42,791 bases of DNA from Actinomycetes bacterium. GTDB lineage: Bacteria; Actinomycetota; Thermoleophilia; Gaiellales; Gaiellaceae. Below are positions 1 to 42,791 of the stretch, piece after piece. Each line of letters begins with the position of its first letter. The stretch's first letter is position 1. The notes under the pieces were generated by a model. It had not been told where the DNA came from. It worked only from the letters and a program-made list of their open reading frames with translations, and ran no database searches. The stretch is taken from positions 1 through 42,791 of the forward strand of contig JAUVPB010000001.1 of the NCBI GenBank assembly GCA_030598925.1, given 5' to 3'. The position numbers and the translations under genes were made by a program.

Positions 1-1494
1 AACGTCGTGCTGATCGACGCGGCCGAGGGAATCGTCAAGTGCGACATCGGCATCAAGGACGGGCGCATCGCGGGCATCGGCAAGGCAGGCAACCCGGACA
101 TCATGGATGGCGTCCACCCGGATCTGGTGGTCGGCGCGGGCACCGACGTTCGATCGGCCGAGGGCATGATCGCGACTGCGGGTGGAATCGATGTCCACGT
201 GCACTTCGACAGCGCGGGGCTCTGCGAAGAGGCCATCTCGGCCGGCGTCACGACGATGATCGGCGGCGGTCTCGGGCCGGTCACGGTGGGGATCTGCTCG
301 TCCGGAACCGAAAACCTCCACCGGATGCTGCAGGCGGCCGAGGCCTTTCCGCTCAACTTCGGCTTTCTCTCGAACGGCAGCGCAAACAGAGTTGAGCCGC
401 TGCTGGAGCAGGTCGCCGCCGGGGCGATCGGACTCAAGATCCACGAGGACTGGGGCGCCATGCCGGCGGTCATCCATGCGGCGCTCGACGCGGCAGATCA
501 GACCGACGTTCAGGTTCAGATCCACACCGACACGCTGAACGAGTCCGGCTTCTTCGAACGGACGCTCGACGCGATCGGTGGCCGCACCATTCACACCTAC
601 CACTCGGAGGGAGCGGGCGGCGGCCACGCGCCAGACATCATCCGCGTTTCAGGTGAGGCGAACTGCCTCCCCTCGTCGACGAACCCAACGAATCCGTTCA
701 CGGTCAACACCTTCGACGAGCACCTCGACATGGTGATGGTCTGCCATCACCTCAACCCGCGCGTGCCCGAAGATGTCTCGTTCGCCGAGTCGCGTATCCG
801 GCGCGAGACGATCGCGGCCGAGGATGTCCTCCACGATCTTGGGGCGATCAGCGTCATGGGCTCCGATTCGCAGGGAATGGGAAGGATCGGCGAGACGATC
901 GCCCGCACCTGGCAGGTGGCGGCCCACATGAAGGGCGAGCGCGGATCGCTGCCGGAGGACAACGGCTCCGGCAACGACAACACACGCGTGAAGCGCTACA
1001 TCGCGAAGTACACATTGAACGCCGCGAGGATCTTCGGGATCGATCACGAGATCGGCTCGCTCGAGCAGGGCAAGCTCGCTGACATCGTGCTCTGGGAGCC
1101 GAAGTTCTTCGGAATCAAGCCCGAGGTGGTCTTCAAGGGCGGCTTCCCAGCCTGGTCGGTGATGGGCGAGTCGAACGCCTCGCTGATGACCTGTGAGCCG
1201 CTCACGTATCGGCCGCAGTGGGGCGCGTTCGGTCGTGCCAAGGAAGCACTGTCCGTCACGTTCATGTCCGGCGCCGCTATCGATGCGGGGATACCCGAGC
1301 GGCTGGGGCTCCGCAGCCGCGCAGTCGCGCCGAAGGGCACTCGGACGCTGCAGAAGAAGGATCTCGTGTGGAACGACGCGCTGCCCGACATCACGGTCGA
1401 CCCTGAGACCTACCGCGTCGAGGTCGACGGTGAGCTCTGCACCTGCGAGCCGCTCGAGCGCGTTCCGCTCGGGCCACTGTACGTGCTCAAGTAG
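1..1494 (+). CDS. ureC: Urease alpha subunit, 5'-partial (reading frame is open to base 1)
   Basis: Translation [38 protein letters not shown]...IDVHVHF...MVCHHLN...[10 protein letters not shown] carries the classic UreC nickel-site motifs. About 75 N-terminal residues are missing because the frame continues upstream of the window. ureG follows directly. Confidence 0.95.
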
Positions 1495-2124
1495 ATGGCG
1501 ACGGCAGTTCGCATCGGGATCGGTGGGCCGGTCGGCTCCGGCAAGACGCGCCTGGTCGAGCGCCTGCTGCCCCTTCTTCAGTTACGGGGCTTCGTCAGCG
1601 CGGTCATCACCAACGACCTCGTCACGACCGAGGACGCGGAGCGGCTCCAGCAGGGTGGGCTGATCGCCCCGGAGCTCGTCGTCGGGGTCGAGACCGGGGC
1701 GTGCCCCCACACCGCGATCCGCGAGGACCCCTCGGCCAACCTCGAGGTCGCCGAGCAGCTCGAGGCCCTCCACGCGCTCGACGTACTGCTCATCGAGTCT
1801 GGCGGCGACAACCTCGCATCGACGTTCAGCTCCGATCTCGTGGATCACTGGCTGTACGTGATCGACGTGGCCGCTGGTGACGACATCCCGCGCAAGCGTG
1901 GCCTGGGCATCACGCAGGCTGATCTTCTCGTCGTGAACAAGGTCGACCTGGCCCCGCACGTTGGTGCCGATCTCGAACGGATGCGCCGCGATCTCGAGGT
2001 CGTGCGACCCGAGCGGCCCACCGTATTTACCGATCTCCGCAACGGTGGTGTCGAGGACGTTCTCGACCATCTGCTGCGGGCCGTGCTATTCGACGACGCT
2101 GCCGCGCCTGCGCAGCCCGCCTGA
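1495..2124 (+). CDS. ureG: Urease accessory GTPase UreG
   Basis: P-loop GGPVGSGKT, the CPH metal motif in [13 protein letters not shown], and NKVDL. The ATG directly abuts the ureC TAG stop. Confidence 0.95.
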
Positions 2125-2137
2125 GGCTGACGCGACC

Positions 2138-2698
2138 GTGCGCTGCGCGTGGGCTCCGCTCGACGATCCTTCCTATCTCGCGTACCACGACGAGGAGTGG
2201 GGTGTTCCCGTTCACGACGACCGCCGGCTCTTTGAGATGCTCACGCTCGAAGGCGCCCAGGCCGGTCTCTCGTGGGTGACCATTCTGCGCAAACGCGAGG
2301 GCTACCGCAGCGCGTTCGCCGGGTTCGACCCTGCGACCGTGGCCAGGTTCGGGGCGGCTGAGCGAGAGCGTCTGCTGTCGAATTCCGGCATCGTCAGGAA
2401 CCGGCTGAAGGTGGAGTCGACGATCGCGAACGCCCAGGCGGTTCTCGACGTGCAGGAGGAGTTCGGGAGCCTCGACGCGTATCTCTGGAGCTTCGTCGAC
2501 GGCGTGCCGATCCAGAATCGCTGGCGCGAACTCAGCGAGCTGCCCGCCAAGACCGATCTCTCCACCCGGATGAGCAAGGAGCTCAAGGGCCGTGGGTTCC
2601 GTTTCGTCGGCCCGACGACGGCCTACGCGTTCATGCAGGCGGCCGGGTTCGTTAACGATCACGTTGTGGACTGCTTCCGGCATGCAGAGCTCGCGTAG
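2138..2698 (+). CDS. tag: DNA-3-methyladenine glycosylase I
   Basis: YHDEEWGVPVHDDRRLFEMLTLEGAQAGLSWVTILRKREGYR is the Tag signature. Zinc-snap residues are present (N-terminal Cys, His in YHDEEWG, C-terminal H..C in NDHVVDCFRH). I chose the GTG at 2138, in frame with track ORF 1961-2698, because it lies after the ureG stop and has GAGG about 10 nt upstream. Confidence 0.88.
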   Translation: MRCAWAPLDDPSYLAYHDEEWGVPVHDDRRLFEMLTLEGAQAGLSWVTILRKREGYRSAFAGFDPATVARFGAAERERLLSNSGIVRNRLKVESTIANAQAVLDVQEEFGSLDAYLWSFVDGVPIQNRWRELSELPAKTDLSTRMSKELKGRGFRFVGPTTAYAFMQAAGFVNDHVVDCFRHAELA

Positions 2699-2734
2699 CC
2701 CGCGGGCCGGGTCCGAGGCCGAGGAGCCAAGATC

Positions 2735-3562
2735 GTGAGTGGCTTGCTCGAGCTGACGCTTGCGCGGCGCGGCGACGGTCGAACGGCGGTCGTCGAACGG
2801 CGGCAGCGGTTCCCGTTGCGGATGACGGTGCCCATGTACCTCGATCCAGCTGTTCCGGATCTGCCGTTTATCTACGTTCAGAATCCGACCGGCGGCCTCT
2901 TCCCAGAGGACGACTTGCTCGTGTCGCTTACGGTCGAGCGCGAGGCGCGCGTACATCTCACGACGCAGTCGGCTACGAAGGTCTACGCCGGGCCGGGCGC
3001 AGACGCGCGTCAGTCCACGTGTGTCCGGCTTGCCGACGGCGCCTACGCCGAGCTGATTCCCGACACGCTGATTCCGCACGCGGGTGCGCGCGTCGAGCAG
3101 GAGATTGCGGTCGAGCTCGGCGAGAATGCCGCGTTCGTCGCGTGCGAGCTGTTGGCACCCGGAAGGCACCTCGAGCGCGAGCGCTTCGCGTACGAGCGTG
3201 TGCGCCTCACGACCTCGGTGCGGGATCTCAGCGGTGCCGAGATCTGTGTCGACGCTCTCGAGCTCGAGCCGTCGCGCCGCTCGCCGCGCGCCCGCGGTGT
3301 CCTGGGCCAGCACGCCTATCTCGGGACGCTGATTGCAGTCGCGCCTCACCTCGACGTCGAGCGAGCCGCGACATCCATCGATCGCGAGTTGGCGACAGAC
3401 ACCTCTGTGGTCGCCGGGGCCGGTGCGCTGCCGAAGTCAGCCGGAGTCAGCGTGCGCGTGCTCGCCGGCCGGGCAGCCGATGCCCGACGCGCCGTCGATG
3501 CCGCGTGGGCGCGGCTGCGGCAAGAGCTCCTAGGCGCAGCGCCGCCGCGGCGGCGGAAGTAG
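2735..3562 (+). CDS. ureD: Urease accessory protein UreD/UreH
   Basis: The pattern ...RQRFPLRMTVPMYLD...IYVQNPTGGLFPEDDL...HLTTQSATKVY is typical of UreD, and the gene sits in a urease context. GTG start. Confidence 0.85.
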   Translation: MSGLLELTLARRGDGRTAVVERRQRFPLRMTVPMYLDPAVPDLPFIYVQNPTGGLFPEDDLLVSLTVEREARVHLTTQSATKVYAGPGADARQSTCVRLADGAYAELIPDTLIPHAGARVEQEIAVELGENAAFVACELLAPGRHLERERFAYERVRLTTSVRDLSGAEICVDALELEPSRRSPRARGVLGQHAYLGTLIAVAPHLDVERAATSIDRELATDTSVVAGAGALPKSAGVSVRVLAGRAADARRAVDAAWARLRQELLGAAPPRRRK

Positions 3563-3563
3563 C

Positions 3564-4115
3564 GTGCCGGCTGTGGACAGCCCGCGCTCGACCGACTCAC
3601 TCCGGTGTCGCGAGATCCTCGGAGATCGCGCGGATCCGGCGTTCATGGGGCGCCGAGCAGATCCGGTATTCGTCGCCGCGGCCGACGCGTCGAAGCGTCG
3701 CTTGCGGCTCGTCTCGGAGGCGGGGCTCGACGGGGCGGTCGATCTCCCGAGGGGTTCGTTCCTGCGCGACGGGGCTGTGCTCGCTGACGATGGTTCGACG
3801 ATCGTTGTTGTGGCGCGAACGCCCGAGGAGGTGATGCGCGTGACCATCAGCGCGCACCTCGACTCCGAGGCACGCGTCGCGGCGGCACTACGGATCGGCC
3901 ACGCATTCGGCAATCAACACGTGCCGGCGGAGGTCGTCGGAGACGAGCTTGTGGTGCCGATCACAACGAGCCGCGCCGTCGCGACACGCACCCTCGATGG
4001 GCTGCAGCTAGAGGGCGTCGAAGCGCAGTTCGAACAGCGCCCGCTCGCGCGTATGCGCCCCCTCGCGGGCCACGTGCACGAGCCGTCCGACGACACCACG
4101 GAACACTCGCACTAG
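3564..4115 (+). CDS. ureE: Urease accessory metallochaperone UreE (start codon uncertain)
   Basis: [31 protein letters not shown] and [14 protein letters not shown] match the UreE core (K. aerogenes VKSRVKV..LPRGLLLRGGDVL and HLGNRHVP). The C-terminal tail is His-containing ([14 protein letters not shown]). Confidence 0.75.
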
Positions 4116-5344
4116 GCCGGCAGCTCGCTCACGCGGCGCTCCAGATAGCGGCGTTCGCGCTCGTTCCGCGTGTGCTCGAGCGGTCGCTCGGACGCTGCGC
4201 GCGCGAGGGCGGAGTGACCCGCCCGGCGGAGGAGGTCGGCACGAGCGGCGTGGAACAGTCGGTAGCCGTCTAGCTCGTCCTCGAGCGCCGGTAGCCGCTC
4301 GAGGCCGGCACGAGGGCCGTCGGCCATCGCGATCGCGACCGCCCGGTTCAGCTCCACCACGGGTGTCGGGAGCAGGCGCGCGAGCTCCGCGTACAACGTC
4401 GCGATCTGAACCCAGTCGGTCTCCTCTGCTGTAGGCGCCTCGGCGTGGAGCGCCGCGATTGCAGCCTGCAGCTGGTACGGGCCTGGCCGGCGCAGCCTGA
4501 GGGCGCGTACCACCAGGCGCGTTCCCTCCGCGATCCGCTCGGAATCCCAGAGCGATCGGTCCTGTTCCTCTAGCATCAGCAGTTCTCCGTTCGCGGAGAC
4601 GCGGGCCGGCGTCCGCGAGTGGTGAATCTCCATCAGGGCGAGCAGGCCCAGGACCTCCGGCTCGTCGGGCATCAGCACTGCGAGGATCCGCCCGAGCCGG
4701 AGTGCCTCCTCGATCAGCTCGTCGCGGACGAGGTCATCACCCGCCGAAGCCGAGTAGCCCTCGTTGAAGATCAGGTACGCGATGGCGAGCACCGAGTCGA
4801 GGCGGTCGGGCAGCTCCGCCGGCGGCGGGACGCGAAACGGGATGCCGGCGTCGCGGATCTTCCGCTTGGCCCGGACGAGCCGCTGCGCCATCGTCGCCTC
4901 GGGCACGAGGAACGCCCGGGCGATCTCGCCGGTGGTCAGCCGTCCGACCGTTCGTAGGGTCAACGCGACCTGCGCTTCGCGGGCGAGCGCCGGGTGGCAG
5001 CAGGCGAAGATGAGCTCGAGTCGTTCGTCACGCACGCTTGCCTCATTGCTGTCGTCTGTATCTACCCGCATCGTCTCCTCGGCGGCGAGCGTCTCGAGCC
5101 GCGACGCGTACGTGACGTCGCGGCGCAGGCGGTCGATCGCCCGTCGTTGCGCCACCGTCGTGATCCACGCAGCCGGGTTGGCCGGCGTACCCTTGCTCGG
5201 CCAAATGCGGAGAGCCTCGAGGTAGGCGTCCTGGACAGCCTCCTCCGCTGCATCGAGATCGCGGTACCGCCGTGCGAGAGCTGCGATGACGCGGCCGTTC
5301 TCCTCACGAAAGATCTGGTCAATCGCCGCATGCGCATCGCTCAT
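4112..5344 (-). CDS. ECF sigma factor with a long C-terminal TPR-like extension (ECF42-type architecture)
   Basis: N-terminal sigma-2 region ([13 protein letters not shown]...[17 protein letters not shown]), sigma-4 HTH ([28 protein letters not shown]), then about 230 aa of helical extension. A 4-nt ATGA overlap couples it to the upstream DGPF/YCII gene, which is the typical ECF42 partner. Confidence 0.85.
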
Positions 5345-5742
5345 CGGCGTCCGCTCGCGCGAGCCTCCTCGAGAAAGTCGGGGTTACGAGCGAGCCCATA
5401 CTCGACGACCGGACGAACCTCGACGACGCCGTGCCGAGCACCGGGAATTTTCCCCGCCAGGGCGAGCGCTTCGTCGAGATCGTCGCAATGCAGCACGTAG
5501 AAACCGGCGAGCTGCTCCTTCGTCTCCGCGAATGGCCTGTCCGTCACCAGCGACTCACCGTCGCGGAGACGCACGGTCGTTGCTGTCGCCGCAGGCTGGA
5601 GGGCGTCTGCCGTCTCGAACAGCTGACGCTTCCCGGCCTCGCGGCTGAAGTCGTCGTAGCGACCCCACTCCTCGATGAGCTCGGCCGTACCCTCATCCGG
5701 GAGCTCGTCCTCGTCCAGGTAGATGAGGAACACGTACCGCAC
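5341..5742 (-). CDS. YCII-related / DGPF-domain protein
   Basis: [13 protein letters not shown]...[33 protein letters not shown] is the YCII/DGPF fold signature. The GTG at 5742 has GGAGGA 7 nt upstream; the longer track ORF (to 5931) has no comparable support. Confidence 0.8.
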
Positions 5743-5787
5743 AAGAATCCTCCGTCGTCGTTGTTTTCGCGGGAGTACTGCCCTAGC

Positions 5788-5814
5788 GTCGAACGCACGT
5801 TGAGTAACTCGACA
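5788..5814 (-). promoter_or_regulatory. Candidate ECF-type promoter for the DGPF-sigma operon (TGTCGA-N17-CGAC on the minus strand)
   Basis: The minus strand reads gatcgTGTCGAgttactcaacgtgcgttCGACgctagg, ending about 45 nt upstream of the GTG at 5742. The GTC-containing -35 and CG(A/T)C -10 look like auto-regulated ECF promoters. My recollection of the ECF42 consensus is imprecise. Confidence 0.3.
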
Positions 5815-5859
5815 CGATCGTGCGCGCGATCGCAGGGCCGAGGTTAGGGTCCCGCATCG

Positions 5860-6540
5860 ATGGATGCTGCAAGTTTTCTCTCGGCGCTCCAGCTGGCAGA
5901 CAGCGCTCTGCCCTCCGGCCGATTCGCGCATTCAGCGGGTCTCGAGGCTCTCGTCGAGGGTGCGGGAGCTCCGTCGGAGGCCGAGCTGGAGGAGTTTGTC
6001 GAGTCGTACGTCTGTGGCGCCGTCGCGCCGCTCGACGGGGTCGTTGTCGCGCACGCCGCCCGAGCTGTGTCGGTCGATTCGTTGTTGACACTCGACGCCT
6101 GCATCGACGCGCGCAAGCTGACGCCGGGCACCCGCCTGGCGTCGGTTCGGTGCGGGCGCCAGCTCGCGCGCCTCACTGCGGATCTCACGGCCGACTCGCT
6201 CGCCCGCGATCTCGCGGGTGCCGTACGCACTCGAAGGTGTGAAGGCCATCTGGCAGTGGTCGAGGGCGCGCTCGCCCGGGCGCTCGGCCTGACCGACGAG
6301 GAGGCGGTGCTGATCTCGCTCCGCGGCGCAGCGAGCAGCAGTCTCTCAGCCGCGTTGCGACTCGGCGCGATCTCCGCGCAGGGCGCGCAGCGTCTGCTCG
6401 CCCGGCTGCATCCCTCGCTGGCTCGCGCTGGGGCACTGGCCGTCGAGACGGCTCTGTCGCGCCTCCATGCCTCTGCACCCGAGCTCGAGTTGCTGGCGCT
6501 TGCACACCCGCGCCGCGAGGCCCGCTCCTTCACGACGTAG
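5860..6540 (+). CDS. ureF: Urease accessory protein UreF
   Basis: FLSALQLADSALPSGRFAHSAGLEALVE is the canonical UreF N-terminal motif; length is 226 aa. Confidence 0.85.
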   Translation: MDAASFLSALQLADSALPSGRFAHSAGLEALVEGAGAPSEAELEEFVESYVCGAVAPLDGVVVAHAARAVSVDSLLTLDACIDARKLTPGTRLASVRCGRQLARLTADLTADSLARDLAGAVRTRRCEGHLAVVEGALARALGLTDEEAVLISLRGAASSSLSAALRLGAISAQGAQRLLARLHPSLARAGALAVETALSRLHASAPELELLALAHPRREARSFTT

Positions 6541-6592
6541 GCGATTGGAGCGCGATGGCCTAGGATCGTCTACCCGTGACGGAGGTGACATC

Positions 6593-7594
6593 GTGAAGCT
6601 CGGCGCACAGTTTCTGGCGGAAGACTTCCACAGCTGCATGGAATCGGTCGGTATCGCCGAGCGAGCCGGGTTCGCGCACGCGTGGTTCGTCGACTCGCAG
6701 ATCCTCTGGCAGGACTGTTACGTGTACATCGCGCGCGCCCTCGAGGTGACCGACGGAATCGTTCTGGGCACGGCCGTGTCGAATCCGTTCACGCGGCACC
6801 CAACGGTTACCGCGTCCGTCAACGCGACGCTCGCCGAGCTTCACCCAGGCCGCGTGATCCTCGGCCTCGGCCGGGGCGACAGCGCAGTGCGGACCATGGG
6901 GATGAACCCGGTCCCGACGAAAGAGCTCCGGGCAGCGGTGCCCGTGATCCGTTCGCTGATGGCGGGAGAAACGGTCCAGATCAACGAGGCGGATGTGCAC
7001 TTCCGCTGGCACAAGCAGGGGCCGGAAGTGCCGATCGCGCTGTCGGCGACCGGCCCGAAGAACCTGCGCGCTGCGGGCGGCCTCGCCGACATCGTCATGA
7101 TCTACGTCGGCGTGCATTCCGAGAGCGTTGCGTGGGCGATCGACCACATCCGCACCGGAGCCCGGGACGCGGGTCGTGACCCCGACTCCGTCCGCGTCTC
7201 CGTGCTGTGCGGACTCGAGGTCGACGATGACCGCGATGCGGCGCAGAGCGCCGTGCGGTGGGCCGCAGCGGCGTGTGCGAATCACATCGGCGACACGATG
7301 AAGCGCAACGCCGAGCACGGAATGCCCGAGACGATGACGCGACTCGTCGACGCGAGGACGCAACACTACGACTACTACGAGGGCCACCTCGACTCGAGTG
7401 CGGACCACACTGCTTTTCTCACTCCCGATCTCATCGATGACTTCGCGATCGCCGGTCCGCCCGAGCACTGTCTCGAGAGGATTCGAGCGCTCGAGGCGCT
7501 CGGGGTCTGGGAGGTCTCCTCGGCCTACTACAACGGCCGCAACGATCAACTGGAACGTGTGGGTCGCGACCTGATCCGCAAGCTTGACGCATGA
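6593..7594 (+). CDS. Luciferase-like monooxygenase (LLM) family oxidoreductase, probably F420-dependent class
   Basis: VKLGAQF...AERAGFAHAWFVDSQILWQD...LGTAVSNPFTRHP...ILGLGRGDSAVR is an LLM/Mer-like pattern. The GTG at 6593 has GGAGG 7 nt upstream. The cofactor assignment is inference only. Confidence 0.78.
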   Translation: MKLGAQFLAEDFHSCMESVGIAERAGFAHAWFVDSQILWQDCYVYIARALEVTDGIVLGTAVSNPFTRHPTVTASVNATLAELHPGRVILGLGRGDSAVRTMGMNPVPTKELRAAVPVIRSLMAGETVQINEADVHFRWHKQGPEVPIALSATGPKNLRAAGGLADIVMIYVGVHSESVAWAIDHIRTGARDAGRDPDSVRVSVLCGLEVDDDRDAAQSAVRWAAAACANHIGDTMKRNAEHGMPETMTRLVDARTQHYDYYEGHLDSSADHTAFLTPDLIDDFAIAGPPEHCLERIRALEALGVWEVSSAYYNGRNDQLERVGRDLIRKLDA

Positions 7595-8952
7595 GCGAGC
7601 AGACGGACGAGCGCTACCGAGAGGCGGTCCTCGCTCTAGCCGAACACGCCGTGGCCGTCCGCTGGAGCGAGCTGCGAGCTGATGTCGCCGAGCGCGCCCT
7701 GCTCGTCCTGTTCGACACGCTGGGCGTCGCAGCCGCGGGGGCGGCAACGCCCGAGCTGGTCGCCTTGCGCACCTCATGGGACCCTCAGCCCGGTCCGGTC
7801 CCGTTGATCGCCGGTGGGCGCTCGACCGACGAAGCCACGGCGTGTGTGCTGAACGGAGCCGCGGCCTGCTGCCTCGAGCTCGACGAGGGAAGCAAATATG
7901 CGCGCGGACATCCCAGCGCGCATGTTCTGCCCGCGGCCCTCGCGCTTGGCGCATCTGTCGAGGCGACAGGCGCGCAGTGGCTCGACGCCTTTGTCGCCGG
8001 GTACGAGGTCGCTGCTCGCTTCGGGCGTGCCACGACCCTCCGCGCCGGCGTCCATCCGCACGGCACGTGGGGGGTCGCTGGTGCAGGCGCTGCCGCCGGT
8101 TGCCTGTTGCGGCTCGACAGCGCGCGCCTCGCGGCTGCAATCGACGCCGCCGCGGCGCAGAGTCTCGCGCCCCATTTCTCGGTTGCGTTCAACGGCAGCT
8201 TCGTTCGCAACGCGTGGATTGGCTCGGCAAGCTTCGCGGGCCTGACCGCAGCGCGCCTGGCCGGGAGCGGCCTCGCCGGCGTCGACGGCGCGGCTCCCGC
8301 CATATTCGGCGAGGTTCTCGGCGAGTTCGACATCGGCGAACTCGATCGGGATCTGGGCGAGCGCGTCGAGATCCTCAGCGGTTACTTCAAACGTCATGCC
8401 GCGTGTGCGTACACGCACCCGGCCGCGGACGCCGTCCAGCAGCTGTTCGAGGCTGGCCCGATTGACCGGGCGGCCGTCAGCGAGGTGGTCGTCGAGACGT
8501 ACCCGATTGCCGCGACCCTCGACAGCAAGGAGTGGCCGACTCGGCTCGCCGCGATGTTCTCGATCCCCTACGTCGTCGCCGAGACTGCACGTACCGGCGA
8601 GTTCGGCCCCCGCGCGACGGACGAGGCCCGTCGTCTCGATCCCGAGACGGTCGCGCTGGCGAGGCGCGTCGTCGTCCGCGCCACCGAAGAGTTCGAGAGC
8701 CGGCTGCCCTCGGAGCGGGGCGCCCGCGTCACGATCTCGACCAGCGACGGCAGGCGCTCGGCCGCTGTAAGCAACCCGATCGGCGATGCCGACAATGCCC
8801 CGCTCGGCTCGGACGAGGTCCGAGCCAAGGTCGCCGGGCTGATCGGTCCGAGCGGTGCCGAGCAGCTCGAGGCGCTTGTGCGCGGCCTGCCCGAGGCGTC
8901 GCAGGCGTCGGCCGAGCTCACGAAGCTCGCGAGCCTCGGGGTCGAGCGATGA
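7591..8952 (+). CDS. MmgE/PrpD family protein (2-methylcitrate dehydratase superfamily)
   Basis: N-terminal LLVLFDTLGVAAAGA..., HPSAHVLPAALA and GVHPHGTWG motifs; 453 aa. Its ATGA overlaps the upstream LLM gene. Confidence 0.85.
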   Translation: MSEQTDERYREAVLALAEHAVAVRWSELRADVAERALLVLFDTLGVAAAGAATPELVALRTSWDPQPGPVPLIAGGRSTDEATACVLNGAAACCLELDEGSKYARGHPSAHVLPAALALGASVEATGAQWLDAFVAGYEVAARFGRATTLRAGVHPHGTWGVAGAGAAAGCLLRLDSARLAAAIDAAAAQSLAPHFSVAFNGSFVRNAWIGSASFAGLTAARLAGSGLAGVDGAAPAIFGEVLGEFDIGELDRDLGERVEILSGYFKRHAACAYTHPAADAVQQLFEAGPIDRAAVSEVVVETYPIAATLDSKEWPTRLAAMFSIPYVVAETARTGEFGPRATDEARRLDPETVALARRVVVRATEEFESRLPSERGARVTISTSDGRRSAAVSNPIGDADNAPLGSDEVRAKVAGLIGPSGAEQLEALVRGLPEASQASAELTKLASLGVER

Positions 8953-9608
8953 AGTTGCGCGCCGTCACACCGCTCGTGCTCGAATCAGACGAGCTGGAGC
9001 GCCGCCAGCAGCGATACAAGCTCCTCGCTCCGCCTCCGCTCGACATCGCGATGGCGAATCTCCCGAAGGGCCCTCGCACGCTGGAGAGCGAAGAGGACAT
9101 TCGCTGGTCCGAGGACGAGGTCTACGACGAGGTGATGCGCACCCCGTGGGGCGACTACGACGCGATCGTGCTCGATTGCGTCCTCGACCCTGCGCTCGAG
9201 CGCCTCGAGAGCAGCGCGCGGCTCCCTGTCATCGGCATCACACGCATGACTGCCGCCTATCTCGGCGGCCTGGGACATCGGTTCGCAGGCGTTGCTCGCA
9301 ACGCCGCGATCGCAGCCGAGCTTCGCGCGCGGATCGTGGCATTCGGTCACGAGGAGCAGCTCGTGACCGTCGATGTGCTCGACCTGTCGTTCGAGGACGT
9401 CGCGAAGCCCGAACGGTGGAGCGCTGCGCTCGAGCCGATCGTCGAGCGATTCGGGTCGGGGTCGGTCGACTCCGTACTTAACGGGTGTTCGGCGGTCGAG
9501 GTCCGACACACCGACGGGCCCGCCGTCGTAGAGCCGATGGCGCTCGCGCTCGAGCTGACGGCTGCCGCAGCCCGGCGCGGGCTACTAGCGCCTGGCGCGC
9601 GTCGATAA
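8949..9608 (+). CDS. Asp/Glu/hydantoin racemase family protein
   Basis: 219 aa with two Cys at about residues 77 (IVLDCVLDP) and 180 (VLNGCSAVE), matching the spacing of the two catalytic cysteines of hydantoin racemases (Cys76/Cys181). ATGA overlaps prpD-like; a hydantoinase gene follows. Confidence 0.65.
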   Translation: MKLRAVTPLVLESDELERRQQRYKLLAPPPLDIAMANLPKGPRTLESEEDIRWSEDEVYDEVMRTPWGDYDAIVLDCVLDPALERLESSARLPVIGITRMTAAYLGGLGHRFAGVARNAAIAAELRARIVAFGHEEQLVTVDVLDLSFEDVAKPERWSAALEPIVERFGSGSVDSVLNGCSAVEVRHTDGPAVVEPMALALELTAAAARRGLLAPGARR

Positions 9609-9802
9609 TCCTGAGGTTCCCGGTTCTCATACGCCGTACGTCCCTCGGGCAAGCGCCCGCAGCGGACGCCGAATGCCCCTTCCAGCGCACGATCGGCGAG
9701 ATCCTGACAGGATGCGGCTCGACTTTGCGAACGACGCGTCGCGGGCTCGGCAATGGCGCCGCTTGACACAGCTGGCATGCAACGACGAGAGGTGGAGTAC
9801 GA

Positions 9803-12800
9803 ATGAAACGGATCGGTGTCGACGTTGGCCGAACGTTCACGGACCTGATCCTGGTCGACGAAGAGTCCGGGAGCGTGACTGTCGACAAGGTTCCGTCCAC
9901 GCCCGATGATCCGGCCCGCGGGACGGTCGAGGGTATCCGCGAGTTGTGCTCGAAGGCGGGCGTCGCGCTCTCGGATGTCGACAATCTGCTGCATGGCACG
10001 ACCGTCGCGACCAACATCGCGCTGACGCACACGGGCGCCGAGGTTGGGATGCTCACGACCGACGGGTTCCGGGACATTCTCCACATCGCACGCCACAAGA
10101 AGCCGTACAACTTCTCGCTTCAGCAGGAGCTGCCGTGGCAGTCGCGACCGCTGGTCAAGCGCCGCCACCGGCTGACGGTCAAAGAGCGCGTGACGGTGCC
10201 ACATGGCGACGTGCTCGAACCGCTCGACGAGAAGGAGGTCCGCGAGCGCGTCCGCGAGCTCAAAGCGGCCGGCGTCGAGGCGATATCGGTCTGTCTGCTC
10301 CACTCGTACTTGAACCCGGCCCACGAGCAGCGAGTCAAGGAGATCGTGCTCGAGGAGTTTCCAGAGGCCTATCTGTCGGTGTCGCATGAGGTCCTGCCGC
10401 TGTACCGCGAGTTCGAGCGATTCTCCACGGTGTGCCTGAACGCGTACGTCGGCCCGAAGGTGGCGACGTACGTGGGGCGCTTCGATCAGGCCGTGCGCGA
10501 AGAAGGCTTCAAGCATGGAATCCAGCTCATGCAGTCGTCGGGTGGTATGGCCACGGTCGAGTCGGCCACTCAGCGACCGGTCAACATGCTGATGTCGGGC
10601 CCGGTCGCTGGTCTGATCGGAGGCATCTGGGCGGGCAAGCTGTCCGGCTACGACAGCGTTGTCACGCTCGACATCGGCGGCACGTCGGCCGACATCGGCG
10701 TCGCAGCTGACGGACAGATGCGGATGCGGCACCTGCTCGACACGAAGGTTGGCGACTACCAGGCGATGGTCCCGATGGTCGACATCGACACGATCGGCGC
10801 CGGCGGCGGCTCGATCGCGTACGTCGACGAGGGCGGCGTGTTCCGGGTGGGTCCACAGTCGGCGGGCGCCGAGCCCGGACCCGCCTGTTACGGGCGCGGT
10901 GGCGCCGACGCGACATCGACCGACGCGCAGCTGCTGCTCGGTCGCTTGCGACCCGATCGAGGCTTGCTGGGCGGCAACATGCAGCTCGACGTTGGCCTGG
11001 CCGGAACGGCGATGAAGGGCGTCGCGGACGAGCTCGATATGAGCGTCGAAGAGGCCGCGCTCGGCGCGCTGCAGGTGCAGATGTACGGGATGACACAGGC
11101 GATCGAGGTCAACTCGGTGCGCCGTGGCTACGACCCGCGTGACTTCACGCTCGTTGCGGCCGGCGGCGCGGGTCCGCTCTTCGCGTGCGACATCGCCCTC
11201 GAGCTCGAGATCCCTCGCGTGCTCGTTCCACCCTACCCCGGCATCGTGGCAGCGACCGGCCTGCTGGCGACCGACCTTCAGCATGAGTTCGTGGCGACGG
11301 AACGCCATCAGCTCAAGGAGCTCGATCATGCTCGGCTCGGCACCCGCTTCGACGAGCTCGTCGCCCAGGCCGTTGAGCGGCTCGAAGCGGACAACGTGCC
11401 CGACGACAGGCGCATCATCCGTCGCCTCGCCGATTGCCGATATGCGGGCCAGGGCTATGAAGTGCGTTTCGACGCCCCGGCCGGGGCCGTCAGCGACGAT
11501 TGGGTGATGCAGCTGAAGGAGGCGTTCCACCGCGCGCACGAGGCCGAGTACGGACAGCGCTTCGATGCGGAAATCGAGATCATCAACATCCGCGCCGTCG
11601 GTATCGGCCGGGTCACGGAGCTGCGGCTGAGCGAGGTCGCGACCGCCAGCGGCGACGTTGCACGGGCACAGATCCTGGAGCGCGACGTGACGTTTGACGT
11701 CGATGGCGTAGCCGAGCGGCGCCTGACGCCCTTCTACGAGCGCGACCGCCTGCGGGCGGGTGACACGATCGATGGACCGGCGGTGATCGAGCAGTACGAC
11801 ACGACGACCGTGATTCCCCCCGGCCTCTCAGCCGAGATCGACAAGTACGGCAACATCGTGATCGATTGCACGACCCGGGCCAAGAGCGCTGAGGAGCGGA
11901 GCGCTGCGCTGGCGACGCCAATCCTCATGCGCGTGATCGGCGGTGCCCTCAATTCGATCGCGAAGGAGATGGCCGGCGTTCTCTACCGGATGAGCTACTC
12001 GTCGATCATCCGCGAGTCGGAGGATCTCGGAGCCGGACTCTTTGACAAGGACGGGAGCAACCTGGCCGAATCAGACTCGACGCCGATGTTTATGGGCGCC
12101 ATGCCGAAGATCGTCAAGGGCGTGATCAAGACGCTCGGCGACGACATCCAGGAGGGCGACGTCATCCTCCACAACGATCCCTACCTCGGTGCCACGCACT
12201 CGCCCGACGTCGCGATCGTGATCCCGATCTTCCACGGCGGTGAGCTCGTCGGCTTCTCGGGTGCCTCGGCCCACCTGCTCGATATCGGCGGCGCTTACCC
12301 GGGCCTCGCGATCGATCTGGTCGACAACTGGTCGGAGGGCAACATCTACCGCGCCGTCAAGCTCGCCGAGGGCGGGGTCTGGCAGGACAAGCTGTGGCAG
12401 CACATCCTCGAGAACACGCGGACACCGACACACAACGCCGGCGACATCCAGGCGATGATCGCGGCATGTGAGCTCGCGCGCACCCGCTACGTCGAGCTGA
12501 TCGAGCGCTACGGGAAGGAAACGGTTCTCGGAGCAGCGGCGGGCTGGCTCGACTATTCGGAGCGGATGCTCCGCCAGGAGATCGCCAAGGTCCCCGACGG
12601 TCGTTACGAGACCGAGATCGGCTGGCTCGACGACGATGGCGTCAACCGCGGCAAGATGCTCCCTGTCCAGGTTGCGGTCGAGATCAAGGGCGACGAGGTC
12701 ACGTACGACCTCACCGGCTCGAGCGACGAGGTTCCGACTGGATTCAACGTCCCGTTCGAGGGTACGACGGTCTCGGCGATGACGTTCATTACCCGCATGA

Positions 12801-13681
12801 TCTTCCTCGACGAGGAGGCCTACCCGGTCTTCGTCCCCCAGAACGAGGGAATGTTGCGTCCCGTGCACGTGATCGCGCCGAAGGGATCGATCTTCAACCC
12901 GAATTTCCCACGCGCGTGCTTCGCGCGGTTCTGCCAGGCGCAGCGCGCAGTAGACCTGGCGCAGCGCTGCCTCGCTCCCGTTATTCCGGAGCAGATAGCA
13001 GCCGGCAGCTCGGCTCACCTGCACTTCATCTCCTACTCCGGGTTCGACGACGAGGAAGGCGAGTACTGGGTGTACCTCGAGGTCGACGAGGGCTCCTACG
13101 GTGGCCGGCACGGGCGCGATGGACTCGACTCGGTCGACTCACTGATCGCCAACACGCGCAACAACCCGATCGAGGAGCTCGAGTGGCGCTTCCCGATGCG
13201 TACAGAGCGCTACGAGCTCCGCGACGAGCCCGCGCCACCCGGGAAATGGCGCGGCGGTATCGGAATAGTCCGCGTGAACAGGTTTCTCGAGGACTCGATC
13301 GTCACGTGCGAAGGCGAACGCCACGACGGCGACCCGCCCTGGGGGATCTTCGGCGGCCACGACGGTCTTAACGCCGGGCTACGCCTGCTCGGATCAGACG
13401 GCAGCGTCGAGCACTGGCCCGCGAAGTTCAGCGGCAAGACGCTGCCGGCCGACAGCGCCATCGAGATCACGGTGCCTAGCTCGGGCGGCTACGGAGACCC
13501 ACTCGAGCGCGAGCCCGAGCAGGTCGTCTCGGACATTCTCGACGGGTTCACGACGCTGGAGCAGGCGCGCGATGACTACGGCATCGTGATCGACGAGGAC
13601 TCGATGGCTGTCGACGTGACCGCGACGGAGGAGCGCCGAGCGCGCTTGCGCGCCGAGTCGGAGGCCGTCGCGACGACATGA
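9803..13681 (+). CDS. Fused hydantoinase/oxoprolinase A+B (ATP-dependent 5-oxoprolinase / N-methylhydantoinase / lactamase family), 1292 aa
   Basis: The N-terminus MKRIGVDVGRTFTDLILVD..., ..LDIGGTSADI.. and ..IDTIGAGGGS.. form an ASKHA-fold HyuA. The C-terminal half (from about residue 700: ..ILMRVIGGALNSIAKEM...NDPYLGATHSPD..) is HyuB. RBS GGTGGAG lies 7 nt upstream. Confidence 0.9.
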   Translation: MKRIGVDVGRTFTDLILVDEESGSVTVDKVPSTPDDPARGTVEGIRELCSKAGVALSDVDNLLHGTTVATNIALTHTGAEVGMLTTDGFRDILHIARHKKPYNFSLQQELPWQSRPLVKRRHRLTVKERVTVPHGDVLEPLDEKEVRERVRELKAAGVEAISVCLLHSYLNPAHEQRVKEIVLEEFPEAYLSVSHEVLPLYREFERFSTVCLNAYVGPKVATYVGRFDQAVREEGFKHGIQLMQSSGGMATVESATQRPVNMLMSGPVAGLIGGIWAGKLSGYDSVVTLDIGGTSADIGVAADGQMRMRHLLDTKVGDYQAMVPMVDIDTIGAGGGSIAYVDEGGVFRVGPQSAGAEPGPACYGRGGADATSTDAQLLLGRLRPDRGLLGGNMQLDVGLAGTAMKGVADELDMSVEEAALGALQVQMYGMTQAIEVNSVRRGYDPRDFTLVAAGGAGPLFACDIALELEIPRVLVPPYPGIVAATGLLATDLQHEFVATERHQLKELDHARLGTRFDELVAQAVERLEADNVPDDRRIIRRLADCRYAGQGYEVRFDAPAGAVSDDWVMQLKEAFHRAHEAEYGQRFDAEIEIINIRAVGIGRVTELRLSEVATASGDVARAQILERDVTFDVDGVAERRLTPFYERDRLRAGDTIDGPAVIEQYDTTTVIPPGLSAEIDKYGNIVIDCTTRAKSAEERSAALATPILMRVIGGALNSIAKEMAGVLYRMSYSSIIRESEDLGAGLFDKDGSNLAESDSTPMFMGAMPKIVKGVIKTLGDDIQEGDVILHNDPYLGATHSPDVAIVIPIFHGGELVGFSGASAHLLDIGGAYPGLAIDLVDNWSEGNIYRAVKLAEGGVWQDKLWQHILENTRTPTHNAGDIQAMIAACELARTRYVELIERYGKETVLGAAAGWLDYSERMLRQEIAKVPDGRYETEIGWLDDDGVNRGKMLPVQVAVEIKGDEVTYDLTGSSDEVPTGFNVPFEGTTVSAMTFITRMIFLDEEAYPVFVPQNEGMLRPVHVIAPKGSIFNPNFPRACFARFCQAQRAVDLAQRCLAPVIPEQIAAGSSAHLHFISYSGFDDEEGEYWVYLEVDEGSYGGRHGRDGLDSVDSLIANTRNNPIEELEWRFPMRTERYELRDEPAPPGKWRGGIGIVRVNRFLEDSIVTCEGERHDGDPPWGIFGGHDGLNAGLRLLGSDGSVEHWPAKFSGKTLPADSAIEITVPSSGGYGDPLEREPEQVVSDILDGFTTLEQARDDYGIVIDEDSMAVDVTATEERRARLRAESEAVATT

Positions 13682-13745
13682 GGCGGGCCACGCCGACGCG
13701 TGACGCTTCGCCCTTCAACGACGTGAGGGCCGGACACAGCAGGAC

Positions 13746-15206
13746 ATGAGGATCGAGGGCGAGCCGTTCGAGCCGCTCGACGTGACGCTGCCGGACGTTC
13801 TCGACGCCGCGACGAGCGGCGGCTTCATCGACGGCGGGAGGGAGATTCCGTACGGCGACCTAGCGGCTCGCGCACGCCGGCTCGCGAACTGGCTCGTGAG
13901 CGAGGGGGTCGAGTCGGGCGACCGGGTTGCGGTGCTCGGATCGAACCGCGTGGAGACGGTGGTGGCGCACTACGGCGCGGCTCGCGCCGGGGCGATCGTC
14001 GTCCCGCTGTCAACACGAGCGGCGCCGGCCGAGCTCCTGCGTGTGCTCGAGCACGCCGAGGTTTCGATCGCGTTCGCCGAGGAGGAGTTTCGGGACCACC
14101 GATTCATCGAGGTGCTCGAATCGCTCAACCCTCGGCTCCCGTCGCTTCGGACGATCGCGTCGCTCGACGGTCTCGACGACCTAGCTCCGGTCGAAGCGGT
14201 CACGCTGCCCGACGTCACGGCGTCGGACCCGGCGCTGCTCATCTATACGTCCGGCACGACGGGCGCGCCCAAGGGGTGTCTCCACGCCCATCGCTCGTAC
14301 GTATCGAGCGCGGCCGTCACGTGCCGCCTCAAGGCGCTCACGCTCGACGACCGGATCATCGCCAGCGTTCCCTTCTTCAACGCCTTCGGAATCGTCAACT
14401 GCGTCCTCGAGGGCCTGCACTCGGGCGCTTCGATCGTCGTGCAGCCGGCGTTCGACCCGGCCGACACTCTCCCGCTCATCGAACAGCAGCGCGTCACCGT
14501 CCTGCTCGGAACGCCAACGATGTGGATTCGCCTGCTCGAGCACCCTGACTTCAGGCGACGCGACCTCTCGTCACTTCGCACGGGGACGATGGCAGGCGCC
14601 CCGGCGCCACCCGAGATCGTCGCGCGCTGGCGCGAGCTGGGTTGCGACCTCATGCTGATCTATGGTCTGTCAGAGGCGACGTCGATCCTCGCCAACGGTC
14701 GGCCGACACCAGGAATCGACGTCGAGATATCGGAGGATGGTGAGCTGCTCGCGCGTGGGTACAACCAGATGCTCTGCTACTTCCGGAACGACGGGGCGAC
14801 ACGAGATTGCGTGCGGGGTGACTGGATCCGGACAGGCGATCTCGCCGAGCTCACAGACGAGGGGACGGCGCGCATTCTCGGCCGCTTGGACGACATGCTG
14901 ATTGTCGGCGGCTTCAACGTGCAGCCGGCTGAGATCGAGAACGCGATCCGACAACACAACGGCGTGGCGGACGCCGCCGTCTTCGGGCTTCCCGACGATG
15001 ATCTCGGCGAAGTTCCCGTGGCCTGGGTGATTCGGCGCTCGCGGGAGAGCCCCGATGAGGCTGGTCTTGTCGCCGCCTGCCGCGAACGGTTGGCTCGGTA
15101 CAAGGTGCCGCGAGCGATCAGGTTCGTCGATGAGTTCCCTTTGACCGCCAACGGCAAGGTGCAGCGGTATCGCATGCGCCAGACCATGCTTCAGGAGACG
15201 GTCTGA
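13746..15206 (+). CDS. AMP-dependent synthetase/ligase (acyl-CoA ligase)
   Basis: AMP-binding core LIYTSGTTGAPKGCLH, ..YGLSE.., ..GDWIRTGDL.. and C-terminal ..GKVQR. Confidence 0.9.
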   Translation: MRIEGEPFEPLDVTLPDVLDAATSGGFIDGGREIPYGDLAARARRLANWLVSEGVESGDRVAVLGSNRVETVVAHYGAARAGAIVVPLSTRAAPAELLRVLEHAEVSIAFAEEEFRDHRFIEVLESLNPRLPSLRTIASLDGLDDLAPVEAVTLPDVTASDPALLIYTSGTTGAPKGCLHAHRSYVSSAAVTCRLKALTLDDRIIASVPFFNAFGIVNCVLEGLHSGASIVVQPAFDPADTLPLIEQQRVTVLLGTPTMWIRLLEHPDFRRRDLSSLRTGTMAGAPAPPEIVARWRELGCDLMLIYGLSEATSILANGRPTPGIDVEISEDGELLARGYNQMLCYFRNDGATRDCVRGDWIRTGDLAELTDEGTARILGRLDDMLIVGGFNVQPAEIENAIRQHNGVADAAVFGLPDDDLGEVPVAWVIRRSRESPDEAGLVAACRERLARYKVPRAIRFVDEFPLTANGKVQRYRMRQTMLQETV

Positions 15207-15241
15207 GCTGAGCGTGCGGGTGCCCGCGCTACGGTTGGGCA

Positions 15242-15655
15242 ATGACCGACCAGCTTCAGATCACGCGCGGCTGCAGTGTCCCGCTCGATGAGCTCGAATG
15301 GCGCTTCAGCCGCTCCGGCGGGCCGGGCGGTCAGCATGTCAACAAGACCGAGACGCGAGTTGAGGTCCGTCTCGACGTCGATGCCGCCACGTGTCTCGGT
15401 CCACGGCAGCGACAGCGCATCGAAGAGCGCCTCGGGTCGGTCGTTCGCGTCACGGTGTCCGATACGCGATCGCAGGCGCGAAACCGCGAACTCGCGCTGG
15501 AGCGCCTGCAAGAGAAGCTCAGGCGCGCGTTGGCGAACGAGAAGAAGCGCGCGCCGACCAAACGCACGCGCGCCTCGAAGGAGCGGCGCCTCGCCGACAA
15601 GCGCAGGCGCAGCGATGTGAAGCGCACTCGCGGGCCGGTACGAGGGGACGACTGA
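15242..15655 (+). CDS. arfB: Alternative ribosome-rescue factor ArfB (peptidyl-tRNA hydrolase, YaeJ family)
   Basis: GGQ motif in SGGPGGQHVNKTETRVEV, plus a basic C-terminal tail (KKRAPTKRTRASKERRLADKRRRSDVKRTR); 137 aa. Confidence 0.9.
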   Translation: MTDQLQITRGCSVPLDELEWRFSRSGGPGGQHVNKTETRVEVRLDVDAATCLGPRQRQRIEERLGSVVRVTVSDTRSQARNRELALERLQEKLRRALANEKKRAPTKRTRASKERRLADKRRRSDVKRTRGPVRGDD

Positions 15656-15713
15656 GGCTGGGCTGGCCGGGCGGCTCCGCTGACGCTCTCGACTCCGCTT
15701 GCTCTCTCGTGTG

Positions 15714-16910
15714 TTACTCGACCGCGCCGGCTTCGCGGAGCTTGTCGATCTGCTCGTCCGTGTAGCCGGCGGCCCCGAGAATCTCGTCGGTGTGCGCGCC
15801 CGGCTTGGGCGCGACGGTTCGTACGGATAGCGGCGTTCGCGAGAGTTTTGGCGCGACCCCGACCTGCTTCACGGGTCCGCTCGCGCCCGGCACCTCGAGG
15901 ATCATCTCGCGATCCTGGATCTGCGGATCATGCTCCAGCTCGTCGAGTTCGAGCATGCGGTTTGCGCACAGGTCGGTCTCGTTGAGCCATGCGAACAGCT
16001 CGTCCCGTGTCTTCGCTTTGAACGCCGCCGCGAAGGCGTCCCGTACCTCGGGGTGCTTGTCGCGTTCCCACGCATAGGCGATCAGGTCGTCGCGCCCGAT
16101 CGTGCGGCAGAGGTTCGCGTAGAACCAGGGCTCGAGCGATCCGATTGTGATCCATTTTCCGTCCGCGGTCTCGTAGACCTCGTACTGCGGGAGTGTGCCC
16201 GTGTAGATCGAGCTCCCCCGCTCGGGCAGCTCGTTGTTGCCGTAGAAGGCCGAGATGAACTGTGCGAGCAGGTACGTGACGCCGTCGGACATTGCGGCGT
16301 CGACAAGCTGGCCTTCGCCGCTGCGCTCTCGCTCGAAGAGTGCCGCGAGCACGCCCATCGCGGCCATCAGACCGCCGCCCGCATAGTCGGCGATGAGGTT
16401 CTGCGGTATGACCGGACGCCCGCTGCCCTCGCCGATCAGACTCAAGGCTCCTGCGTGGCCGATGTAGTTGAGATCGTGACCGGCGAGCAGCTTGTACGGG
16501 CCGGTCTGGCCGAAGCCCGTCACCGAGCAGTAGACGATGCGCTTGTTCAGCTCGCGAAGCGTTTCGTAGTCGACGCCGAGGCGTTTCACGACGCCGGGTC
16601 GCATCTCCTCTACGACGACATCAGCATCCCGGGCGAGTCCGTAGAAGACCTGTCGCGCTCGCTCGTCCTTCAGGTTCAGCCCGAGGCTTCGCTTGTTGCG
16701 ATCGAGCGCGTCGGCCTCGGTGCCACGCCACTCGATCAGGGGGCGGTCGGGCGCGGCTCCCGCCTGCTCGGCTCGCCTACCGTCCGGCGGCGCGGGGTTG
16801 TGAATGCGAATGACGTCCGCGCCCAGGTCGCCCAGGATCATCGTGCAGTACGGGCCCGGCGCCAGACGCGTGAGATCGAGGACCGTAATGCCATCGAGTG
16901 GGCCAGGCAT
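15714..16910 (-). CDS. Family III CoA-transferase (CaiB/BaiF; alpha-methylacyl-CoA racemase-like)
   Basis: [33 protein letters not shown]... is the family III signature. I chose the internal ATG at 16910 (MPGPLDG) rather than the track start at 17000. Confidence 0.88.
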
Positions 16911-17019
16911 GAGCGATGTTGTAGCCGATCTCGCGGCGCAGCGGCAGTCGCTGCGGACGCCACGTGGGCGCGGCGCTCGCCCGTTTCCGAACGGCAACAC
17001 GCACCCGTATCATTCCTGG

Positions 17020-18642
17020 ATGGCGACGATCGATCGCGCGAAGGCGAAGGCCGAGCATGCCCGAGCTCTTGATTCGACGATGTCGGGCATCCGGGTCGAG
17101 CCGCTCTACAGCCCCGAGAACAGTGACGTCGACTACGCGCGGGATCTTGGCGATCCGGGCGAAGCGCCCTATACGCGTGGCGTTTACGGGAGCATGTACC
17201 GCGGTCGTCTGTGGACGATGCGCCAGTTCGCCGGCTTTGGAACTGCCTCTGAGACGAACGAGCGCTTCCGCTACCTGATCGACCACGGCCAGACGGGTCT
17301 TTCGGTCGCCTTCGACATGCCGACGCTGATGGGTCTCGACTCGGACCACGCGCGTTCGATCGGCGAGGTGGGGCGTGAGGGCGTGGCCGTCGACTCGTTG
17401 CAGGACATGCGCGAACTCTTCGCTGGCATCTCGCTCGGGGACGTCTCGACCTCGATGACGGTCAACTCATCTGCCGCGATGCTGCTTGCGCTGTACCTCT
17501 GCGTCGGCGAGGAGCAGGGCACGGGTCGCGATCAGCTCCGTGGGACGATCCAGACGGACATCCTCAAGGAATACATCGCTCAGAAGGAATGGATTTATCC
17601 GCCTGAGCCTTCGATGCGCCTCTGCGTCGACATGATCGAGTTCTGCGCGAACGAGATGCCGCTTTGGCACCCAGTCTCGATCTCCGGCTATCACATCCGG
17701 GAAGCCGGATCGACGGCTGCCCAGGAGCTCGCGTTCACGCTTGCCGACGGCTTCGCCTACGTCGAGGAGTCGATCGCACGCGGCCTCGATGTCGACCACT
17801 TCGCACCGCGGCTCTCGTTCTTCTTCAACGCGCACATCGACTTTTTCGAGGAGATCGCGAAGTACCGCGCCGCTCGACGTATCTGGGCGCGCGAGCTCAA
17901 AGAGCGCTACGGCGCCAAGGACGAGCGTTCGATGCGAATGCGTTTTCACGCGCAGACGGCGGGCGTGTCGCTGACGGCACAGCAGCCGGAGGTCAACATC
18001 GTGCGGACCGCGCTCGAGGCGCTCGCCGCCGTGATGGGCGGCTGCCAGTCGCTTCACACGAACTCCTATGACGAAGCTCTTGCACTGCCCAGCGAGCACG
18101 CGGTCAAGATCGCGCTACGCACGCAGCAGGTGATCGCCCACGAGACAGGCGCAGCATCGACGGCCGACCCGCTCGGAGGCTCGTACTTCGTCGAGGAGCT
18201 CACCGACGAGTTGGAGCGACAGGCCTACGCCTATTTTGAGCAGATCCGCGAGCTTGGTGGCGTGATTCCGGCCATTCGCGAGAACTTCTTCCAGCGCGAG
18301 ATCGCCGACGCCTCGTTCAGGTTCCAGAGCGAGGTCGAGGAGGGGGAGCGCACGATCGTCGGCGTCAACGCGTACGAGGAGCCGGAAGACGATCGTCTCG
18401 ACCTGCTCACGATCGACCTCGAGTTCGAGGCGAGGCAGATCGCGCGCGTGCAGGCTCTGCGGGCTCGTCGGGACAGCGGGGCGGTGGAGAGTTGTCTCGC
18501 ACGAATCAAGGCTGATGCGGCCGGCGAGACAAACCTCATGCCGGCCCTGGTTGATGCCGCGAAGACAGACGTGACGATGGGCGAGATGTGTAACGCGCTG
18601 CGCGACGTCTGGGGCGTCTGGCGAGAGACGCCCGTCTTCTAG
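17020..18642 (+). CDS. Coenzyme-B12 acyl-CoA mutase large (substrate-binding) subunit without a B12-binding domain; isobutyryl-CoA-mutase-like active-site signature
   Basis: [33 protein letters not shown]...[10 protein letters not shown].. is the mutase TIM-barrel domain. It is 540 aa, so it lacks the C-terminal cobalamin domain. It has Phe in RQFAGF and Gln in YIAQKEW where methylmalonyl-CoA mutase has Tyr89 and Arg207. Start taken at MATIDRAK (17020). Confidence 0.82.
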
Positions 18643-18650
18643 ACGCCGCC

Positions 18651-19268
18651 TTGCTTTCCAGCGATTTCTGGCAGCGGTCACTCCCGATCGCGGAGCGGTG
18701 TCGCGACCACCCGTTCGTGCGGGGAATCGCGTCCGGCGAGCTCGAACGGGCGGCATTTCAGCGCTATGTAGCCCAGGACGCATTCTTCCTCGACGCGTTC
18801 GCTCGGGCCTACGCGCTCTGCGTCGCCAAAGCGCCCGATCGGGAGACCGTGACGGGCTTCAAGGCGCTTCTGGATGCAGTCGACGACGAGCTCGGGCTCC
18901 ACCGCTCGTACGCTGAGCGCTGGGGTGTTGGGCTGACCGCCGACCCGACGGAGCCGACGCGGGCCTACACGGATTTCCTGCTCCAGGTCGCGTCGCTCGA
19001 GCCGCCGGGGCACGCGGCCGCCGCCATGGCGCCCTGCATGCGCCTGTACGCCTGGCTCGGCCAGCAGCTCGCGCCCGTCGCATCCAAGGACTCGCCATAT
19101 GCGGAGTGGATCGACACGTACGCATCCGGCGAGTTCGAGGAGCATGCGGCGGCACTCGAGGAGCTTCTGGACACGCTTCCGAGCGACGTGGGCACCGCGG
19201 GCGCCCACTACGCGAGAGCAATGCGGCTCGAGCTCGCCTTCTTCGAGTCGTCACTCGGCACCCAATGA
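18651..19268 (+). CDS. TenA/thiaminase II family protein (Cys-containing type)
   Basis: HPFVRGIASGELERAAFQRYVAQDAFFLDAFARAY and APCMRLYAWLG (Cys at the position of the TenA catalytic Cys in LPCYW). TTG start, 205 aa. Confidence 0.78.
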   Translation: MLSSDFWQRSLPIAERCRDHPFVRGIASGELERAAFQRYVAQDAFFLDAFARAYALCVAKAPDRETVTGFKALLDAVDDELGLHRSYAERWGVGLTADPTEPTRAYTDFLLQVASLEPPGHAAAAMAPCMRLYAWLGQQLAPVASKDSPYAEWIDTYASGEFEEHAAALEELLDTLPSDVGTAGAHYARAMRLELAFFESSLGTQ

Positions 19269-19882
19269 CCCTGACGACCGCGCAGCTCCTCTCGCGTCAC
19301 GGCGAGCTGTGGGAGGCAGCGACGACTCACAAGTTCCTCGACCAGGTGCGCGACGGATCGCTGCCCGAGCCGTCGTTCGCACGGTGGCTCGAGCAGGACT
19401 ACCTCTTCGTCGTGGGGCTCGCGCGGGCCTGGGGCCAGCTGCTCCGGCTGGCTCCCGTGGAGGACTTCCCGCTTCTCGCGGGCGGCATCGCGGCATTCAG
19501 CGATGAGCTCGCCTGGTTCGGGGAGATCGCGAGCTCGCGGGAGCTCTGTCTCGAGTCGAAGCCGGAGCCGACCGCAGCCGCCTACGTCTCATACCTCGAT
19601 CATGTGGCTCGGGAGCCATACGCGGTGGCGATGACGGCGATGTGGGGCGTCGAGGCTGCATACCTGCAAGCGTGGCAGGGCGCTCGCAGCGACACCGAGC
19701 GATACGCGGACATCGTCGAGCACTGGGCTAGCGACGAATTCGAGGCGTTCGTCGCCGCTCTTGCGGCCAGCGTCGATCGAGAGCTCGCCGCTAATTCCGA
19801 GTTGCAGGGCCGGGCCGAACAGGCCTTCAAGGACGTAGCTCGACACGAAGCTTCGTTCTGGGATTTGGCCACGACGTCCTGA
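19265..19882 (+). CDS. TenA/heme-oxygenase-like family paralog lacking the catalytic Cys
   Basis: THKFLDQVRDGSLPEPSFARWLEQDYLFV is TenA-like, but the equivalent of the PC motif reads MTAMWGVEAAY. Also 205 aa. ATGA overlaps the upstream tenA-like gene. Confidence 0.7.
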   Translation: MTLTTAQLLSRHGELWEAATTHKFLDQVRDGSLPEPSFARWLEQDYLFVVGLARAWGQLLRLAPVEDFPLLAGGIAAFSDELAWFGEIASSRELCLESKPEPTAAAYVSYLDHVAREPYAVAMTAMWGVEAAYLQAWQGARSDTERYADIVEHWASDEFEAFVAALAASVDRELAANSELQGRAEQAFKDVARHEASFWDLATTS

Positions 19883-19989
19883 CGCTCGGCCGGGGGCGGG
19901 CGTGCCCTTAACACGGACTCAATGCCAGAAACACTCGCCTGAACACGCGGGCAATCGGGACTGAACGCCGGACGGATATAACCCTAGAC

Positions 19990-21525
19990 ATGACTAAATG
20001 GAATCCGGACGACCAGACGCCGCCAGCAAAGCCCGACGACCAGACGCCGCCAGCAAAGCCCGACGACGCGGCCGAACTGGAGGCCGGCCGCGAGTCGTCA
20101 CCACCGGCCGACGAGACGACGACTGACATGCCTGTCGCCGAAGAGTCGACGACCGAGATGCCAGTCGCCCAGGAGTCGGCCATTGACATGCCGGTCGCGC
20201 AGGGGACGACGACTGAGATGCCACTCGCTCCCGAGCCGAGCCCGAGTCCGAGCCCCGAGGAGCCGAAACAGCCGAGCCGCTGGCGCGGAAACCTCGCACG
20301 CGGCGGAGCGTTGCTCGCAGCGGCTGTAATCGGCGGAGGTATCGCCGCGGGCGTCGTCGTCGCCGTCGATGACGGCGGTGGCACCACTACTGTCGTACGC
20401 GACGCGGGGGCGGCGCCCGAACCGACTCTCACTCCCATCGCCGGCGAGGCCGACAGCGAGCCTTCGAGCACGACCGCCGATCTCGAGGTCTCAGGCCTCG
20501 ATGAGGTCTTGAGTGTCCAACAAATCTACGAGCGCTACTCACCCGGCGTCGTTCAGGTCAGGACGCTGACGGCGGCAGACGAGCTCGGCGAGAACGCACC
20601 CGACTTCTTTGGCCAGCAGCCGCGCGGGCTTGGCTCCGGCTTCGTGATCGACAAGGAAGGCCATATCGTCACGAACTTCCATGTCGTGGAAGACGCTGAG
20701 ACCGTCCAGGTCGTGTTCTCCGACGACGAGAATCCCGTCGAAGCAAAGGTTCTCGGTAGCGATCCTTCGACAGATATCGCCGTACTCGAGGTCGATACCG
20801 TCGGTCAGGCGCTCACGCCTATTCCGCTAGGCGATTCCGAAGAGATCGTCCCCGGCGATACGGCGATCGCCATCGGCAACCCCTTCGGATTGGACCGCAC
20901 CATCACGCAGGGGATCGTTAGCGCTCTACAGCGCAGTATCCGCGCGCCAGACGGTTTCCGAATCGACAACGTCATCCAGACCGACGCCCCGATCAACAGC
21001 GGCAACTCGGGTGGGCCGCTTCTCAACGACCGAGGTGAGGTGATCGGCGTGAATTCGCAAATCCTCACGGGCGGCGGCGCATCGGAGGGAAACGTCGGAA
21101 TCGGATTCGCCGTGCCCGTCAACACCGTACGCAACGTCGCGACGCAGATCCTCGAGACCGGCAAGGTGGAGCACGCATACCTCGGAGTGCGGATCCAGAC
21201 CGTCGACGAGGCGCTCATCGACAGCGTTCCGCTCGCTGCCGACGAGGGTGTGCTCGTCGCTGAGGTCACCGAGGGTAGCCCCGCAGACGACGCCGGCCTT
21301 GTTGGCGGAGAGCGCGACGTGATCGTGAACGGCGACAACTACATCGTCGGCGGTGACATCGTGACGCACGTCGACGGAGAGACCGTCATCGAGAGCCAGG
21401 AGCTTGTCGACATCGTCGCGAGCAAGCGGCCGGGTGACCAACTGACCCTCGAGATCGTCAGAGAGGACGGGACCACCGAAACACTCACAGTCGAGCTTGG
21501 GCGTCGGCCGCCTCCCGGTGGCTAG
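19990..21525 (+). CDS. HtrA/DegP-family trypsin-like serine protease with a C-terminal PDZ domain and a repetitive acidic N-terminus plus TM segment
   Basis: Catalytic motifs HIVTNFHVV, DIAVLE and GNSGGPLL. PDZ region GVLVAEVTEGSPADDAGL. TM segment ALLAAAVIGGGIAAGVVVAV. Confidence 0.9.
   Translation: MTKWNPDDQTPPAKPDDQTPPAKPDDAAELEAGRESSPPADETTTDMPVAEESTTEMPVAQESAIDMPVAQGTTTEMPLAPEPSPSPSPEEPKQPSRWRGNLARGGALLAAAVIGGGIAAGVVVAVDDGGGTTTVVRDAGAAPEPTLTPIAGEADSEPSSTTADLEVSGLDEVLSVQQIYERYSPGVVQVRTLTAADELGENAPDFFGQQPRGLGSGFVIDKEGHIVTNFHVVEDAETVQVVFSDDENPVEAKVLGSDPSTDIAVLEVDTVGQALTPIPLGDSEEIVPGDTAIAIGNPFGLDRTITQGIVSALQRSIRAPDGFRIDNVIQTDAPINSGNSGGPLLNDRGEVIGVNSQILTGGGASEGNVGIGFAVPVNTVRNVATQILETGKVEHAYLGVRIQTVDEALIDSVPLAADEGVLVAEVTEGSPADDAGLVGGERDVIVNGDNYIVGGDIVTHVDGETVIESQELVDIVASKRPGDQLTLEIVREDGTTETLTVELGRRPPPGG
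20008..20067 (+). repeat. Perfect 27-bp tandem duplication (2.2 copies) inside the htrA-like gene
   Basis: gacgaccagacgccgccagcaaagccc at 20008-20034 is repeated identically at 20035-20061, followed by a partial gacgac. It encodes DDQTPPAKP twice. Confidence 0.9.
20117..20236 (+). repeat. Four imperfect 30-bp tandem repeats inside the htrA-like gene
   Basis: Encodes TTTDMPVAEE / STTEMPVAQE / SAIDMPVAQG / TTTEMPLAPE. The DNA units share the core ga(c/g)atgcc(n)gtcgc. Confidence 0.8.
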
Positions 21526-21606
21526 CACGCTCTGCTTCCGCGGCCCAGCATCCTCCCTTCGGGCCAGAGGTCGTCCAGCCAGTACGGCCTGAACGGAAGC
21601 AAACGG

Positions 21607-21639
21607 CCGGAGGATCGATCCGCCCGCTCGATCCTCCGG
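21607..21639 (+). terminator. Perfect 12-bp stem hairpin downstream of the htrA-like gene
   Basis: ccggaggatcga (21607-21618), 9-nt loop, tcgatcctccgg (21628-21639). No U-tract follows. Confidence 0.4.
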
Positions 21640-21657
21640 TCACCTCCTCTCCTCCCG

Positions 21658-21691
21658 GTGCCGCAGCCGTCACGGCTGCGGCACTGTTTGT
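21658..21691 (+). terminator. Intrinsic-terminator-like hairpin with a U-rich tail
   Basis: gtgccgcagccg (21658-21669), loop tca, cggctgcggcac (21673-21684), followed by tgtttgt. Confidence 0.55.
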
Positions 21692-21711
21692 GCCGGGACT
21701 AGCATGAGTCC

Positions 21712-21930
21712 GTGGCAACACACCAGGAAACGCTGCAAGTGAGCGGCATCAGGTGCGAGCGCTGCGTCATGCGTCTGGGCGGCGTGCTCCAACGCGTCGA
21801 GGGCATCGAGGCGGCGAACGCGAATCTGATGGGGGACGTCTCGCTCTCGTGGGACGACGCAGCCGTCAGTCGCGACACGATCGTCCGTGCGCTCGAAGGC
21901 GGTGGCTTCCGGCTGCTCGCCGACAGCTAG
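21712..21930 (+). CDS. Heavy-metal-associated (HMA) domain protein, CopZ-like
   Basis: 72 aa. LQVSGIRCERCVMRLGGVLQRVEGIEAANANL...TIVRALEGGGF shows the ferredoxin-like HMA pattern with CxxC (CERC). GTG start. Confidence 0.72.
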   Translation: MATHQETLQVSGIRCERCVMRLGGVLQRVEGIEAANANLMGDVSLSWDDAAVSRDTIVRALEGGGFRLLADS

Positions 21931-21934
21931 ACCT

Positions 21935-21960
21935 GGAATACCGCAACGCTCATGGGCGTT
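21935..21960 (+). promoter_or_regulatory. SigR/SigH-type promoter GGAAT-N18-GTT immediately upstream of the ECF sigma gene (auto-regulatory)
   Basis: GGAAT at 21935-21939, exactly 18 nt spacer, GTT at 21958-21960. The ATG at 21971 is only about 10 nt downstream, implying a very short leader. Confidence 0.6.
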
Positions 21961-21970
21961 ATCACTACCG

Positions 21971-22555
21971 ATGCTAGTGTCAGACGCAGTGGCTGACGCC
22001 TCCTCAGACGACGCCCGTGCGATCGCAGCCGAGGCGCGTGACCGCACACGTTTCGAGGAGGAGGCGCTTGAGTTATCCGATCAGGTGTACCGGGTCGCGC
22101 GCCGGCTGGCCGGGACTCGAGAAGAAGCCGAAGACCTCGTTCAGGAGACGTACGTGCGGGCGCTCCGTAACTGGCAGTCCTACGAGCCCGGCACCAACCT
22201 CCGCGCCTGGCTGCTTCGCATCCTCACGAACCTCAACATCGACCGCGGCCGACGGACGCAACGTGCGCCCGACATGCAACCGCTCGAAGAGGGTGACTAC
22301 TTCCTCTACGGGAAGCTCGACGACCAGGCCGAGTCCGATGTAGAGAAGCTCATCGGCCAGCTGTCCCAGGACACGATCGTCGACGCGCTCGCGGCCGTGC
22401 CGCACGATTTTCGCGACGTCGTCGTTCTCGTAGACCTCAGCGACTTCTCGTACGCGGACGCTGCGCGCATTCTTGACATTCCGATAGGAACCGTGATGTC
22501 ACGCCTGCACCGGGGCAGGCGGGTCCTCAAGCAAGAGCTGGCGACCGGAAGGTGA
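21971..22555 (+). CDS. ECF sigma factor, SigH/SigR (thiol-oxidative stress) type
   Basis: Region 2 EAEDLVQETYVRALRNWQSYEPGTNLRAWLLRILTNLNIDRGRR. Region 4 DFSYADAARILDIPIGTVMSRLHRGRRVLK. A ZAS anti-sigma gene follows and a GGAAT-N18-GTT promoter precedes. Confidence 0.88.
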   Translation: MLVSDAVADASSDDARAIAAEARDRTRFEEEALELSDQVYRVARRLAGTREEAEDLVQETYVRALRNWQSYEPGTNLRAWLLRILTNLNIDRGRRTQRAPDMQPLEEGDYFLYGKLDDQAESDVEKLIGQLSQDTIVDALAAVPHDFRDVVVLVDLSDFSYADAARILDIPIGTVMSRLHRGRRVLKQELATGR

Positions 22556-22562
22556 GTGCTGC

Positions 22563-22814
22563 ATGACGGCCCACGCGGACTGTTCCAAGTGCGAGGAGCT
22601 TCTCCAGCCGTTCGTTGATCGGAACCTCAGCGATCAGGAGCGTCTGACGGTCCAGCTCCACCTCGAAGGTTGCCCGTATTGCGCTCGCTGCTACCGGCTC
22701 GAGGAAGTTCTCTGGAAACACGTGCGCAGCTGCTGCGACGAGCAGGCCGGCATCGAATTCGCTTCGAGCGAGCTCAAGCAGAAGCTGTCCGAGCTCCGAA
22801 CGCCTCTCGTCTGA
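22563..22814 (+). CDS. Zinc-binding anti-sigma factor (ZAS; RsrA/RshA-like)
   Basis: 83 aa with an N-terminal Cys pair (CSKC) and the HxxxCxxC motif (HLEGCPYC). It lies 8 nt after the sigma gene. Confidence 0.85.
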   Translation: MTAHADCSKCEELLQPFVDRNLSDQERLTVQLHLEGCPYCARCYRLEEVLWKHVRSCCDEQAGIEFASSELKQKLSELRTPLV

Positions 22815-22817
22815 CGC

Positions 22818-23690
22818 TTAGTCGAGCGGCGCCTCAGCGCCAGCGATCACGACCAGTCGCCTTGGCTCGTCACCGCCAGGCAGCTCCTGCGTTGCGACGC
22901 CGAGCTCCTCAGCCAGTCGCTCCGCGATGCCGGCACTGCCCGGTGCGAAGTACACCCGCGTCTCGGGGTAATCCCGGCGCGGGGCGTTCGTCACTTCTCT
23001 GATGTCGTACGAGAGCCCCGCGATCCTGTCCGCCAGGCGAGCGGCGGTGCGGCCGACCGTTGATCCGTTAAGGACGTCGACCTCGATCTCCCAGGGCTCC
23101 GGGAGTGATGCCTCGAGTGCCGGTGCCGGGAGGAGGGTCGCCCCATTGACCTCGGCGGGGCTGGTCTTGTCGCCGAATCGCGGCACGATCACGAACCAGG
23201 CGAGAAGCACCGCGGCTGCCACGAACGCGAGCGCTGCGGCGATGCGCGTCCGTGGACGCGATGCGATCAGGGACTCGTGAACCGGCAGGCCCGCGAGCTG
23301 TCGCGCTTCGCGTTCCGAGATTCCGAGCGCAGAGCTGTAGAGGATCGCCGCGGCGATAGCCTGGCGCTGCGAGGCAAATCGATAGAGACGGCTCTGCTCG
23401 AGCGCCTCGACTGCCTCAGGCGTGAGGCCCGCTCGCTCGGCGGTTTCCTCGACGGTGAGTTTCCGACGGAGTCGCGCCAGTCGCAGCGGCGAAACCTCGG
23501 AGCCTGCGGCGACGGAGCTCGCTGCCTCGGAGCTCGCGGCTGCGGCGCCCGAGGTATCGGAGCCCGTGGCCTCGGAGCCAGTGGCCTTCGAGGGGGCCGG
23601 CGGCGGCAGGTGCGGGTCGGTCGGCGCCTGAGCGAACGAAGGGATTTCCGCGGCCGGCGAGCCCGGATCGTCGCGGGGGAGCGTCTTCAT
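22818..23690 (-). CDS. Membrane protein with an N-terminal XRE-type HTH, one TM segment and a C-terminal LytR_C domain
   Basis: HTH LARLRRKLTVEETAERAGLTPEAVEALEQ. TM IAAALAFVAAAVLLAWFVIV. C-terminus IEVDVLNGSTVGRTAARLADRIAGLSYDIREVTNAP..YPETRVYF is LytR_C-like. Confidence 0.7.
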   Translation of the reverse strand: MKTLPRDDPGSPAAEIPSFAQAPTDPHLPPPAPSKATGSEATGSDTSGAAAASSEAASSVAAGSEVSPLRLARLRRKLTVEETAERAGLTPEAVEALEQSRLYRFASQRQAIAAAILYSSALGISEREARQLAGLPVHESLIASRPRTRIAAALAFVAAAVLLAWFVIVPRFGDKTSPAEVNGATLLPAPALEASLPEPWEIEVDVLNGSTVGRTAARLADRIAGLSYDIREVTNAPRRDYPETRVYFAPGSAGIAERLAEELGVATQELPGGDEPRRLVVIAGAEAPLD

Positions 23691-24235
23691 ACATTGGAGT
23701 TACCGCTCAGCCGCTCCAGATCCTGCTCGGTATCCACATCGCCGGGCTCGGGCAGGTCGCTGCAGTCGACGAGGCTGGCGGCTAGTGCACGACCGCCGTC
23801 GGTGGGAACGTTCTCCCACTCAGTGCGTGCGAGCACGACAGGGTGGTCCCGCTCGCCGTCGTAGCTCGCCGCCAGGATCGTGCCGTCTCCGCGCCGCCAA
23901 GCCGCCACGACGCGCCCGATCGCGCGCGGGTCGACGTGCGGACCGTCGGCGAGGACAACGACGGCGGCTGCCGTCTCCGGGCGGAGTTCGGACAGCCCGC
24001 AGCGAAGCGACGCGCCGGGTCCATCCGCCCAGGCCGGACAATCGACCAGCCGCGCCGTCGCGGGGATTGCGACGTCGATCGTATGTGCGCCCGCAACCAC
24101 CACGATCTCGGTGAGGCCAGCCGCTTCGACTCCGCGCAGCACTGCTGGCAGCAGGAGATTCTGTTTCGGGCTACCGAATCGGGTCGCGGCTCCGGCGGCG
24201 AGGATCACCGCGGCGACAGGTCCGGTCTGTTCCAC
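23687..24235 (-). CDS. MobA-like NTP-transferase (MocA/YgfJ-type molybdenum-cofactor nucleotidylyltransferase family)
   Basis: AAVILAAGAATRFGSPKQ is the N-terminal nucleotide-binding motif; 182 aa. The GTG start overlaps the upstream stop by 1 nt. Confidence 0.72.
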   Translation of the reverse strand: MEQTGPVAAVILAAGAATRFGSPKQNLLLPAVLRGVEAAGLTEIVVVAGAHTIDVAIPATARLVDCPAWADGPGASLRCGLSELRPETAAAVVVLADGPHVDPRAIGRVVAAWRRGDGTILAASYDGERDHPVVLARTEWENVPTDGGRALAASLVDCSDLPEPGDVDTEQDLERLSGNSNV

Positions 24236-25395
24236 TACTCGTGTCGGCTGAGCGCGTTGATATCCGCCACGTGTAGCAGACGCATGACGAGGCGGGTGAG
24301 CGCGAAGGCTTCGGCCTCGTCCTCGGTCTCAGCAACTTGCGCCCAGAGGTCCCGCGCGCACCCGAGGTACTCGCTCAGCTCCTCGAGCAACGCCGACCGA
24401 CTCCCGTTCGACCCGCAGGTGTTCAGTGCGAGTCCGAGGACGCCGATCCGATCGGGCTGACCGCTCCAGAGCATCGGAATCGCCATCGCGACGTAGTGAT
24501 GGATGCGTAGGAGCGTGACGGGCTGCTCCAGGCTGGGAACGCCGGGAGGGTCTGTCGGGGTGGGCGGTGAGCCTTCGCTGATCGCCCGCGCTGTCCCGCC
24601 GACAACTGCCTTCACGTGCTCATCCGAGTAGCCCATGACAGAGGCCACACGGAGCACGAGGTGGAGCGAGCCGGGCTGCTGACCGTAGGGGTAGTCGGAC
24701 GCGTACGCAATCTGCTCGGGCGCGACGCGGCCGAACAGATCTACGAGGTCATAGAAGCTCCAGGCCGAGGTGTCGAAGAAGACGCCGGGGCGCCCGCCGA
24801 AATGGCCGGTGAGACGCTCGAGATCGGCAACGCCGGCGTGCGCGATGATGAGCTGCGCCTGGTCGTGGTTCGACACGAGCCGCTCGAGGTCATCGGCAAT
24901 CGGTGGCAGGCCGCGGCCGCCGTGGATGAGGATCGGTACCCCATACTCCTCCGAGAGCGCGAACACGGGTGCGAGCCGGTCGTCTCCGACCGAGAAGCCC
25001 TGTGATCGCGGATGCAGCTTGATCCCGGCTCCACCGAGGGCCAAGACGCGCCGAGCCTCCTCGATCGGATTGTCCTCGAGGTCGAGACGCACGAACGGCA
25101 CGAGCTTTCCGTCTGACGCCGTTGAGGCGGCGAGCGTTCGGTCGTTGGCCGCCCGGAACGCGGGCACCCTATCCGGCTCGTCGAGGCAGAAGCAGAACGC
25201 CCCGGTTGCCTTGCTCCCGTCCAGGAAGGCAAGCAGTTCCTCGCGGCGCGAGACGAAGCCGTCGATGTCGGTGCCGACGTGCACGTGCGCGTCGAAGACG
25301 GCCGCCCCCTCAGGCACCTGGGAGAGCGCTTCTGCGTAGGCTTGCGCGAGCAGTTGCTCAGCGCGGCTGCGAAGCTGGCTCATACAGCCGACCAT
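24235..25395 (-). CDS. Amidohydrolase-2 family metal-dependent hydrolase with a roughly 110-aa C-terminal extension
   Basis: FDAHVHVG.., ..KLHPRSQGF.., ..ILIHGG.., ..IIAHAG.., ..FFDTSAW.., ..ASDYPYG: the TIM-barrel amidohydrolase motif series. Confidence 0.72.
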   Translation of the reverse strand: MVGCMSQLRSRAEQLLAQAYAEALSQVPEGAAVFDAHVHVGTDIDGFVSRREELLAFLDGSKATGAFCFCLDEPDRVPAFRAANDRTLAASTASDGKLVPFVRLDLEDNPIEEARRVLALGGAGIKLHPRSQGFSVGDDRLAPVFALSEEYGVPILIHGGRGLPPIADDLERLVSNHDQAQLIIAHAGVADLERLTGHFGGRPGVFFDTSAWSFYDLVDLFGRVAPEQIAYASDYPYGQQPGSLHLVLRVASVMGYSDEHVKAVVGGTARAISEGSPPTPTDPPGVPSLEQPVTLLRIHHYVAMAIPMLWSGQPDRIGVLGLALNTCGSNGSRSALLEELSEYLGCARDLWAQVAETEDEAEAFALTRLVMRLLHVADINALSRHE

Positions 25396-25406
25396 AGCTC
25401 ACGCGC

Positions 25407-25427
25407 CTTGCACGTCCGGCGTGCAAG
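25407..25427. promoter_or_regulatory. 8-bp inverted repeat in the divergent intergenic region (candidate operator)
   Basis: CTTGCACG tccgg CGTGCAAG lies between the amidohydrolase start (25395) and the FMN-reductase start (25467). Confidence 0.3.
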
Positions 25428-25466
25428 CATCCAGCTAGACGACATCGCCTGAGGAGGGCTAGGTCA

Positions 25467-26027
25467 ATGACCGAGACGATTAACGTTGTGGCTATCGCCG
25501 GAAGTTTGCGGCGGGCCTCGTTCAACCGCGGCCTCGTCCGTGCTGCGCTCGAGCTGGAGGTGCCCGGGTTGCAGGTCGATGAGTTCGATATCGCGGGCGT
25601 ACCGCTCTACAACGGCGATGTCGAGGCGGCCGGTAATCCTCCCGCGGTCACGGCTCTCAAGACGACCATCAAGGAAGCGGATGGGCTGCTGGTCGCGACG
25701 CCTGAGTACAACCGCGGCATGCCCGGCGTGCTGAAGAACGCGCTCGACTGGGCCTCGCGCCCGCCTGATCAAGCGTTGCGCGGGAAGCCCGTCGCGTTGA
25801 TCGGTGCCACCCCTGGCGGGTTCGGCACGCGCTCGGCTCAGTTCCAGATACGGCAGATTCTCGGCAACCCTGGCTGCGCCGTGCTCGCGAAGCCGGAGCT
25901 CTGGGTGTCCGGCGCGTCCGAGAAGTTCAACGAGGCCGGCGACCTCACGGACGACGACGTCCGGCAGGAGCTGGGCGACGTGCTCAGCGCGTTCCGGAGC
26001 TGGATCGTGTCAACCGCCCAGTCCTGA
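25467..26027 (+). CDS. NAD(P)H-dependent FMN reductase family oxidoreductase
   Basis: VVAIAGSLRRASFNR...ATPEYNRGMPGVLKNALDWASRP is the flavodoxin-like FMN_red signature. Confidence 0.85.
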   Translation: MTETINVVAIAGSLRRASFNRGLVRAALELEVPGLQVDEFDIAGVPLYNGDVEAAGNPPAVTALKTTIKEADGLLVATPEYNRGMPGVLKNALDWASRPPDQALRGKPVALIGATPGGFGTRSAQFQIRQILGNPGCAVLAKPELWVSGASEKFNEAGDLTDDDVRQELGDVLSAFRSWIVSTAQS

Positions 26028-26040
26028 GTTCGACTGGTGG

Positions 26041-27309
26041 TCAGGCGTTGAGCAGAGGCTCGAATCGCTCAGCGTCTTCGAAAGGCCCGATCAGTGCCAG
26101 GTTGAGGCGGTCGTCCCGTATGACGTCCTGCGCGACGCGCTGAATGTCCTCGGCCGTCACCGCGTCGAGACTGTCCAGCACGTCGTCCGGTTCACGCACG
26201 GCGCCCTCGAGTACAGCGCCACGGAGGCCGAACATGATCAGGCCGCGCGGGTCCTCCAGACCCAGGATGAGTCTTCCCTTCGAGTAGTTGCGCGCCTTCT
26301 CGAGTTCGTCCGCCGCGACCGGCTTTTCGGCGATTCGCCGGAACTCCGCCACGATCGTCTCGATCGCCTCGTCGATGCGTGCGATGTCAACGCCGCCCTG
26401 GGCGAATAGCGTGCCGGTGTCGGTGTATGCATGGTTGTGGGCATAGATGTAGTACGCGAGGCCTCGACGTTCGCGAACCTCCGTGAAGAGTCGCGAGGAC
26501 ATACCGCCGCCGAGTACCGTCGCGAGTAGGCCGAGCGCGTAGCGGTCTGGGTGTTCGAGCGGATAGCTGTGCACGCCGAAGCGCAGGTGCGCCTGGTCCG
26601 ATTCCTTGTGATGTGCCTTGACGCGAGCCTGCGCCTGGCTCCAGCTCACTTCGGCCGGCTCCTCGGTCGAGCCGTTGGCGACATCGCCGAGCAGTTCCTC
26701 GAGCCGCGGGACGAGGTCGTCGCCGAGCGCACCACCAACGCCGGCCACCATCCGCGGGGCGCGGTACCAGCTATCGAGGTACTCGAGAAACGTGTCGTGG
26801 GTTGCCGCGCGTACCGTCTCCTTCGTACCGATGATGTCCCAACCGAGCGGTTGGTCGCCGTAGAGAAGCTCGTCGTACACCGAGTCCACGAAGTCGCGTG
26901 GCGTGTCGATGTACATGTTCATCTCTTCGATGATCACGCCCTTCTCGCGCTCGATCTCCTCCGGATCGAATCGGGAGTTGCGCAGCATGTCGACAAGCAC
27001 GTCGAGTGCGACGTCTCGATGCTCCGCTGCGCACTTGACGTAGTAGCCGGTGTACTCCTTGCCGGTGAAGGCGTTGAACTCGCCACCGATCGCGTCGATC
27101 TCGCCTGCGATATCCCGCGCGGTCGGCCGGCGCTCCGTGCCCTTGAAGAACATATGCTCGGCGAAGTGCGCGATGCCGTTCGCGCTCGGTATCTCGTAGC
27201 GCGAACCTGCGGCGATCATGATGAAGCAGGCGACCGATTTTGCGTGCTCCATCGGCGCGGTCACGACGCGTAGCCCGTTTGTCAGTGTGGTCGTTTCGAA
27301 TGCGTTCAT
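26041..27309 (-). CDS. M16 family zinc metallopeptidase (pitrilysin/insulinase-like)
   Basis: Inverted zinc motif HxxEH in GIAHFAEHMFFKGT. The start is taken at MNAFETTTLTNGLRV (27309) rather than the track start at 27369. Confidence 0.9.
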   Translation of the reverse strand: MNAFETTTLTNGLRVVTAPMEHAKSVACFIMIAAGSRYEIPSANGIAHFAEHMFFKGTERRPTARDIAGEIDAIGGEFNAFTGKEYTGYYVKCAAEHRDVALDVLVDMLRNSRFDPEEIEREKGVIIEEMNMYIDTPRDFVDSVYDELLYGDQPLGWDIIGTKETVRAATHDTFLEYLDSWYRAPRMVAGVGGALGDDLVPRLEELLGDVANGSTEEPAEVSWSQAQARVKAHHKESDQAHLRFGVHSYPLEHPDRYALGLLATVLGGGMSSRLFTEVRERRGLAYYIYAHNHAYTDTGTLFAQGGVDIARIDEAIETIVAEFRRIAEKPVAADELEKARNYSKGRLILGLEDPRGLIMFGLRGAVLEGAVREPDDVLDSLDAVTAEDIQRVAQDVIRDDRLNLALIGPFEDAERFEPLLNA

Positions 27310-27429
27310 GCCGGCAATCCTAGTTTGCCCAGTGCATGTGGCAGCGGCACCAAGGGGACGAATACTCACCCACTGCCGTACCGAAGATCGCTCGCGAGAC
27401 CAGATTTGGAGCGGCGTTGGACTGGCGCG

Positions 27430-28118
27430 GTGACCTCCGATGGATTGTCGGCCGTTGAGCAGAGGTTGCGGTTGTTCATCTACGAGTTCGTGATCGAGCG
27501 CGACGGTGCCCGACTCTCAATGAGATCGCGGTCGAGGGCGAGCTAACGCCGTTCGAGGCGCAGATCGTGCTCGAGCAACTCGCCGATCTTCACGCCGCGA
27601 TCGTTCTCTCCCCGGGTTCGCCAAACGTGTGGCTAGCGGATCCGTTTGCCGCGCTTCCGACTCCGCATCCGGTATACGCCGACGGACACTGCTGGTTTGG
27701 CATGTGCGTCTGGGACGCACTGGCGATCCTGGCCGTGACGGGGCTCGACGGACGCGCGCCCACTCTTTGCCCGATCTCCGGCGAGGCGCTCGAGCTCCAG
27801 GTGCAGGACGGCGACCTCGTTCGCAAGGACGGCGTCGTGCACTTCGCCGTTCCTGCAGCCGACTGGTGGCGCGACGTTGGATTCACCTGAGCAACCATGC
27901 AGCTCTTCTGGTCGGAAGACGACGTGGACGAATGGGTGGCGCGCAGCGGTCATTCGAAGGGCGCGGTGTTTGGCGTGGAGCAACTCTGGCCTCTCGCGCA
28001 GCGCTGGTACGACGATCGACGTGAGCTCGAGTGGCGGCGAAAAAGTGCGCGCGAGCGCCAGGCGATCCTCGATGACGTTGGTCTCGTGGGTCCGTTCTGG
28101 CAGGTCGGCTCTCGGTAG
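27430..28118 (+). pseudogene. Alkylmercury-lyase (MerB) family gene, disrupted as literally written: a 1-nt frameshift near 27510 and an in-frame TGA at 27888-27890 (possible selenocysteine codon)
   Basis: Three collinear pieces:
- Frame 1: VTSDGLSAVEQRLRLFIYEFVIERDGA.
- Frame 0: PTLNEIAVEGELTPFEAQIVLEQLADLH...GMCVWDALAIL...LCPISGEALEL...WWRDVGFT, then TGA.
- Frame 0 continues after the TGA: ATMQLFWSEDDVDEWVARSG...
These match MerB CALDTL (Cys96/Asp99), HCAATGAPVSL and [15 protein letters not shown]..EDW. The track shows the pieces as ORFs 27325-27546, 27567-27890 and 27897-28118. Confidence 0.7.
27895..27927 (+). other. Candidate bacterial SECIS-like hairpin downstream of the TGA at 27888
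   Basis: Upper stem tcttct (27904-27909) pairs with ggaaga (27914-27919), 5 Watson-Crick pairs plus 1 GU. It is capped by the tetraloop GGTC (27910-27913), which starts 20 nt after the TGA. An interrupted lower helix 27895-27902 / 27920-27927 is possible. Folded by eye only. Confidence 0.35.
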
Positions 28119-28123
28119 AGCCG

Positions 28124-29839
28124 CTACGGGCGCCAGGCGTTGGTGATCGGCAGCCGCCGGTCGCGCCCGAATGCCTTCGGCCGCAGCTTCACGCCGGGTG
28201 GTGCCTGCCGCCTCTTGTACTCGGCACGGTCGGTCAGACTGATCGCTCGATCGACGACCGCTTCGCTGAACCCGTCGCTCAGGATCTCGTCACGAGATCG
28301 ATCGAGCTCCACGTACGCCTCGAGCACGGCATCGAGCTCGGCGTAGGGCGGCAAAGAGTCGTCGTCGCGTTGGTCCGCTCGCAGCTCGGCGCTCGGCGGC
28401 CGCTCGATGATCGAGACGGGAACGACCTCGCGGCCTGCTCGCTCGTTCAGGTGGCGCGACAGCCTGAAGACGTCGGTCTTGTAGACGTCCTTGATCAGGG
28501 CGAACCCGCCCGCCATGTCGCCGTACAGCGTCGCGTACCCGACCGAGTACTCGCTCTTGTTGCCGGTCGCGAGGAGCAGCCAGCCGAACTTGTTCGACAA
28601 CGCCATCAGGAGGGTTCCACGGATGCGGGCCTGGATGTTCTCTTCGGCTACGCCGATGTCGGTCTCGCGGAACGGCTCCTCGAGGAGCTGCGCAAACGAC
28701 GCCACGGCCGGCTCGATCGGGAGCTCCAGGAACCGCGTCCCGAGCGTGTCGGCGACGAGTCGGGCGTCTGACTGAGTCTCGGCCGACGAGTAGCGCGATG
28801 GCATCGAGACGAGAACGACGTGGTCCGGCCCGAGAGCGTCCACCGCGAGCGCTGCTGTGAGTGCCGAATCGATCCCGCCGGAGATGCCGATCACGACATC
28901 GCTGAAATTGTTCTTCATCGCGTAGTCAGTGAGGCCCAGTACGAGCGCCCGCCGCATCTCCTCGAGCTCGGCGAGAGCCGGCGCGCGGGCCGGGTCCGTT
29001 GCCTCGGCATTGTCACGTGGCACGCCGAGCTCGACCAGGTCTGCTGCGGGCGGTCCGCCCCGTTCACGCGCGAGACTGCGCCGCCTCGTTTCCCTGAGTC
29101 GCTGCGAGACGGTGCCGGAGGTGTCGACATCGACGACGAGCAGCGCTTCCTCGAATGCCGGAGCACGCGCGACGATCTCGCCCTCCTGGTCGAAGACCAG
29201 CGAGTGCCCGTCGAAGACGAGCTCATCCTGGCCGCCGACCGCATTTACGAACGCCACCCAGCAAGCGTTGTCGCGCGCGCGGGTCGAGAGCATGCGCTCG
29301 CGCTCGCCGCCCTTCCCGACGTGGAAGGGTGAGGCCGAGATGTTTGCGATGACGTGCGCGCCGGCCAGTGCCAGGTCGGTTGCAGGCGGCCCGGGCTGCC
29401 AGATGTCCTCGCACACCGTCGGGCCGACGAGTGAGTCGCCGACCCGTAGCAGTACGAGGTCGCGGCCTCCCTGGAAGTAGCGGTGCTCGTCGAACACGCC
29501 GTAGTTCGGCAGAAACCGCTTTCGGTAGATCGTCTCGATACCGCCCTCGTGACAGACAGCGCAGGCGTTGAAGAGGTCGCGGTCGAGCTCAGGAAAGCCC
29601 ACGAGCGCGGTGATCCCGGTGCACTCGGACGCGATTGCGTCGAGCTCGCTGCGGGCACGTTGTACGAACGCCGTTCGAAGGAGGAGATCCTCGGGTGGGT
29701 AGCCCGTCACTGCGAGCTCCGGGAACAGGACGAGGTCGACGCCTTGCGAGCGTGCGGCGTCGATCGTTTCGACGATTCGTCGCCTGTTGCCGGCCAGGTC
29801 GCCGACGGTCGAATTGAGCTGAGCGAGCCCTAGGCGCAT
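28124..29839 (-). CDS. nadE: Glutamine-dependent NAD+ synthetase
   Basis: N-terminal nitrilase/CN-hydrolase domain (LVLFPELAVTGYPPEDL; ..CEDIWQP..) and C-terminal synthetase domain with the PP-loop GISGGIDSAL; 571 aa. Confidence 0.93.
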   Translation of the reverse strand: MRLGLAQLNSTVGDLAGNRRRIVETIDAARSQGVDLVLFPELAVTGYPPEDLLLRTAFVQRARSELDAIASECTGITALVGFPELDRDLFNACAVCHEGGIETIYRKRFLPNYGVFDEHRYFQGGRDLVLLRVGDSLVGPTVCEDIWQPGPPATDLALAGAHVIANISASPFHVGKGGERERMLSTRARDNACWVAFVNAVGGQDELVFDGHSLVFDQEGEIVARAPAFEEALLVVDVDTSGTVSQRLRETRRRSLARERGGPPAADLVELGVPRDNAEATDPARAPALAELEEMRRALVLGLTDYAMKNNFSDVVIGISGGIDSALTAALAVDALGPDHVVLVSMPSRYSSAETQSDARLVADTLGTRFLELPIEPAVASFAQLLEEPFRETDIGVAEENIQARIRGTLLMALSNKFGWLLLATGNKSEYSVGYATLYGDMAGGFALIKDVYKTDVFRLSRHLNERAGREVVPVSIIERPPSAELRADQRDDDSLPPYAELDAVLEAYVELDRSRDEILSDGFSEAVVDRAISLTDRAEYKRRQAPPGVKLRPKAFGRDRRLPITNAWRP

Positions 29840-29918
29840 GGCCAGTCCGAGGATACCGACTCAGGGGCGAAATCCCCCTGGCGGGCCGGTGAGAGCGTTG
29901 TCACGAGTCGCGCTCGGG

Positions 29919-30947
29919 TCATGCCCTGAGCGCATCAGCAGCGAGCCGCACGTCATCGCTGTCGTTGTAGAGATGGAAGGCGACGCGGATCGACCCGGTC
30001 CGCACCGCGCAGGTGACGTCGGCCGCACGGAGCCGCTCTCTCGCCGCAGTCGGATCCGCGACCTGGACCTGAACGATCGGACTCTCCGGCTCCGCTGCGC
30101 CGACCGCCGCAGTGAACTCGCGAGCGAGCTCGATGTTGTGGGCCGCGATCGACCTGGGGCCGAGGTCGGCGATCAGCGACAGGCTCTCGCGCGCGCCAGC
30201 TGCTGCGAGCCAGGAGAGCGAGACGTCGTGCACGCGGGCGTCGGCGGTCAGCTCGTCCGGTATTCCGTAGAAGCGCTCGTAGGGCTGCGCTCGGCCCTTC
30301 CAGCCCGACAGCCACGGTTCGAGCTCGTCGAGCCGGTCGTCCCGTATCGAGAGGAAGCCGAGGCCGCGGGGACAGAGCAGCCACTTGTACGCGTGACAGG
30401 CGAAGTAGTCGATCGCCGCCGCGTCGACCTCGACCGCCCCGACCGCCTGGCTCCCGTCCACGAACAGACGTGCTCCGGTGCGAGTGAGCCCTTCGAGGTC
30501 GACGACCCGACCCGTGGCCGACTGCACCAAGCTGACCGCGACGAGTGCCGTCCGCGCGTCTACGGCGTCGATCACGTCGTCGAACGGGACCGACCGCAGT
30601 TCGACGCCGCGCGTTCGAAGAGCGTCGAACGCGAGCACGGTCGAGGTGAAGTCGTCCTCGTAGATCACCACGTTGTCGCCCACGCCGGCCGGCAGGCTCG
30701 CCGCCACGAGTCCCGCTGCGATCGAAACCGCTGGCATCATCGCGACGTTTCGGCGGCTGACGCCGACGAGGCCCCCAAACAGTCGCCGGCACTCCTCGCC
30801 GTCCTCCTCCCACGTCATCCAATCGCCTCGCGCTGCCCACCGATCGGTCGCCTTCCGCAGCGCGCGCAGGGTCGATTTCGGGGGCAGTCCATAGGTTGTC
30901 GTGTCGAGGTAGCCCCTCGTGTTGACGAACTCAGACGGCGCGAGCAA
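29919..30947 (-). CDS. Class V aminotransferase-fold PLP-dependent enzyme (cysteine desulfurase / selenocysteine-lyase-like fold, function unknown)
   Basis: ..LFVDGSQAVG.. and ..FACHAYKWLLCPRGLGFL.. (the PLP-lysine motif HxxKW). It overlaps the upstream acs-like gene by 17 nt. Confidence 0.75.
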   Translation of the reverse strand: MLAPSEFVNTRGYLDTTTYGLPPKSTLRALRKATDRWAARGDWMTWEEDGEECRRLFGGLVGVSRRNVAMMPAVSIAAGLVAASLPAGVGDNVVIYEDDFTSTVLAFDALRTRGVELRSVPFDDVIDAVDARTALVAVSLVQSATGRVVDLEGLTRTGARLFVDGSQAVGAVEVDAAAIDYFACHAYKWLLCPRGLGFLSIRDDRLDELEPWLSGWKGRAQPYERFYGIPDELTADARVHDVSLSWLAAAGARESLSLIADLGPRSIAAHNIELAREFTAAVGAAEPESPIVQVQVADPTAARERLRAADVTCAVRTGSIRVAFHLYNDSDDVRLAADALRA

Positions 30948-32853
30948 TCAGCTTCACCGCCTCCGGATTCTCGATCGATGAGACGTCGCCCGGATCCTTG
31001 CCAAGCGCTGCAGCTCGAACTGCGCGGCGGACAATCTTCGCGCTTCGCGTCTTCGGGAGCGAGCTAACGAGTACGACGCGTGCCGGCTTGAAAGCCTTGC
31101 CGAGTTCGGCGGAGACGAGCTCGGACACCTCCTCGGGCAGGGCCTCTGGATCACGCGCCTCCGGAGCGACGCAGAAGAGCCACGCCACCTCACCCTTGAG
31201 CTCGTCCGGTATTCCAACCGCCGCCGCTTCGACGACGTCGGTATGCGCGACAGCGGCCGACTCGAGCTCGGCGGGCCCAATGCGTTTGCCGGCGACGTTC
31301 AAGGTGTCGTCGGAACGACCGTGGAGGAACCAGTAGCCGTCCTCATCGATTGTGGCCCAGTCGCCGTGCACCCACACGCCTGGGATTGTGCGCCAGTACG
31401 TGTCGAGGTAGCGTTCCTCGTCACGCCAGAATCCTCTGGTCATGCCGGGCCATGGCTTGCGGCAGATGAGTTCCCCGACCTCGCCTCTCACCGGTTTTCC
31501 GTCTTCATCGACGACGTCGACGGCCATGCCGAGCGCCGGAAAGCCAAGCGACAGGGCCTTGATCGGGATGGCCGGCGACGGCGACAGGAAGCAGGCGCCG
31601 ACCTCTGTTCCGCCGGAGCAGTTGATGATCGGGCAGCGGCCGCCGCCGATCGTCTCGAATAACCACTCGTATGGGCCCGGATTCCAGGGCTCGCCGGTCG
31701 TGACCATCAGACGAAGTGAGCTGAGGTCGGCGTCGGGGTCGCCGCGGGGAATAAGTGTTCGAACGAGAGTTGGTGAGAGTCCGAGCAGCGTCACGCGCTC
31801 TCGCTCGATCAGTTTCCACAGTCGGTCGTGCGGCCAGTCCGGCGCACCCTCCGCAAAGACGATCGTCGAGCCTGCGGCTCCCGCGCCGACCAGCAACCAG
31901 GGGCCCATGATCCAGCCCATGTCAGTGGCGAAGTGGAAGACGTCGCCGGCCTTTGCGTCGGCCTGGTACATGGCTTCGCGCGCGATCGCCACGAGAAAGC
32001 TTCCCTGCACGTGGACCGTCCCCTTGGGCCGGCCAGTCGTGCCCGACGTATAGATCAGGAGGTACGGCGCCTCCGAGTCGAGCTCGAGCGGCGCGAGCGT
32101 GCCCGGCGCGTCGGCGACGAGCTCCTCCCAGAAGCTGTCGCGACCCGGTGTCATCGGCGCGGAGTCGTTGCCAAGCCGCTGCCACACGATGACGTGCTCG
32201 ACGGTCGGTGCCCCTACGAGCGCCTCGTCCACCGTCGCCTTCATTGGTAGCTCGCGACCGCGTCGAAGCGAGCCGTCGGCGGTGATGACGATCTTCGCCT
32301 CGGCGTCTCGCAGACGCTGGGCAACCGCCTGTGCGGCAAAGCCCGAGAAGATCGGTACCTGGATGGCGCCCACATGCGCGCAGGCGTGCGAGGCGATGGC
32401 CGCCTCCGGCGACATGGGTAGGTAGATGGCGACCCGGTCGCCGACGCCTACCCCGAGCGCGACCAGCGCCTCCGCCAGGCGAGTCACCTGCTCGGAGAGC
32501 TCGGAGAACGTGACCGATCGCCTGGCGCCGTCCTCGCCCGCGAACACCGCGGCCGGGCTGTCTGACAGCTCGCCCGCGGCGAACCGATGCACGCAGTTCC
32601 ACGCGATGTTGACCTTGCCGCCGTTGAACCAGGTCGCGAACTCGGGTCCGCGTGAGGTATCGATCAGGCTGTCCCAAGGCCGGGAGAACTCGAGACCCAT
32701 GTCGTCGACCGCGAGCGGCCAGAACCACTCTGGGTCGTCAGCCGAACGTTGAACGAGCTCCGCGTAGGTCGAGATGCCGGCGCGGACCATAAGTCGACCG
32801 ACGTTCGACGCCGCGACGACGGCCTCAGTCGGTGACCAGATCGGCTCCGCCAC
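30931..32853 (-). CDS. Acetyl-CoA synthetase-family AMP-forming acyl-CoA ligase
   Basis: 640 aa. N-terminus ..DPEWFWPLA....WFNGGKVNIAWNCV.. resembles Acs. AMP motif LLIYTSGTTGRPKG. ..TGEPWN.., ..HGDWATIDEDGYWFLHGRSDD.. and C-terminal ..PKTRSAKIVRR. Confidence 0.85.
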   Translation of the reverse strand: MAEPIWSPTEAVVAASNVGRLMVRAGISTYAELVQRSADDPEWFWPLAVDDMGLEFSRPWDSLIDTSRGPEFATWFNGGKVNIAWNCVHRFAAGELSDSPAAVFAGEDGARRSVTFSELSEQVTRLAEALVALGVGVGDRVAIYLPMSPEAAIASHACAHVGAIQVPIFSGFAAQAVAQRLRDAEAKIVITADGSLRRGRELPMKATVDEALVGAPTVEHVIVWQRLGNDSAPMTPGRDSFWEELVADAPGTLAPLELDSEAPYLLIYTSGTTGRPKGTVHVQGSFLVAIAREAMYQADAKAGDVFHFATDMGWIMGPWLLVGAGAAGSTIVFAEGAPDWPHDRLWKLIERERVTLLGLSPTLVRTLIPRGDPDADLSSLRLMVTTGEPWNPGPYEWLFETIGGGRCPIINCSGGTEVGACFLSPSPAIPIKALSLGFPALGMAVDVVDEDGKPVRGEVGELICRKPWPGMTRGFWRDEERYLDTYWRTIPGVWVHGDWATIDEDGYWFLHGRSDDTLNVAGKRIGPAELESAAVAHTDVVEAAAVGIPDELKGEVAWLFCVAPEARDPEALPEEVSELVSAELGKAFKPARVVLVSSLPKTRSAKIVRRAVRAAALGKDPGDVSSIENPEAVKLIARAV

Positions 32854-32883
32854 GGCCGCCCTAGCCTAGCCGAGGTGTCGAGC

Positions 32884-33134
32884 GAGCCCCGGTGCCGCGG
32901 CTCTCGTCAGGCCCTGCGGGCGCAGGCCGGCAGGGACGGTACCACCGCCGGAAGCGGTGGTACCGTCGCCGGAGCCGTGCAGCCTCCCATTCTCTGCTTG
33001 CTGTGCTGTGGCGACTGCCCGGGGCTCCGGCCTTGCGGCCTGGCCTGAACCCCGGGCGTTCGTGTCGCCTAGCAGCGGAGTGACTCTGTGGAGCCACTCC
33101 CGTTGCTCCCCCGCCGTGGCGTCCGGCGACGGTA
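32884..33134. other. Highly structured roughly 250-nt element in a 359-bp divergent intergenic region (candidate ncRNA or leader; class and strand unknown)
   Basis: - Helix A: perfect 14-bp stem 32935-32948 / 32954-32967 with loop CGGAA, extended by ccggc (32927-32931) / gccgg (32968-32972).
- Helix B: gcgac..cccgggg (33011-33024) pairs with ccccggg..gtcgc (33050-33068), with an inner GGCC hairpin.
- Helix C: 33071-33082 / 33095-33107, 12 bp with one bulge.
- In addition, 32961-32973 is perfectly complementary (13 nt) to 33122-33134. Confidence 0.35.
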
Positions 33135-33140
33135 CGCGAA

Positions 33141-33208
33141 GACTCTAACGAGGTCTGAGCTCAGAGTCAAGTAGATAGGTGAAGTGCAAGTACATCACTA
33201 TACTTCAC
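33141..33208 (+). promoter_or_regulatory. AT-richer promoter/operator region of the XRE-TPR regulator: a 12-bp perfect palindrome, a 7-bp inverted repeat and a TATACT -10 box
   Basis: - TCTGAGCTCAGA at 33154-33165, flanked by gactct/agagtc.
- GTGAAGT (33179-33185) and ACTTCAC (33202-33208), separated by 16 nt.
- TATACT at 33199-33204 ends 8 nt before the ATG at 33213, which suggests a leaderless or near-leaderless mRNA. Confidence 0.4.
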
Positions 33209-33212
33209 GAGG

Positions 33213-34562
33213 ATGGACGCTCCGTCAACGCTCAGGACCCAGGGAACGTCGAGCACGCCTGCCGGGTCCCCTGAAACGCTTGGCAGCCGCGTTCGCGAGG
33301 CGCGGCTCGCGAACCGCATGACGCAGACCGAGCTCGCCGGCGGGCGGTTCTCGAAGGAGTACATCTCGCAGATAGAGCGAGGGCGAACGACACCGCCACA
33401 CCGGACGCTCGAATGGCTTGCGCAACAGCTCGAGCTCGACGTCGAGCTGCTCGCCACCGGCGTGTCGCGCCCTCGTCGTGAGCAGCTCGAGGCGATGCTG
33501 CTTCGCGCCGAAGCGGCGATCGCGCGCGCTGACTACGCCGAAGCTCTACGAGAGACCGAACCGCTCGCCTCCGCGGTGGATGTCCCCGAGGCGATCGAGC
33601 TGCGCTCACTTCTCGCACGCTCCTGGTCGCTGATGTACGAAGGGTCGGTGGAGCAGGCGCTCGACGTGCTCAGCGGCGCTCGCGCGCTGGCCGAGCGAGA
33701 CGCCTTCGACGACGTCCACCGTGCCGAGGTCCTGTACCGGATCGCGTGTTGTCGCTACCGACTCTCATCCATCAGCACGGCGCTCGCTCTGTTCGACGAG
33801 GCGATCGTGCTCGCCGATCGCGGCGGCCGGCCCTGCGATCAGCTGCGTGCCCATATCTTCGAGTGGCGTTCGCGCTGCTACCGGCGGCAACGCGACTGGC
33901 AGGCAGCCCATGACGACATTCAGCGAGCGCTCGAGCTTGCGCACGGCCTCGACGACCACGAGACGGTCGCGCACGTGCTCTTCCAGGCCTCGCTGGTCGC
34001 CGAGCGAAACGGCCAGTTCGAGCTGGCACGCGAGTATGCCGAGGACGCGCGGTCGCGGTACGAGGCGCTCTCTGATCGAGTCAACGTTGGGCGCCTGCTC
34101 AACAACCTTGGCGGGCTGAGCTTCCTGATCGGCGATACGAGCTCTGCCGTCGCGCAACTCAAGGACGCATTCCGGATCGCCCTCGAGGTCGGCAACGACA
34201 GCGACGCCGGCTACGCAGTGTCCTCCCTGGCTCAGGTGCATCTCAGGAGCGGTGATCCACTTCTCGCCGAGGAACAGGCTCGGGAGGCGCTCGAGTTGCT
34301 TGGCGACCGCCCGGACGTACTCGACGAGGTCGGCAACGCGCGACTCGTGCTGGGCAGAGCTCTGACCGAGCAGGGCCGTCTGGACGAGGCGACCGCCGTC
34401 CTCGACGCCGCCGACGCCGCGATGGGGTTAACCGAGTCGGTCAGCCATCGGGCCGCGGTCTGGGTGGCGCAGGGTGATCTCGCCACTCGCCGCGGCGACG
34501 TCGGGCGAGCATCGTCGCTCTACCGCGATGCCGCGCAGGCGCTCCAGGACTTCCACTTCTAG
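33213..34562 (+). CDS. XRE-family HTH transcriptional regulator with a long TPR-like C-terminal domain
   Basis: HTH LGSRVREARLANRMTQTELAGGRFSKEYISQIERGRTTP, followed by about 370 aa of repeated helical A/L/R-rich TPR-like units. Confidence 0.85.
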   Translation: MDAPSTLRTQGTSSTPAGSPETLGSRVREARLANRMTQTELAGGRFSKEYISQIERGRTTPPHRTLEWLAQQLELDVELLATGVSRPRREQLEAMLLRAEAAIARADYAEALRETEPLASAVDVPEAIELRSLLARSWSLMYEGSVEQALDVLSGARALAERDAFDDVHRAEVLYRIACCRYRLSSISTALALFDEAIVLADRGGRPCDQLRAHIFEWRSRCYRRQRDWQAAHDDIQRALELAHGLDDHETVAHVLFQASLVAERNGQFELAREYAEDARSRYEALSDRVNVGRLLNNLGGLSFLIGDTSSAVAQLKDAFRIALEVGNDSDAGYAVSSLAQVHLRSGDPLLAEEQAREALELLGDRPDVLDEVGNARLVLGRALTEQGRLDEATAVLDAADAAMGLTESVSHRAAVWVAQGDLATRRGDVGRASSLYRDAAQALQDFHF

Positions 34563-34813
34563 ACCGGTGGGGCGGGTTGGCAAAGGAGCCCGCGGCTGGG
34601 TCGCGAATGACTCGCGATGATGCAGACACCTGTTCGACACTACGACGACGCCGGGGAGCCTCGGCCCTCGTTGCGGCCGCTCACGCCGGTTCTCGTGCTC
34701 CTCGGGGGCGCGTGGTTCGCCGCCGCCGCGATGATTCTGATTCGCCTCGTCTGAAACCTGCAGCGGCTCAGAGCAATCCGGCCCCGTCGTCCGCTCGTAG
34801 GGCTTGAGGGAGT

Positions 34814-35893
34814 ATGACGCGAGCAACCGGCACCCTCCTGTTCGTTGCGATCGCTATGGTCGTCGCGGTGGCCGCGTGTGGCGGGAGCGACGAGGCGGCA
34901 CCCGAAACGCAGCCGCCGGCGCCTGCCGAAGAGGCCGTTTCGCCGCAGGCGGACGAGCAGGGCTCCGCGACCGACGAACAGGGCTCCGCGACCGACCAGC
35001 AAGGCTCCGGGAACGCCGAAACTCTGCAGGGCCTGCTCGATGCCGTCCCGGGTGAAGATGTGGCGATCGTGTGGGGCACGGGCGACCTCGAGCCCGGCGA
35101 GATCCGTCTCAGCTTTCTCGTCGTTGACGATGCGGGCGAGTTGACGCAGGCGCCGACTGCGGAGTTCGTTGTGGGCAAGGTGGAAGTCGACGAGGCGGGC
35201 GAGGCCGAGATCGACGCTGAGCAGATTCTGGCCACTCCGGCGGCGACGGGCACGGCCTCACTCGAATCGGTCGATGCCGGACCACACGACCATGGTGATG
35301 GGGGGCTGGAGCCACACGATCACATCGATGCCACCGACCTGTATGTCGCGCAGCTCGAGCTCTCCGAGCCCGGTCTCTACTGGGCCGTCGCCACACCGAG
35401 CGAGGGCAACATCCAGGCCTTCGGCACCTTCGAGGTGCGTGCGGAAGGGATCGCGCCGAGCGTGGGGGACGAGGCGATTGCCTCTGACACGCCCACTCTC
35501 GACGACGGACCGGCAGAAACCTTGACCACGCTCGAGCCACCGGCGGAGGGACTGCTGAGGCACTCGATCGCCGAGTCGATTGCCGACGGTGCGCCGTTCG
35601 TCGTGATCTTCGCGACGCCGGCCTTCTGCCAAACGCGGGTGTGCGGGCCCGTGGTTGAGACGGTCGATCAGGTTCGCGCGCTGTATGAGGCCGACGGCAT
35701 CCGGTTCATTCAGGTCGAGATCTACACCGACAACGATCCGAACAACGGCGTCAACGAGTGGGTTGCGGAGTGGGGCTTGCCGAGCGAGCCGTGGACGTTC
35801 CTCGTGGACGCTAGCGGGATCATCCAGGGGCGGTTCGAGGGCGCGATGTCAGCTCGAGAGCTGACAGAGGCGATCGAGCGCACGCTCCTTTAG
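34814..35893 (+). CDS. Secreted lipoprotein with a His-rich segment and a C-terminal thioredoxin-fold (TlpA/Sco-like) domain
   Basis: Lipobox LLFVAIAMVVAVAACGG. HDHGDGGLEPHDH. C-terminus PFVVIFATPAFCQTRVCGP...WTFLVDASGIIQGRFEG resembles redoxin/Sco-type folds, with a CxxxxC pair. Confidence 0.68.
   Translation: MTRATGTLLFVAIAMVVAVAACGGSDEAAPETQPPAPAEEAVSPQADEQGSATDEQGSATDQQGSGNAETLQGLLDAVPGEDVAIVWGTGDLEPGEIRLSFLVVDDAGELTQAPTAEFVVGKVEVDEAGEAEIDAEQILATPAATGTASLESVDAGPHDHGDGGLEPHDHIDATDLYVAQLELSEPGLYWAVATPSEGNIQAFGTFEVRAEGIAPSVGDEAIASDTPTLDDGPAETLTTLEPPAEGLLRHSIAESIADGAPFVVIFATPAFCQTRVCGPVVETVDQVRALYEADGIRFIQVEIYTDNDPNNGVNEWVAEWGLPSEPWTFLVDASGIIQGRFEGAMSARELTEAIERTLL
34952..35014 (+). repeat. 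21-bp tandem repeat (2 near-identical copies plus 1 degenerate) inside the lipoprotein gene
   Basis: gacgagcagggctccgcgacc / gacgaacagggctccgcgacc / gaccagcaaggctccgggaac, encoding DEQGSAT DEQGSAT DQQGSGN. Confidence 0.85.
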
Positions 35894-35991
35894 CAGCCCC
35901 TGGGCGTCCCTCCCTCAGGTTGCGGGCGACAGAGAGAGCACAACCTGGCGTAACCGCGCTCGCTGTTCGCCCACGGGGTAGCCTTGACGCG

Positions 35992-37020
35992 ATGAAAGCT
36001 ACCTCCGGGTCGCTGGGACTGACGGTTGGCGGAGGCTGTGCGGCCAAGTTTCCCGCGAAACGTCTCGAAGAGCTGCTCAAGGGCTTCGTACCGGTCGAGG
36101 CTGAGGACCTGCTCGTCGGGCTTGCCCCGGCCGACGACGCCGCCGTGTACCGACTCGACGACTCGCGTGCGATCGTCTTCACGATCGACTTCTTTCCGCC
36201 GATGGTCGACGATCCCGAGGCGTTCGGCGCGATCGCCGCAACGAACGCACTCAATGATGTCTTCGCGATGGGCGCGTCGCCACTGCTCGCGCTCTCAGTG
36301 GCGGCGTTTCCAGAGGACATATCGGACGACACCGTCGCGACCGTGTTTGCTGCCGCTGACGCCAAGGTGCGCGAGGCTGGCGGGATCCTGGCGGGCGGTC
36401 ATACGATCCGCGACGAGCAGGCGAAGTACGGCCTGGCAGTCGTCGGTACGGCGCCGCCCGAGGCGATCTGGCGCAAGTCGTCAGCCGCGGCGGGCGACGT
36501 CCTGCTGCTCACGAAACCGCTTGGTACAGGCATCGTTCTTGCGGCGGCCAACCGGAACACGATCGATTCGCGGTTCCGGGACGGGGCGGTCGAGCAGATG
36601 ACCGAGCTCAATGCACGAGCAGCAGAGATTCTGCGCCCCCGCGGACCGAGTGCGGCAACCGACGTCACCGGTTTTGGTCTGTTCGGGCACACCATGGAGA
36701 TGGCTGAGCGCAGCCAGGTGAAGATTGTTCTCGACGCCGAGGCGCTGCCGCCGATGCCAGGCGCCCTCGAGGCCGCAAGCGCCGGCATCCGTACGGGAGG
36801 CGACGCCCTGAACCGCGAGCTCGTGGCGGGTCGCGTCGACACGGAGGGGCTGGACGAGCGAATCGACATCATCGGCCACGATCCCCAGACGGCCGGCGGG
36901 CTCCTCGTGGCGGTGGCGCCCGACCGCGTAGCCGTCCTGGAGGCGACATTCGCTTCCGAGGGGCTCTTCCTCGCCTGCGTTGGCAGGGTCGAGGACGGCT
37001 CGGGCGTTGTGGTTCGCTAG
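35992..37020 (+). CDS. selD: Selenide, water dikinase (selenophosphate synthetase), Cys-type
   Basis: N-terminus LTVGGGCAAKFPAKRLEELL matches E. coli SelD HGAGCGCKISPKVLE (Cys17/Lys20). Also ..DDAAVY.., ..DFFPPMVDDP..FG.IAATNALNDVFAMG.. and ..ATDVTGFGL.GH. (the PurM-like AIR-synthase fold). Start taken at the ATG at 35992. Confidence 0.9.
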   Translation: MKATSGSLGLTVGGGCAAKFPAKRLEELLKGFVPVEAEDLLVGLAPADDAAVYRLDDSRAIVFTIDFFPPMVDDPEAFGAIAATNALNDVFAMGASPLLALSVAAFPEDISDDTVATVFAAADAKVREAGGILAGGHTIRDEQAKYGLAVVGTAPPEAIWRKSSAAAGDVLLLTKPLGTGIVLAAANRNTIDSRFRDGAVEQMTELNARAAEILRPRGPSAATDVTGFGLFGHTMEMAERSQVKIVLDAEALPPMPGALEAASAGIRTGGDALNRELVAGRVDTEGLDERIDIIGHDPQTAGGLLVAVAPDRVAVLEATFASEGLFLACVGRVEDGSGVVVR

Positions 37021-37038
37021 TGACCTCGTAGACTCGGT

Positions 37039-38007
37039 TTGATGGGGATGGCGAGCCGGGCGAGCGCGCGGAGACGCAGCCGCCAGGTGTCGCCGATCAC
37101 ACTCTCGCGCCTGGCCGACGTCGCGCTTCTTGCGGTGTTTCTCGTTGTCGTGTCCGGAGCCGTCGTGCGACTCACCGACTCCGGCCTCGGGTGCGACAAC
37201 TGGCCCAACTGCAGCGAGACGCCGTTTCCCCAGCGGGAGTTCCACGCCACCGTCGAGTTCGTCAACCGCATTGTCGCGATGATCGGGATCCTGCTGACAC
37301 TTGTCGTGGCTGCGGCGGCACGGTTCGTCCGGCCTCGTGCAGTCCGCGTGTCTCGAGCCGCACTCATCGCCGCCGTGGGAATGGTCGCCCAGATCCCGCT
37401 CGGAGGGCTCACCGTGATACTCGATCTCCACCCGCTCGCAGTAATGAGCCACTTTCTGCTCGCGCTCGTCGTGCTTGGCGTCTCGGTCTTCGTGGCGCTC
37501 GAGGCTCGGCGCCACGCACGCGGCGCTCCTGCGCCGGTGAACGAAAAGACGGCACGCGGCGCAACCATCGTCGCGGTCGCGCTACTGCCGCTCGCGGCGC
37601 TGTTGGTCGTCACTGGCGCCTTCGTGACCTCGGCGGGGCCTCACCCCGGCGGAGACGGTGTCGAGCGGCTGGGCGATTTCTGGACGTCTCTGCGAGTCCA
37701 CGTCTGGATGACCGGGTCGTTCGGGCTCGCTTTCGCCGGACTGCTCGGCCTGCTGTGCGCGGCCCGTCGCGAGCTCCAGCCCGTGCTTGTACTGGCCGCC
37801 GCCGTGCTGGTCGTACTCGTGACACAGATGGTCGTAGGCGAGCTTCAACGCAACAATGGACTGCCCTGGGAGCTGGTGCTTGCCCACGTCGCAATGGGCT
37901 CGCTCATCTGGGCCGGAATGGTCGCCGTCGCGGTCGAGCTCGTGCGGGTGACCGGGTGGCCTGAACGGCACTGGTTGCGCGGCCCATACACTCTCAAACA
38001 TCCCTGA
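37039..38007 (+). CDS. ctaA: Heme A synthase (COX15/CtaA family)
   Basis: Polytopic membrane protein with GAVVRLTDSGLGCDNWPNC (the CtaA extracellular Cys pair motif) and conserved His in TM helices (HATVEF.., HPLAVMSHF.., VHVW.., AHVAMG). The exact start is uncertain. Confidence 0.85.
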   Translation: MMGMASRASARRRSRQVSPITLSRLADVALLAVFLVVVSGAVVRLTDSGLGCDNWPNCSETPFPQREFHATVEFVNRIVAMIGILLTLVVAAAARFVRPRAVRVSRAALIAAVGMVAQIPLGGLTVILDLHPLAVMSHFLLALVVLGVSVFVALEARRHARGAPAPVNEKTARGATIVAVALLPLAALLVVTGAFVTSAGPHPGGDGVERLGDFWTSLRVHVWMTGSFGLAFAGLLGLLCAARRELQPVLVLAAAVLVVLVTQMVVGELQRNNGLPWELVLAHVAMGSLIWAGMVAVAVELVRVTGWPERHWLRGPYTLKHP

Positions 38008-38050
38008 GCCGCTTCGCATCGAGCATCGCCCCGACCTGAACCGCCCGATC

Positions 38051-38887
38051 ATGGTGACGTCATTCCGTGGCTGGAACGATGGCGCACAGGGGGCGTCGCT
38101 TGCGGCTGAGTTCCTCGCCCGGCAGTGGGATGCGACTCAGTTCGCTGACGTCGATCCGGAGGAGTTCTTCGACTTCCAGGATGTGCGCCCGCACGTCAAG
38201 CTCGAGGATGGCTTGACACGGCGGATCAACTGGCCCGAAAACGCCTTCTCTCATGCTGCGATACCGGGAACTGACCGCCATCTCGTGTTGCTCCAGGGCA
38301 TCGAGCCAAGCCTCAAATGGCGGACGTTCACGAAGCTGATCCTTGGTCTCGCAGAGGAACTTGGAGTCGAGACAATCTTGACCTTCGGCGCGCTGCTTGC
38401 AGACGTGCCACATACTCGGGACGTCCCGATAACGGGAGCCGGTAGCGACTCGGAGCTCATGGACGAGCTCGGGCTCGCGGCGTCGCGGTACGAGGGCCCG
38501 ACGGGCATCGTCGGCGTGCTCCATGACGCGTGCCGCGAAGTGGGGCTGCCGTCGGCAAGCATCTGGGCCGCCGTTCCCCACTACGCGTCGCTAGCGCCCA
38601 GCCCGAAGGCCGCGCTCGCGCTCTGCGAGAAGCTTGCGCGCTTTCTCAAGGTCGAGGTCGACCTGACCGAGCTCGAAGAGGCGCGTGACTCCTACCAGGA
38701 GCAGGTGACTGCCGCCGTGGCCGCAGACGAGGAGACGGCCCGCTACGTCGTTCAGCTCGAGGAGCAATCAGACGCTATTGACGAGGCCGACATTCCGTCA
38801 GGCGACGCCCTGGCCGCCGAGCTCAGCAGATTTCTTCGAGAGCACGAAGCTCGCCGACGAGAAGAAGAGGACGACGCTCGTAGCTAG
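38051..38887 (+). CDS. PAC2 (proteasome assembly chaperone 2-like) family protein
   Basis: MVTSFRGWNDGAQGASLAAEFL...LLQGIEPSLKWRTF...YEGPTGIVGVL...IWAAVPHY is the actinobacterial PAC2 family pattern, with an acidic C-terminus. Confidence 0.8.
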   Translation: MVTSFRGWNDGAQGASLAAEFLARQWDATQFADVDPEEFFDFQDVRPHVKLEDGLTRRINWPENAFSHAAIPGTDRHLVLLQGIEPSLKWRTFTKLILGLAEELGVETILTFGALLADVPHTRDVPITGAGSDSELMDELGLAASRYEGPTGIVGVLHDACREVGLPSASIWAAVPHYASLAPSPKAALALCEKLARFLKVEVDLTELEEARDSYQEQVTAAVAADEETARYVVQLEEQSDAIDEADIPSGDALAAELSRFLREHEARRREEEDDARS

Positions 38888-41715
38888 GACGTAGCGCGTG
38901 GTGGCGCGCTCGGTTCTGTCTCGTGCTCGCCGTCGCCTTGCGGCTCGGACGTGAGCTCCGGCTGCGCGTCAGCCTCTTCGGCCGCCGGCGCAGAGTCCTT
39001 CGCTGTCTCGTCGGAACCGCCCTCGCTGCTCGCTGCGACTCTCGCGCGCGCCGAGCGCCGCCGGCGGCGCCGTCGAGACGAGCGGCTGCGTCCCGGTGCG
39101 CGCTTCTGTGGATCGGTGCCGTTGGCCGGACTCGCGCCGGTCGCTTGGTCCTCGCCACTCTCGTCGCTCGCGCCTTCTCCCGCACCGTTCCCGCCGAGTT
39201 CTGATCCGTCGCCCGAGTCGGACGGCGAGCCCTGCGCCACGCCGTTCGCCGTCTCCTCGGCGGCCGCTGCTGCAGCGGCCGCATCGGTGGCCGCGGTGCC
39301 GTCCTCAGTCACAGCTCCATTCTCCGAGGCCGCCGCGGCCCCGCTCTTCGCGCCCTTCTTCTTGCGCCGCCGCCGCCGCTTCGTCGCCTTGGGTTGCGGC
39401 AAGTTGTCGGCTAGCGCGTTCGCGACTTCCTGCACGGTGCCAATGCGTTCGCGGGCCCGATCGATGAGCTGCTGCGCGGTGGGCGTGTAGCCCTCGGCTG
39501 AGGCGAGAAGCGCCGCCGCAACGTGAATCGGCTGCTGTAGCGCAACGTTCACGAGTCGTGCCGCATTCTCCTCGTGGCGGTGCCGGCGCGAGTTCGCCAG
39601 CGTGCCGAGCAGCTTCTTCGCGTCAGGAAACTCTGCGCTGGCGCGCCGGTCCTGGTACTTCCGTGTCACCTTGGCAAGGCGCCAGGTCCACCGTTCAAGA
39701 ATGTCGACGGGTACATCGACGACTCCCTCGCCGAGGCCTCTCAGGAGCACGCGCACGCCCTGGACCCGGTCCTTCTCCCAGATCGGCGACGAAGAAACGA
39801 TGGTGACGAGGTCGTCGAAATCTGCCCGATCGATGGTGGTCGAGACTCGATCGCCGAGCGCCGCAAGTCGGAGCTTGCGGTTGGGGTTCTCGGCAGCACA
39901 TGCCATGAGGAAGAGCTCGCGGCACTCGCGGCTCGTGATCGCGAGCTTCTCGGCGAACGTCTGCCGTTCCTCGATGCGCACTTGGCGCCCGGCGAGGCGG
40001 GCCCACAGCTCCTGCTCGTCGCTCGAGAGCTTGCTCGGGTTGATGCGCTGCCACTCGCGTCCGATCACTGCGACGCGGCGCTGCGGATCGGGGGTTACCG
40101 GTACGAGCCACGACGCCGGCGAGAGCTTTCGTCGAGCCCGTCGCTGGACACGGCGACGCGGTGCAGGCGTGACGCGCGCGCCAGGCCTGTAGAAGTCCGA
40201 GTCCAGGAGACTGTGAATCGTGACGGTCCGCTCGCTGTGCGTTGAGGCGGCGTCGACGAAATCGACCACGACACCGGCCTCCTTGCGCGGGTGGATACGC
40301 ATTACGCGCCCGATGCGCTGCTGGTAGACGCGCCGGCTTGCCGTCGGGGCTAGATGCATACAGACGGTCGCGCGCGGTGAGTTCCAGCCCTCTGCGAGCA
40401 GCTGAGCGTTGATCAGAACGTTGATCTCGCCCCGCTCGTACGCGGCAAGAGTTTCGGCGAGCTTGACTGGAGGCGTTCGACCGCTCACCGCCTCGGCCTT
40501 GAGGCCGGCGGCTCGAAACTCGCGTCCGAGGTTGTACGCGTGCTCCACACCCGCCGCGTAGACGATGCCGGGCGTGTCGCCGAACCGATCGCGATACAGG
40601 CTCGCCGCGGCATGGTTGATCAGCTCGTGGTCGAGCACTCGCGCCAACTCTTCCTGGTCGTAGTCGCCGCCGACGATCGGTACCGACGAGATGGCGGCGG
40701 CGGGCGGGACGCGGAGCGAGCGAAGGGGTGCGATCAGTCCGCGCCGCGCGGCGTCGCCGAGCGGTAGATCGTCGACCGAGGCCGGGAAGACGTCGGAGAC
40801 CTGCTTCGCGATCAACTCCTCCGTCGCCGTCATTCCGATGTAGATGGGTTCCGGCAGGCTTCGGATCGCGGCACTCGTCTTCTCACCGAGCGCCGTGTGT
40901 GCTTCGTCGCAGATCACAAGCTGGTACGCGTCGCGGCTGAGCGAGGCGACATGTCGCGTGAACCACGCGTAGGTCTGAACGGTGATCGGGTTCGCGTGGT
41001 GTGCGGTCGCGCCCTCGAGGATGGCGTCCGTGAACCGCTTGCCGTAGCCCTCCGTCGTGAGGTCACGATGGAACTGATTGACGAGCAATCGCCGGTGGGT
41101 GAGGATCAGCACACCCATCGAGCGAGCGGCGTCGACGAATCCGGCCGCCGCGATCGTCTTGCCAGAAGCAGTCGGGTGCCGGAAGCGAAAACGTCGCGCG
41201 GCTCCGGGATCATCGATCTCTTCCTCGAGTTCGGCGTCGTCCGCTTCGTCGGCTTGCTCGTCGTCGTCGTCGGCGACGACGTCCTCGCTCGGCGGTGGCT
41301 CCTCGAGTTCCTCGGCTGTCTCGTCGGCCCCGTTGCCGCTCGTTTCGTTCAGAGCAATGAGTTCAGTCAGCATGCCTGCGAGGGCGTCGGTCTGGTGGCG
41401 TCGCAGTTCCGTTCCGCCAGCCGTCTGTGGCGACTGCTCGCTCAGCACGCGCTCGAGGCCGAGCATCAGCGCGAACGAGACTGTCCATTCCCTCGATGGC
41501 GCGCTACGACCCGTCTCAATCTCGGCGAGGCCGGCGTCGAGGGCGCGACGACGAGCGCTCCCCTCCATCAGGGCAGTCGTAGGCTCCTCCCCTTCGTGAA
41601 GGAGCGGTTCGCCTGCCCAGAGTCCGACCTGTTCGGCGAGCGCCGACAAGCCTTCAGCCTCGGCCAGCGTGGCAGCTAGGTGCGGTGTTTCGTTTTGCAT
41701 GCGTGCAGCGCGCAA
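38884..41715 (-). CDS. Superfamily-2 DEAD/DEAH-box helicase (Res/SSL2-like core) with a large C-terminal domain and an Arg-rich disordered tail
   Basis: Walker A HPTASGKT, DEAH box VICDEAHT, motif III MTAT and motif VI YQQRIGRVMR. An acidic insert of about 45 aa precedes Walker A. The last 200 aa or so are low-complexity (RRRRRKKK, RSRSSRRRRRRR). The start may be the M at 41700. Confidence 0.85.
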   Translation of the reverse strand: MRAARMQNETPHLAATLAEAEGLSALAEQVGLWAGEPLLHEGEEPTTALMEGSARRRALDAGLAEIETGRSAPSREWTVSFALMLGLERVLSEQSPQTAGGTELRRHQTDALAGMLTELIALNETSGNGADETAEELEEPPPSEDVVADDDDEQADEADDAELEEEIDDPGAARRFRFRHPTASGKTIAAAGFVDAARSMGVLILTHRRLLVNQFHRDLTTEGYGKRFTDAILEGATAHHANPITVQTYAWFTRHVASLSRDAYQLVICDEAHTALGEKTSAAIRSLPEPIYIGMTATEELIAKQVSDVFPASVDDLPLGDAARRGLIAPLRSLRVPPAAAISSVPIVGGDYDQEELARVLDHELINHAAASLYRDRFGDTPGIVYAAGVEHAYNLGREFRAAGLKAEAVSGRTPPVKLAETLAAYERGEINVLINAQLLAEGWNSPRATVCMHLAPTASRRVYQQRIGRVMRIHPRKEAGVVVDFVDAASTHSERTVTIHSLLDSDFYRPGARVTPAPRRRVQRRARRKLSPASWLVPVTPDPQRRVAVIGREWQRINPSKLSSDEQELWARLAGRQVRIEERQTFAEKLAITSRECRELFLMACAAENPNRKLRLAALGDRVSTTIDRADFDDLVTIVSSSPIWEKDRVQGVRVLLRGLGEGVVDVPVDILERWTWRLAKVTRKYQDRRASAEFPDAKKLLGTLANSRRHRHEENAARLVNVALQQPIHVAAALLASAEGYTPTAQQLIDRARERIGTVQEVANALADNLPQPKATKRRRRRKKKGAKSGAAAASENGAVTEDGTAATDAAAAAAAAEETANGVAQGSPSDSGDGSELGGNGAGEGASDESGEDQATGASPANGTDPQKRAPGRSRSSRRRRRRRSARARVAASSEGGSDETAKDSAPAAEEADAQPELTSEPQGDGEHETEPSAPPRATS

Positions 41716-41942
41716 GCGCCGCGAACTTCAAAAGAGCGGAGCACACATCGACAGGGCTGCGTGCGCTCTGACCGCAGCATATCAGCGCAGCTCTGCGTCG
41801 TCTGCGTCAATGAGCGGCCGGCTTGACCCGCTGGCGTCGAGTGCGCGACATGTCTGTAGCAGCAGGATCGCTGGTTCCTCGGTTCCGACACCGATGGGCC
41901 GGCTGGTTAGGGCGCTCGCCGGTCGGCTAAGCTCGCTCGGCA

Positions 41943-42605
41943 GTGGCCTGGAGCGACGATTTCACGCGGGAGACGGCACGGTATCGCGACGGGCTGGCGC
42001 GTTTGCCAGACGACAGCAACGAGCGTCAGCGCCAGCTGACCCGCGTTGCCAACGCGGCGCTCGGCGCGGGCTTCGCACATCTAATGGCAGGCCAGCGCAA
42101 CGAAGCGGAGGACTGGCTCCGTGAGGCTGCGTCGCGCTACCGAGAGAGCTACGCAGGAGCGCCACCCGACAGCTGGGGCCGGATGATCGGCGCCGTCAAG
42201 CTCCGCGTGATCGTGGGCGACTGGGCGGGTGCGTGCGACGACGCTCGTTGGACGCTCGCGAACGATGCCGCGAGTGCCCCATCGCCGATCGGTCGTTACG
42301 CGGCGGCCGTGGCCCAGCTGGTCCTCGACGATGACGCGGCCGCGGGCAGCCTTGCGGAGAGCTTGCTCGAGGAGGGCGGAGACCGCTTCCCCGCCGACGT
42401 GGCCGAAGCGATCAGCGGGATCGCGGCCCGGGATGAGGACCGCTACGTGGCTGCTGTCGCGTCGGTGGTCGAGTCGTTCGAGACTCGAGATGAGTACCTC
42501 GAGGACGTCGCGATCGCCGACACGGCTCTCATGTTGGCGTCGATTGCCGCTCGGCGAGGAATCGAGACGTCGGTCGACTCACCGCTCCTTCCGCCGGCCG
42601 TGTGA
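41943..42605 (+). CDS. Hypothetical all-alpha protein, translationally abutting the downstream redoxin gene
   Basis: 220-aa ORF with GC3-rich codon usage consistent with its neighbours. I recognise no motif. GTG start. Its stop (TGA, 42603-42605) overlaps the ATG at 42605 by 1 nt. Confidence 0.5.
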   Translation: MAWSDDFTRETARYRDGLARLPDDSNERQRQLTRVANAALGAGFAHLMAGQRNEAEDWLREAASRYRESYAGAPPDSWGRMIGAVKLRVIVGDWAGACDDARWTLANDAASAPSPIGRYAAAVAQLVLDDDAAAGSLAESLLEEGGDRFPADVAEAISGIAARDEDRYVAAVASVVESFETRDEYLEDVAIADTALMLASIAARRGIETSVDSPLLPPAV

Positions 42606-42791
42606 TGAGGCCCGAACTCGCCGTCGGCTCTTGCTTCCCCGACCTTGAGTTGCCCGATCAGACAGCCACGCCGCGGCGCTTGTCGGCGATTGCGGCGGAC
42701 CGGCCGCTCGTACTCGCGTTCAGCCGAGGCTGGTGGTGACCGAAGGAACCGATCAGGCTACGCGGGCTCGTGGCCATGCAGGACGAGATCG
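42605..42791 (+). CDS. AhpC/TSA-redoxin family protein with an in-frame TGA at the active-site Cys position (candidate selenoprotein), 3'-partial at the window end
   Basis: MRPELAVGSCFPDLELPDQTATPRRLSAIAADRPLVLAFSRGWW[TGA 42737-42739]PKEPIRLRGLVAMQDEI. The same frame stays open to the window end. The pattern matches redoxins of the type ...L.L.RGHYCPKEHQQH..L......EI, in which Cys precedes PKE. Confidence 0.6.
42756..42775 (+). other. Candidate SECIS-like hairpin downstream of the TGA at 42737
   Basis: ggctacg (42756-42762) pairs with cgtggcc (42769-42775): 7 bp including one GU. The G-rich loop cgggct begins 24 nt after the TGA. Confidence 0.35.

Follow-up and report, generated by a model that had tools for sequence, protein, structure and literature searches.

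The window (the whole 42.8-kb stretch of DNA analysed here) carries, adjoined by genes for an M16 peptidase and an NAD synthase, a MerB-like gene with an in-frame TGA (Table 1). As the preliminary description had it, and as coordinates and translation confirm, the open reading frames (ORFs) at 27567-27890 (107 aa) and 27897-28118 (73 aa) share one frame and are separated by the TGA at 27888-27890 and the sense codons GCA and ACC. The real start of the gene, missed in that description, is the GTG at 27430, which is aligned to the ATG of the syntenic orthologue in locus L002, and the 5' segment that it opens aligns with the N-termini of homologues (MTxxExRxRLFIYEFV). The homologues are continuous through ...DRCPTLNEIA at the site where the window shows a 1-nt deletion, and because of this deletion the first 25 codons of the window copy are in another frame. 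The frameshift, which breaks the N-terminal domain, had likewise gone unseen.

The read-through protein matches the Pfam MerB profile (PF03243) over positions 1-125 of 126, straight across the TGA (E 8.1e-26, 90.9 bits against a cutoff of 27), and the 73-aa tail taken alone matches profile positions 88-125 (E 5.8e-4), which upholds the claim that family-like sequence continues for 73 codons past the stop. The UGA column aligns to Cys159 of MerB (1s6l) and, in MerB2 (5c17), to the catalytic Cys; it thus lies, as had been proposed, at the second catalytic Cys position of MerB. Around the predicted selenocysteine (Sec), both the window and the family read F-T-U-A.

Table 1. Features of the MerB-like gene and of selD, with positions in the window.
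Feature	Position	Strand	Description and evidence
5' segment of MerB-like gene	27430..27503	+	GTG start and first 25 codons; N-terminal winged-helix-like region VTSDGLSAVEQRLRLFIYEFVIER[D]; frame of 27430
1-nt deletion relative to orthologues	27503..27504	+	DNA alignment: window GCGA-CGGTGCCCGAC; L002 ACGAGCGCTGCCCGAC; L001 ACGATCGCTGCCCGAC
Main coding segment, RCPTLNEIA... to ...WWRDVGFT	27504..27887	+	Frame-3 translation; Pfam MerB match; PDB MerB/MerB2 alignments; conserved columns
Catalytic Cys codon (MerB Cys96 equivalent)	27705-27707	+	PDB MerB/MerB2 alignments; conserved columns C..WDALG
Asp codon (MerB Asp99 equivalent)	27714-27716	+	PDB MerB/MerB2 alignments; conserved columns
Structural Cys codon (MerB Cys117 equivalent)	27768-27770	+	PDB MerB/MerB2 alignments; conserved Cys column
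In-frame UGA, predicted Sec codon	27888..27890	+	Residue 154 of the frame-corrected protein; MerB Cys159 column
Post-UGA coding segment, 75 codons, ATMQLFWSEDD...GPFWQVGSR	27891..28118	+	TAG stop at 28116-28118; Pfam MerB match continues
SECIS-type hairpin	27903..27920	+	Stem 27904-27909/27914-27919; loop GGUC 27910-27913
selD (selenophosphate synthetase), Cys form (GGGCAAK)	35920..37020	+	TIGR00476, 330 bits against a cutoff of 125; translation

The in-frame UGA in related genomes

A scan of 185,579 species genomes yielded 504 related loci, of which the 80 best were kept; 79 of these, in 79 GTDB species-representative genomes, were usable. The stop codon at the column in question is TGA in every usable locus, never TAA or TAG, and such recurrence in independent loci is far beyond chance. 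The UGA-bearing group occurs in at least 79 species from about ten bacterial phyla (Gemmatimonadota, Actinomycetota, Acidobacteriota, Chloroflexota, Dormibacterota, Marinimicrobia, Planctomycetota, Armatimonadota, Myxococcota, and Gammaproteobacteria), the carriers being mainly soil and marine Gemmatimonadota, Actinomycetota, Acidobacteriota, Chloroflexota, and Marinimicrobia. The complete chromosomes OZ252293.1 and CP070815.1 are among the carriers. Past the TGA, all 79 loci have 69 to 91 in-frame codons, about 73 codons being conserved. For 8 of the 9 close locus pairs, the dN/dS of this part lies between 0.11 and 0.31 and resembles that upstream. The neutral divergence that the preliminary description had singled out as an argument against recoding is therefore not what is seen; these ratios indicate purifying selection on the codons that follow the TGA. 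The 73-aa tail has 356 database relatives, including full-length proteins, and the survey of the UGA column for Cys or TGA that had been suggested returned TGA in the 79 loci and Cys in about 15 of 18 full-length relatives (200-240 aa). Cys is also found there in the relative P0043, and Trp (TGG) in the full-length relative P0078.

Were the TGA a genuine stop, the gene would encode a MerB-like protein cut short at 153 aa, and a separate small gene or a non-coding remnant would account for the downstream ORF. Databases follow this reading: gene callers give a protein of 153 aa and a 73-aa ORF in L081-L083, about 40 database homologues all stop at ...GFT, exactly ahead of the window's TGA, and GenBank stores family members as truncated forms of 148-174 aa under the name 'organomercurial lyase'. 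However, the product would be deprived of the Cys159 equivalent and of the last third of the MerB domain, while the Cys forms exist full-length as single proteins. The exclusive use of TGA and the selected, universally conserved downstream frame also argue against termination, as does the lack of a conserved start downstream (only 29 of the 79 distinct sequences, including the window's, have an ATG as the third codon past the TGA). We regard a genuine stop as exceedingly improbable. It is also very unlikely that the UGA is read through without Sec, by a near-cognate Trp, Cys, or Arg or by lineage-specific reassignment, or that the TGA is a sequencing error for TGC or TGT. The Trp of P0078, in which the LFRSEE motif is kept, is in line with read-through of this kind, whereas 79 assemblies, independent of one another and drawn from about 10 phyla, agree on the TGA, and the genetic code is standard, because TGA is the ordinary stop of 12 of the 24 Pfam-supported window genes. 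Furthermore, the Cys/Sec pairing, together with the conserved hairpin described below, whose loop begins with GG and lies at the spacing of a SECIS, is a signature of SelB-dependent recoding.

The SECIS-type hairpin and the Sec machinery

The hairpin with a GGUC loop that had been pointed out after the TGA is indeed present, its loop starting 19 nt downstream. The family consensus is CUCUUCC-GGUC-GGAAGAG, the loop of which we take to resemble the apex of the E. coli fdhF SECIS. Pairing across the family stem amounts to 91.7%, and compensatory exchanges occur at three pairs (UA/CG at two, CG/GC at one). As part of a suggested check against SECIS models and for covariation, the covariation score of the stem was compared with those of shuffles, none of which (0 of 500) reached it. 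Third-codon positions are 94-100% conserved at 4 of 6 sites in the hairpin and about 40% conserved outside it, and even the Marinimicrobia, with their low GC content, keep the codons TTC-CGG-TCG fixed. Only among the Sec forms is the 'FRSE' motif invariant, since the SECIS stem-loop is built from its codons, a clear case of an RNA element constraining protein sequence.

Measured against the bSECISearch consensus for bacterial SECIS elements as given in PMC13188914, the geometry of the family hairpin fits the published model: it is a stem-loop directly downstream of the UGA and inside the ORF, with a 4-nt loop starting with GG, a 7-bp upper stem, 19-nt spacing, and a median energy of −8.8 kcal/mol, most members lying below −7.5 kcal/mol. 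Unlike bacterial SECIS elements, it has neither a bulged U nor a supported lower helix; such a helix (columns 8-12 with 36-40), suggested by the folds of the window and L002, was rejected because its pairing in the family as a whole is no more than 59%. The window's own hairpin conforms to the geometry of the consensus but, taken alone, reaches only −4.8 kcal/mol, although it reaches −12.7 kcal/mol in a 48-nt context, and only 4 of the 79 relatives have a hairpin as weak. Its outermost family pair (27903/27920) is a C-C mismatch, and its closing pair is U-G, as opposed to C-G in the family.

The selD gene (Table 1), which lies 8 kb downstream as previously noted, is the only gene of the Sec pathway within the window. 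No tRNA-Sec gene (selC) was found in the window, where ARAGORN detected no tRNA at all and Rfam no RNA family, either over the hairpin or elsewhere, and none in the flanks of 60 related loci (L001-L060). Neither selA nor selB is among the large window ORFs, those scanned either belonging to ordinary families of metabolism or housekeeping or matching none. A second window gene with the same Cys-to-TGA pattern had also been claimed; this did not hold, since two GC3-guided scans for in-frame TGA codons retrieved nothing but genuine gene ends or antisense ORFs. The junction of two same-frame ORFs at 1492-1494 is a TAG, which lies between ureC and ureG.

Collectively, the TGA common to all 79 loci, the purifying selection downstream, the Cys-containing homologues, the hairpin, and the presence of selD in the window bear out the preference for recoding over truncation, and the reading of the in-frame UGA as a conserved selenocysteine codon at the second catalytic Cys position of MerB, with no truncation, is strongly supported. 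By analogy with the established bacterial mechanism of Sec insertion, the short hairpin inside the coding sequence would recruit SelB with Sec-tRNA(Sec), so that Sec would be inserted and termination would not occur.

State of the window copy

An orthologue of the window gene is intact and syntenic in both L002 and L081, and the window copy corresponds by orthology and synteny to intact genes of Gaiellaceae-type MAGs. Alone among 80 sequences, it has U at SECIS position 22 (CGG to TGG), which replaces Arg with Trp at a codon otherwise invariant in the family, and it carries a Gly-to-Ala substitution in the conserved WDALG motif. The 1-nt deletion and the unique C-to-U change in the closing pair of the hairpin therefore suggest that the window copy is mis-assembled or has been recently inactivated in this assembly; it may represent either an assembly error or a young pseudogene.

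In the latter case the deletion would be real, translation from the GTG at 27430 would end at the TAA at 27544-27546, and no full-length enzyme would be made, with the selenoprotein reading of the family unaffected. The frame is shifted relative to both L001 and L002, and the assembly is not riddled with indels, because five neighbour genes each align to L002 as single full-length matches; the substitution at SECIS position 22, in a hairpin that is among the weakest, and the altered WDALG motif point in the same direction. On the other hand, apart from the one indel the reading frame is intact and well conserved, departures at 2 of 30 highly conserved columns are within the range of the family, and the U-G closing pair of the hairpin still pairs. 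Moreover, indel errors are known in related public assemblies: the M16 and FMN_red genes are split in L082, whereas the same sequence is unsplit in L081. We consider a young pseudogene of a Sec-MerB-like gene a serious contender, with a likelihood somewhat short of even.

Relation to MerB and SaoL and likely function

The closest proteins of known structure are canonical MerB (plasmid R831b; 1S6L, 3F0P) and MerB2 (5C17), the best PDB matches both by sequence and by fold, which share with the clade protein the Pfam domain, the Cys96-x-x-Asp99 motif, Cys117, and a third ligand at the Cys159 column. Of the residues used as MerB signature (Cys96, Asp99, Cys117, and Cys159; PMC8261052), the equivalents of the first three are conserved, and position 159 is occupied by UGA (Sec), a functional analogue rather than the literal Cys. 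Only MerB and MerB2 are among the top 11 PDB matches of the AlphaFold model of the Cys-type relative P0043, which, because its confidence is low (pLDDT 66), is limited to fold assignment and does not extend to active-site geometry. Unlike canonical MerB, the clade protein has Sec for Cys159 and no Cys160, is only about 20% identical, and falls below the cutoffs of the NCBIfam MerB equivalogs (28.9 bits against 193 for NF009710 and 24.8 bits against 200 for NF033555). It also lies outside a mer operon and, in the window, extends about 35 aa beyond the Pfam domain at the C-terminus. Neither merA, merR, merT, nor merP adjoins the window gene. All-versus-all clustering of the flanking ORFs in 80 loci showed no conserved neighbourhood: the most widely shared family occurs in 13 loci, every one of them from close relatives. 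By these comparisons, the window protein is not a canonical MerB.

The one MerB-like selenoprotein that we found described is SaoL (NCBIfam NF040728), encoded in the Selenocysteine-Assisted Organometallic locus (Haft & Gwadz, bioRxiv 10.1101/2022.07.06.499078; J Bacteriol 2023). The preliminary description knew of no characterised Sec-dependent lyase, which stands insofar as SaoL is without biochemical characterisation, but a Sec-containing MerB-like protein had already been described bioinformatically. Like SaoL, the window protein belongs to Pfam MerB, has Sec at the Cys159 equivalent, and keeps the Cys96 and Asp99 equivalents, and members of both groups are routinely truncated at the UGA in databases. 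By contrast, it reaches 30.8 bits where the SaoL model requires 140, the clade motif is Thr-Sec-Ala rather than Cys-Sec (CU), and about 73 residues follow the Sec, compared with about 50 in SaoL. The clade has neither the nine-gene sao locus nor a conserved neighbourhood, with no ABC transporter or sao-like genes flanking it, and whereas SaoL is restricted to anaerobes, mostly Firmicutes, the clade occurs mainly in soil and marine bacteria. The score, the missing CU motif, and the absence of a sao operon rule out that the window protein is SaoL, and its sequence places it in a different clade.

NCBIfam has no model for this UGA clade, and the review tables of 2022 and 2026 do not list it. MerB does not figure in the main text of the GOS 2008, ISME J 2016, deep-Sep, and BSepDB papers; an earlier description might be contained in Haft & Tolstoy 2025 or in the J Bacteriol version of the SaoL study. 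The clade is thus apparently an undescribed selenoprotein group and, for selenoprotein catalogues, appears to be a second MerB-type selenoprotein family, more widely distributed than SaoL.

We consider it very probable that the locus belongs to a distinct, widespread MerB (PF03243) clade with UGA in place of Cys159 of plasmid R831b MerB, SECIS-directed Sec insertion, and MerB-like action, the window copy being mis-assembled or recently inactivated. The function and substrate are putative. The recoded product of about 229 aa would adopt the MerB fold with an active-site set of Cys93, Asp96, and Sec154 and a buried Cys115 (the Cys117 equivalent); with an organometallic compound as substrate, most likely an organomercurial, Cys and Sec would hold the metal and Asp would protonate the carbon, so that the carbon-metal bond would be cleaved by an enzyme acting on its own, outside any mer or sao operon. 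Alternatively, the recoding could be real and the protein could act on another organometal(loid) or serve only in soft-metal binding or trafficking, a tenable reading that we nevertheless hold to be the less probable one. According to the SaoL preprint (10.1101/2022.07.06.499078), MerB is able to bind further metals and becomes copper-binding through the exchange of one residue; its authors likewise argue that the substrate may be altered by Sec at the metal site. The lack of adjoining mer genes and of a conserved neighbourhood, the scores far below the MerB equivalog cutoffs, and the C-terminal extension are all compatible with such a role. However, all four signature residues are conserved, with position 159 as Sec, and merA is also missing from about half of the merB-carrying genomes (PMC8261052).

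More speculatively, and with a probability that we regard as low, the clade might constitute a widespread Se-dependent organometal lyase of aerobic soil and ocean bacteria (the five main carrier phyla named above) that degrades methylmercury or another natural organometal(loid) independently of mer operons and probably acquired Sec independently of SaoL. In mercury ecology, the enzymes responsible for mer-independent methylmercury demethylation are still an open problem. Inventories of merB filter predicted proteins for Cys96, Asp99, and Cys159 (PMC8261052, PMC12484752), and, since the predicted proteins of the clade end before Cys159, the clade would be invisible to such surveys, which would presumably discard every member. 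As a rule for annotation, MerB-like proteins that end in ...GFT followed by TGA should be extended.

TGA conservation at the catalytic cysteine column

The two open reading frames of the MerB-like gene (Table) share one frame and are separated only by the TGA and two sense codons. When Cys is placed at the TGA, the Pfam MerB profile (PF03243) aligns with the read-through protein across the stop (E = 8.1e-26, profile positions 1-125 of 126), and the 73-residue tail alone still matches positions 88-125. Therefore, the in-frame TGA within a MerB-family gene noted in the preliminary description is real. Because TGA terminates 12 of the 24 Pfam-supported genes of the window, the genetic code is standard. 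In phmmer comparisons with PDB sequences, the UGA column corresponds to the catalytic Cys of MerB2 (5c17: ...GGTC-KQIHYF) and to Cys159 of R831b MerB (1s6l), the first Cys of its SFCC motif, as expected from the earlier assignment of the TGA to the second catalytic Cys of MerB. The upstream C-x-x-D motif of the clade corresponds to MerB Cys96 and Asp99, and the Cys117 equivalent is kept in at least 93% of clade members. The AlphaFold model of P0043, a 220-aa relative that has Cys at the TGA column and reads through, is of low confidence (pLDDT 66) and was used for fold assignment only; MerB and MerB2 account for all of its best 11 PDB matches (E 6e-7 to 1e-4). Subsequent Foldseek matches of its N-terminal approximately 65 residues are winged-helix DNA-binding domains (DtxR/IdeR, LexA, GntR), suggesting, within the limits of this low-confidence model, that the N-terminal domain of the clade resembles a winged helix-turn-helix.

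Among 5.8 billion predicted proteins searched, approximately 40 close homologues were found; they are 148-153 aa long and all terminate in ...WWRDIGFT, the residue directly before the TGA of the window. From a scan covering one genome per GTDB species, the best 80 of 504 related loci were taken for analysis, and one frameshifted locus was left out. All 79 usable loci have TGA in this column, and none has TAA or TAG; the TGA is followed by 69-91 in-frame codons, a true stop and, within those codons, the conserved sequence ...T-U-ATxLLFRSEEHVxxW...GAV...W.LA..WY.DR...W.R....E.Q.....GL.G.FW. The carriers among the best 80 loci are MAGs, with Gemmatimonadota in the majority, the others being Actinomycetota (Gaiellaceae, Thermoleophilia, Acidimicrobiia), Acidobacteriota, Chloroflexota, Dormibacterota, Marinimicrobia, Phycisphaerae, Armatimonadota, Archangium, and one gammaproteobacterium. 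The omitted locus, L021 from a Chloroflexales MAG, has a frameshift inside the MerB domain, its translation departing after ...SVHAAS; another clade member, P0041, has one after ...DALGILVVADV.

When the exact 73-aa tail was compared by phmmer with 1.84 billion representatives, 356 matches were obtained, most of them orphan ORFs of approximately 70 aa, which are split halves of Sec-type genes (those with UGA at the Cys159 column). Approximately 16 of the best 150 matches are full-length proteins of 200-240 aa matching at their C-terminus, and in the aligned full-length relatives the UGA column holds Cys in approximately 15 of 18, with Trp, Tyr, and Arg once each. Nei-Gojobori estimates for codons 14-60 after the TGA in nine close locus pairs gave dN/dS of 0.11-0.31 in eight pairs, similar to the 45 codons upstream, and approximately 0.65 in the ninth, nearly identical pair, so that the downstream codons evolve under purifying selection rather than neutrally. 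A separate conserved start at the ATG two codons past the TGA was ruled out, this codon being ATG in only 29 of 79 distinct sequences, including the window's. The segment downstream of the TGA is thus protein-coding and part of the same protein. In one full-length relative, P0078 (231 aa), the Sec column is occupied by Trp, presumably encoded by TGG, although the SECIS-encoded LLFRSEED motif is retained; judging from its sequence, it looks like a Sec-type gene in which TGA has recently changed to TGG or a base was miscalled.

The SECIS-type hairpin and selenium machinery

The GGUC-loop hairpin 3' of the TGA, put forward earlier as a candidate SECIS, is conserved across the family with the consensus C16 U C U U C C22 - G G U C - G27 G A A G A G33 (U of UGA = position 1). 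Third-codon positions within it (18, 21, 24, 27) are 94-100% conserved, against 37-47% outside. Its Phe codon is always TTC, the Ser codon almost always TCG and the Arg codon always CGG, with the TGG of the window as the lone exception, and this holds for low-GC Marinimicrobia too. Pairing holds in 91.7% of cells of the 7-bp stem, which shows two-sided changes at pairs 17-32 (UA to CG in 10 sequences), 19-30 (UA to CG in 4; UG in 17), and 16-33 (CG to GC in 3; GU in 1). In 500 shuffles, neither the observed covariation score nor the observed percentage paired was ever reached, and sliding the stem register lowered pairing to 48-63%. The family element agrees with all published bacterial SECIS criteria (GGUC loop, stem of 7 bp, spacing of 19 nt, median energy -8.8 kcal/mol); the family data lend no support to a putative lower helix. 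The encoded F-R-S-E peptide is invariant in Sec forms, save for W in place of R in the window, whereas Cys forms vary at this site (FRTE, FLSE, FHEN, FCSK, ...), so that conservation of the protein at this point is explained by the RNA element.

The selD gene expected downstream is present (Table); it is not syntenic in L081, a 1.25-Mb ENA contig carrying a related locus. No tRNA, Rfam match, selA or selB was found in the window, and no tRNA-Sec near the MerB-like gene in 60 related loci. Taken together, UGA conservation, the pairing of Cys and Sec forms, selection, the hairpin and selD strongly support the core of the preliminary description, Sec recoding at the catalytic Cys position, which we take to be right. 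Bacterial Sec insertion relies on SelB and Sec-tRNA(Sec) to decode UGA, and the UGA of this clade would be decoded in the same way.

Status and surroundings of the window copy

The true start of the MerB-like gene is GTG 27430, in a frame other than that of the two ORFs. Frame 1 reads VTSDGLSAVEQRLRLFIYEFVIERDG... from this GTG to a stop at 27544-27546, and frame 3 resumes at ...RCPTLNEIAVEG..., a stretch over which homologues are uninterrupted (...FIYEFVxxxDRCPTLNEIA...). DNA alignment with two orthologues (L001 and L002, the latter from a Gaiellaceae MAG) places a 1-nt deletion, overlooked in the first reading of the sequence, between 27503 and 27504, so that the first 25 codons are read in another frame than the remainder of the gene. 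Synteny of the locus with L002 and L081 extends over approximately 20 kb, with shared genes (among them methylmalonyl-CoA mutase, HtrA, sigma factor, NTP-transferase, FMN reductase, M16 peptidase, the MerB-like gene, NadE, class V aminotransferase, and acetyl-CoA synthetase) at 63-82% amino-acid identity, and both MerB-like orthologues are intact.

The window's own copy may be defective. Besides the deletion, it alone among 80 sequences has U at hairpin position 22 (27909; CGG to TGG, Arg to Trp), which weakens the closing pair from C-G to U-G; the stem base is a C-C mismatch, the hairpin (-4.8 kcal/mol) is matched in weakness by only 4 of 79 relatives, and the conserved Gly of WDALG is replaced by Ala. 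These features, and five neighbouring genes without frameshift, which count against a generally error-ridden assembly, make a young pseudogene rather than an assembly error a serious possibility, albeit somewhat less likely than not: the remainder of the frame is intact, and the copy deviates at only 2 of 30 highly conserved columns, within the family range. Furthermore, L081 (ERZ25067216) and L082 (ERZ25072039) are two assemblies with the same MerB-like protein, and in L082 the M16 peptidase gene is split and the HtrA and FMN-reductase genes are truncated, all being intact in L081, which shows that this data source is not free of indel errors.

The MerB-like gene is monocistronic and flanked by a divergently oriented gene for an M16 peptidase and by convergent nadE; among its neighbours in the 80 loci there is no conserved family. 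In a Gemmatimonadales subset (13 loci among L013-L079), a family III CoA-transferase-like gene is convergent with, and slightly overlaps, the MerB-like 3' end; this neighbour is restricted to that sub-lineage. The predicted lipoprotein upstream of selD looks thioredoxin-like or DsbE-like in its C-terminal part (weak TIGR00385 match; motif FCQTRVCGP), and L081 has a 365-aa gene in its place, with no selD after it. Within the urease cluster, ureC and ureG share a frame, and the TAG stop of the former is immediately followed by the ATG of the latter (1492-1497).

Features of the window
Feature	Position	Strand	Remarks
Urease gene cluster	7-4115		ureC (N-terminus partial at window edge), ureG, ureD, ureE
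Single 1292-aa ORF	9803-13681	+	caprolactamase/hydantoinase alpha-like (residues 3-688) and beta-like (706-1280) fusion
MerB-like, first ORF	27567-27890		
In-frame TGA	27888-27890		
MerB-like, second ORF	27897-28118		
Predicted lipoprotein, 359 aa	34814-35893	+	directly upstream of selD; no Pfam match
selD	35920-37020	+	TIGR00476, 330 bits; Cys form, GGGCAAK

Relation to known MerB-type proteins and possible function

SaoL, the MerB-like selenoprotein of the nine-gene sao locus of 52 anaerobic species, carries Sec162, which aligns with Cys159, in a CU dipeptide (Haft & Gwadz, bioRxiv 10.1101/2022.07.06.499078), and the present clade shares its design principle of placing Sec at the Cys159 site. 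We found no other MerB-like selenoprotein in the literature, although earlier mention of the clade in related SaoL or selenoprotein publications is possible; SaoL is the sole family under PF03243 in the 2022 and 2026 review tables. However, the window protein scores 30.8 bits against the SaoL model (cutoff 140) and 28.9 and 24.8 bits against the MerB equivalog models (cutoffs 193 and 200), and no NCBIfam model claims it, which marks the clade as a distinct subfamily of the MerB family. In GenBank, clade members appear in truncated form under the name "organomercurial lyase," examples being MEN8145403.1 (148 aa) and MEE8367384.1 (174 aa). Sec use being already known in the MerB family, the clade represents a new subfamily of Sec type that is widespread.

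In MerB, Hg is bound by Cys96 and Cys159, and Asp99 donates a proton. By analogy, the enzyme would use Sec as one of its metal ligands and cleave a bond between carbon and metal. The gene context contains neither mer nor sao genes, and, given the missing mer context and the divergence of the clade from MerB, the substrate may be other organometals, or the protein may have a metal-binding role instead.

Surveys of merB screen predicted proteins for Cys96, Asp99, and Cys159 (PMC8261052, PMC12484752), a screen that truncated Sec forms would fail. Among the MerB genomes of one survey, one Gemmatimonadetes and no Acidobacteria are listed (PMC8261052), whereas these two groups dominate the present clade.
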